From Octopus vulgaris (Eukaryota), in assembly GCA_951406725.2 (NCBI GenBank), contig OX597815.1:157666001-157730000 (forward strand): a DNA stretch of 64,000 bases. Reading direction: 5' to 3'. The notes beneath the pieces were generated by a model. It worked only from the letters and a program-made list of their open reading frames with translations, was not told the origin of the DNA and did not search any database. Positions 1 through 64,000 of this stretch are shown here, one piece after another. The first letter of the stretch is position 1; each line of letters opens with the position of its first letter. The position numbers and the translations under genes were made by a program.

Positions 1-2238
1 ATTTAATCAGTTTAACTATATATCTCATGTCAGATTTGGAATTGTCCTTGTGTTATCCTGAGGCTAAATAGATTCTTTCAACATATACTGATAGAGAGCT
101 ACTTGTCGGTTTTCTTGATGAATGCCTCCAAGTCAGCCATCATCAAACAAATCTATGATCAAAGGTGTTTCAGCTGTGACGATTTTGTTTTTAGTTTAGA
201 CAGAGTATACTTGGACTATATTAAATGTATTTCATTTTCCCCTTTTTTAAAGCAATTGTTCTTACAATTGGAGGATTTACTAAAAGAAAAAATAGTTTGT
301 TTGCCTTTATATTGTTTCTTTGGTATTCTATATTTTCACATGACATCATAGGTGTGTTGCTTTTTCTTCATTTCTGTTGAGTTATTATTTATTCATTATT
401 TATTTTTCATTTGGATGATCTGTTAATAATAACCACTTAACTAGAATGTAGGAGTGGAACCTATTTTGTCAGTCAGGTAAATCCTGCATTTCTCTCTGCA
501 TTGTGACGTTTTAAAATCTTTGACTTTCTGTATACTTATCTCATAGTAAGTAGATGGCAGAATCAGTTAAGTGTTGGCTCAAAATACCTTGTGGTAATTG
601 ACTGTGCACTTTTATGTTGTAAGTTTAAATCTCTCCCAGTCAGCTTTGCTAATTATTAGTTGTGTATGTGTTTTCTCTTGTTCTGACATTACATGATATT
701 TGTAAATGAGCCTAACTATCATATAAGTTATGCCATTCATTTCCAGTATTCCGAAAGACCTGTTTGGCCAAATATTTCCTTGTTTGGAAATGGGTAATGG
801 TTGGTGAAAGGAAGGGCATCCAACCATAGAAAACCTATCTCAGTGAATTCCATCTGGTCCATGCAAGTATGAGAAAGTGGATGTTAAAATGATGATGAGA
901 GTTGATAGAAATACTGGGATCAGCTGTGCCTAGAAGATGATGCTCTGACAAGGTCAAAGTTAGATGACTGACAACTGGTAAAAAAAATGAAAGATTTGAA
1001 TAATTATATTTAATATCATATTCCCATCTAATTCAGGTTATGACCCCTGATACTTATTGGCTATTAAAGGTGAGGAATTGACAGAACCTTTTGAGCATTG
1101 GATAGAATGTCTTGCTTTCTGTGATCCTCCTAAGATCAATTTTGCCTTTCATCCTTTTGTTGTCAATAAGTATTAAGTATGTGCATAGCTGTGTGGTTAA
1201 GAAGCTCCCTTTGCAACCATGTTGTTTTAGCTTTAGTCTCACTGCATAGCACCTTGGGCAAGTGTCTTCTATTATAGCCCTGTGCCAGCCAATGACTCAT
1301 GAGAGATTTTAATAAATGACAGTTGTGTGGAAACCCTTCAGATTAATATACCACTATTGACCAGACTATTGGATGTTGTTACACCCTGCTGGCTGCTTGC
1401 TAGGCAGGCAAGCTAACATTCCACCTGAGTAGACTGGAGCAACATGAAATGAAATGTTTTGTTCCTGAGTGCAACACTCTGTTGGTTTGGGAATTGAAAC
1501 ATTGATCTTGCAACTGTGAGTGCAACACTAACCACTAGGCCATGCTCCTTCACACACGCACACAACACACGTGTGTCTGTGTTTGTCCCCTCAGTTTGGC
1601 AAATGAGACTGATAGAATAAATATTAGATTGAAAAATAAGTATTGGGGTAGATTCTTCTTTACCTGGATTGTACTTTTGATTCTGATTCTGAAGTCCAGC
1701 CATGCCACATTGTGTCCTTCCTGAGTATTACACTAAGGGTACACATGTCTGTGGAATACTCAACCACTCATGTGTTAACTTCATGAGTAGGAATTCAATT
1801 TGTTGAACTACTGAATGTTCATTGTTGAAAATGACAGAGAGCCTTAAAGGTTTCTAGCATGAAGAAATTTATTTTCAGGTCTTGTTTGTTTGTATCTTCT
1901 CTTCTGCCGTTATAAATTCCTTAGATTATGTATTTCTGTTGGATGCTTGCTTAATTTTTATTTCTTTTAATGGCGTCAAAGATAAAAAAAATACAGTGTA
2001 GACAGCTTTGTTTAATGTCTGTACGAATTTGAATGGTTTCATTATTTCGAGGTGACGTCTGATTTAACTCCCTTGACTTAACAGCCATGTATTCCTGCCA
2101 CTCACCACACTTCAGAACATAAGATTGTAGGACATTGACCCAACAGTAAAGGGACCCCTATGTAATCATTCAGTCTGTTAGAAAGAGCAGCCAAATCTTT
2201 GCCAAAGCCACCTTAGTATAGAGAAACATATTGATTAA

Positions 2239-2435
2239 CCCTTTTGATACTAATCTGCCTGAGTCTGCCCTTGGTTCTATAACAAACTTGTTTTTTGTAA
2301 AGTGATTTACATTAAAGTCTCTCAAAATTTCATGTTAATTTATGTTCCAAATACCATGTTAAAAATGACAATTATTTTTAAAATTATGTGAAACGGAGAT
2401 AATATATTTCAATAGAAATGTGGTATCAAACAATG
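2239..2435. mobile_element. Degenerate piggyBac-like MITE
   Basis: Begins TTAA-CCCTTTTGATAC and ends with a decayed inverse copy (GTATCAAA..). Confidence 0.4.
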
Positions 2436-4093
2436 TTGATGTAGTTGTAGATATCCCTAAGCACACAGGATAGCTTTTGGTGGAATGCCTTTGATCATAA
2501 GTCTTTTGGATGAGAATTGATTTAAGGTTTCAATCAATAACAACATGGGAGACTGTCAAAAGCCTTCAGAATATTAAAGCTAGCAACATTACCTTTTTAA
2601 AAAAAAATTTTTTTTATACAAATCCTTTCTGAAAGTAGTTGCAAACATTTTTTTAATAGGCAGTAAAACATTTTGTATGGTATTAGAATTTCATTATTGT
2701 GAGAATGTATATTAACACATAATCATTTGTTTAATTAAACACAAAATTTATTTTGTTGTTTAGTCCCAGTCCAGCCCTGATTGAACAGTTTTGTGATCAA
2801 AGGTATTTTGGTCATGACCATTTCAACTTTTTTTAGGCAGTTTATATAGGACTGCAGGTTCCAATTGTCTCTCCTTTTTTTTTTTAAAAGACTAAGGATA
2901 TTTGATTGTTATTTCTATTAAGTTGTGCAGCAGTTTATCAGCTCCCTTGTTAACAAAGTTTATTTAGAATTGGTGGGTTAGTTGAATCAAACCAATATAT
3001 ATTACTGGTACATATTTTCACAATTCTAGTGGAATAGAAGTAAGGATGTTCTCTACTTGGTTTTAATTTCTGACCCCTGAAGTATAGAACTAAATGCTGT
3101 TATAAAGCATCAGTTTTTCTCACAATGCTCTGTGCCAGTTTTGTCATCATCAATTCTTTTTTTAAAGCAAAATGTTAACATTTAAATTTATTAAATTTGA
3201 TAAAAATTAGAAATATTTTTGTATGTATCTATTTACAAACCTGACATCGAAATTGAATTAATTACTCTTTGATATAGAACTGATATTGTATTGGTACATA
3301 CAGTGTCATTGAATGCGACAACAATAAAATAGATACTCTAAAAAGAAGCAAAGGTATTTAGTTGCAACCTTTTACATTCTAAGTTCAAATTCTTCTGAAG
3401 TTTAGTTTGCTTTTCATCTTTCCAGGATCAATGAAATAAATACCTGAGTTTTAATATAATCATGTATATTCACCACAATATATTCTCCATATATATATAA
3501 TCATATGTATTCTCTACCAAAATGTATGACCTTATGCTTATGAAAGAAGTTACTTTATTATACTGAGAAGGAATGATACTCATAGTCTTTGTAAATCTTC
3601 CCAAATTTAGGAGCTTAATTTAAGACTGTTATGGCTGCATAAAAAATAATTTTATTTGTTGTATAGATATTTATAATCTGTACCATCAACGTTCTAGTTG
3701 TAATGGGTGAAACTGCATCATTTTCTCAAAACATCTGGATTTTTTTAAAACCCATTTAAGGGATTGGGATTTTCACAAATTTGGATATAAATTGTTAGAA
3801 GAAACATTTTTCTTTTTACAGATTCATGCAGTCACTAAATCTTCAAGTGAGAATAGTGTTTATTTTCAGATGGAAGTGAAATCTCCCTTGTAAAAATATA
3901 TAATGTAGCAGTTTTGAATTTATGACTTTGTTGTCTGTAGTCCAACAGAAATTATGAAAATTTTTCAGTTGTGTACGTATTTGAAAAACGTGTTGATTAA
4001 AATGAAAAAAAAAAGAGCAAATTATTTTCTGCTATATATATAATATTGTTCAAAATAATTAAAATAATATTTTGTATATTTGTTTGTCAACAG

Positions 4094-4260
4094 ATGGGCT
4101 GAGTCTAACAGATCAAAACTGATGGCTCAAAATAGTTCTTTAGAATTCAAATTGCATCGGTTACAGTTTATAAGTTTGATTCGCCAAGGTCAGAGCAAAC
4201 AAATGGTAGCATTAATGTATTCCAAAAATTTTGCACCTTTTGCTAGCCAACATGCCAAAG
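4094..4260 (+). CDS. RMND5A: RMND5A/GID2 E3 ligase, internal exon (CTLH/CRA region)
   Basis: Reads [55 protein letters not shown], matching recalled RMND5 '[29 protein letters not shown]'. Acceptor cag, donor gtgagt. Upstream exons lie outside the window. Confidence 0.95.
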
Positions 4261-7200
4261 GTGAGTATCTTTGTTTTACAGTAAAATCTGAATGATAACA
4301 TGTTAGCTACATAATTATTGATTTCCTGAAGTTAGAAATTCCTAAAGAATTAAAATTAATTAGAGATTTGATGTATACACAGTTCACTAAAAACTTTGCT
4401 TTGTGCCTGAGATAATTTGAATATAGATGCTGGTGCCATGTAAATGCACTTGTGCTGGTGCTGTGTAAAAGTACCCAGTATACTCTGTAAAGTGGTTGGC
4501 ATTAGGAAGGGCATCCAGCAGTAGAAACCATACCAAAACATAGAGCCAGAGTAGCTCTTCAGCTGCAGCTTTGTCAAACTGGCCAACTCATGCTAGCATG
4601 GAAAACGAACGTTAAATAGTGATGATGATAATGACTAAGATGAATCTGAAGTAGATAAACTGAGGAATCTGTTATAACTATAGTAAAAAAATAGTACCAT
4701 ATAGATTTTTGTTTATACATGAAATTGTTTTTTTCTTTTAATAAGAGGAAATAATTTACTATACTCCAAAATATTAGTCAAATTAACAAGATTTGAAAGG
4801 CAATGTTGACAATGATAGGATATAACTTGAGAATCAGCTGCTAAGACTTTTATAACGTAAATATTGGACACTTTGAGATGATGAGATCAACAGGCTCACT
4901 GACAGTGTTCAAACTATAAATACATGTACATTTGTTTGTGTGAAACCTGAATGTTATCGGTAACAAACAATCCAGTAGAGCTTGTTACATGTGCAGGTTA
5001 TTGGTGAGGAGGGTTGCTAGATACTCAGCAAGACAAAAGTAAACCCTGTCAAAGGTACAGATGAGTTATTGACTAACAATAATTAGGGTAGGTGAGTAGG
5101 TGGCAAGCTGGCAGAATCATTAACACTTTGGGTAAAATGCTTAGTGGCATTTTGTCTGTCTTTGTGTTCTGAGTTCAAATTCCACCGAGGTTGACTTTGC
5201 CTCTCATCCTTTTGGGGTTGATATAATCAACTTGCCCACTTCCCCATAATTGCTGGCCTTATGCCAAAATTTGAAGTCAGTAATTAGGGTTGGTGAGTAC
5301 TATCATGGAAAATTTCCCAAAGAGTACTTGATAGGAAGTTGCATCCTATGCTCTATGCTAGCAAATCACAACCAGGTGGTTTTGCAGTCCTACTGCACTG
5401 TGCCTTGGACAAGCTTCTTCCACTATACCCTTGGGTTGACCAATGCTTTGTGAGTGAATTTGGTGGATGGGCGTTTGTGAAGCAGCCCATCATGTATGTA
5501 TATATGTGTCTGCACGTTTGTTCATTTTGCACATCTTTACGACTGATGTAGGTTTGTTTATATACCCATAACTTAGCAGTCTTCATAAAAGAGACCAATA
5601 GAATAAACACCAGGCTTAAATTAAGTAGTGGGATCAATCTGATTGATTAAAAAAGAAAAAAAAAAAGAAATAAAAGATTTAAGGCAGTACTTCAGCAAGG
5701 CCACAGTCCATTGACTGAAACAAGTAAAAGAAGAATCAAGTATAAAATAATATAGTTAAAACAGTAAAAAAAAATTATGTCTATTTTGAGAAGAGGGAGA
5801 ATAGCAAGTGCTTTGGAGTTTAATTAGTAATGCAGAACTGTTTATAATGCCTAATAGCAGGAGACAGCCAAAGTTTAATATATTTAGTGTCAATATTCCT
5901 TGAATTTTGATTTATATTTATTTGTTTTAGTTTTAAATATCTAACTGATGGAAGCGAAATGTTATAAAAATTTAAAATGGGAAGATGGAGAAAAATAGTT
6001 GAATGAAAAATAAATTGTTATAACAATTGAAATACAAACCAGTTTAAACTAAATTTCAGTGTTTAAAAAAAAAAAATAATGTAATTATTTATGCATTCAT
6101 TTACTTGTATTGAACTTGTATTGATGTAAATTTATCAAAACAAAACGTTGAGTTTTCATAATCTGAAATTTTAAAGAGTAAAAAACAATATTTAAGCAAT
6201 TTTTTTTTTTTAAGAATGTAAATTGAAATTTCTAAATTTGCAATTGTTTTTCACTCCTTAATCAGTATTGATTATACGTAAATTGTTAAGGAAGGGTTGG
6301 TTAAATTAAAATCAATTTTTCTTGGAGTTTTTATCCTCAGATTATTTTATAGTTCTTGAGCTCTTATACAAAATGAGTTTCCCAATGAGACAATAGCATT
6401 TACCTCCCTTCGTTATTTAAAGTAACTTTTTCTATTCTCTCTTTCTCTCCCCATCTCTCTTTCTCTCCTCACCTCTCTCTCTCTCTTTTTCTTGATCTAC
6501 TGTTTTTTCTCATAATTTTGTTTCATTAGATTTTTTTTCCTATTTCATATATACATTGGAATTTTTTGTATCTAAGGATAGTTTGGGCTGAAAGCATAAG
6601 ATACCTTTAATTTTTTTGTCATATTTTATTTACTACGTACTAGAAACCCATTTAATATTATTGGACTCATGGAAGTTTTTTAATTATAATAAATGGACCC
6701 AAGTGAAGCCTTGAAATAATGTTTATGTATATATATATGTGTGTGTGTGTGTATGTATGTACATATTTAATTTCTAAAGTCACAAGGCGTCATATTTTAG
6801 GCTAGAATAAATCAAGTGTATTGACCAGCACTTATTTATTAACATCAGAAGAATGAAACCAAAATTGAACTTAGTGCTACTAAACTTTGCAAGGCATTTT
6901 TTCTGTACATCTATTGTTGTTTCATCAGAAACCCGTTGACATGTAGATATAATATATCTCTTCTTCTTACTCTTGTGGACATTGACTCTTAACTTGAGAG
7001 CACAAAGTCTTTCATTGGAGTTTTCATGGTTATGGTCTTAGACCAACTGCATGGTCTGCCAGCTCATATGTAGGATGTTTTTATGAGACACCACTCTTGT
7101 GGATGGCCATTGGCTCACAACGAGTTCATCCATCCTTTGACAAGTGTTGCTCATAGTCCTGCAGAGTGTCTGCAAACCCTTCCCATTTGGCAAACCAGAT

Positions 7201-8788
7201 GAGGGAGGGTGGGGTTGTCATTGACCACCTGTCCATGAAGCAAGTAGTAGCAGGATTTTTCTGATCTGACCTGGGATATAATATATATTGAGTGGAGCAA
7301 TTTATATTCAGGAATATTTTGTGTACCAGTATTTCTTGAATCTAAAAAAAAAAGCTTTACTTCTATCTGAGAAAAATATTTATTACTAGAAAAAAAACCC
7401 AGAATGTATATGAATGTTAAACAGAAATTGATATTCCATATTGTGCATCATCATCATCAAAATCATTTAACATCCATTGTCCATGCTGGCATGGGTTGGA
7501 TGGTTTGACCAGAGCTAGTAAGCTGAAGAGCTGCATCAGGCTCCAGTCTGATTTAGCATGGTTTCTATAGCTAACCACTCTACAGAGTATGCTGGGTGCT
7601 TTTATGTGGTACCAGGGGAGTGCATCTACATTTCACTGGCATGAGTGCTTTTTTTACAAGGCACCAGCACAGCAAAATCATTTTATTAGCATCTTCTTGA
7701 AAATTTGTTAGTTTCAGTTGTTAATATGGTCTTAGATCAGCTGCATGGTCTGCCAGCTCATATCCGAGATCAGTTCAGGAAAATCCTGCTTCATGGACAG
7801 GTGGTTGATGACAAACCCCAACCTCCCTCATCTGACTTGCCAAGAAAAGTTTTGCTAGTAACCTACTCACTCAGTCAGGAAGGCCACAACTAGGAAGCTT
7901 GTCAAGTATTTCATATTTATTTTAATATTGACAGATATCAATATTATTTTTAACATTAATCCTAGCACTAAGGTGGCGAGCTGACAGAATCGTTAGCAGG
8001 TTGGGCAAATGCTTAGTGGCATTTTCTCCATCTTTGCATTCTGAGTTCAAATTCTTCTGAGGTTGACTTTGCCTTTCATCCTTTTGTGTGTGTGTGGCGG
8101 GTGGGGTGGGGGGGCAATAAAATAAGTACCAGCACTGGTGTTGATGTAATCAACTTAACCCCTCCTATGAAATTGGTAGCCTTGTGCCAAAATTTGAAAC
8201 CAATATTAATACTAGCACTAACTGTATTATATTAATCCTAACATCATAAATTGAAATGTTAAACAACCCATTATGTTGTGCTCATAGCAAGATTTGCTCA
8301 GATTGCTGACTCACAAAATATAGTTAGTGGTACATATAAAATAGAATTAGAAAATAGTTTTGAAGGAAAGAAAAGTTTTGCTACTTGAACTGTTTGTATC
8401 AAGTTCTGAGTTCTGTAGTGATCTACACACTCAGTCAGGAAGGCCACAACTAGGAAGCTTACCAAATAAGTTTTGACCAGCTCTGGTAAATTCAGTTGTG
8501 TTAGTTACCAAAGAATCTGGTTACATTTTACTTTGATTAAGCAGTTTTTATAGAGAAAAGTAATTTGGTAAATTTTGTTGTATTTGGTTAGCAAAATTCT
8601 TGATGCAAACTCATGTGTTGAAACTTATTTTGTTGTATTTTGGCAGATTATCCAGCCACAAAATGGAACAAAAATAAAATTATTAAAAAAAAAAAAACTC
8701 AACTTTAGAAATTAAATTTTCTGTGTGATAAAATATGATTGAAAATAAAAATGTTTCTGTTTACATTTTTTACTTCTTTTCTTTTTAG

Positions 8789-8954
8789 ATCTACAGGTTT
8801 TAATGGGAAGTCTGTTGTATCTACACCAGGATATTGAAAAGTCACCCTATGCATATTTATTTGAACCTATTTATTGGGCAGAAATTTGTGATGTTTTCAC
8901 GCGTGATGCCTGTTCGTTAATGGGATTGTCAGTTGAAAGTCCCCTTACAGTCAG
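8789..8954 (+). CDS. RMND5A: RMND5A exon
   Basis: tttttag acceptor; [55 protein letters not shown]; gtaaga donor; phases match neighbouring exons. Not in the ORF track. Confidence 0.95.
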
Positions 8955-9763
8955 GTAAGAAAATCTTTAAAAGCAAATTTTATTTTTATCATTTACTGAA
9001 ATAAACATAATTGTGATCATTTGTAAAATAGTGAGAGTTGTCTAATTAACAGAGGAAGGGGTGACAGGCTGAATTACATACACAAAAAAAATTAATTAAA
9101 AAAAATATCTATAATTAATTAGATGGATGGCCATGCCAGTGGCCTTCAGGCTGTAAGCCAACAGTTACAGGAAAAAACAGATTGGAGCTAAAACGTTGAG
9201 ACTGAACTGGAAGTAAAAAGGCATTTTTTTTCCTGTTAAATTCAGGAATGGTTGTAGCTGTGGTTGTATTGATGAAAAGCTTGCTGGCCCAACAAAAACT
9301 TTGTGAGTGGTTTTGGTAGGCAGCAAGTGGAAGGAGTCTGTTTGTCTGTGTGTGTGCACTCTTGTCTTGATATTAAAAGATGGCTATAAACAAGCATCCC
9401 CATCATACAAGTGATGTTTATTTCCAGTGAAATATTATCTTGCTTAGAAGCAGGTGAGGGTTGATGGCAGGAAGGGCATTCGGCTGTTGAAAATCTGCCT
9501 CAAGAAATTCTGTATAACCCATGCAAGCATGGAAAAGTGGATGTCGAAAGGAAAACGTTAATAGCAGCTGAGGAATGGATGGAAGGCAGGTTTAAATTAA
9601 ATGTTATTTTGAAGAAGAGAAATAAGATCGAGAAGGTAACAGACCACTCTACTGGAAGAGGGAATAGTTGCAAGTGTTTGTGGGAGAATGCAAGAATTGT
9701 GTAAATAAACATGCATTTATGTATAGGGAAGATAAAGGAAAGATGTTTGAGAATATGATTTAA

Positions 9764-9949
9764 CCCATTAGCATTTAAACTGGTCATATTCAGTCAGATC
9801 TAGCATCTCACATCTATCCTACAATGTCATTCTAAAAATAAACAATCACATCATTGAAATCTCAAAGCTATGTGATAATGCATGGTTAAGTCAAAACAAT
9901 ATGAATAAATAAACAGAACATTTGATGGAGTAATCTGAATGCTAAAGGG
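9764..9949. mobile_element. piggyBac-like MITE
   Basis: TTAA target duplications, TIRs CCCATTAGCATT / AATGCTAAAGGG. A second copy in the opposite orientation lies at 34046-34264. Confidence 0.7.
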
Positions 9950-10890
9950 TTAAGAAACCAATTAGGTAAAAAATGATGTAATATTTGTGAAGGTTTTTGT
10001 TGATGTGCTAATTCGATAAGGATAGGTGAACCAAATGTGTTTATGTGACATGAGCTGGTGACATGATGAGCAGGCTCATGTGTGTTTACATTCCACGTTC
10101 TCCATGAAAACATTTAACAAAAAAGAAAAAAAATTGTTGTATTGTTATTCCTTTTCAACAAATCATGATCCCAGCTCTGTGCTTTTGAAGATGAGTGAAA
10201 CGAAGTGTACTTTAATTGAAAGACAAAGGTTAGCTACAGGAAAGACACAAGCTGTAAAACAATGTCTCAGTATGTGTTTATTCAATGTATGCTAGTGTGG
10301 AAAAGTGGCTGTAAAATAAACAAGTGATTGATATGCACTCATTCATGATCATGTGTGTATACACACACTCACACACATCCATATATATATATATATATAT
10401 ATACATACACATACATCATCAATTGAGACACATTTTCTCCAGCCAGATGTCCTTCCTGTTGCCAACCTTTACCTGTTTCCAAATAAGGTAATATTTTGTT
10501 ATGGCAAACATCTGAATGTCACTGCTTGTATGACAGTGATAATCATTTTACAACTATCATGTGATGTCAAGGGAAGGAAACACACACACACATACACTCA
10601 TAATCACCATCCCTTAACGTCTGTTTTCCATGCTGGTATGGGTTGGATGGTTTGACTTGAGCTGGGAAGTCGCACCAGATTCCAGTTTGATTTGGCTTCG
10701 TTTCTATAGTTGAATGCCATTATATATGTGTGTGTGTAGATGCTTTTTCCAGTTTCCATCTACCAAATCCACTTGCAAAGATTTAGTTGACTTGGTGCTA
10801 TAGAAGTTGACACATACTCAAGGTGCCATGCAGTTGGATTGAACTTGACACCCCATGATTGGGAAGCAAACTTCTTACTACACAGAAACC

Positions 10891-10920
<30 letters not shown>

Positions 10921-10921
<1 letters not shown>

Positions 10922-11093
10922 ATTATAATTAGTGTTCAGCTAATTGCTTCACCACATACCGAATTTAGAAATAGGAGTTAAAATTTCCTTTTCTGCTACT
11001 ATGGAGATTCTTATAGTAGCAGAAAAGGAATTTTAATTCCTATTTCTAAATTTGGTATGTGGTGAAGCAATTAGCTGAACCCTAATTATAATT
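10921..11093. repeat. Near-perfect ~83-bp-arm foldback (hairpin) next to (TA)n
   Basis: aattataattagtgttcagctaattgcttcaccacatac...ttctgctactat is the reverse complement of atagtagcagaa...gtggtgaagcaattagctgaaccctaattataatt, with a short loop. Confidence 0.9.
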
Positions 11094-11358
11094 ATGTGGA
11101 TAATTTTACCTATAAAGGTTATTTTAACATACCGATCTACTTGGTAAAATTATTAATTAATTTAATTAATAAATTTTACCCTTCTATTATTAATTTAAAA
11201 AATATATATGTAAGAAAATACAAACTGGGACAAGAACGCAAAACATTTAGAAGACGATACAAAAAACAGGGACGGGACATTTAAAGCCTTCAATCTTCAG
11301 TCAAGAACCGGATTATCCTCGCAATTTCGGCTGATTATATATTTCTCATTGTTTTTAG

Positions 11359-11461
11359 TATGCGTGCCGGTTGTATTGCCCTGCCTCCATTGTTGAGCAT
11401 TAGACAAGTTATGCAGCAACGCCATTGTACCAGTGTTTGGACAGCTAAAGATGAACTACCT
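11359..11461 (+). CDS. RMND5A: RMND5A exon
   Basis: tttttag acceptor; SMRAGCIALPPLLSIRQVMQQRHCTSVWTAKDELP; gtaagt donor. Confidence 0.95.
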
Positions 11462-12030
11462 GTAAGTATAGATAGAACTTTGTAGCTATTTACTGTGCAA
11501 GACTATATTTAACAGACTTTATTTGTTGTAGTCACTGGTAATTAATAAATGGAAAGGGTTTAAGTCTGCTGTGTCTGAAAACCAGTGTTAAGTTATAACA
11601 TTTTTTGTATGTAAACAGGACTCCAGATCAGATGTAAGTGCGACCTTGGTTAAAATTGCAACGTAAGCTTTCTATATGAAAGAAAGAGCCATAACAAGAA
11701 AATCACAATTATGTTCCACTTCATTCTACCATCTCCTAAATATTTCTGTCAGAATTTGCTTATATATCCACGGAACTAATGATTGCGAGGACTACTCACA
11801 TAAGTTCTCTGTAAGGCCCATTTCATACCAGCTATACATCTTCATCTACCTTCTATGTAAGGTAGCTGTTGTATCTTTGTTGTACTTGTCTCAGACTATT
11901 AAGTCCCAACCACAACCTTATCCCACATCTTACTCAATATTTCTTCTTTTGTTTTACTTCACATCAATTATATATCCTCTGTATTTCCACCAGATAATGT
12001 CTCATGTATTTGAATATCTGTGATTTTCAG

Positions 12031-12185
12031 GTTGAAATAGATCTTGGTAGTGAATACCATTATCACTCCATGTTTGCATGTCCTATTCTAAGACAACAAA
12101 GCAGTGATAGCAACCCACCAATGAGATTAATATGTGGTCATGTCATATCTCAAGATGCACTAAACAAATTGACTAATGGAACAAA
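12031..12185 (+). CDS. RMND5A: RMND5A exon (RING-Gid-type zinc finger start)
   Basis: ttttcag acceptor; [51 protein letters not shown]; gtaagt donor. Confidence 0.96.
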
Positions 12186-13779
12186 GTAAGTCTTCAACAA
12201 TGATTAAATATTTTCCTTTCCATTTTCTTCTCATGATTTTCTAATTATGTCTTTAACACATTAGGCCATTTCAGAATAAGAATATTCACAAGCATTGATA
12301 TGTTCTAGGATCTGCACATACACACTCACACACACACATATATATATCTTACATATTTTAATGCCTTTCATGCTAAGGTAAGGTAGTTATCAAACAAAAA
12401 GCTATAGACTTGCTCCTGTCTTACATTTCTTAAAAATAGGTGATAATATGATAATTCAGGTATTCTAAATATGAAGCAATATCTCCTAACTAGTGAATGA
12501 ATACTGGTTTAACTTGAAATTTGAAGTTGTTTTTACCTTATATATTTCTTGGAATCTCTTTACACAATTTAAAATCAAACCCTGGCCACCACAATATCAT
12601 TTTTCATCTGTATACTCATAAAAGTATATATTGAGATTTTTTTTTGCCTAGTTTTATACTAATTAAGTTTGCTTATTTGCATAAATTCATTTGCAGTGGA
12701 TTGTTACAAGTACTGATATTTTAAGGAACAACCTTCTTTGAAGAATAAAAAGAACTTTAAGAATGTGTCACTTTGTTGGTACTGATGCCTTTCCATGGCA
12801 TACATACTTATCCAAATTTGCAGACTTTTCTAAATGGATTTTGCTGGTGCTGACCACACTTGCTTTCCTCAGATCCTATTCTTTATTTATCCTACTCAGA
12901 TAAAATCATTATATTCCTTTATCTTGCACTGATAAAGCAAATAGTAAACCATTTGGATATCAGTTGGAGACATTTTACCTGTTCTGTAAATGTCTACTGA
13001 AAAAGCTTTTAATGCTAAAACCTTCATTACTAAACTAGAATGCTATTTCTAAATAATTCATTAAAAATTTGAAAGTACTCCGCTCCAATGTAGCTATTTT
13101 CTCAGCTTTGGCCGAGTGATAGTATAAGAATCTTTGTTATCAGTATAAGAAACTATTTCCTTTTGTTCAATCAAAATGCTTAATTTTTTTGTATTTTAGT
13201 TCCTTCATAATAGCCTATAAATGTAGCTAACTGTAGTTACTAAACTCTGTAGGGAACCCAGAGCAAGCTATCCTTGTCAAATTACAGTTTGCCATTTTCT
13301 CATATGCTTGCCTCTATTTTCTCGAATTATTTTAGTCTTTAACAGCAATATTCTCATAGGGAATTTCTTAAAATATTACATTTATAATATCTCCCAATAA
13401 TTTAGAGGATGAAATTGAGTGCATCAGTCAATCAACTTAGCTGTCTTGACTGGCATGAGCATTTTTGAGATATCTAGCAAAATCTCATCATTTTTGTGAC
13501 TTGCCCTATTGAAAAGACCTACAAGTTTTGACTTTACCACTTTTTGTATGTGTATTACTATGTTATCCAATGTCCCTTTCCTTTTTACAAGATAGCAGGG
13601 TGTGTGATCCCAAGATTTAATTATTTCTAGTTCAGTGATTGTTTAGAAGCTCTCCTTTTTGACTCAAAAGCAAATCAAAACATGGTAGATTTCTTTAGTC
13701 TAACATTAAATCTAAGCATTAACAGGTACATTTAACTCAAACAAACATTACTTATTCATTCTATAAAACTTGCAAGGTA

Positions 13780-13980
13780 GCAAGCTGGTAGAAATGTTAG
13801 CATGCCAGGCGAACTGCTTAACAGTATTTCATCTATCTTTACGTTCTGAGTTCAGATTCTGCCAGGGTCAACGTTGCCTTTCATCCTTTCGGGGGTCGAT
13901 AAATTAAGTACTGCAGTCAATTTAATCGACTGGTCCCCTCCCCCCAAATTTCGGGCCTTGTGCCTAGAGTAGAAAAGATT
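13780..13980 (+). mobile_element. tRNA-derived SINE with Nin-like central domain (representative copy)
   Basis: Motif gagttcaaattc..gaggtcgactttgcctttcatcctttcggggtcgataaattaagtac recurs at ~5100, 7975, 13780, 15480, 17840, 34690(-), 36070(-), 40500, 40820(-), 44040 and 47453. Confidence 0.75.
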
Positions 13981-14855
13981 CTATAAAACTTCCTTTTCTC
14001 TTCGTGATCATAAAAATACATCTGGTTTATTGTAGTAAAATAAAATAAAAATTAAGGTTGATATCAAATTTGATAGTAAATCTCTTTGGTTAAAATAGCA
14101 AAACATTAATAAAACATTAAAGTAAATTATGTAATTATGGGTATTTAGCAGTTAAAAAACAAATAATTCTAAGATGATGTTCTTTAATATAAATGCTTTC
14201 ATTTACAATAAGGAGGCTTAGGAAAGATTTTGTAGATTTTTAGTTTTGGTATTTCTTAGAGATTTTTTGAACTAAAAACATTTTTCTACATTCAATATTG
14301 TTTTAAAGCTTGATTTATTAGAATTCCATTGATATTTCATGCTAGTGTAAACAGCAATAATAAGAGTAATTTCAGTATAGTTTTTGTTATTTTTCATTTG
14401 TTATTATCATTCAGTTAATAAAATACTATAATTTATCAAACTGTGAATCTGTACTTTCAAGCAGTTTTTCTGTTGAGTTTATTACCCTGCCACACACATG
14501 CACACACTGATTGTTTAAATTTTAATAAAATTTTCATTTTATTTGATTTTTTTTCCCCATAATTGAATTAGAATTTAAAGCATTAATTGTATTTCATAGT
14601 GTTATGTCAGTATAATTAAATTAAAACATTTTTGGTGTTGGAGGTGGTGGTGGTGTGTGTGTGTGTCTATGTATGCTTATGTATGTGTGTGCATGTGTAT
14701 TCCTTTACATAGCAGCAGTTGGAACATGGTTACCTAATTATATTGGCGGTTAAACATCTTTCTACATTCAAGTACATGTACTAACTTATTGCTAAATGCC
14801 TGTTGTGCTGTTTTTGTGCAAACAGTACAGTTTCGGCATTCCTTTCTCGTTCCAG

Positions 14856-14919
14856 AGTCAAGTGTCCCTATTGCCCCATGGAACAGATTCCTGCAGATGC
14901 TAAACGAATATACTTTTAA
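14856..14919 (+). CDS. RMND5A: RMND5A terminal coding exon
   Basis: ttccag acceptor; (K)VKCPYCPMEQIPADAKRIYF*, matching the conserved C-terminus 'KCPYCPMEQ..DAKQIFF'. AATAAA at ~14961 and ~15062. Confidence 0.95.
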
Positions 14920-16759
14920 ACCAACTTGACTTTTTTTTCATATTGTCTCTCCTTAAAAATAATAAATTCATATCCTTAATTTATCTGTTGCTTTATTTCT
15001 ATCCCATTTCCCTACTTTTCTTTTCCTTTTTTTTTTTTATACTGTGTGGACTTACACTTTTAATAAAAAGATTCAGCTCTTCAAGTCCTCCTGAAAATGT
15101 ATTTAAAATTTATGGGATCATATAAAAAATAAAAATTCTTTTATTAAAGATCTTTATCTCTTTTGGTTATTTTGCTATTTTTCATTTCTTTTTCTCATTT
15201 TTTTCTTTTTCATTAATTTGTCTGTATGATTTGTCATTGATTATTTAATTTACACTTCATGAATTATGTTCATGTCAATCAGAATTCCAATATATTTAGC
15301 AATTAGTGTGGGTTCTAAAGGTTTGTTTATCTGAGCTAAATTTGTTAAAGTGATGTAGAGACAACTGAAAGGACAGTTAAATAGGCAGATTAATAGATAC
15401 TCAATTTGTTCCTACAGACTGGACAACTGTTTAATCTGATAAAGCTAACTTTCAAGCTCTGTTTGATGCCACTGTAGCCTGGGCAAAATGCTTAGCAGTA
15501 TTTTGTCTGTCTTTACATTCCAAGCTCAAATTCCACTGGGATCAACTTTGCCCTTCATCGTTTTGGGGTCAATAAAATAAGTACCAATTGAGTACTGAAG
15601 TCAATGTAACCAACTAGCCCCCTACCTTAAAATTTCAAACCTTGTGCCTACAGTAGAATAGATTATGATGATGATGATTGTATGTTGTTTTTTTTTTTTT
15701 ACATGGATCTCTTAAGTCTACATGACAGACAAACGAATCTCTTTTTTTGTGATTTCAGTAGGGAAGACCCTTATTTTATGTTTTACTTGACTCCGTCATT
15801 GGACTGTGGCCATACTGGGTCACCACCATGAAGGACTGTAGTTGAAAAAATTGACTTACTACTTATTGTTTAAGTCTGATACTTATTTCTATCAGTTTTT
15901 ATTGTCAAACTGCTAAATTACTGGGAAGTAAACAAACCAACACCGATTGTCAAGCAGTAGTAGTGATAAACACAAAGACACATATATATGACAGGCTTTC
16001 ACACAGTTTCTATCCACCAAATTCACTCGAGTCATTGGTTGACCTGGGGCTATAATAGATGAGACTTAACCTAAGCACTGTGCAGTAGGATTGAACCCAA
16101 AACCACTTGGTTGCAAAGTGATCTTAATCACATGGACATGCCTGCACCTTCAGATAGGTTGTCTTTGGTTTATTTTATGAATAGTCATGTAGATCCTCTA
16201 CAGCAAGACATCTGTTTGCTCTGGCCTTTTCCCTTGTACTTTTACCCCTCATTTCCCAGCGTAAAACTGCACCCTAGAGGTTCATAGTCTTCCAAGCTGC
16301 AGAGCATGAAACAGGCACTCGATACATGCTGTAAAGTAGTTGGCATTAGAAAGGACATTTAACCATAGAAGCCATGTCTAAGCAAACCTAGGGGCATGGT
16401 GCAGTCTTTGTGCCCCTCAGATCCTGTCAAACTGTCCAAATCTTGCTAATATGAGCGTTAAATGATGCTGATGACATTGAGTACAACACTACCATAACCA
16501 AGATGTGTGACCTCTCAAAGTGTCAGCAGTTTTTAAACCTATTATGTCTATGGTTACAATATGATAATTCTACTTAACGTCATTCCAACTGCAACTATAT
16601 ATTCATACACTAGAAGACTACTGCCATCCCTCACCAATAATGACTAGCGCTAAACAGTTCTACCTTGCATATTAACAATTCATGAGAATATTACTTACGT
16701 TATATAACACCTCTACACTGCCACAGCTCCTGTTGCTGTTGTTACTGCTGAAATTATGT

Positions 16760-17085
16760 GGAGGCGCGTAGCTTAGTGGTTGGGGTATTCGGCTCACGAT
16801 CATAAAGTCGTGAGTTCGATTCTCGGCGGCACGTTGTGTTCTTGAGCAGGACATTTTATTTCACGTTGCTCCAGTTCACAAAGATGGCGGAAATGAGTAG
16901 TATCTGTATTTCAAAGGGCCAACTTTGTTACATCCTGTGTCATGCTGAATCACTCTGAAAACTATGTTAAGGGGACGCGTGTCTCTGGAATACTCAGCCA
17001 TTTGCATGTTACTTTCACGAGCAGACTTCTGTTGGCCAGACCAACTAGAACACTCGTCGTCGTAGCCGACGGAGTGCCAGTTTAG
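16760..17085 (+). mobile_element. tRNA-derived SINE
   Basis: tRNA-like head with A box (gtagcttagtggtt) and B box (gttcgattc), then gtgttcttgagcag...ttcacgttgctccagt. Related copies at ~59950-60340(-), 35300-35485(-) and 59370-59702(-). Confidence 0.75.
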
Positions 17086-18102
17086 TTTTACTACTGAAAT
17101 TAACAGTTTTCTGTTACTGAAGGAATGTTGGAACTCGTTGAGTTCATGTTGATCTGCTGATGTCTATCCAACATCTCTAAATATTCAAATCAAATAATGG
17201 AAACAGCAGCTGCCCGCTATCCGAACCAATTTAAGACTTTAAAGTTCGTTTTCCAATGTCTCATTTCCCTGGAAATGTTCCTAGGAATACCGCCTGATGG
17301 ATAAAGATCAGCTGCAGTAATCTTAGAATGTCACTTCTATTACAGTCTGTTGGTTTAAATTTACAAGTTCGTGAGGATCAAACCAACTGTGAGATAAAAG
17401 TCAGTGACGTCGTCATGGACAATGCTCAATGGCAAAAACAAATTGGTCAGTGTTGAATGCACAAAATATCACGTAGACTACTCATAGAAATAGTCTGGGT
17501 TTATTAGTCATCACCTGACTCAGTGGAGATTAGAAAACCAGTTTCAATTCGACTATCAAAAGATTCTGGAAAATTGCAGCCATCTTTAATAACTTGAGTT
17601 GTAAAGACTCTGGTGGACAAATTCTAATTACCCAATGTTTTTGATTTCATAACCGATATGCAATGGTATTTGGTGGGTGGTCTTAATGAAAGTTGGGGAA
17701 TATTTTGCTAAGTGGTTTTGTTTGCTGTCTGGGAATGAGGTGCTATCTGAGGATGAGGTATTGTAATTGGCTTGGTGATGTATGTTTGCGTGGGTGATAA
17801 AATTTTAGGTTATAAAATTAATTAAGTTTTAATCTCGAGGCGGTGAGCAGACAGAATCATTAACGCGCCGATCAATAATACTTAGCGGTATTTCGTCCAT
17901 CTTTACGTTCTGAGTTCAAATTCCACCGAGGTGGACTTTGCCTTTCATCCATCCCGGGCTGGTAAAATACCAGTTGAAGCATGGGTGAATGTTAACGGCT
18001 TTCCACCTCCACCGAAAATTTCTGGCCTTGTACCAACAGTTGAAATCAATATTATATCACCAATGTTGTTAACTGTACTGTATCACAATCAAGTGTTGAA
18101 TA

Positions 18103-19360
18103 CGGGTGTGGACTGAAAAGTTCATAAGCTGACTATGAAAGTGGTGTTAAAGCTGGAAAATCTTGCATGCATTAATTTCAGATCTTATTAATAACTTTAT
18201 TGTTTCTTTCCAGGTAAGCTAACATCTGATTGTTTAAAGAAGACTTCAAAAATAACTAGTAGCGACTTCTTTTGAAAATCGACAAAATTTGGCATCGTGG
18301 TGTTATCAAGTACCTGTCGAAAAGGGATTTAGATCCCTAGGATATTCATGCTGACATGATTGCTACTTTAGAGGATGACACTCCAGATTAATCAACAGTC
18401 CAAAAGTCGGCAGTTGAAATAGGAGTGGTAGGGAAAATGTTGAATATGATCCAACGTCTGAACGTCCTACAACTGCCACCATCGCAGAAAACATTGATTG
18501 CGTTCACCGCATAGTGATGGATGACAGGCAACTGAATTGAAAATCAATTAGCCAATGCTATTAGCATATCCTGTGAGAGAGTTGAGTAGATACTGCTCAA
18601 AGAACTCGACATGACGAAAGTTCGTGCTCGGTGGGTGCAACGTTTTCTGACACCTGATCAAAAGCGTACCAGGCTAATCAAATCACGGAAAAATTTGACA
18701 ATGTTTGAGGCAGATCCAGCTGGTTTCCTTTAACATTTTCTAAGACAGGATGAGTGTTGGCTTCATCTCTTTGAGTCAAAGACAAAGAGATAATCCATGC
18801 AGTGGAAACGCACCTGTTCCAAAGAAGGCCAAGGTCATTTCATCTGCAGGAAAGGTGATGACCTCAATTTTTTTGGTGGGGTGCTAAAGGCATTGTTTAT
18901 TGACTAGCACTATGCCAAGTTACTGAGGCAGTTGCAAATGACTATTAAGGTCACACGCCCAGGAAAACTGACGAAAGGAGTCTTGTTTCATGAGGACTAT
19001 GCTCCTATACACAAGTCGTTAGTTTCAATGACTGCTGTGTGTGACTGTGGCTTTGAACCGGTTGGTCACCCTCCGCATTCTCCTGATTGGCTCACATCTG
19101 ACTATCATCTGTTCCCCAACATGAAAAAACACTTGGCTGCGAACTAGTGTCCCAGTGATAATGATGATGTTACATCTGCTGTTGAGGACCTCATTTTAGC
19201 GACAGGATAAAAGCTTCTCTACTAATGGGATCGAAGCACTGTAACACTGATGGAAGTAAAGTATAGACCGTACGGAGGACTATGTCGAAAAATAAACCTC
19301 ATTTGGCCACATTCCATAAGAGTACCTTGGTCAGCTTATGAACTTTTCAGTTGTCCCTCG
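18103..19360 (+). mobile_element. Decayed full-length mariner (Tc1/mariner) transposon
   Basis: TA flanks; TIRs ctgaaaagttcataagctgac / gtcagcttatgaacttttcag; ~1.26 kb. Transposase remnants ARWV..LTPDQKR and HPPHSPDWLTSDYHLFPNMKKHL, with many stops and frameshifts. Confidence 0.92.
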
Positions 19361-19362
19361 TA

Positions 19363-19830
19363 CGTGGACATCTTCGATAGCCTTAATTTCTAGTGTAACA
19401 TTGTTTCGTAAGAGTTTCCGAATTTCATTTTTTACACGAAATTGTATTTATGTTATTTATGACATCGTTCGTGCGTTTGTACTGGTTTTAGCTTTTAGGT
19501 TTTAAGGTTAGGGTTTTAGGCTTAGGATTATAGGGTTAGGGTTAGGGTTGTCATAAATAACAGTGACAAACGAAAAATACACTGCCGGAAGTTCTTGTTG
19601 ACAAACAACGGCAGTAATTTTATTCAGCTGAATACACGTCATTGATTAGTTAAAATTATCGAAATAGGACTACTTTGACGTGAAATTACTTCGTAAATAT
19701 AAGTTTTTCTCAAAAATGCTAAGAGTAAAAGATGGTTTATATGACGTGGATATCTTCGATAGCCTTAATTTCTAGTGTAACATTTGTTTCGTATAAGTTT
19801 CCGAATTTCATTTTTTTACACGAAATTGTA
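19363..19830. repeat. Element with ~85-bp direct repeats, an internal 14-bp inverted repeat and TTAGGG-like repeats
   Basis: cgtgga(c/t)atcttcgatagcc...acacgaaattgta occurs at 19363 and 19745. tgttatttatgaca / tgtcataaataaca brackets degenerate TTAGGG repeats (19494-19549). Confidence 0.75.
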
Positions 19831-19839
19831 AAACTACAC

Positions 19840-22800
19840 CTGTTGTGAAGGAGACTGTCTTGTTTGAGTTGAGTATAATTGGAATGTTTCCTTTTTTTAT
19901 TGAAAGGGTGGAGGCCTATATTGTATCTAATATATCATTTTATTTCCTAATGTATTGATGGGACTAATATATTGTGTGCACATCGTTGTCGTAAAAGCAA
20001 TGATGCCAAATGTGACACTCTATAAAAATGTTTATGATTTCATGATCAATGTGCAATGGAATCGCGCAGGTGGTCTGATGAAAGTTGAGGAATTGTTTAC
20101 GAAGTGGTTTTGTTAGCTTGGGCTGTAGAGCAGAAGGTAGTGTCAGGAGAAGAGGTTTTGTAGTTGGCTTCGCGAGGCATGTTTGTTTCCTAACGACTTG
20201 TTGAGCATAATTCTGAATATTTGGGTATTTTATGGAGATGGTATATAATTTTATTGACGAATGTTTTTATGGGTCTAATACATTGTGTGCACGTCGTTAC
20301 ACTTACGTCCTGTATGGCACGGTAAATACTATAGGTTTGGGCGTCATTTAACTTTCTTAGTTTTCTAAGGGAATCGTAACTCCTAAAATTTTATTTTATT
20401 TTCCGTGTGATTTTTAGTTGCATTCATTGTTATTTGGTGTTGCCGAGAAGAGTGACAAAGAATTTGGTGAATGTTACTTTAAGATTATTGTTGAAGAGCG
20501 AGATTTCTGCGTAATTTAATTTGTTTATCTAGTTGTGCAGTCGCAGGGTTTGTAGAATGCTGATGGGATGTGTGCATGTGATACCACGTAAATATGAGAA
20601 TGGTTTTTGTGAAAACGTGGAAAGATTGTGCAGGTAGGGGTTGAGAAGAGTGGGTAAAGGGACACAAGACTGTAGGTTCTGGAAATGTTGTACACGATAT
20701 AGGTTAACAAACATTCGAAGTTCTTTCTTAAGGTGATATTGCGTACTATTATTCTTGATGATATGTTTTTCCTGTACTACGTTTGTGAAGAGTGTGGTGG
20801 TTTAGAGTAATGGTGTGAATCCATGCTGTAATTTGTAAAAGTGCGAGTTTATAATGTCAAAACTTTCTAAAACATTTTGAAGAAATTTAACTTGGTTGAC
20901 TTGTTGTGCAACCGCATAATACCTAAAATGGTGTTGGGATGTGTGTAATAAAAGAGGTGTCATAACAATATTAAAAGTAAATGGTGGGTGGCCTGACGAA
21001 AGTGGTTTTGTTAGCTTGTATTTTTGTTAGGTTGTAGTGTAGAGTTTTGTTAGTTTGGGCTAAGTTGTTTTGTTAGCTTGGGGTGTAGAGCAGAAGGTGC
21101 TGTCTGTGAAGGAGGTGTTGTATGAGGAGGTGGTACTGTCTGAGGATAAGGTCTAGTAGCTGGCTTGGTGAGGTATGGCTGTATGGGTGACAGGATTTTA
21201 GGTCATTGAATAAATTTTCTTTTAATATTGTTATGACACATCTTTTGTTATTTGTAGTCTCGACAGTTAAGTGTTGAATTAGTTTCCAAATGACTTGCAT
21301 CAGTTGAAAATAATTTTGAAACTTTGTGTTTTTTTAATGGACAGGGTGGCAACCCATTGAAGATCCATTGTATTATTTTATTGCCTGTGTTGATAGGTCA
21401 TGTATGAATGAGAATGATTTTTGTAGAGATGTGGGAAGATTGTATAAGCATAGGTTGAGAAAAGTTAGTAAAGGAACTCGATACTGCAGGTTCTGGAAAT
21501 GGTGCACACGATATAGGCTAGCAAACATTCCACGTCGTTTCTTAAGGTGGTACCAAGTACTTTTATTCTTGAAGATAATACGTATTTTATGTATTACATC
21601 TATGAAGAGTGTAGTGGTTTAGAGTAATAGTGTGAATCCGTGTTGTAATTTGTAAGTGTGCAAGTTTATAATGTCAAATCTTTCTAAACATTTTGTGTTT
21701 GATGTATGTCTAAGAGGCTGCGACATACGGATTTTTCTTGAACATTACAATTTCAGTAAACTAATAGAACTAAGAGATTTAGCAGTATTATTACAAGAAG
21801 TTCTAGACGCTGGTGAGAACTGCGATTCCTTCAGGCCCTTAGTGCTTTTGGCGTATATTTTGTATGGCCACAAAACTAACGAATTTTTAGAAATATGTAT
21901 TCTTTTCTGGGTGTCTGATGGAAGCAAGAATAAAAATTGTTGTTGAGGCGGAAGGTGCATAATTTTCGTTCTGTGTGGTGTTCTGGTGTCTCATTTTCTT
22001 GAAATGTCTGACAAGGGAACTTGCTTGATTTTGCAGTATGGCTGCTTTACTAAATATTGTTATTATAAGATGGGATGTGATGTGTCAGTTGCTGTTGATG
22101 ATGTTCCTAATTACATATTTTCTATTCCATGCAACAAAAGTAATGTTGGATTGAAATAACCATATTGTCTATCATATTCAATGTAAATACACTGTAATAG
22201 GCAAAAATGAATGCAGCATTCGTCCGGAGATAATATCGGCTATGGACGCACTGTGATTAAAACGTTGGTTACAAATGTTTATTAGTTTGTAGCGTACCTC
22301 AGTGATATCCTCACTGCTTGAGAGATATAACACAAGTAACGTCGTGGCAGATAGCAGCCATCCTTCGATTGGTTGGTTTTGGTACAGTTTTATCTCTTCG
22401 CGCCAATGTGTAAACCAACCAATCGCAACCTTTAGATAAGGTCCCGTGACACTATTTATCTTATGCATTGTTCGAGCCAACTAAACCCTTTAAAAAGGCT
22501 AGATCGACAGACCATTTCGTCTTTGGTCCTAGGCCAATGACCACAGAGCATCCAGCGACAGACCAGCCAGTTCGAGCGAGACAGCCATGTTCCTGCGACA
22601 GCCAACGACGACACCAACACCTTTTCCATCACGTCGCCTTAAGCTTATCGACGCCACCAACATGTCTACGTACACACCAACACCAACATCGTTCCAGGTT
22701 TAACTACACGCTGTTTGTGAATATTCATCAAGGTTAACAGCTCCAGTCTACCTACGAGAGCTTTCTGTACCAAGTAACCCGGCATAGGATTGAAGCCTCA

Positions 22801-25800
22801 ACCGCTTACTCGACATGAGTTTCAACCGGCTCTCCACTTTGCCACCAACCTCTCTGTTACAGAACTAACTATGGTGTGTCTTACACCGAAATGGTATTTA
22901 TCAACATCTTGTCTGAACGTTCATCTAGTGATCCTGTTATAGACTCTTTCTATGTTTTGTATTGTATTATCTCATACTGTTATCGCATACACAGACACAC
23001 TCTACGAACACATAGATACACACTTGTCGCATTCATAGACAAACACACTGCTCCTCACGAACACATCTAAATAAAGTCTTCTTTTCTCATACATTATACG
23101 GTTGTGTTTTCTCCTTATTCTTTCTTGGCACTGGTATTCTTTTATTTCATGTATTTTGTTTGTTTTTGTAGGCGACCGTGCGGCGCTTAAAAAGGAGACA
23201 TTCGTCACCATCTCCTTTACGTACGGTCGCTCTACAAGTTCTACTTTTACTACGTGTTATTTATGGCTTTATTTATTTTCTTTTGTTATTGTTTTGAAAG
23301 CTTGATGCTGAGTTACTGTTGGTTGTTTCGTATTGGTGCTTTACACGAGTGCTGGTGAGTGTGATTGGTGGTTGTGATGTTGAAATCTGGAAACATTGTC
23401 TGTGTTTGATGACAGAACTCATTACGTTGTGTTGTTTGAAATGTATGAAAATGTCTTTGATTTCATAATCTATATGCAATAGTATTTGGTGGGTGGTCTG
23501 ATGAAAATTGGGGAATTGTTCGCTAAGTGGTTTCGTTAACTTGGGGTAGAGTAGAAGGTAAAGTGTTGCCTGAAGAGGTGCTGTCTGAGGAGGAAGTATT
23601 GTTGCTGGCTTGGCGAGGTACGTCTGTGTGGGTGTTAAAATTTTAGGTAGTAAATAAACGTATTTTTATTACTGTTATGACTCCTGTTAACTTCAAGTGC
23701 GTATAATTTTGAATGTTTGCATGTTTTTATGTGGATTCATTGTATTATTTTATTGCGTAATGTGTTGATAAATCGAATACATTATCTATACACTGTTACC
23801 ATTACGCCCAAATATGACACGTTACACGGTCTAAAATTGTTTGGGCGTCATTTAGCGTTCTTTTGTTTTCTAAGTGAATCGTGAATGTTATAAGTGTCTT
23901 GTAACTCCTAGAATTTTTTATCTTATGTGTGATATTTGGTCGTGTTCACTGTTCTTTGGTGTTGCCGAGAAGGGAGACAGAGAATTTGGTGAGTATTACT
24001 TTTAAGATTGTTGTTGAGGAACGAGATTTGTAGGTGATTTAACTTGTTTGACTAGTTGTGGAGTCACAAAATTTGTTGAATGGTGGTGGGTTGTGTGTAT
24101 GTTATATAATGTAAGTATGATAATTGCTTTTGTGGAGATATGTAAGTATAGGTGAGAAAAGTGGGTAAAGGGACGCGAGACTGCAGGTTCTGGAAATGGT
24201 GAACATAATATGGGCTAGCAAACGTTCCATGTTGTTTGTTAAGGTAGTATTGAGTACTCTTATTCTTGAAGACATATATCTTTTTGTATTTCGTTGTGAA
24301 GAGTGTGGTGGCTTAGATTAATGGTATAAATCCGTGTTGTAATTTGTAAATGTGCGAGTTTAACTTCAAATCTTTCTAAAAATTTTGAGGTTGATGTGTC
24401 TGTAGAAGGCAATGTCATAGTTGTATACGTTGGCGAGAACAGCGATTCATTGAGGTCCCTAGTGTTTTCGGTGTATATTTCGATGTATATCTTTTGAATT
24501 TTTAGAATTGTATATTACTTTTTAGGAATCCGATGGAAGCAAGAATAAAAATTGTGGTTGAGGTGGAAGGTGCACATCTTTCGTTTTGTGTGATGTTTTG
24601 GTGTCTGATTTTCTCGCAATGTCTGACAGGGCAGTTTGTTTGATTTTGTAGTATGGTTGATTTACTCGATATTGTTATTGCAAGATGGGATGTGATGTGT
24701 CAGTTGCTGTTGATAATGCTGCTAATTTCTTCATATTTTCTGTTTGACGCACGCAACAAAAGTAGTGTTAGATTGAAATAATCATATCGTATATCATAAG
24801 TATATGATAGGTAAAATTTACTGCAGCATTAGTTCGGAGATAATGTCGCCTATAAATCTTTTGAATTTTTAGAATTGTGTATTACTTTTTACGAATCTGA
24901 TGGCAGCAAGAATAAAAATTGTGGTTGAGATTAAAAATACAATATCAGAGGGAGACTGAACGTGTCCTAATAAAAGTGAAAGAGAATGTTTGATACCTTT
25001 CTGTCTCTACGTTAGGCGTTATTAATGAACATACTGGCAGTGAGTGTATATTATTGATAACATCTAACGTTGAGGTAGAAATGCATCAAACGTTCTCATT
25101 CATTCTCCTATCTCTTGATATATACATATTGCATTTTTAATCACAACGTTTCCATAGGAGATACAATCTCCGGGCAAATACCGCAGTAAAGTTTGCCCAT
25201 CACAATATAATTACATTAAGTATGAGTTAAATTGGGCTGTGGAGCGGAAGGTGCCGTGTAGAGAAGTGTTGTTGTGGTGATATATATGTATATTGGTGTC
25301 AGAATTTCGGTCACGTAATGAATTTAGCTGTAATACTATTATGCCACTTCTTGTTATCTATACCGTTTGACAGCTTAGTTTTGAATCCATGAAAATCTTC
25401 GAAAATGTAATTTCGTGAGTAAGGTTGTCTCACACTAGTTTATGAATGTTGTTTTTTAACATCCAAATAATAAGACTACATCTTTTGTGAAAGAGTCGGT
25501 CATGTCTGAATTGAATATAATTTAGAATACTGAGCATCGTGTGTTCTGGGAGTAAGAATATTTCCTTAATTTTTACTAAGTGCCGTATATGATCAACTCT
25601 TTCAGTCCAATATAGATGTGTTTAATGTAATTAAATTTGTATTGCAGGATTTTATAGTTTCATGTAACGTTTACAAAAGTTTCTTTTTTGTGAAGCTTTT
25701 ATTTTTAAAGGTATTCTATGAGAACTTGTGACATTGGAATGGAGATTAGAATGGTGATTACTGTTTTAATCGTTGACAATTTTATTCTTTTTGTTGTTTC

Positions 25801-27130
25801 GTATAAAGTACCGTATTTGTAAATGCTCTATAACGTTTGTTTGAGCAGCTTGTAGGCATTTACCATTGTTAGTGTTCTAGAGTCCAGGCGAAGGCCTACA
25901 ATTGTTTTAGATTATTTTCATGAAGTTAAATTAACATGGCTATAAAGTTATTGTAGGCCATTGTATTTTGGAATAATTAGAAGAAACTGTTGAAAACACA
26001 GTACGTGACCTCCTAAAAATAGAAGCTAATGGGATAAGAGTTAAACTTAATCAGTTGCTGTAAAGATAAGTTATTCTTTTTCCAACGTGAACATCTTTGA
26101 AGGAGAGCTAGATATATTCTAATTGTTCTGGCAGGAAGAATTTTTAAAGTCAAGTGTTGTCCTTGACATTGAGGGTATCAAAAACGAATTTTCTTTGATA
26201 GAAACCGAAAAATATGTTACTTGTAGCCACACGCTACAACCTAAACAATTCTTAGTAGATATAAACATTTAACCTTTTCCAGAAAGTACCTTGATATTTC
26301 GGAGCACCAATGAAGAACTGCAAAAGAGAAACTAACTTCTTCGGAGAAAAATAAAACAGAGATGTTGCTTACCATATAAACTTCTAGAATATCATTAGTA
26401 CTTCAGTTACAAAGTCTGCAATAGCACCAACTGAAGGCTGGACAGCTTGTGTAAAATGATGAAAATTAAATGTTAGGGTTTCAGAATAAGACAGTATGAA
26501 GTATGATAAGAAAGTATGAAAGGGATCATGAGAAATGTTATTTCGCCTGGAGAGAGCGTCAACGATGTTTTTCTTATGGGAAGGGAATTGACTTTTTATT
26601 AGAAGTTATAATCCAGACAGAAGAAATGAAACTGTACAATGGTTTGAAGCGTTCGGGTTTGGTTGAAATGCACCCAAGATGAGACCTATATTCCGAAAAC
26701 ATTCATGCAGGTAGAATGCCAAGAAATGGGTAATCACTTTCAAGTTTAACAACATATCTCATTGAATAACAACATATCCCATCACAGACTGTTGTAACAT
26801 AGTGAAGTAATATATTTTGATAAAAAGATGTCTTCAAACTATTTTGCGCTTATTGTGAATCTAACTCCAGTATCATTCTAAGTTAAGCAGATGTATCCGT
26901 TGAGATATGTTAATTTAAAAGACGCTTGGTAGAAGGGTAAAGAGACACGATATTGCAGGTTCTGGAAATGGTGCGCACAATATAGGCTAGCAATCGTTCC
27001 ATGTTGTTTGTTAAGGTAGTATTGAGTACTCTTATTCTTGAAGACATTATATATCTTTTTCTATTACGTTGTGAAGAGTGTGGTGGCTTAGATTAATGGT
27101 GTAAATCCGTGTTGTAATTTGTAAATGTGC
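19840..27130 (-). mobile_element. Partially tandem array of decayed Penelope-like element sequence
   Basis: The same diverged block (aaggt..tattg..tactcttattcttga...gaagagtgtggtgg...aatttgtaa) appears at ~20730, 21545, 24240 and 27010. Decayed body at ~25100-26900 with an IYIG remnant (~25610). The terminal motif ccggagat...tgtgattaaaa is shared between ~22220(+) and ~25170(-), with a partial copy at ~24835(+). Confidence 0.55.
22340..23221 (+). mobile_element. Probable LTR / solo LTR inserted into the repeat array
   Basis: GC-richer ~880-bp block with an internal inverted repeat (cgattggttggttt/aaaccaaccaatcg), AATAAA at ~23069 and an end ...ctcctttac. No clear TSD seen. Confidence 0.4.
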
Positions 27131-27784
27131 GAAGCTTCACAGTTTCCGTCCACGAAATTCCACTCAGAAGATAGTAGTTAATCCTAGTCTATAATAGACT
27201 AAAATCATTTGCCTAAAGTGCCGCACGGTAGGACAGAACCTGTACACTATATAGCTGCTAACCGTAATAATACCTTCACAGATTTCTCTAAGCTTTAACA
27301 ACATTGCTAGGCAAGTGCTAAAGAATTGCCCTAACTATGATGACTTGTACGAATTTCCAACAAGGCTTCCGTTTTGAAGGCTGAAGCGAACTTAATAACT
27401 AAAGCACGAAAAAGTGTGCTACCACATGGGACAGGAATGTCAACTCCACAAATATGTTATCGTTACCTAAGATGTGTTACTCGTCTATTTTGTTGGTTTG
27501 AGAGCGATAACGGTTACGGCGTGGTTTTTTAGGGCAAATTGTTTTAGTATGTCAAGCGGTTAGCGTAGTTGTTGGGGAAAATACCTTCAGTATCTTTGAT
27601 GTGTAATATTACAGTTAACAAAAAAACTGCTTTTACTTAATACATCTACTTGAAAATGATTTATATATGTGTGTGTATGATAAGTATGTATGTATGTATA
27701 CACACACGCACGCACGCACTCACACACACACACACACAGACACACAGACACAGATACAGAGACACAGACACAGAGATACACACA

Positions 27785-27885
<101 letters not shown>

Positions 27886-27941
27886 TCAATGCTCTAATAA
27901 CTCTGCTATTTCAAAACAGATTTGTTTATGCTTTTGCAATA

Positions 27942-29191
27942 CGAAAGTCGGCTGAGAAGTTCATAGGTTGACCAATATACTCTCATGGAATACGAACAGA
28001 TGCGGTCCATACACGTCTTCTATCAGTGTTGCAGTGCTTCGACCCCCACTGGTGAAGAGTAAGAAGCCATCAACAGCAGATGTGACGTCATCATCACAGC
28101 AACACTGTTTCTTAGCCAAGTGTCTTTACATGTTGTGGAACAGATAATAACCAGATGGGGACAAATCAGGAGAATGCGGAGGGTGACCAACCAATTGAAA
28201 GCGACAGTCACGCACAGCAACCATTGAAACTAACAACTTGCGTGCTGGGGTATTGTCCTGATAAAACAAGACCTCTTTCATCAGTTTTCCTGGGTATTTG
28301 GTCTTGATAGGCTTTCGTAACTGCTACAGAAATTTGGCATAGTACTCTCCATTAATGGTGTGGTCCTTTTGAAGATATTCAATAAACACAATGTTTTTTG
28401 CATAACAAAAATTGACGCCATCACGTTTCCTGAAGACGAAACGTTTTCTGGAGTAGGCGAGGAGGTGTGTTTAGATTGTCTCTTTGCCTCGGGCTCAAAG
28501 TGATGAAGCCAACGCGCATCCTGGCTTAGGAAACGTTCAAGGAAATCAGATGGATTTACCTCAAACATTGTCAGATTTTCCTGTGATTCGGTCAACCTGG
28601 TGCGCTTTTGATCAGGTGTCAGAAGATGAGGCACCCACCGAGCAGAAGGCTTCATCATGCCAAGTTCACTGTGCAGAATATTCTCAGCTCTCTCACAATA
28701 TATGCTAATAGCATTGGCTAATTAATTTATAGTCAATTGCCTGTCATCCATTACCATGTGGTAAACACGGTCGATGTTTTCCTCGGTGGTGGTAGGACGT
28801 TCAGACTTTGGGTAATCTTCAAGCCTATCCGTTTTCTTCCTAAATCCTGCTGCCCACTTTTGCACTGTTGGTAAATCTGAAGTGTTATCCCCTAATGTAG
28901 CAATCATGTCAGCATGAATATCTTTGAGGTCTAAATCCCTTTTCGCAGGTACATGATAACACCACAATGCCGAATTGTGTCGATTTTCAAGAGAAGTCAC
29001 TACTAGTTACTTTTGACGTCTTTTTTGAGCAGTCAAATGTCAGTTTACATGGAAAGGAACAATGCAGTTATAAATAAGATGAGTTGAAATCAATGCAAGT
29101 AATATTTCCCAGCTCTAGCATCATCCTTCATAATCAGCCTTTACAATCATTCCTTCATCGTCGGCCCATGAACTTTTTTAGTCCACCTTCG
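27942..29191 (-). mobile_element. Decayed full-length mariner, same family as 18103-19360, opposite orientation
   Basis: TIRs ctgagaagttcataggttgac / gtcggcccatgaactttttta. ORF remnants ARWVPHLLTPDQKRTR and DIHADMIATLGDNTSDLPTVQKWAAGF. Confidence 0.92.
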
Positions 29192-29369
29192 TGTTTCCTG
29201 CAAATAGTCAATATGATATGCATTCATTTGTATAGAGTTACGTAGCCATCACATATAGAGTGTCCCTTGTTTTACTGATTTCAAAAGTATTTTTAGATAA
29301 TTAAGTATGTGTTAATTTTACACAATTTTCAGATATTTAAAGATAATCTATGCATGCATAGATACATAC

Positions 29370-29900
29370 ATACTTATCACCCACATTATCAGCAGCTTCC
29401 CCAATATGTCTATAAGATACTACCTGCTCCTGAGGCATGATATAGTTGCAAAGACTGTTTACAACGCTGTCTGCAGGAAGGATTGCCCCGACGTATACGT
29501 CAAAGGGATGTCAGAACCAGTATAAGAACATTCCAATAAGAACATCAATCCGGTGCAAACATAATAGACCTGATATTGTTCTGTGGGACAGGGAACAAAG
29601 GTCATGCCCTGTTGTAGAGGACAGCTGCCCAGCGGATGTGAAGATACCATTCAAAGTTCAGGAAAAAGAGAAAATGTATGGTGAATTAATGCGGAACTTA
29701 CTGCTCATGTACCCTGACTATAAGTTCTCATTTTTAACAACCATTGTAGACGCATTAGGCTATGTACCTACAAATTTACATAAAAACCTAGAAAAACTAG
29801 GTTTTTCGAAGAAAGAACAAAAGAAACTGACGCGGATTCTCCAAATCTAATCTATTAGTAGAACAATGAAAATTTGAAAGAAATTCCAAAGATTTTCCAT
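29370..29900 (+). mobile_element. 3' fragment of a restriction-like-endonuclease (R4/Dong-type) LINE
   Basis: RHD remnant (aggcatgat) followed by KHNRPDIVLWDREQRSCPVVEDSCPAD...KEKMY..L, the PD-(D/E)xK REL pattern. Confidence 0.75.
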
Positions 29901-30081
29901 CTCCGATTCTTTAGAAGAATAGATGCACACACTTGATCGTGTGCATCGACAGCTCAATCAGAACACGAACTCAATTACACATTTACACACATCATGAACT
30001 TTAAGTCAAGAACGTATCTGACACCCAGACAGAAGATAAACTGTTTTTACTTCAAATTTCTATAAATTTTTACTGATATTT

Positions 30082-30120
30082 GTATTTGATAAGATGCGAT
30101 ACATCGAAACCAGTAATATC
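30082..30120 (+). ncRNA. Candidate minimal hammerhead ribozyme, U3:A8 variant
   Basis: gtat-TTGATAA-GATG-cgata-CATC-GAAAC-ca-GTA-atat; stem I is weak. Confidence 0.45.
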
Positions 30121-30380
30121 TTCTTTATATAATTTTTTAATAATGTTTTATTATATTCCCTCTTAAATTGAAATGTCTTAGACTTTCCACTATTTCCACT
30201 TCCATCTTTTATATATAAAAATTTGATTTGTATAAATACATATATGTATTCCTTTATTCTTTTATTTGTTTCCGTCATTTGACTGCTGCCATGCTGGAGC
30301 ACGTCAAAAAAATTTAGGAATTTCCAAAATACATTAAACAATTATTTTTGAAGCTGATAAATCTATAGATGATAGCGTAA

Positions 30381-30416
30381 TGCATACATACATACATACA
30401 TACATACATACATACA

Positions 30417-30450
<34 letters not shown>

Positions 30451-30696
30451 CATACATACATGCATACATACATACATGCATGCATGCATACATACATACA
30501 TACATACACACACACATATATACATACATACATGAATACATACATACATACATACATACATGCAAGCATACATACATGCATACATGCATACATACACACA
30601 TACACACATACATATATACATACATACATGCATGCATACATACATACATACATACATACATACATACATACATACATACATACATACATACATACA
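30381..30696. repeat. (TACA)n microsatellite
   Basis: Directly visible; it generates several spurious ORFs. Confidence 0.95.
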
Positions 30697-30779
30697 TGAG
30701 TTTGTATGTATCAAAGGAAAAGGAAACCAAACCCAAGGCTGGACGAGTATCTCAGGTCATTTAGAATATCTAATTAGAG

Positions 30780-32092
30780 TAAGGTGTATCAAAATCGGAA
30801 TGTAGAAGTAATTAATGCCTTACAGCTGTTTCTGGAATATCCCAGATGATGGGTCAACATCTCCGTATTCTGGATATTCCGTCATCAGAGACAAGGTGTG
30901 TATGCAGGTAAGTTCCAGACATAAAGACAGAAGAATAAAGTTCACAGTTCCTTTTGTTCCAAAGAGTATGGAGTCCGTACTTCCGTGAAGGTATAGCCCC
31001 TTAAGTATAATTCCAGGTAAATCCGGGTAGTATTTTGAATGTTGCATTCAGATTGAAAGAATAAATCAAGTGGTTAGCTTGTAAGAAAAATGGTTTTGGT
31101 AAAGTGGAGAAGGAAGGTATTTATGGCTATTAGAAGGTAATTAAATAGATAGATGAAATCTAGGTTCAGTGTAGTCAGAAATAATATTTAACTTGAGTTC
31201 AGTGGCCGGTAGAGGGAGCTAAGGTGCTAGAAATAGATGACTAACTTAAGGAGAGAGAATATATTTAAAATTAAAAGTTAAAAATTAACAATTAAAAAGA
31301 TTATTGCGGCAAGCGAACTTCGAAGATACTATGCTGATGCAATAAGTATTAATAGATGATGAAAATACGTAAGTATATTGTTATGACTGTAAATGTAGAC
31401 AGGCAAGTGTCATGCGTGTTGATTTTGCTTGCATTTGGACCTGTGGGAGAACCTAAAGGTACCATAGAACTTCTGTTTGCATGAAGAGAATGCTTCATGT
31501 TGTCTATTAAGTAATTGTGGTGAATCATGAATTAATATTTGGAGGGCTTCCTTAAGGTAGAGTCCACGTGCAGAGCGCTTGCCTTGGTATGGGACACCAA
31601 AATCTATTATGGCCCAGGTTATCTTATATCAGATAGTGTATGTGGTTGATTAGGGACGTTGATTAGGGACGTTGTTCCTCATATCTAAATGAGTTCAGAT
31701 GTGCAGAATATCTCTGCTTAAAATTAATTGTAGATCCGATGTAGTGGCTAGTAGAATTGTGCAGTGTGCTGTGGACAATGCATTTATACACAGCATTAAA
31801 TCTTCTGCAATAGGGTTGCGGTGGGCATTCGGTCCCAGAGCTGCAGTTGCAGCTGTATCTATCTGTCCTATGTGGGTTAGCTGTGGATAGCAATGATGCT
31901 GTATTATTTATGGACAAGTTAAAGTCTAAGCTAGTGTCGGGGGTTGGCTCTTATTATTATTATTATTATTACTTTTTTTTTTCTTCTTTCAAATTTGCTT
32001 CCATTTCTTGCCGAGTGTCTTCCCGACTCCTAGGGCAAAGAAACTCATAGTATACATTGGTAGGCCATTAAACCAAACTCAATAGTTCGTTC

Positions 32093-32160
<68 letters not shown>

Positions 32161-32995
32161 GTGGTGGTGGTGGTAGTAGTAGAAGTTGTAGTAGTAGTAG
32201 TAGTAGTAGGAGGAGGAGGAGCAGCAGCAGCAGTAGTAACACTATTAGTATTAACATTCATTTCAGCCGTACTTCGACATACTCGGAAGTGAGGATATCC
32301 GCATTCTGGTTTATGCTGGTTATAGTGCTAAGGTTATAGATTCTATATTGAGCGGAGAGGAGTAGGATAATTTCAGAGATCTGTCGAAGATCGAATGGTA
32401 TTTATGGTGACGTGGGAAGTTAGAGCTTGCAATTGTAAAAAAAAAATGGTTTTGGCTAAGCCCTTAACGTTTAAAGCGAATGGGGGTGTAAACCAGAGAA
32501 TTGATCTTCTCCCAGTTTTATTAGGCAATATAGGAGTAGTATAATCTATATTTTTTGCTAGAGGAGAACCCCGGGAGTCAGCCTTGTTTATCAGTTTGAG
32601 TATTGTTCGAGTGTTATACGGGTGAACGGGGGGGGGAGCGCGGGGATTTTTGTGGGAGGGTTTGTGTGTCCAGTGGTGGGGCATAACCCTCAAAGATTGA
32701 GCTGGTGGATGTGTTTTTTTAAGCCTAGTGTTTACAATGAATTTAATTTGCTGGGAGAAGCCGCTAGCCGCTAGTGCCTGGTTATAGTATATAGCGTAGC
32801 TTTGGGGATAATTCCTCCGTAGTTGAGAGATCCAATATTCGGATAGATATGCCTTTGATTACACTATCGAAGGTAGATTTACGATGATTCGTGTTTATAC
32901 TAATGTATCTGAGGTATTGATTAGGTTTATGGTAAGGGGAGTACAGCGAAGATTTTAAATCTTAAGTAACATCTAGAAAATTAACTGTATGTACA
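30780..32995 (-). mobile_element. 5'-truncated Penelope-like retroelement (RT thumb, linker, GIY-YIG endonuclease, 3' terminus)
   Basis: Minus strand: VNFLDVT..YSPYHKPNQYLRYISINTNH (~32990-32880), RRSILWFTPPFALNV (ORF 32373-32693) and CNCSSGTECP..C..AVYKC..HYIGSTINFKQRYSAHLNSF (31663-31917). Interrupted by microsatellites at ~31950-32260. Confidence 0.88.
30816..30893 (-). ncRNA. Type-I minimal hammerhead ribozyme in the 3' end of the PLE
   Basis: Minus strand: tgtct-CTGATGA-cggaatatccaga..tctgggatattcca-GAAAC-agct-GTA-aggca. Canonical core, long stem II, palindromic stem III loop. Confidence 0.8.
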
Positions 32996-33379
32996 GTGAT
33001 GCAGCAAGGTTTTGAGCCGCCTGGGTGGGCCTTCAGAGTGCTCCCTCTCCTCCATGATACCATAAAATTTGACTTTAAAATGACTTCTCAGATATTATCA
33101 GGCGGTGGTTATTAAGTTAGATAATTTTTGACCGAAGCATATCTGAGCTTATGTAAGTTTATCAATACTTAGATAAAGTTCAGTTCCCAAATTTGCTGAC
33201 TGAGAGAAAGAGAGAAAGAGAGAGAGAGAGAGAGAGAAGGAGAGCATAAGAGGGTAGAATGAGGGGGTGGGTGAAGAAAGAGTTGTTTATTTTTGTATAA
33301 TTGCGTAATTTGTAAATAATTCGTGCATACACACAAACGCGCACGCACGCACACACACACACACAGACACAGACACACA

Positions 33380-33457
<78 letters not shown>

Positions 33458-33599
33458 AATGGACGGAATGATAGATAAGTGGGCAGAAATGCAGAAATAC
33501 AGATTAGTAAGTAAATAAATATACTTACTGTGTTTGCTTTTATCTTTTATTATTCATAGTTGCAATATTTTTGCAAACAAGATTTTGATACTTCGACAA

Positions 33600-33664
33600 G
33601 TAAACGGGCGCAGAATTTCGCCTGTTGCTGCCGCTCTACACATTGAACAAATACTTCCGTTAAG
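33600..33664 (+). other. Possible non-coding first exon of the nucleoside hydrolase gene
   Basis: Non-repetitive, relatively GC-rich stretch ending in a perfect AAG|GTAAGT donor. Acceptors (ttcag, ccag) sit 11-20 nt before the ATG at 36592. Start coordinate approximate. Confidence 0.5.
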
Positions 33665-33735
33665 GTAAGTGATGTAATTATTCATTTATTCTTTGATGTT
33701 GAGCTGATGTGTCATCGTTGCCGTCGTTGTCGTAT

Positions 33736-33774
<39 letters not shown>

Positions 33775-34045
33775 CGTTGGTTGTGGTTTTTGCTCGTCGT
33801 TGTGTTTGATGTTGCTTAGCCCTGGGTCAGTCCCGATTAATCAGACCTATCCTTATGATCAAAACTGCCCAGACTTAAACAGCAATTTTATCATTAAAAA
33901 AAACAACCTTTTAATACCTTTCGAAACATAACGAGATAAGCATTGACTTATCTAATGTCGGTAGCGTAGCCAGAGGGCGTCATCCGGGACAGACATTGAC
34001 TTTGCTGCCTACCATCTTGGGCCCCCAACCTTATGCAGACCTTAA

Positions 34046-34264
34046 CCCTCTAGCATTCAGATTACCCTGTCGAATGTAATGCTTATACAGTCACATAGTT
34101 TTGAATGAATCATGCATTATCTTGTAACTTCAAGATTTTGACGATGTTATTGTTTATTTTTAAACCAACCTGTAGAGTAGGTGTGAGAGGAAGAATCTGG
34201 CTGGTTTGAACATTAAATAGATATACCATTTGGGCCGTATATGACTGGTTTTAATGCTAAAAAG
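34046..34264. mobile_element. piggyBac-like MITE, second copy
   Basis: TTAA-CCCTCTAGCATT ... AATGCTAAAAAG-TTAA; reverse-complement homologue of 9764-9949. Confidence 0.7.
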
Positions 34265-34992
34265 TTAAAGAAGTACCGCCCCACGTCATTATCCACTAAC
34301 TACTGTCTAACACTGGAAGCATGTGGCCCGAAAAAACCGTTTAAGTGACACGCCTAAATGAAAGATTACATTAGATGTTTTACTGGTGCAGTCCCTTGAT
34401 GATGAGCCATGTCCCATGTGACCGCTTCTCGAAAACGTTTGCACATCCCTTATGTCCTTCTCTCTCTCTCTCTCTCTTTTCTTTTTTGACAGTTGAGTTC
34501 GATTTCAGAGAGATTTGGTGGATCTTGTTAAAGTTCTTCCAACCATTTGAAGAATTTCATCAGATCCTTTTCACATTTTCTACGCTGGTGTGTAGTTTTG
34601 TTAGCTGATGACAGAAATCACATTAATGTTTTTTTTTCTAGAAATTAATTATCCTTTCTATTTAAGGCACAATGCCCGAAATTGGGGAGGGGAATAGTCG
34701 ATTACATCGATCCCAGTGTTTTACTAGTATTTAGTTTATCGACCCCAAGAGAATGAAAGGAGCTCGGCGGAATTTGAACTCAGAACGTAAAGACGGACGA
34801 AATGCCGCTAAGCATTTTGTTCTGTGTGCTAAAGATTTTGCCAGATTATCGTCTTTTCCTAAAAACTAATAATAAGAAATTACGGAGATGTACTAGCATA
34901 GCAAGTGACCTGATCTGAGATCGTGTGCTGGAACGAAAACAAAAGGTGTTTATAAGCCATTTAAGCAACACACAAAAAAAGATGCAGCACAG

Positions 34993-35048
34993 AATTTTGT
35001 CAGTGAACAGGTTACGGTCTCAAAGCGACGAAAATATTTTGACAAATT
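34993..35048 (+). ncRNA. Candidate hammerhead ribozyme with swapped G3:C8 core, inside a 36-bp inverted repeat
   Basis: tttgtca-GTGAACA-g-gttac-ggtctcaaa-gcgac-GAAA-atattt-tgacaaa; flanked by IR arms 34943-34978 / 35078-35113. Confidence 0.55.
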
Positions 35049-36591
35049 AAATTTAAATGTTGAAGTGAATCTAAAGGTTTTTGCGTGTTTCTTAAATGGC
35101 TTATAAACACCTTCCACGCTGCAATAATAAAAAAAGTTTTAAGCATTTAAAAAAATTATGTAGCTTTAATCAATTGGAAGCCTACATTGCTAAAATGACT
35201 GATTTTCGTCATCAGCATGCATAACTACATAAAAAAAAAATAAATAAATGCACCCTTTTTAAAGCCTAGCCAGGCTCATGGTCTCGGTTTCTATGGCGTA
35301 TGTTTTCCCCAGATAGATTAGTCCATCGCAGCCCTACTAATTTTTGCCAGCTGAGTGGACTGGAGCAACGTGAAATGAAGTGTTTTGCTCAAGTACACAA
35401 CGCGTCGCCCGGTCCAGGAATCGAAACCACAATCTTACAATCATGATGCTGACACCCCTAACCACTAAGCCACGTGCCTCCACGCATAACTACATCAGTG
35501 TAGAAAATTTTAGAAGAATTTTCTCAATCCTGTGACAATCTGAAATGCTTCAAGTAGTTGGAAGTAATTTAATATGATCCGATTTTACCGCTTTTTCCTA
35601 TCAGGTCGAACGACAATTGTAGAGGCTCCGTCATTAAGTTAAGAACGGAAAGAAGTATGAGTGGAAAAAGTCAGGAAGGAAAGAAATATTAAAGAGAGAG
35701 AGAGAGAGAGGGAGAGTGAACAGAGAGGGAGGAAGCGTGAAAATATTTGCACACAATATGATCTGAAGATAAAATAAGAATGTTGAAAGCAAATATAAAA
35801 CAAATGAAACGAGAATGTACATATGTACCAGTTGTGTATATAATGTAAAGATACGTACGCACACACACACATAAATAGCACATACTCATATGTGTGAGTG
35901 TGTGTTGAGTATGTTTGAAAGTTCTAAGACTACATCGGGGCCAGCTGCAGCATTTTATAGCCAACTTAGTAATTATGTGTCTGAAAAGATACATCATTAC
36001 TCGTGTCAATGCACGGTCGCACACTTGTTTTGATTCAGAGACTGCAGTCCTTCCTGGGCCAGTGTATACTTATTTCTTTATTATTACCCACAAGGGGCTA
36101 AACATAGAGGGGACAAACAAGGACAGACGTAGGTATTAAGTCGATTACATCGACCCCAGTGCGTAACTGGTACTTAATTTATCGACCTCGAAAGGATGAA
36201 AGGCAAAGTCGACCTCGGCGGAATTTGAACTCACAACGTAACGGCTGACGAAATACCGCTAAGCATTTCGCCCGGCGCGCTAACGTTTCTGCCAGCTCCC
36301 CGCCTTACTGTCTGCATGTCATTCAGCTTCGTGCGCTGGTAGCGCAGGGCTTGAAATTTCCTGAAAGAGTGAGGAAGGAGAGAGAAGAAGGAGAGAGAGA
36401 GAGAGGGAGAGAGAGAGAGAGAGGGAGAGAGAGAGAGAGGGAGGAATAGATAAAGAGAGAGCGGGTGGAGGAATGTGTGCCACTTAATTAGATATGTTCG
36501 TGTATTTCGTATATATGTGTACATAAGCGTCTTTAATTTTTGGTTTCTGCCGTTCTTAATTACTTTTTCAGTTTTTCCAGTGTCTTCTAAA

Positions 36592-36774
36592 ATGAGTTCC
36601 AAAAAAATTATGATCAATGCTGACCCAGGTATCGACGATGCTCAGGCTATCTTCATGGCTGTAGCACGACCCGATATTGAAATTATTTCGCTCCATATTC
36701 ACCATGGCAATACAACTCGACCTAATGCAATGAAGAATGCTTTGAGGATACTTCAGGCGTGTAACAGCCTAAAA
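36592..36774 (+). CDS. Inosine/uridine-preferring nucleoside hydrolase, coding exon 1
   Basis: MSSKKIMINADPGIDDAQAIFMA...HGNTT...KNALRIL, the NH family N-terminal DxDxxxDD-type motif; gtaagt donor. Confidence 0.93.
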
Positions 36775-36954
36775 GTAAGTCTGGAAGTTTCTGAATAGAA
36801 ATCAAAGTTTTAAGGTGTGGTTGGTGAGCCTTAAAGAACATAGTTGAAGCTATAATTGAGATCAACACGCATGCAGTTTTAGATTTTAAATTGATACTTT
36901 TCAGTTATTTATAATTACGCCATATAATTATACTATACTCTTTATATAAGCGTG

Positions 36955-36986
<32 letters not shown>

Positions 36987-37051
36987 TGTATGTATGTATG
37001 TATGTATGTATGTATGTATGTATGTATGTATGTATGTATGTATATATATAA

Positions 37052-37135
<84 letters not shown>

Positions 37136-37203
37136 ATACATACATATTGAATAATCTTGTTGAATTTTTTAACCGATCTTGAAAATAACGGTTGATCAAC
37201 ATG

Positions 37204-37253
<50 letters not shown>

Positions 37254-37453
37254 CAATACAAATGTATTACTTTCCAGTGAAATAAAGCACCGTAAAGGTA
37301 GACGTATAAATATAAATATATATATATAAATATAGATTAATGGTAAAATTTCATTGCGTATATACTGGCAAAGACGTGTGAGTGTAACAAACATGAAAAA
37401 TTTGTCTTACTTCTTGGAAGAACATTCGATAAATGGACAACCCAGAATTGGAT

Positions 37454-37526
37454 AATGCAGGACTGGTTTCAGACTCTTTAAATACGTTTGTCAACGTAAA
37501 TTTGATCAGTCTTCATCAGCTGTATT
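37454..37526 (-). ncRNA. Type-I minimal hammerhead ribozyme in a (TA)n-embedded element
   Basis: Minus strand: aatacag-CTGATGA-agact-(hairpin)-agtct-GAAAC-ca-GTC-ctgcatt. Confidence 0.75.
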
Positions 37527-37852
37527 TACCTAGACAATACTTCAATTGTTGCCACATCAATGCCAGTATACTCGCCTAAATGCTTAGCCGTTCACAGAAC
37601 GAGAACAGTGAAAAAGTTTTCAATGAAAATAAATATTGCAATACAAATGTTATTACTTTTCAGTAAAACAAAGCACGGTAAAGATAGAAGTATAAATATA
37701 AATATAAATATAGATTAGTGGTACAAGACACCAATAGCAGTGAAGCTTTACTATAGCGTCGTAATTTTATCGACTGCTATTTCCAGTGAATATTGGTGCC
37801 TTGTTGTACCACTAATCTATCTATATATATATATATGCAAATCCTTTTTGCA

Positions 37853-37923
<71 letters not shown>

Positions 37924-37946
37924 GTATGTAAATCCATTTTGCATAT

Positions 37947-38006
<60 letters not shown>

Positions 38007-38298
38007 ATATATCTATATATATATGTAAATCCTTTTTGCATATGTATCTACTTATGTAGATACATATGTATCTACATAAGTAGATATGCATCTTTGCATA
38101 TGTTTCTACTTATATCAGTACACACTTTTCATTGTTGTTAACATTTTTTCTTGTATACTTATATTTATCTTATTATCCTGCTTCCTGATTCCTTACTTTC
38201 AGCCAATAGATAGCATGTATATTTTTTCCACGTAAATTCCATATGTAAGTGGTTTGAGTGATCTTTATAGTGACCACCTAATAATTTATGTAAAGATG

Positions 38299-38765
<467 letters not shown>

Positions 38766-38892
38766 TTCTACATAATAGTCATCTTTTTAATGTTTAAATT
38801 GATCTATATATTTCTCTTAACTAATCAGTTTATGGTATCCTTTTCTAGAATTTTTTAACTTTTATTTTTATACAACATAATAAATAATATTT

Positions 38893-38938
<46 letters not shown>

Positions 38939-39154
38939 CCCCCTTCGGTCATGAATGACCATGGGATTGCACCTAGAAAGTTACCCTCCTAGACACAAGT
39001 CCGGGCAAGGTTGTTTATGGAAGACCAGCAGTCGCCCATGCATACCAGCCTCCCCTCTCCACGCCACCAGTGTTATCCAAGGGAAAGACAAAGGTCGATA
39101 CAGCTTGGCACCAGTGACGTCGCAACTCATTTCTACAGCTGAGTGAACTGGAGC

Positions 39155-39213
<59 letters not shown>

Positions 39214-39583
39214 TAAACAGTAAAAATAATTACAGACATGGACAAGAACATGAAACACCACAGAGACGACACAAGAACCACAGGACGGGACATTCGAAGC
39301 CCTCAGTCATCAGTCAAGAACCAGATCATCTTAGCAATTTCGGCTGATTAATCTTGATATTGCTCCGATTTGGGCAGCCCGCCAAGGGAAATCTAAGCCA
39401 AGCGCATTAGATCCCCTGGAAGAAAGCTTCGAATGTATACAACACGAGGACGGAAAACGAACGAAGTACACGAACAAAAATACAGAATACGTGACACCAA
39501 TAAGAATACAAAAACGTAAAAACAATAACGGTAAAAATAAAAAACAAAACAAAACCAGGACGTAGGACAAGGGTCTTTCGACA

Positions 39584-40085
<502 letters not shown>

Positions 40086-40174
40086 ATCCCGGATATATTC
40101 GTGTGTGTGTGTGTGTGTGTGTATGTTAATGTATATGCATTATCGTAACGGTACTTTTTAAAATTGTTCTTCAG

Positions 40175-40349
40175 CTCCCAGTTTTTCAAGGAAGTGATCA
40201 TGCTTTGATGACTCAACTGGTGAAAGGCGACGACTATTTTGGTACTGATGGTTTTGGGAATGCTCCTGATCCGAATGTACCCTCTTTGGAACTTGTTCAA
40301 AAGGAACATTCAGTCTGGACAATGATTGAAAATGTCAAAAAATATCCTG
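40175..40349 (+). CDS. Nucleoside hydrolase coding exon 2
   Basis: cttcag acceptor; LPVFQGSDHALMTQLVKGDDYFGTDGFGNAPDP...KEHSVWTMIENVKKYPG; gtaaaa donor, phase 1. Confidence 0.92.
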
Positions 40350-41513
40350 GTAAAAAGAGTAACATTATTATTTATTTATATTTACATTTTTCATATCGAT
40401 AAAATAAGTTGAGCTCTAGAATTGATGTAATGAACCAGCCCCTTCCTCCAAAATTTCACTCTTTATGTTTATAGTGGAACGGATTTCTTTTACTTTCATG
40501 CAGGCGGCGAAGCGACAGAATCGTTTGCTCCTTAGACAAACTGCTTAGCTGCATTTCTTCCTCCTTTATGTTCTGAGTTCAAACTCCGCCGAGGTCGACT
40601 TAGCATTTCATCTTTTCGGTGTCATTAAAATAAGTAGCAGTTGAGCACTAGGGTCAATGTAATCGACTAACCGCCCACACCCTCAAATTTCAGGCCTTGT
40701 TCCTGTAGTAAAATGAATTCTTTTGTACTTTCATAAGACGACGAGCTGGTAAAATAGCACGTCGGACGAAAATGCTTAGCGGCATTCCTTCCAGCTCTTT
40801 TTGTACTGAGTTTGAATACCTATTTCTTTATTACCCACAAGGGGCTAAACACAGAGGGGACAAACAAGGACAGACATAGGTATTAAGTCGATTACATCGA
40901 CCCCAGTGCGTAACTGGTACTTAATTTATCGACCCCGAAAGGATGAAAGGCAAAGTCGACCTAGGCGGAATTTGAACTCACAACGTAACGCAGACGAAAT
41001 ACCGCTAAGCATTTCGCCCGGCGTGCTAACGTTTCTGCCAGCTCGTCGCCCTGAGTTTGAATACCACCGAAGTCAACTGTATGTTTCTTCCTTTTCATCC
41101 AATTAGGGGTCGATAAAAGAAAGTGCCTATCAAGTACAGGGGCGATATGTTCGGTAAGCCCCCTCTCTAAACTTGCTGAATTTGAGCCAAAATTTGAACA
41201 GTTATTTATACTTTTCATATCCACCCACCAATCGATGACATCTTTTATGCCAGTTGAAAAATCATTATCGTATTTTCATTGGGTATGCCAGTTGAAAAAT
41301 CATTATCGTATTTTCATTGGGTGTGAGAGTATGTGTGTGAAATGATTAAGTACCAGACACTGTATAGTGATTTCTAGCATTGATACAAAACCAGATATAT
41401 TTTGAGGGTGAAGATGCATTATCGATTAAAACCGAAAAATGGTGATTGCTTTTATCAACACAGGGAAATATTTTCCTGCCTCTCATGAAAAGGAAACAAT
41501 TCACGAGAACGTC

Positions 41514-41636
<123 letters not shown>

Positions 41637-41772
41637 GCATGCATGAACGCACATTCATAAACACACCAACTCGCTTGCAAACAATGTAATAAGTAAATAC
41701 TGAAAGAGATATACTTATCTTTTTACATTGGAAGATTCACATTGCAGAAGATAATTGAAGCACAATTAAAAC

Positions 41773-41829
<57 letters not shown>

Positions 41830-42389
41830 CAACAACAACAACAACAATAAAAACATTGTGTATATCTGTTACAAATAGCTGACATTGTGTTTGAAATTTA
41901 AAAGAAAAATGCCGATGATTCTCATTCAATAAATTGCTCACCAACTACGTACTTTATTTCTCGGGCAGTACTGGGTATTCTAGTAAATAACTAACAACTT
42001 TGACATAAATTTAGTTGGTTGAAACAATTGACGCTTTTCATTTGCAATATCTTCGTATTCTGTCGAATGAAAATCGTACGCAACCCTACGCCGCATTAAA
42101 TGAGAATCTGGTGGTAATCGTCAGATGTTATTGTTAATGATAGAGCATAAGCGAATCAGAATGCACAGTCTTCGGTGACGCGATAACGCTAATAATATGT
42201 CACAAAAATACACCTATGTTCTTACCGAAACAAACCAACTTCTGGTTCAATTTCCTCCCGAGGTAATTTTAATTCATTTATATTGCCAATTCTCTTATCC
42301 TTCTCAAAATGAATGCATGCTTGTCACGTGATTGGTTTATGAAGAAATCCTTATGATAAAATAATCTATTGCCCATCTTTCAATTTCAG

Positions 42390-42506
42390 GACAAATAACG
42401 CTCGTTGCTATGGGCCCGTTAACCGACCTAGCCCTTGCACATCGTCTTTACCCGCTGTTTAGCCAGCAATTGAAGTCTTGCTATATAATGGGCGGAAATT
42501 ACCAAG
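42390..42506 (+). CDS. Nucleoside hydrolase coding exon 3
   Basis: tttcag acceptor; QITLVAMGPLTDLALAHRLYPLFSQQLKSCYIMGGNYQ (GPLTN-type and MGG motifs); gtatgt donor. Confidence 0.93.
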
Positions 42507-42722
42507 GTATGTCATTTTATCATACTACTACAACAGCAACAGCTACAACAACAACAACAACTACTACCACCACCACCACCACCACCACCACCACAAGCAC
42601 CACCACCACCACTACTACCACTACTACTACTACTACTACTATCTTTTTATTTCCAAATCTTTAATTCTCCCTATTTGTCTTCGATGACGGAATATACCAT
42701 ACTCTGGGATATCCTAGAAACA

Positions 42723-42761
<39 letters not shown>

Positions 42762-42922
42762 GAGGGGTTTCTTTCAGTTTCTATCTACCAAAATCTCGCT
42801 CACAAGGCTTTGGTTAACTCGGGTCTTTAGTAGACATTTGCCCAAGTTGTTACGCTGTGGGACTGAACACAGAGTTCTGTGTGGCAAGTGTCTTACCACA
42901 CAGCTACGTCCGCGCCTACAGG

Positions 42923-42954
<32 letters not shown>

Positions 42955-43339
42955 ACGCGCGCGTGTGTAATTGGCTGTATATATGTATGTATTGATTGAT
43001 TGTTGATTTTTAATATATTTTCTATCAGTCAATATATTTATAATGACATATCTGAACTGAAAATTCACAAAGACCATATTTTGCCGGAGAAAATTATTAA
43101 GCTATTATTTTGATCTGGCATTCCATAAATCAATGCCATTGAATGTGATTTTTTATTGTCACGAAAGCTATCAGCTTCATCGGAATATATTATTCGACAA
43201 TAGAATAACAAAACAAAGAAAAGCAAGTCCTTTTCAGAGTGGTTTTAATCACAGTACTACAATAAAAATCCTTTAGAGTACGAAAATTTGGGAAAGTCGC
43301 ATATTCTGATCTGTGACAAAGGTATCACTAATATATTGA

Positions 43340-43412
<73 letters not shown>

Positions 43413-43422
43413 ATTGCTGCTG

Positions 43423-43482
<60 letters not shown>

Positions 43483-44493
43483 TTGCGTGAGAGAGCAGTG
43501 CATGCCATCAAAATGACTCTGGGATGTAAATATATGAAACCCGATATACCTATCATGACTACCCGTCTAAGAGCACACAAAGCACATGTTTCACAACCTT
43601 ATGTGCGCGACATTGTGAACTCATATCAAGATAAACAGCTCATAACCTTGCAGGTTAAAATTTTCCTCAACTTGGGTAGCCGATCCCACTCAAAAAGTTC
43701 CTAAATAAGGCTTGCTCAATGATGATGAAAGAAACACGCATGTTCCCAAAGGTGAATCATCTAAGCCCCAAAGATTTCCTCTTAACACATGGGTATGATG
43801 CTCCACAACTACTTCTGCTCGTGATTAGAGATGCACATATCGTCAGCAACTAAGGGACATGCTCAACTGGTTAAGGTGAAACAACTGACAAATCTGGCAA
43901 ATCTGTGGTACTGAGCAGAATATTTGCTGCAGCCCATATTTTGCACCAAGACAAAATATGTACACGTTAGTACTTCCAATCAGTTAAGATCAGAAACCCC
44001 GAGAGCCACTGCGTGGTACTTCGCCACGGCATTCTTCTTATTGGCGGCGAGCTAGCAGAGTCGTTACCATGCCTGGCATTTCGTCTGTCTGTAACTTCTG
44101 ACTTCAAATTCCTCCGTGGTCGACTTTGCCTTTCATACTTTCGGGGTTGATAAACTAAGTACCGGTGAAACACTAGGATCAATGTAATCGACTAGTCTCC
44201 TCCCACCAAATTTCAGGCTTTGTGCCTTTAGTATACACGTGCACAAAAGCTGCCTGATGCTGTTACAATCCGTAGTGTTGTGGTGACGGGTGGGAAATGG
44301 ACTTTGGAGGATGGTGAGAAACCACCGAGGACAGTATAATAAGAAAACAAGGATAAAAATATAAATAAATAAGACTAAAAGGAAAGTAAAAGGCTAGAAT
44401 GAACTGGAATCCATCCTCAGGAGACTTTTAACTTCATAAGTGTGAAATGACTGAATGATCTGAAGAATAAGAGGAGTACTGTACCAATTTGTG

Positions 44494-44578
<85 letters not shown>

Positions 44579-44693
44579 AATTAACAGATATAAAACCTCT
44601 TGCGCACATTTTCAACTCAATCTTATTTTCCAATATATGTATATGTGTGCGTACGTATGTATGTATATATACACACATAAGAACAGAAATGGA

Positions 44694-44785
<92 letters not shown>

Positions 44786-44834
44786 CACATACACATATGA
44801 ATATACATATATATGCCATTATAATACGTTACAG

Positions 44835-44971
44835 CCAAAGGAAACATTACCAGGACAGCTGAATTCAACGCTTATCTCGATCCTGAAGCATCTAAGATTG
44901 TTTTGACAGAGTTTCAGTGTGAAATCAGTTTATTTCCATGGGAACTGTGTGTTGACAGTGGAATGCCTTGG
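44835..44971 (+). CDS. Nucleoside hydrolase coding exon 4
   Basis: ttacag acceptor; AKGNITRTAEFNAYLDPEASKIVLTEFQCEISLFPWELCVDSGMPW (GN..AEFN..DPEA motif); gtaagt donor. This frame is missing from the ORF track. Confidence 0.93.
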
Positions 44972-47900
44972 GTAAGTCACTTAATTTGTGTATTTCTAAA
45001 ATTTCCCGACTTTTCATAAAAAAAAAAAATTGTTTGGCATGTGTTTTTGTAGATCTCATTTATCGTGTTCTCTCTGACGGAAAAAAAACAAAAAACAAAA
45101 CGAAGCTTTGTTGCAACCTTTCCGATGTTGTTATTGTCATTACTGTTCTTGCTTTTTAACGAATATGTCCATATCCATGCACAGACAAATCTCGAGTAAA
45201 AGAAGTACAAGAAGACTACATTGGCGAGAATGCGTGGGCTAAGACTACGCGCCTTCATTGATCACTTAAAGTTGACACAGTGTCACGTGACAACACGCTG
45301 GGGCTGCCTGCTGGAACTGCCTGCTGGAGCCTAGGCAGGTATTTAAAGGAAAAAAATTTGACAAGTCAGTCAGTCGCCGGCTGACACTCGTTGACGCTAC
45401 ACCGAAGAGGCTAGGGAACAGAAGAAAGAAGAAAGAAGACATGCACCCAACACCAGAGCTGAAGGCACCTCCGAAAGGGGGGGACACCACGTCAAAACGG
45501 TAGAGGAGTAGGGGCCAAAACCGGACATGGTTCCTCCTGATGATGTCTTGAGCTAACTGGATGCTATAAAGGAGCTGTTGTGGTAGCAGACCACGAAACA
45601 CGGTTGTAATTCCTCAGAAGTATAAGAAGACTACAATGGCGATGGGTGGAGTGATCTGCATCAAGGAATAAACAGCGAGGCGCAGTGTGAAAAACATGCG
45701 GGTGGTTAGTGAAGAGAAATATGGTAAGGGATGGTGGTGTCTTACTCTGTGTATTTACAATCTCCCTAGGCTACAGACTTTCATTGGGTGGTCAGCTTAG
45801 TCGACTGAGGATGGGCTACATAACTCCTCTAAATATGTGTGTAGGTTTTGCTTGCCTTAGTCAACTTTACCTAATCAGAGCATCATTTGTTTCCTTTGTG
45901 AAGGGGACTGGGTTAGCGAAGGTTAAGCATGTTGGATACGAGCACAGTGGAGGTTAATGTGTACTTGACAGTTCATTGATGTGACACAAAGCACAGAATA
46001 TATATTTTGTTGTATACCAAACGTTGAACATATAGTGTCGTATTTATATTTAGATATGCAACATACACAATATCATTGATACATTTACATCATGTATACA
46101 ATGTCATAGTTATATTACATATACAACCTATATTCAGATAAACTCAGTTAATATATGAAAACTGATTATAAATTCAAATAACTTGGTAATTTCCCATTCA
46201 TTTATGTAATATAAATGATTTCTAATGCATGGAATTAAGCTACACACACACTTTAGGGTAGGGCACAGTAGACTAAATCGATCTCATTACTTAAGTTTTA
46301 CATTATTTTCTCGACCCTGAAGGGTAAAAGGCAAAGTTGACCCCATTAAAATATGAACTCAGAACGTAAAGGAAGGTAGATAGATACCACAAGGAATTTT
46401 ATTTCCTCCAATGCACTCAAGATTCAACCAATTCCACCACTATTTTTGTTTGATAGAAGTTAGACGACTTATAACTCCTAAAGAGATAGGATGGTCATAA
46501 TTGGAATGTCCATGATCACTAGCCTTTTGGATCTTGTAACTTGGTTCTAAAATAAGAAAACCCTCACACAATAACGAGTATTCTCTTAAACGATGCACGC
46601 CACTATAAGACTACACTTTGCTCGACCCTATATTAGATACGACGTTAGCAAACACTCGCTTTAAGGGGAAATTAATCCGATTCCAGTTCCCCACAAGAAC
46701 AATTTTCTTACGCTCAACCCATTAGGGAAAAGTCATAAGAGCAACAACTTATTTCATTATTCGAATATTTATAAGATTTCGTGAGAAATTCAGAAATCAG
46801 TAATTTAATAATGTTTTGAAAACAGCACGAATGATTCCAAGATGTAACAGAATATAACATCCGTAAAATGAAGTATATGAAAGTTCCACCTGATATAAGC
46901 TATAATTATACGCGTCAAAGATAGAGCCTAAAGCCAACGAAGAAACTTTTGCATATTCGTTTGGACTGGTAAAAGTAGCAGCCAAATATCCTTCAATTTA
47001 CACCCCCACCATTTAAGAAAAGAACATAAATAATGTGGTCCTATCTTTTCTGCACACTGTGAAAAAAATGCAAGACGATCACGGTTGAAATACTTTTGAT
47101 CAAATGGCTGCTAAATCAAAATTAAACAGGAGCTAAGCAACATTAAAGCCTCGCTTGATCTTCTAAAAATAACACTCACGTTTTCTCCAAATCACATTCT
47201 GTTGTAAAAAAAAAAAATGGGAGCACAATAATACGATCTTTCTTTCTCTTATACCGAATGTTCTGAAACTGAAACAGAAAATTCGTGGTCAAATGCTTTC
47301 TACTGCCATCAACACAAGGTCACACATTTGACTGAACTGGTTATCGGTGTATTACAGGTAATTATTTTGTAAACTCCCCTGGAAAATCTACAGGCAAAGC
47401 AAAACGAAACTGAAAACATAGCTAAACCCTATACGGACTCTCCCACCAAATAAGGCGGTGAGCTGGCAGAAACGTTAGCACGCCGGGCGAAATGCGTAGC
47501 CGTATTTCGTCTGCCGTTACGTTCTGAGTTCAAATTCTGCTGAGGTCGACTTTGCCTTTCATCCTTTCGGGGTCGATAAATTAAGTACCAATTACGCACT
47601 GGGGTCGATGTAATCGATTTAATCCATTTGTCTGTCCTTGTTTGTCACTTCTGTGCTTAGCCCCTTGTGGATAGTAAAGAAATAAGAATTTCGTCTGCCG
47701 CTACGTTCTGAGTTCAAATTCCACCGAGGTCGACTTTGCCTTTCCTTTCGGAGTCGATTAAATAAGTACCGGTTACGCACTGGGGTCTATATAACCGACT
47801 TAATCCGTTTGTTTGTCCTTGTTTGTCCTCTCTGTGTTTAGCCCCTTGTGGGTAGTAAAGAAATAGGACTCTCCCACCAACTTCACCCTCTTTCTACAAA

Positions 47901-48423
47901 TGACTGATTTCTTACACTGCGCAGACTTTGAATTTATAAAGGGTAGAGCATGGTTGATTGAACCGACCATATTAAACACCTGATAATTATTTTATAAACC
48001 CCAACCCGGGAAATGAAAAAATAAATTCGATTCTAAAGTGACTTGAATTCAGAACGTAGAGGGATGTCAATCCCCAAGTAATGTCAATCCCCAAAAGATA
48101 AAAGATATATGTTGACAGAAATGAATTCAGAACGTAAAGGCACGTAACTAAACTCATTCCGATGCCTTAACAATTCGTTTAGTCTTTGACATTCACTAAT
48201 TTATACTGACTGATAATTTAGACAGAAGGTTATTTATTTTGCAGCCGGAGGAATAGTGCAATTATTATTTTTTTTCCACAACTGAAAAATGAAAATTGAT
48301 GTTGGAGAATTTTACATTCGGAATGTAATGTGGCAGCACTCAATATGTAATGAATTTTGGTCGATATTTCCATTTATGTTAGAATCCTTTGTATGACAAT
48401 TATTATTGCTTTATATTTTCTAG

Positions 48424-48747
48424 GATTTCTATGACAAGTTGCGTAACAAATCAGGCAAAGAGGCCGAATTAATGAGGGTTATAGAAAAGAATCTGACATC
48501 AAAATGGAAAAAGAAACCATCTTACGTAATCTGCGATGAACTTGCTATGGCAGGAGCTATCGAGGAATCAACAGTGAAAGAATTTAAACATGTTTCCCTA
48601 GATGTTGAACTGACGGGCCAATTTACAAGGGGACAATTTGTCATCGACTGGGATAACAGGTGTAAAGATGCCGTTAAAATTCGATTGGTTACGAAGATGA
48701 ATATGGATCGAGTAATGGAGATGCTCTTGGATACCTATGGAAATTAA
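48424..48747 (+). CDS. Nucleoside hydrolase terminal exon
   Basis: ttctag acceptor; DFYDKLRNK...YVICDELAMAGAI...DVELTGQFTRGQFVIDW...YGN*; AATAAA at ~48817. The five exons sum to 936 nt = 311 aa + stop. Confidence 0.93.
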   Translation, partial: DFYDKLRNKSGKEAELMRVIEKNLTSKWKKKPSYVICDELAMAGAIEESTVKEFKHVSLDVELTGQFTRGQFVIDWDNRCKDAVKIRLVTKMNMDRVMEMLLDTYGN

Positions 48748-49615
48748 AGAGAAATTCTGAGAGAATCTCAAGAAAATTAACTAGGTTTTTAAAACTTGAA
48801 ATGTTTTGCAAATATTAATAAAATGAATTTAAATGGTTTCCTGTTTTATTATTATTTTCGTTTAGAACCCCCTCCATCCACTGTCAATCCGATCGAACAG
48901 ACCTATGAATAAAGGTGGCCAATCAACATTGCTTATTGCGTTTCTTGTTGGTTAATTAATCGACAGCTAATTTACTATTAGTTCTTTAAATATAAAAATG
49001 ACTGTTTCTTAATAGGCTATGAAAGACAGATTTGCTGTCTGTAGCTGACGGTCCGATGATGTCATACGTAATCCGGCTGGATGGTTTCCACACGCGTTGT
49101 CTGTAAGGAGGATATCTGTCCCAAGACAATTTTCTCAGCGAAAGCCTTTCCACTCAAGAGTGTATAGGAATGGCTTAAATATAAATATGCATACTTAAAA
49201 TTTAGTCAACACATAGTATGCCCTCAGTGAATTGATCTTGGATTTTATTCTGACATAGGATATCTAGACCGCACCCATGGAAAATTTACGTATAAATATG
49301 TATCCTTTATTTTTTTACTCTTTTCATTAAGCATATGTATATTTGTTTCTCTCGATACATAAAAAGTTTAGCACATTTTCAATCCGTTATCATTTTCCTA
49401 TATATGCATGCGTGTGTATGTATATATGAATGCATATATGTATGTATGTGTATGAATATATGTTTACATAAAATGAGGTAGTTTTTGTGAAGAATTGTAA
49501 GCTATAATTTAAAGAATGTAGCTGTGTAAAGCCGGAACAATGCGAAAAGGTACAAAGTAAACTACAAATTGAAAAGAAAACAGAACGTTTGTTGCTCAGA
49601 ACTACTGCATTTCTG

Positions 49616-49657
49616 AATGTCCTGAAGAAGGGGTCTTCACCCCGAAATATAGAAATA
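49616..49657 (+). ncRNA. Ultra-minimal hammerhead ribozyme in the loop of an inverted repeat
   Basis: atgtc-CTGAAGA-a-GGGGT-cttc-ACCCC-GAAA-tata-gaaat; IR arms ~49511-49587 / 49677-49771. Confidence 0.65.
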
Positions 49658-50661
49658 CAAGGTAAAACTGCAGCTTCGTTCTGTTTTCTTTTCATTTTTA
49701 GTTTAATTTGTACCTTCTCTCATTGTTCCGGCTTTACACTAGTGGATCGGCTTTACTCAACTACATTCTTTTAATATATATATACGTATACAACATCCAG
49801 CCGTCTGGATTACTGCTCCCAACTGTGGTCACCAAACAGTGTAAAATGCATAATAGAGCATAAATAGAGCAGAAATAGGAGAAATAGAGGGTTGTGTTAA
49901 TTAGCATTTAAAGTGTTGCTACAGGAGCTGAGAACAAGAGAAAGCTTGGTGTTGTTACTCGTCTTTCTTCATTTAAATATGAGTTAACAATTTAATGCGG
50001 GAAGCATCCACAAATTAATTCGTATAAAAGCTAACGAGACAAGAGTTATTAAAATTAACTTTCTTTGTGTCTCTTAAGAAATATTAGTTACATTCCTTAA
50101 AGGTTACAGTAAAAGAATGTAGTTGTGTAAAGCCGATCCACTCTTGCTACCAGAGACTTCAACAAGTTATTTTTGAACTCTACTCCTTTTTCTTCTCTAT
50201 TTCTGCTCTATTATGCATGAATTCTTGCTACCAGAGACTTCCACAAGTTATTTTTGAACTCTAGTGAGTATAAATGATTACTCAACTCAAACTATATAAA
50301 CTACTGCCCAATACATTCACTACTTGCAACCTGACAGACAGTCCTACGCAGAGATCAGAAGCAAAATAAAGCAAAAGCATAAATTAACATTTTTTCTTTT
50401 TCTGTGGTAATTGATTTGTGAAATATAAACTTTTCGGTGCAAATTGTATAAATATCCATTTTTTTATTTACCGCGGACACGATAAAGCAACATCCAAAAT
50501 TATAAGGAGTGGCTGTGTGGTTAGTAGCTTGCTTCGCAATCATATGATTCCGGGTTCAGTCTCACTACGTGGCACCATAAGCAAGTGTCTTCTACTACAG
50601 CCTCGGGTCGACCAAAGCCTTGTGAGTGGATTTGGTTGGCGGACACTGAAAGAAGCCTGTC

Positions 50662-50840
<179 letters not shown>

Positions 50841-50842
50841 CA

Positions 50843-50891
<49 letters not shown>

Positions 50892-50974
50892 TCCTTCCAC
50901 CATCGCTTGACACCGATGTTGGTGTGATTATGTCTTCGTAACTTAGTGGTTCGGCAAAAGAGAACACCTTGAAA

Positions 50975-51545
50975 AATACCTTATATGATTGCCAACATTT
51001 TGATTAGAATTTGTACTACAATTGATTTAATATAAATCGATTAGATGTACAAAACTATTACATCAAGGGACCCTAAAAGACATGGAAGAAAATACTTGTA
51101 TACTAATAGATGTAAGTGTTCCCACTGATAAAAATATAACTGCAAAAGAATTTGACAAATTAAGTAAATATAAAGACCTGGGAATTGAAATACAAAAGAA
51201 GTAGCATCATAAAGCAAGAACTGTGCCTAGATATGATAAAAAAGTGATGTCAAGCAAAACGGATCAACTAGACAACATCTAGACAACATCCCAGGAGAAT
51301 CATGTCTCAGAGAAATTCAAAAGATTGTGCTGACAAGTACTTCTCACATCCTTTGAAAAACCTTATCAACTTAAATGTCTGTATTGTATTACATGAAGAT
51401 ATTTCACTACTACTCCTGCCACTTTCCCTCCACAAGCTTTCAGTCACTTATCCTTCACTTGCTCTAGGACGCTGGGTGTGTCTCGGCAAGCTATTGTAAC
51501 AAACATGCAGATTAAAAGTAAATAGCAATAATAATAATAATAACA
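50975..51545 (+). mobile_element. 3' fragment of an R4/Dong-type LINE ending in (AAT)n
   Basis: Remnant LIDVSVPTDKNITAKEFDKLSKYKDLGIEI; tail aataataataa. Confidence 0.7.
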
Positions 51546-52556
51546 ATTTCAAATTTTGGTACACGGCCAGCAATTTTGGAGTTCGAGGTAAGTCGATGGC
51601 ATCGATCTCGGTACGCAACTAGTATTTATTTCATCGATTACCAGCGGGATAGTAGACGAAGTTGATCCCAGCGATATTTAGACTGAAAACATATAGAGCC
51701 GCAACATAAACTGCAAAGCATTTTTCCTGAAGCTCTAATTATTCTGCTAATTCAATAACACACACGCGCGCGCACACGCACGCAGCATACGCATACACAC
51801 ACTCACACACACGCTTGTGTATGTTTGATTATGTATGAGTTGATGCGTATATAGAGGGTACAAGCACGACCGAGTGGTTACGAAATTCTCTTGACAATGT
51901 TTTGAGCTTCAACCTCGCCACCCGCTGTCTTTTACCATAGCATCGAATGGAATCAAACCGTGCGGATGGAATTTGAGTAGACAAAAACTGTGTGGAAGCT
52001 TACAGGGTCGACTGTAGGGACAATATAGTCACATATTGTGTCATTCAAAATCCTATCAGAAGATTACGGTCAGGGTACGCATGTCCGTCTACAGCTCACC
52101 ATCTTAAACTGTAACTGAATGTGTTAGTAGTGCAGCTGGCTGAAAAATTGGAACAATCATCGTTTAAAGCGACGGAGGATATACTTACATTTAATCACTT
52201 GTATAAAGACACGTATAAAAAGGAGATATTATTTTTGAAACTGACTTTAATTAAGCAATCGTCTCGTTATTACGAGTAAAGAGATGTATAAAAAGGAGAT
52301 ATTGTTTAAACTGTGACTATAATTAAGCAATCGTCTCGTTATTACAAGTAAAGCGATTAAAACAATTGCAGTTTAGATTGTAGATTTTCCTTCTTGATTT
52401 TTTCCTCCAATATATTTTGAATGATATCTTGGCAGATACACAAGTCATATTATTGAATAACTGCTCAATAATAATTGGTTGTAAATACAAGGAAATTAGA
52501 TTAAAATTTAGCGACATACTTTGTAAACCCTGATTTTATTAGTCACTCGCTGCCGC

Positions 52557-53080
52557 TTATTGAACATTTCCAGCATCTTCTGGCGTTGACAACATAATCC
52601 TGCGTATCTCCGACAATACTTCAATCATATCGTTGATTTTGGATACAATCATATTTTCCATCTTTAATTGTTCCTGTGTATTATTGTCAAATTTCATGTT
52701 CAGTTTGCGAACACCGCGTAATGTGGAATTTAGCTTTGCTTCATGACTCTCTCTGGCTACTTTGTCGGCGAGCTCAGCATCAAGGGCACCTTCCTTTCTT
52801 AAGATCTCACTAGCTCGCTCTATCAAGATATTTTTAGCTTCTGGGTAAGTTTCTAGAGCTGCGAGCAAATCAGTTTTGCATAAACTGAATAAATCTGTGA
52901 AGCCGATACTGCGCACAGTAGCCGTCCTTCTGTTACCATATTTATTTCCAGGAATTGTTAGAACACTGAGGTCTCCAAAAGACTCACCTTCACCAAATTC
53001 TTTGAACACTACTGATAAATCTTCAGACAAGACTTGAAGTTTCCCAGATTTTACGATGTACATTTCTCTTCCTATGTCAC
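52557..53080 (-). CDS. CNGA: CNG channel alpha-type subunit, terminal exon (cyclic-nucleotide-binding domain, C-terminus)
   Basis: ttccag acceptor; GDIGREMYIVKSGKLQV...GESFGDLSVL..GNRRTATVRSIGFTDLFSLCKTDL..AL.TYPEAK..L. Confidence 0.95.
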
Positions 53081-53259
53081 CTGGAATATAAGAAAAGAAA
53101 AATAACCATCACCACTCAGTATTACCTACAATTATCATCACCTTCATCACCACTACACCACCACCATCACCACCAATACCACCATCATTTCATCCAGCAT
53201 CACTGGCACCACCACCGCCGCCGCTGACGATATGTGCTAAATATTCTGCCAGCTCACAG

Positions 53260-53371
<112 letters not shown>

Positions 53372-53960
53372 TAATAATAATAATAATAATAATAATAATA
53401 GATGCAGTATCAGGTACTGGGTCTCGTGGCGTCTGATCTTGATTGGACGTGTTATCATGTACATTGTTTTGTCTTGCCATAAAAGATGGGCTACAGAAAA
53501 TATTCTGCTCAATACGACAGATTTGCTTACCAGTTGTTTGACCATAACCAGTTAAGCATGTTCCTTCGTGGCTGACGATATTTGCATCTTTGATCACGAG
53601 CAGAAGTAGCGGGGGAGCATCATAACCATGTGTTGCGAGGAATTCTTTGGGGCTTGGATTATTCAGCTTTAGAAACATGGGTGTTTCGTTCAACATCCTT
53701 AAACCCTTATTCAGGGACCATTTGAGTGGGATGGGCTACTCGACCTGAAGAAAATTCTGACTCGTGCATATTGCTGTAATGCATGTGCATGGTGTATCCT
53801 TATCAGACGGGTAGTCATGATGGGCATACTGGGCTTCGTACCCCAGTGTTACTTTGATGGCATGCACTGCTATCTCACTCACTCAGTGATGATGACGATG
53901 ATGATGATGATGATGATGATAATGATGATGATGATGATGATGATGATGACAACAATAACG

Positions 53961-54035
<75 letters not shown>

Positions 54036-54656
54036 CTAAATTCTGTAAAGCAATCCGAAGAAAGTACTGGTTGAAACAAAAAGGATATAGGGCAGTAATG
54101 GAAAAATTAAGGATAGGAACGAGCGCTGCCAAGATCAAGAGATATACGAGCAGAATTGTACAGTTTAGACAAAATAAGTTTCTCGAAACAGATCAAAGTA
54201 GATTTCACAAGGATCAAATTGAAGTTGTTATAGTAAATGTACTACTTAGCAAGGAATAGACAAAGGAATTCTTGAGAAACATTTGGAGCTACGAAGAAAA
54301 ACCTAATGCTGATGCAGAACGGTCAAAAAGAGATAAAGGTCTACTAAAACAGAGGAAGATAAAGATCACAGAAGAAAAGTTTTAAAATGTCTTGAAAGGG
54401 ATGCCAAACTGGAAATCTCCTGGGCCAAATTTGATGCGGTGATTTTGACTAAAACGTTTCACTGCGCTTCATGGTAGAATGGGAACACAACTAAATAATT
54501 GTATTGAGACAAGAGATACTTCTGAATGGATGACGAAATGTATAACGGTTCTGATATTGAAAGACCAGAAGAAAGGAAATTTAGCAAGCAACTGCCGACC
54601 TATAACTTTATAACTTGCCTTCCACTGATGTAGAAGTTGTTAACAGATGTTATTGC

Positions 54657-54721
<65 letters not shown>

Positions 54722-54725
<4 letters not shown>

Positions 54726-55456
54726 TATTAGAGAATTATCCACTATGTGGACAACTCTAGTGCTAAAAATAGCTCCGAAGCAACCACAGAAGATCCGTTT
54801 CCAACTAGAATCAACACACATCTAACTGAAGGAAAGTGAAATACAACGAATAAAATAGATTGACTCTATACAATTGTTTCATTACTAATGCAATATGTAG
54901 TTTTACTTACACTTGCATCCATAAATCTTCGGTAGAGTTTGTCAGAAATGCAATTAATTAGATCGATTCGGGCGTCAAAAACACGAGCGGTCCAACCAAT
55001 TACATTTTTAGTTATGTCTCAAATTCCGCGCCAAAAGCATGCCTAGACTCCATTGGAAACGTATGCCGCATCAAATAAAATATTAACTGCCGCATGGTTA
55101 AATTTATAAAATTATAAATGAGGGTGAAAAATCGATATTAATTTAATAATACCGTCATAATAATACCGTGTAAGTAAAACTACATATTGCATTAGTAATG
55201 AAACAATTGTATAGAGTCAATCTATTTTATTCGTTGTATTTCACTTTCCTTCAGTTAGATGTGTGTTGATTCTAGTTGGAAACGGATCTTCTGAGGTTGC
55301 TTCGGAGCTATTTTTAGCACTAGAGTTGTCCACATAGTGGATAACTCTCTAATAATTTATGTATAAATTTGTATTTTCTCCGTAGTATTTTGTGCTAAGC
55401 CACTTGGTGTTAAATTGACGGTATTATTAAATTAATATCGATTTTTCACCCTCATT

Positions 55457-55469
<13 letters not shown>
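54722..55469. mobile_element. Foldback element in (TA)n with nested inverted repeats (PLE-terminal-repeat-like)
   Basis: 191-bp IR (54722-54912 / 55168-55358, 2 mismatches by eye) plus ~53-bp IR (55105-55157 / 55416-55469). TA microsatellites on both sides. Confidence 0.85.
54863..54938 (-). ncRNA. Type-I minimal hammerhead ribozyme, U4C core variant
   Basis: Minus strand: actcta-CCGAAGA-tttatggatgcaa..ttgcattagtaat-GAAAC-aatt-GTA-tagagt; perfect 6-bp stem I. Confidence 0.7.
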
Positions 55470-55508
<39 letters not shown>

Positions 55509-55573
55509 TATATACACATATATATATACACATATATATACATATATATATACATATATACATACATATATAT

Positions 55574-55622
<49 letters not shown>

Positions 55623-55629
55623 TATATAC

Positions 55630-55692
<63 letters not shown>

Positions 55693-57657
55693 CACATACA
55701 TATATACATATATATCTTGAGGAGGAAGATCTGTTACCAGAAGAAAGCTCCAAAGAGGCAAGCGACCTATTTTCTTTATAGATCAGCAAGTCATCCAAGA
55801 GGTCAAAAGCTGGACAACATAGCAACAGCATGGGTCGATTATCAAAAGGCATATGATGATGTGCTACACTCAAGGATCCTAGAATGCTTCCATATGTTTG
55901 GCTTAGCTAGGAATATTGTTTAGCTTCTACAAAACTACGCTAACATAGAGAACTATACTAACATCAGAGGCAAAATCATGTTAAAAATTTAGCAGTGGTG
56001 AGAGAATAAATTACCTCCTGTTTATAGACGACCTGGAATTATTTTCCGAAAGTGAGAAAGCTTTAGATTCACTGGTACGGAACGTTAGAGTTGTTAGTGA
56101 TGATATTGGCATAAAGTCTGGAATAGTTAAATGTACAATTGTTGGTGATGAGAAGGAAAATATCTTAGAATAAGATTAAACTTCCAAATAAGACATTGAT
56201 CCGGGCAATGAATGAGGGTGACAGTTACAAGCACTTAGGCGTATTGGGGACAGATAGAATCCGCTACCAAGAAATGAAAGAAAAGATGAGAAACGAGTAT
56301 TTCAGGAGAGTAAACAAGGTGTTTAAGCTCAATACTCAATGGCAGGAAAAGCATCTCTGTGGTAAACACACGGGCGGTCTCTCTAATAAGATTTTCTGCT
56401 GCTTTTTTTGAACTGGGTAAAGGAAAAACTAAAATACATAAATTGTAAAACCAGAAAAATAATATCCATGTACAGGTCGTTACATCCCAGAGACAGTGGA
56501 AGGAGTGGCGGAGAGATCTTCAATAGGAGACTGTAGAGATGGCAAAATGAGACTTACAAGAGTATGTGAGAACCAACCCACAAAGACTGATTTCAGCTGC
56601 CATAGGAAAGGAAAAAGAAGCTACGAAGATTGCAAGGGAATACAAGAAAAGAAGACAGCAGGATCAAGAAAGAAACATCTTAGGAAAAGAGCTACACGGC
56701 CAGTACCTCAGACTCAGACAAACGCAGGCCGTCGCAGCAGAGAAGTTTTGATTATTGTTGAAGAATGGAGACATTAAGAAAGAAACAAGATTCACAATGG
56801 CTGCTCAAAGCCAGTCATTGGTAACGAATACCATTAAGACCAAAATAGACAAATCCGCGAAAAGTGCCAAGTACAGAGTATGTAATGAGAAAGAGGAATC
56901 CATGACGCACCCGATAGGTTCTTATAGTCCTTTGGCGCAGAAGGAATATAAACGTAGACATAATTGTTTAGCCAAGACGCTACACTGGGACATATTACGG
57001 CAAAGAGGATTTAAAGTAAGACGAAACTGGTACGAACATCAACCAGAAAGTGTAACAGAGAACGACCAATACAAGATTTTATGGGACTTTAGAGTATAGA
57101 CTGATAGCAAAATTCATACTAAGCAACCAGATATTATTGCTTTTAACAAAGAGGAAAAAGTGTGTATCATCATAGATGTAGCTATATCTGCGGACATGAC
57201 TGTATCGGTCAAAGACCAGGATTTAGCAAATGAAATATGACTGTGGAGAGTTTCTATAACAGTAATCCCAGTTATAGATGCCCTAGATACTGCCACTAAC
57301 AGACTTAACATTTCCCTTATTGAGATTGGTGTAACTACAAGGGTTGCATTGATTCAGAAATATGCTCTATGCATATTGTAGGAAAGGTCCTCGATATCTC
57401 AGGAAACTGGTTTTGACCCGGTATCATGAAAGACATGTAAAGCATTCATGCACAACAAAAGTAATAATAATTCTTTTTAATTTTGGTACAAAGTTAACAA
57501 TTTTGAGGGGAGTAGTAAATCACTGATATTGAACCCCAGTGTTATATTTGCTCAGAGCAAATATCGCAGAATATTTTTTCCGACGTTCTAACGATTCTGC
57601 CAACTCACAGTCCTAACGACAACAACAACAACAACAAGAAATATTCGTTTGACCTAC

Positions 57658-58545
57658 CTTTACGACAAACAAAATCTCCCGGGCTAAACACTTGAAGACG
57701 AAGTTTCAGTACCAGCTCATGAAGAAGGCCAGGTTCACAATCTTGAAATATTCGAACTTTTCGCAAAGTTTCCAAATGGACTTGCATAGCGATCTCAGTT
57801 TGAAGGTTTAGTGGAAGGCATTGTACGTATAGATTTTCGTCTATGATCTGGCGCTTTTCCCATGTGTAGTCAAACCACTTCAACACTCGTGTCTGCAGTT
57901 CGAAGTCGACCTGGCGTGTTTGCATGTAGCGTTTGACACCGTCTAAACGTGTGCGGAAGTTATCTTTGACTAAGTTGGAATTGTTGATCATGGCACCCAC
58001 GTTACCGAAAATAGAAGCAAATATGAGCACTCCGAACATAAAAGCTATGATAACATAGATGTATGAAATAATTGTCACTGGTGGCTGTGTCTCACCGATC
58101 GTGGTTAATGTTTGCATTGACCACCACAAAGGCATGAGGTATTGGTGTCGCATGGTTAAATACGGGTGTTCTTTTGGTAATACATCGAAGTTTATCACTT
58201 CATTTGGATAGACCCAGGCATCTTTACCGAGACCAATCCACGCGCTGAGAGCATAGTAAAGGCAAGCATTCCAGTGGATAAGAAGTGTGACGTAGACGAT
58301 AATGTGAATAATGCGGATCAAATTTGGAAATGAAGTACGTGTTTCCAGAATATCAAAAAATTGTCTCATACGATAAAGTCGCATCAAGCGGTTGAGACGA
58401 ACCATCGTAGCACTGGTACCAAAAACAATATAAAGGAGATCTGTTGGCAGAACACTGATTACATCTATTCTGAAATATTTCGAATTTATGTAATACCGGA
58501 GCAGCTTTTTAACATCATAGATGACTAAACCATTTTCGATGTAAC
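57658..58545 (-). CDS. CNGA: CNG channel exon (S3-S6, pore, C-linker)
   Basis: GYIENGLVIYDVKKL...RLNRLMRLYR (S4)...HWNACLYY...TLTTIGETQPP (pore)...GVLIFASIFGNVG...KWFDY..KVRIFQDCEPGLL.ELVLKL..VFSPGDFVCRK. ttctag acceptor, gtaggt donor, 888 nt with matching phases. Confidence 0.97.
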
Positions 58546-60768
58546 CTAGAAAAAAATTTCAGATTGAAAGAGGAAGAAAAATAAAGTTTCGATTTTCAGT
58601 ATTAATGTAAGATGAAGATGTTTATAAAGGTACAATATTTTAAGCAAGACAATATGTACTTGACTCGTATGTATTCTATGGAAAGATGATAGGCTTTATC
58701 GTTTTGATGCGACTGGTATTTTGTATGATTCTGTCTGTCTGTCTCTCTTTTTATACTACCCCTGTAATTAAATTTAAGTGAACCTGATAATGTGTTAGGT
58801 TTGCCTTGCCTCTAACCCCCAATCCTTTGATGGAATCGTAGGGTCACCGCCGAGACATAGGACGCATTTTGGCTATTTTGTTAGGTCTGGTGGAAGGAAG
58901 CCATCCTTCTCTGATTTCTTCCAGAAGAGAGTAAGATAGACAGACGGAGAGAAAAAGAAGAATCGACCCAAGTACACTTTATTTATCGATTCCGGAAGGA
59001 TGATAGGCAACTTTTACCTCAGCAGGATTTCACTACAAAGCAATCTGTCCGTCGTTCTAACGACACTTCATACTTGCTACCTTATGTTACGTTTAACTTT
59101 ACCCCACAAACGTTATATACCGTCTTTAACAAGACTGTATATACAGGCATTCTTGCCTAGACACGGAACTTTATAAAGTAAATTCTATTTTACTATTGCC
59201 TTGTATGTAACATGAAAGTCAATTGATAGTGTTCCTATTAAAAGCTATGTTGTACTAGTTTTTTTAATGGTCATCTTTTTTTCTGATCCGTATTGTTTTG
59301 TTTTGTATGTACTGCACTTTATGTTAGCCCCACTTTCTTTAGTGCACCCTTGTAATAATGTAAGGGGGTAAAGACCCCCTTCGGTCATGAATGACCATGG
59401 GATTGCACCTAGAAAGTTACCCTCCTAGACACAAGTCCGGGCAAGGTTGTTTATGGAAGGCCAGCAGTCGCCCATGCATACCGGCCTCCCCTCTCCACGC
59501 CACCAGTGTTATCCAAGGGAAAGACAAAGGTCGATACAGCTTGGCACCTGTGATGTTGCAGCTCATTTCTACAGCTGAGTGAACTGGAGCAACGTGAAAT
59601 AAAGTGCTTTGCTCAAGAGCACAACACGCAGCCCGGTCCGGGATTCGAGCTCACAACCTCACGATCGTAAGCTCGACGCTTTAACCACTGAGCCATGCGC
59701 CTAATAATGTACAATACGATTAAATATTTATTTGTTGGAGAATTTATTGGATATATTTCTGTTAATGTCGTTGATTGTGTCTTTATGACTGTGCGTGGAT
59801 TATTTCATTCTCATCCGTTTTGCTGGGTTTAGTCATAGGGCTGCGGTCATACTATGTTACGGGGACATGAGCTAAACCACCCATTATCAAGCAGTAAAGG
59901 CAGACGTGCGTGCATACACACATACATACACACATGGAAGATTATAATCTCAGCATTGGTGGAAGCACTCCGTCGGTTACGACGATGAGGGTTCCGGTTG
60001 ATCCGATCAACGGTATAGCCTGCTCGTGAAATTAACGTGTAAGTGGCTGAGCACTCCACAGACACGTGTACCCTTAACGTAGTTCTCGGGGATATTCAGC
60101 GTGACACAGAGAGTGACAAGGCCGGCCCTTTGAAATACAGGTACAACAGAAACAGGAAGTAAGAGTGAGAGAAAGTTGTGGTGAAAGAGTACAGCAGGGA
60201 TCGCCACCATCCCTGCCGGAGGCTCGTGGAGCTTTAGGTGTTTTCGCTCAATAAACACTCACAACGCCCGGTCTGGGAATCGAAACCGCGATCCTACGAC
60301 CGCGAGTCCGCTGCCCTAACCACTGGGCCATTGCGCCTCTCAGCATTGCAGACACACGAAATACTAAATACTTAGACTACATTCGAAAGGTGGTCGAGTG
60401 AAAAAACACTACACTCAATGATTTGATTTTGCACGGTTTTCGTCCTCTAAATTCACTCACAAGTCACAAGTCGGCTGGGGCTATGGTGGCAGACATTGGC
60501 CCAAGGAACTAATGGTTATGATTTCTATTGGTGTAGAAAAGTTCTTCGTTTGGTTCGCTATCGGAATGACAATGACCCGTTGTTAGGGTTAGCATGATAT
60601 TTTAGAAGTTCACAATGCTTAGATTAGTTTTGATAGTTTTTTTAGATTGAATTTTCTAAACCTTTCATAAAGCTGTCTTGATTGTGGATGTTCACTCGAC
60701 AGGAGATCACAAACCGTTGTCTTTATACATCCATATCTCTGTGCAAGTATGTATGTGCGTATGAACGC

Positions 60769-60830
<62 letters not shown>

Positions 60831-60924
60831 GGAAAGAGAGACAGAGAGACAGATAGACAGACAGAGAAAGAGAGACAGAGAGACAGATAGACAGACAGAG
60901 AAAGAGAGATAAATAGCGATAGAT

Positions 60925-60962
<38 letters not shown>

Positions 60963-61868
60963 TTGTTTTTCAAGTGAACTGAGTGAATTAGAGAAATTAA
61001 GCTTCACTGTTCCAGAATAAGAAATGTCTCTAGGCGCTCAGCTGAGAGGAATCCAAATCATACTGGGACATCAGATAAATTCGTTATTTTTTATCCATTT
61101 ATTTTCATCATTTACTATGTTATTTGAATTAACACGGCAAAAATTTTTATCGTCGTGTTTTATGGTATTTTGTAGCTATATTCTTCTTCAAATTTTGCTT
61201 ATTGTTTTTTTAAATTTGAATAAATTTAACTTCTTTTCAAACGTATGATGAAGTGCTAAGTAGAAAAAAGAGGAGGAATTTATATGAAACACCTATAAAC
61301 ACTTAGAATCGCTTGCCATTTTTAAACCTTATTTTTATGTTCTTTGTATCAGTAGCCACACTTAGATTTTAAATATGTGGAAATCTATTCAGTGATCAAA
61401 TTATAGTCTAATCATCAGTTGCAATTAAACTAAATCTTGGAGAGTTACAACTTCGATAAATTTCTGAATCCATGTTGAATCCACTTCGCTCTATAACTAA
61501 CGAACCCACCATTTCATTTCCCACAAAATTTTCTGGATTCATATCCTTCTTTAAATTCTTATTTTTGCGATTGTAACAGAGAAAAACATACATATCGCAC
61601 AATCTTTAGTTACATTTCTCCCTTATGTGCTTCACGTCTGCTGGCACCTTGCTATTGCACTGAATTAGATGTAGCAGTCAAATTTTCTTAAAACAACGGC
61701 TTACAGACTTAGAAAAGGATACATTTAATAAAGACTGCATAGAAAATTGACGGAATGACTATGTTTAAAATTTCCTTGATCATAGGCCTACTTAATCAAA
61801 GCTGATCTGCGTTCAAACAAAAATAATTTAAATGTCAAAATTTAAAGAATGAGAAAACTACTATTTAC

Positions 61869-62080
61869 CAATTCTCGATGACACAAACATATCGAACAAG
61901 TAGACCGCATCACTCGTATAATCCATGCTGAACCAAGTTGTCCTGTAAGCCATATGGAACCTATAGTAAGTTTGTCTGATCACTACAAATATACAGTTGT
62001 AGAGAAAGAATACTGAAACGATAGTTGACCAAATTCGGTAGAAAATCAATGTGTGGTCAATCACCAATTCTTTCCAAAAT
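61869..62080 (-). CDS. CNGA: CNG channel exon (S1-S2)
   Basis: ttccag acceptor; FWKELVIDHTLIFYRIWSTIVSVFFLYNCIFVVIRQTY...WFSMDYTSDAVYLFDMFVSSRIG; gtaaat donor. Earlier exons were not identified. Confidence 0.92.
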
Positions 62081-62905
62081 CTGGAACGATGTAGAAAGCA
62101 AAATTTAGCTTGAGTACCGAATCTGGTTAAGGTCTACCTAAGATATAATACAAATATAAATTATTTATAGATTTTCAAGTGTTGATTAAAATTCAATTTA
62201 ACCTACAAATAGGCCATGTTTCGTGATCCACCGGATCATTACGATATTATAAAAATTTCATCCCTCTGTGGAGGTTGTATTTGGTGTTTCCTGTTGTCCA
62301 CACCAGGACTGTGGGAGATTGTGATCTCAGCATTGTAGACACACGAAATACCAAATACTTAAAAAGGCGGTCGAGTGAAAAAAACACTAGACTCAATGAC
62401 TTGCTTTCACCCTTTCGGGATGGATAAAATGAAGTAACACTCAAGTACTGGAGCTGATATAATCGAATGTTCTTTTCCTCAAATTTAAGGCCTTGTACTT
62501 GCGTAAGAAATCAATATTTGATTTCATTCCTCTAAGTTCTGAATCCATATTCTGCCTGAACTGACTTTGCCGTTTTATCGTTCCGGAATCGATATAAGCT
62601 AGATACCTACAATGCACTAGCATACTTTAATCGATTATACACCTCCCACAATAATTGTGTTGTCTTGTGTCACTAATTTGCAAGGCTAGGTAGGATCATT
62701 AACAAAATGAAATGTCTGCAGCAGAGTAGCATCGGTAACAGAAAAGAAATTAGTCACTTTTCGACAACTACATCTGCAGCCTAAACCTCGTGGACCATCA
62801 AATTAATATAAACAACTATTACATTGAGATATTTAGCTTCCATTTAAATAAAACGCTGTTACTATTATAGTTAGCTTCAATTTAGAAACCATTCATCTGT
62901 ATGTA

Positions 62906-63848
62906 TTGGGTTGGCAACTAAGTTACCGCGGTTTGTTTAAATTTTGGAATTTATTGCGTTTTTAAATTTGGGAATCTATTTTTTTCGAGAATTCTATTTT
63001 TGAATCATTTTGGAGTCTATTTTTTTTTGTTCTAGTTAATATTAGTTAATTTTTGTTTATTTTCATATCATTAAAATGGAATGTCAAGTTAAGAAAAACG
63101 AGCATTTTCGACACCTCCTTCTTTTTGCTTTTAATCAAGGTTCTAAGGCCGCAAAAGCTGCTCGCGACAGTTGTACTGTGTATGGAGATGATGCCATAGC
63201 TGAAAGAACAGCTCGTGATTGGTATGCCAAGTCCAAAAATGGAAATTTTGACCTCAAAGTCGCACCTCGTTCTGGTCGTCCAGTTGAGTTCGATGAAGAG
63301 CGATTAAACCAACTTTTGCACGAAAATTCTCGTCAAACGACAATGGAACTGGCAGAGAAAATGTAATACTCCCACACTGCTATAGAGAAGCATCTTCACT
63401 CGATGGGAAAGGTTCAGAAGTATGGAGCATGGTTCTGCAGGCTTTTAGTAGCAACAACAAAAATCAACGAGCCACAATCTCCGCTGGTTTGTTTGCTCGT
63501 CACTGCTCAACTCATGGACACAAGCAACGATTTCTTTACCGAACCGTTACTTGCAACGTAAAATGGTGCCCGTACATCAATATAAAGCTGCGTAAGGAAT
63601 GGCTTAGCCCTGGCAAACAAGCGACACCGCGTGTGAAACAAGATCTTCATCCGCGTAAAACGATGTTGTGCGTATGGTGGGACTGGGAAGGAATTATCCA
63701 TTACGAATTGCTTGAACGGAACTAAACGGTCAACTCGGAACTCTATGTTCAACAGATGGAACGACTCAACATGGCTATTCAAGAGAAAAGATATAATCGG
63801 CAGCATGGAGTTCTTCTACTGCACGACAACGCCCTCCCTCATATCTCA
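62906..63848 (+). mobile_element. Mariner transposon (second family), 3'-truncated
   Basis: TA + TIR ttgggttggcaactaagttaccgcgg. Transposase MECQVKKNEHFRHLLLFAFNQG..PRSGRP, KTMLCVWWDWEGIIHYELL, LLHDNA; a few stops and a frameshift. Confidence 0.92.
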
Positions 63849-64000
63849 AGGTTATTTGATCTCGACATAGAGACAACGACCTGTTATCGTTAATTAACTT
63901 CTTATCGAGATTTTCAGACACTATTTACTCATGAATTTGCCGTTGAGTTAAAATTCTCCAATAAGTATCTCTTGAAGATGACTTATTCTAGATACTACGC

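What the first reader, a model, noticed from the sequence alone, without database searches (positions are those of the whole stretch)
34943..35113. Natural G3:C8-swapped hammerhead candidate inside an inverted repeat
The core reads GUGAACA instead of CUGANGA. Both changes are transversions and they exactly swap the C3-G8 Watson-Crick tertiary pair known from the full-length hammerhead structure, which is unlikely from random decay. Stem I (tttgtca/tgacaaa) is perfect, stem II is imperfect (gttac/gcgac), loop III is palindromic (aaatattt) and the site is UUU. It lies on the sense strand of the presumed first intron of the nucleoside hydrolase.
Basis: partly seen in the sequence, partly recalled or inferred. 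Interest (0 to 1): 0.8.

Follow-up and report, generated by a model that had tools for sequence, protein, structure and literature searches.

The report
Swapped-core hammerhead in Penelope retrotransposon
This is a decayed copy of a jumping gene whose thousands of copies carry a self-cutting-RNA (hammerhead) motif with one core base pair flipped from C-G to G-C, a flip I found described only as a laboratory mutant; intact elements likely still cut slowly, but cutting has not been shown and this intron copy is probably dead.

Summary
The motif is real: GUGAACA at 35003, 7-bp stem I, GAAA, palindromic stem III, UUU site. It is not a lone host ribozyme. It is a ~245-nt insertion of a Penelope-like retrotransposon (PLE; RT plus C-terminal GIY-YIG, Neptune/Nematis-type linker), and the inverted repeat is the usual inverted 5'-truncated PLE copy. 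G3:C8 is the family state: 6,820 of 7,580 genome matches, both 1.1-kb pLTRs of a full-length element, and four other organisms' runs show no reversion to C3. The family's stem II is perfect; the window copy has two CpG-type decays. Related PLE families in the same genome align without gaps outside loop II and carry C3:G8 or mostly U3·G8, with compensatory stem changes. So this is natural covariation of the 3:8 tertiary pair. I found natural U3:A8 in print but not G3:C8 (0 of 56 published PLE examples; two key papers unreadable). Activity is untested: no cleavage footprint in copies or reads, and unpaired G3·G8 RNAs were also copied. A new variant of a known kind.

The parts
34868..34879 (+). 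left copy of the probable target-site duplication (11 of 12 letters match 35123-35134; AT-rich, so weak)
   Evidence: similar flank duplications visible by eye in other copies
34980..35125 (+). forward copy of the short 5' unit of the element: likely RNA start (AGATGCAGC) + hammerhead + first codons of the ORF, ending at the shorter 3' end
34996..35002 (+). hammerhead stem I, 5' strand (pairs with 35040-35046)
35003..35009 (+). core G3-U-G-A-A-C8-A9 (swapped 3:8 pair)
35010..35010 (+). extra unpaired G between A9 and G10.1, shared by families A, B and C
35011..35029 (+). stem-loop II; this copy has GTTAC where the family has GTCGC (two CpG-type decays)
35030..35039 (+). G12-A13-A14-A15.1, palindromic AATATT (stem III only in a dimer), U16.1, U17; predicted cut between 35039 and 35040
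   Evidence: numbering by comparison with PMC4209133
35096..35125 (+). start of the PLE RT-endonuclease ORF (MAYKHLPRCN), which runs on into the full ORF in long copies
   Evidence: L309, L327
33665..36580 (+). presumed host intron (5' UTR) of the nucleoside hydrolase gene that holds the insertion; start codon at 36592
   Evidence: splice signals; Pfam PF01156; not confirmed by reads

Best explanation
The locus is a short, decayed insertion of a Penelope-like retrotransposon whose pLTR carries a minimal type-I hammerhead motif with a family-wide G3:C8 pair in place of C3:G8, which likely still folds into a slow, dimer- or protein-assisted ribozyme in full-length elements. Shown: the full element is pLTR(~1.1 kb)-ORF-pLTR with the motif in both pLTRs, about 57 nt ahead of the ORF start codon; related families carry C3:G8 or mostly U3·G8. 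Inferred: transcription starts at the A of TCAGATG, 23 nt before the core (extra 5' G on short copies = copied cap); reverse transcription starts inside the ORF start at two sites about 60 nt apart, so uncut RNA gives the thousands of short and inverted copies. Cutting would remove the capped 5' 60 nt, so a weak ribozyme would be tolerated or favoured. The window copy is a lone, stem-II-damaged passenger in a host intron and probably does not cut.
For: Copy counts: 7,580 matches with positions 3 and 8 free, 6,820 G3:C8, 35 changed at both; 301 exact 52-nt motifs with perfect stem II. PLE link: GIY-YIG above the Pfam cut-off about 950 nt upstream of the motif; CX3CxxC linker; 14 RT-EN-like relatives at 42-54%; L327 has two 98.4%-identical 1,118-nt pLTRs 4,261 nt apart, each G3:C8, around the ORF, plus an inverted copy; the tail runs into the ORF. 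Covariation: 36 natural copies of three families pair 3:8 in 35 (GC 13, CG 11, UG 10, UA 1), with G-C/A-U in stem II and A-U/G-C in stem I (related sequences, so three families, not 36 events). Loop II was replaced in the ORF-linked subfamily while core and stems stayed; stem I A-to-G keeps a U·G wobble in 29 of 78 arms. 20 of 33 short copies have a G before +1 where the genomic template has C. PMC11167929 (passages and section 3 part 2 read): in a PLE hammerhead C3G and G8C each abolish cutting, the double mutant partly restores it, cutting needs the PLE protein, and uncut RNA is the insertion substrate.
Against: No direct sign of cutting: 1 of 96 arms begins at the cut site, and no read begin/end pile-up in one RNA run, 6% read. 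G3·G8, which should be dead, occurs in 234 copies against 63 for U3·C8 and in both arms of 6 of 40 loci fetched, so RNAs with a broken pair were copied. The core is not much better kept than the rest after insertion (5.2% vs 7.4% at non-CpG sites), as expected of neutral copies but uninformative on activity. The extra base is G, whereas the published consensus has H (one G case among 56). Families A and B are only about 40% identical in protein, and no intermediate family dates the swap.
Confidence: 0.68

Rival explanations
1. Vestigial ribozyme: the motif descends from a PLE hammerhead but no longer cuts. The 3:8 swap was fixed in a master element by drift, or because the fold or DNA sequence serves another job (promoter, protein binding).
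For: No cleavage footprint; G3·G8 RNAs were retrotransposed on several subfamily backgrounds; cleavage is dispensable for PLE insertion in vitro (PMC11167929).
Against: All other core letters match the canonical core across three families while loop II turns over. Two transversions ended exactly in a Watson-Crick pair that is known to rescue activity.
Confidence: 0.26
2. Host-exapted intronic ribozyme that cuts or regulates the nucleoside hydrolase pre-mRNA.
For: Sense orientation within the presumed first intron; the inverted arms close a stable hairpin around the motif (z -7.4).
Against: One of thousands of copies, either orientation equally common; stem II damaged (-6.5 vs -14.3 kcal/mol for an intact copy); no second copy in 64 kb for a dimer.
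Confidence: 0.04
3. A MITE or other inverted-repeat DNA element with a chance hammerhead look-alike.
For: 36-nt terminal inverted arms.
Against: Arm length varies copy to copy and many copies have none; two discrete 3' ends; linkage to an RT/GIY-YIG ORF.
Confidence: 0.01

Closest known systems
Minimal type-I hammerheads of metazoan Penelope-like elements (Cervera and de la Pena 2014, PMC4209133; main text parts 1-2 of 4 and supplement 2 parts 1-2 of 3 read)
   Same: In both pLTRs; unpaired base between A9 and G10.1; G10.1-C11.1; palindromic stem III; U17 common; solo and opposite-strand copies; U3:A8 and U3·G8 occur naturally.
   Different: G3:C8 is in 0 of the 56 representatives (53 C3:G8, 2 U3:A8, 1 U3·G8); the CUGANGA descriptor would miss it; extra base G instead of H.
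C3G/G8C laboratory double mutant (PMC11167929 for the anole Poseidon hammerhead; review PMC8495972, one passage; Martick and Scott 2006 and Przybilski and Hammann 2007 only as cited there)
   Same: Same swapped pair; partial rescue of activity.
   Different: Here it is natural and fixed in a high-copy family; activity not measured.
Natural U3-A8 core covariation (Perreault et al. 2011, PMC3088659, section 8 read)
   Same: Covariation of the same tertiary pair.
   Different: U3-A8 needs two transitions and can pass through a U·G wobble; G3:C8 needs two transversions through a mismatch (inference).
EN+ PLEs of the Neptune/Nematis type (PMC8557442, passages read)
   Same: RT then CX2-5CxxC linker then C-terminal GIY-YIG; partial tandems, inverted 5'-truncated copy, tail, (TA)n targets.
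   Different: Tail about 60 nt rather than 30-40; clade not placed by a tree.

Membership tests
PLE minimal type-I hammerhead | core CUGANGA with a 3:8 pair | tested here: not met
   Literal CUGANGA is absent (GUGAACA); the 3:8 Watson-Crick pair is kept as G:C and covaries across families.
PLE minimal type-I hammerhead | GAAA, A15.1-U16.1 and NUH site | tested here: met
   35030-35039; U17 in 75 of 77 arms.
PLE minimal type-I hammerhead | stems I and II, G10.1-C11.1, extra base after A9 | tested here: met
   Family stems perfect, compensatory changes between families; stem II damaged in the window copy.
PLE minimal type-I hammerhead | short palindromic stem III | tested here: met
   AATATT; the cofold minimum-energy dimers did not show the stem III duplex, so dimer folding is not supported by computation.
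PLE minimal type-I hammerhead | located in both pLTRs of a PLE | tested here: met
   L327.
PLE minimal type-I hammerhead | site-specific self-cleavage | not testable with these tools
   Indirect footprints negative.
EN+ Penelope-like element (Neptune/Nematis type) | one ORF with RT and C-terminal GIY-YIG, CX2-5CxxC linker | tested here: met
   PF01541 25.6 bits; CQSNCAVC linker; YVDD-containing RT region; weak RVT_1 match only in relative P0002.
EN+ Penelope-like element (Neptune/Nematis type) | pLTR tandem, inverted 5'-truncated copy, tail from two RT starts | tested here: met
   3' ends cluster at reference 149-155 (35 of 96) and 210-211 (46 of 96).
EN+ Penelope-like element (Neptune/Nematis type) | placement in a named clade by RT phylogeny | not tested
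   No named reference proteins at hand.
non-LTR retrozyme | tandem arrays of short non-coding monomers | tested here: not met
   Copies are solo or inverted pairs of a PLE end; one small cluster seen at L319/L320.

The most novel reading that the evidence does not exclude
A natural, active G3:C8 hammerhead: a retrotransposon lineage crossed a two-transversion valley and settled on a throttled ribozyme (G3:C8 with U17, which avoids a G3-C17 mispair) that lets most of its RNA survive to be copied. Swapped cores like this are invisible to CUGANGA searches, so some 'hammerhead-less' PLEs may carry them.
Probability: 0.35. Interest if true: 0.72.

Novelty: new variant of a known kind. Interest (0 to 1): 0.5.

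Why it matters
It gives phylogenetic support for the hammerhead 3:8 tertiary pair in an orientation I found reported only as an engineered mutant, with three states (C:G, U·G, G:C) in related families of one genome. It exposes a blind spot of CUGANGA descriptors. It also offers a ready natural series to test the open question of whether PLE hammerheads need to cut at all, or are tuned to cut little.

Tried and rejected
Rfam scan: no hammerhead hit. Canonical subfamily inside family A: rejected; of 35 double changes 3 were C3:G8, one being family B and two isolated A copies. G3·G8 as a single fossil intermediate: rejected; the 35 arms scored scatter over the tree and are as old as G3:C8 arms (4.4% vs 4.1%, P 0.51), though enriched in one intermediate subfamily (site 95 G in 9 of 35 vs 0 of 39). 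U17 as a change specific to the swap: weakened, since family C also has U17 (14 of 18) and U17 is common in published PLE motifs. Spliced 5' exon as the cause of the fixed 5' end: not favoured, because letters upstream of the extra G are not shared; a branch-point/acceptor-like signal does lie there. Cleavage footprint: none; no RNA holder was listed. Literature searches for a natural G3:C8 and for cephalopod PLE hammerheads found none; Lunse et al. 2017 (about 150,000 PLE variants, number recalled) and Przybilski and Hammann 2007 are not held and could hold a prior report. Supplement file 1 of PMC4209133 could not be searched.

Full report
Observation. The 36-nt inverted arms are real. A relaxed descriptor finds only this site in the window, and 0 of 40 random sequences give a hit with a 7-bp stem I. 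Rfam does not detect it.

A high-copy family. G000 is a 2.8-Gb animal genome; its repeats look cephalopod-like to me (recalled, not tested). The 171-nt query had 2,011 first-look candidates, 40 scored. An 18-nt pattern with positions 3 and 8 free matches 7,580 places (control 5); 6,820 are G3:C8; 35 differ at both. To avoid anchoring on the core I took 96 arms found by a 20-mer downstream of the motif (90 fetched loci covering most of the first 100 of 5,702 matches), dropped 15 near-identical clones, and found G3:C8 in 60 of the 67 arms that span the core, 7 single changes and no double. Stem II in the family is GTCGC/GCGAC; the window's GTTAC is two CpG-type decays. So the swap belongs to the source element, not to this copy.

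What the family is. Most copies start about 23 nt before the core and end at one of two sites about 60 nt apart. A minority (430 exact matches) continue upstream through a ~950-nt UTR to the end of an ORF with a CX3CxxC linker and GIY-YIG domain, related at 42-54% to 14 unnamed long proteins. Downstream, the 'tail' is the start of the same ORF. L327 is a complete unit: two 1,118-nt pLTRs, 98.4% identical, each with the G3:C8 motif, around an ORF matching P0003 end to end with frame breaks, plus an inverted 5'-truncated copy. This is the arrangement described for EN+ PLEs, and the linker points to Neptune/Nematis (PMC8557442 passages). The window insertion (34880-35125) is the miniature version: inverted arm with tail, forward arm without, and a probable 12-nt target duplication.

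Covariation. A double-change hit led to family B (canonical CTGAAGA; 734 matches to a B-type pattern), also a GIY-YIG PLE at about 40% protein identity, and to an older family C with U3 in 14 and G8 in 16 of 17 scored cores. The three share the extra G, the stem II ends and a similar ORF-start peptide, and align without gaps outside loop II. On 36 chosen copies the 3:8 pair holds in 35; stem II pair 10.4 goes G-C to A-U and stem I pair 2.1 A-U to G-C. B copies were selected by a canonical-core pattern, and these are three lineages, not independent events. Within A, the ORF-linked subfamily replaced loop II and kept core and stems. C3:G8 is the state in 53 of 56 published PLE motifs, so G3:C8 is taken as derived (inference). 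Laying three contig sets and one RNA run from four other coded organisms on an A copy showed the family in all, variation concentrated in loop II, and no G3-to-C3 change at 5% or more by the per-kind tallies; only 40 of 85 rows were shown, and one G>C row in the RNA run is unseen.

How it likely works. 20 of 33 short copies that start at AGATGCAGC have a G before it where the genomic template has C, and the letters further up are not shared; I read this as a copied cap at an initiator-like start (inference; the cap-G signature is recalled). The motif then lies in the 5' UTR, and a cut at +60 would decap the mRNA and, in the 3' pLTR, separate the body from the reverse-transcription start sites. 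Copies retain the whole motif, and only 1 of 96 arms starts at the cut site, so uncut RNA is what gets inserted, as in the anole element (PMC11167929). That paper also shows C3G/G8C partly rescues a PLE hammerhead and that cutting needs the protein. PMC3884650 (two passages) says a G3-C8 variant is more active with G17 than with C17 (data not shown there); A has U17, but so does C. I therefore favour a slow, assisted ribozyme (0.68) over a dead relic (0.26).

Against. G3·G8 occurs 234 times against 63 for U3·C8; the listed matches are unevenly spread over contigs, so part of the excess may be local duplication. In 6 of 40 loci both arms carry it and in 4 the arms differ. These arms are polyphyletic and not older. 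A broken pair therefore does not stop short RNAs being copied. RNA reads cover the family on both strands with no end pile-up. Computed dimers did not form the stem III duplex.

The host gene. The insertion lies between a good donor (33665) and acceptor (36580) upstream of the nucleoside hydrolase start codon. It is alone in the window, damaged, and one of thousands, so a host function is unlikely.

Novelty. Natural U3-A8 is published (PMC3088659 section 8; PMC4209133). Searches found G3-C8 only as an engineered variant, but two key papers were not readable. Two unchecked notes from this scan describe G3-C8 candidates beside PLE RT genes in other genomes; they are leads only. Verdict: new variant of a known kind, interest 0.5.

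Noticed in passing
window about 30820-32860, minus strand: Remnant of a different PLE (GIY-YIG-like frame at 31663-31950) ending in a canonical CUGAUGA hammerhead with a very long stem II and ACAGCUGU palindrome.
   Followed up: partly
L231-L250 (family C): Old PLE family whose hammerhead is mostly U3·G8 with U17 (14 of 17 U3).
   Followed up: partly
L287, L299, L300, L301, L252: The two arms of one inverted insertion differ at subfamily-diagnostic sites (L301: different loop II and position 8), suggesting two RNA templates per insertion.
   Followed up: no
L198:1509 and window 34980: The sequence just upstream of the start in long copies also reads as a branch point plus acceptor (CTAAC...TTTCTCAG); an intron as in Drosophila Penelope is not excluded.
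   Followed up: partly
window 34520-35580: Nested inverted repeats (34520-34620 with 35200-35580) suggest an older MITE-like element into which SINE-like repeats and this PLE piece inserted.
   Followed up: no
L116, L119, L133 and others on contig C1: 15 arms share one identical inverted junction, so one insertion was re-amplified, probably inside another repeat.
   Followed up: no
L198:1451, run X22: About 11% of RNA reads in organism C have A17 instead of U17; may come from one expressed locus.
   Followed up: no
L065, L106, L119, L130: Other canonical hammerhead-like motifs in flanking repeats, so this genome holds many PLE-type hammerhead families.
   Followed up: no
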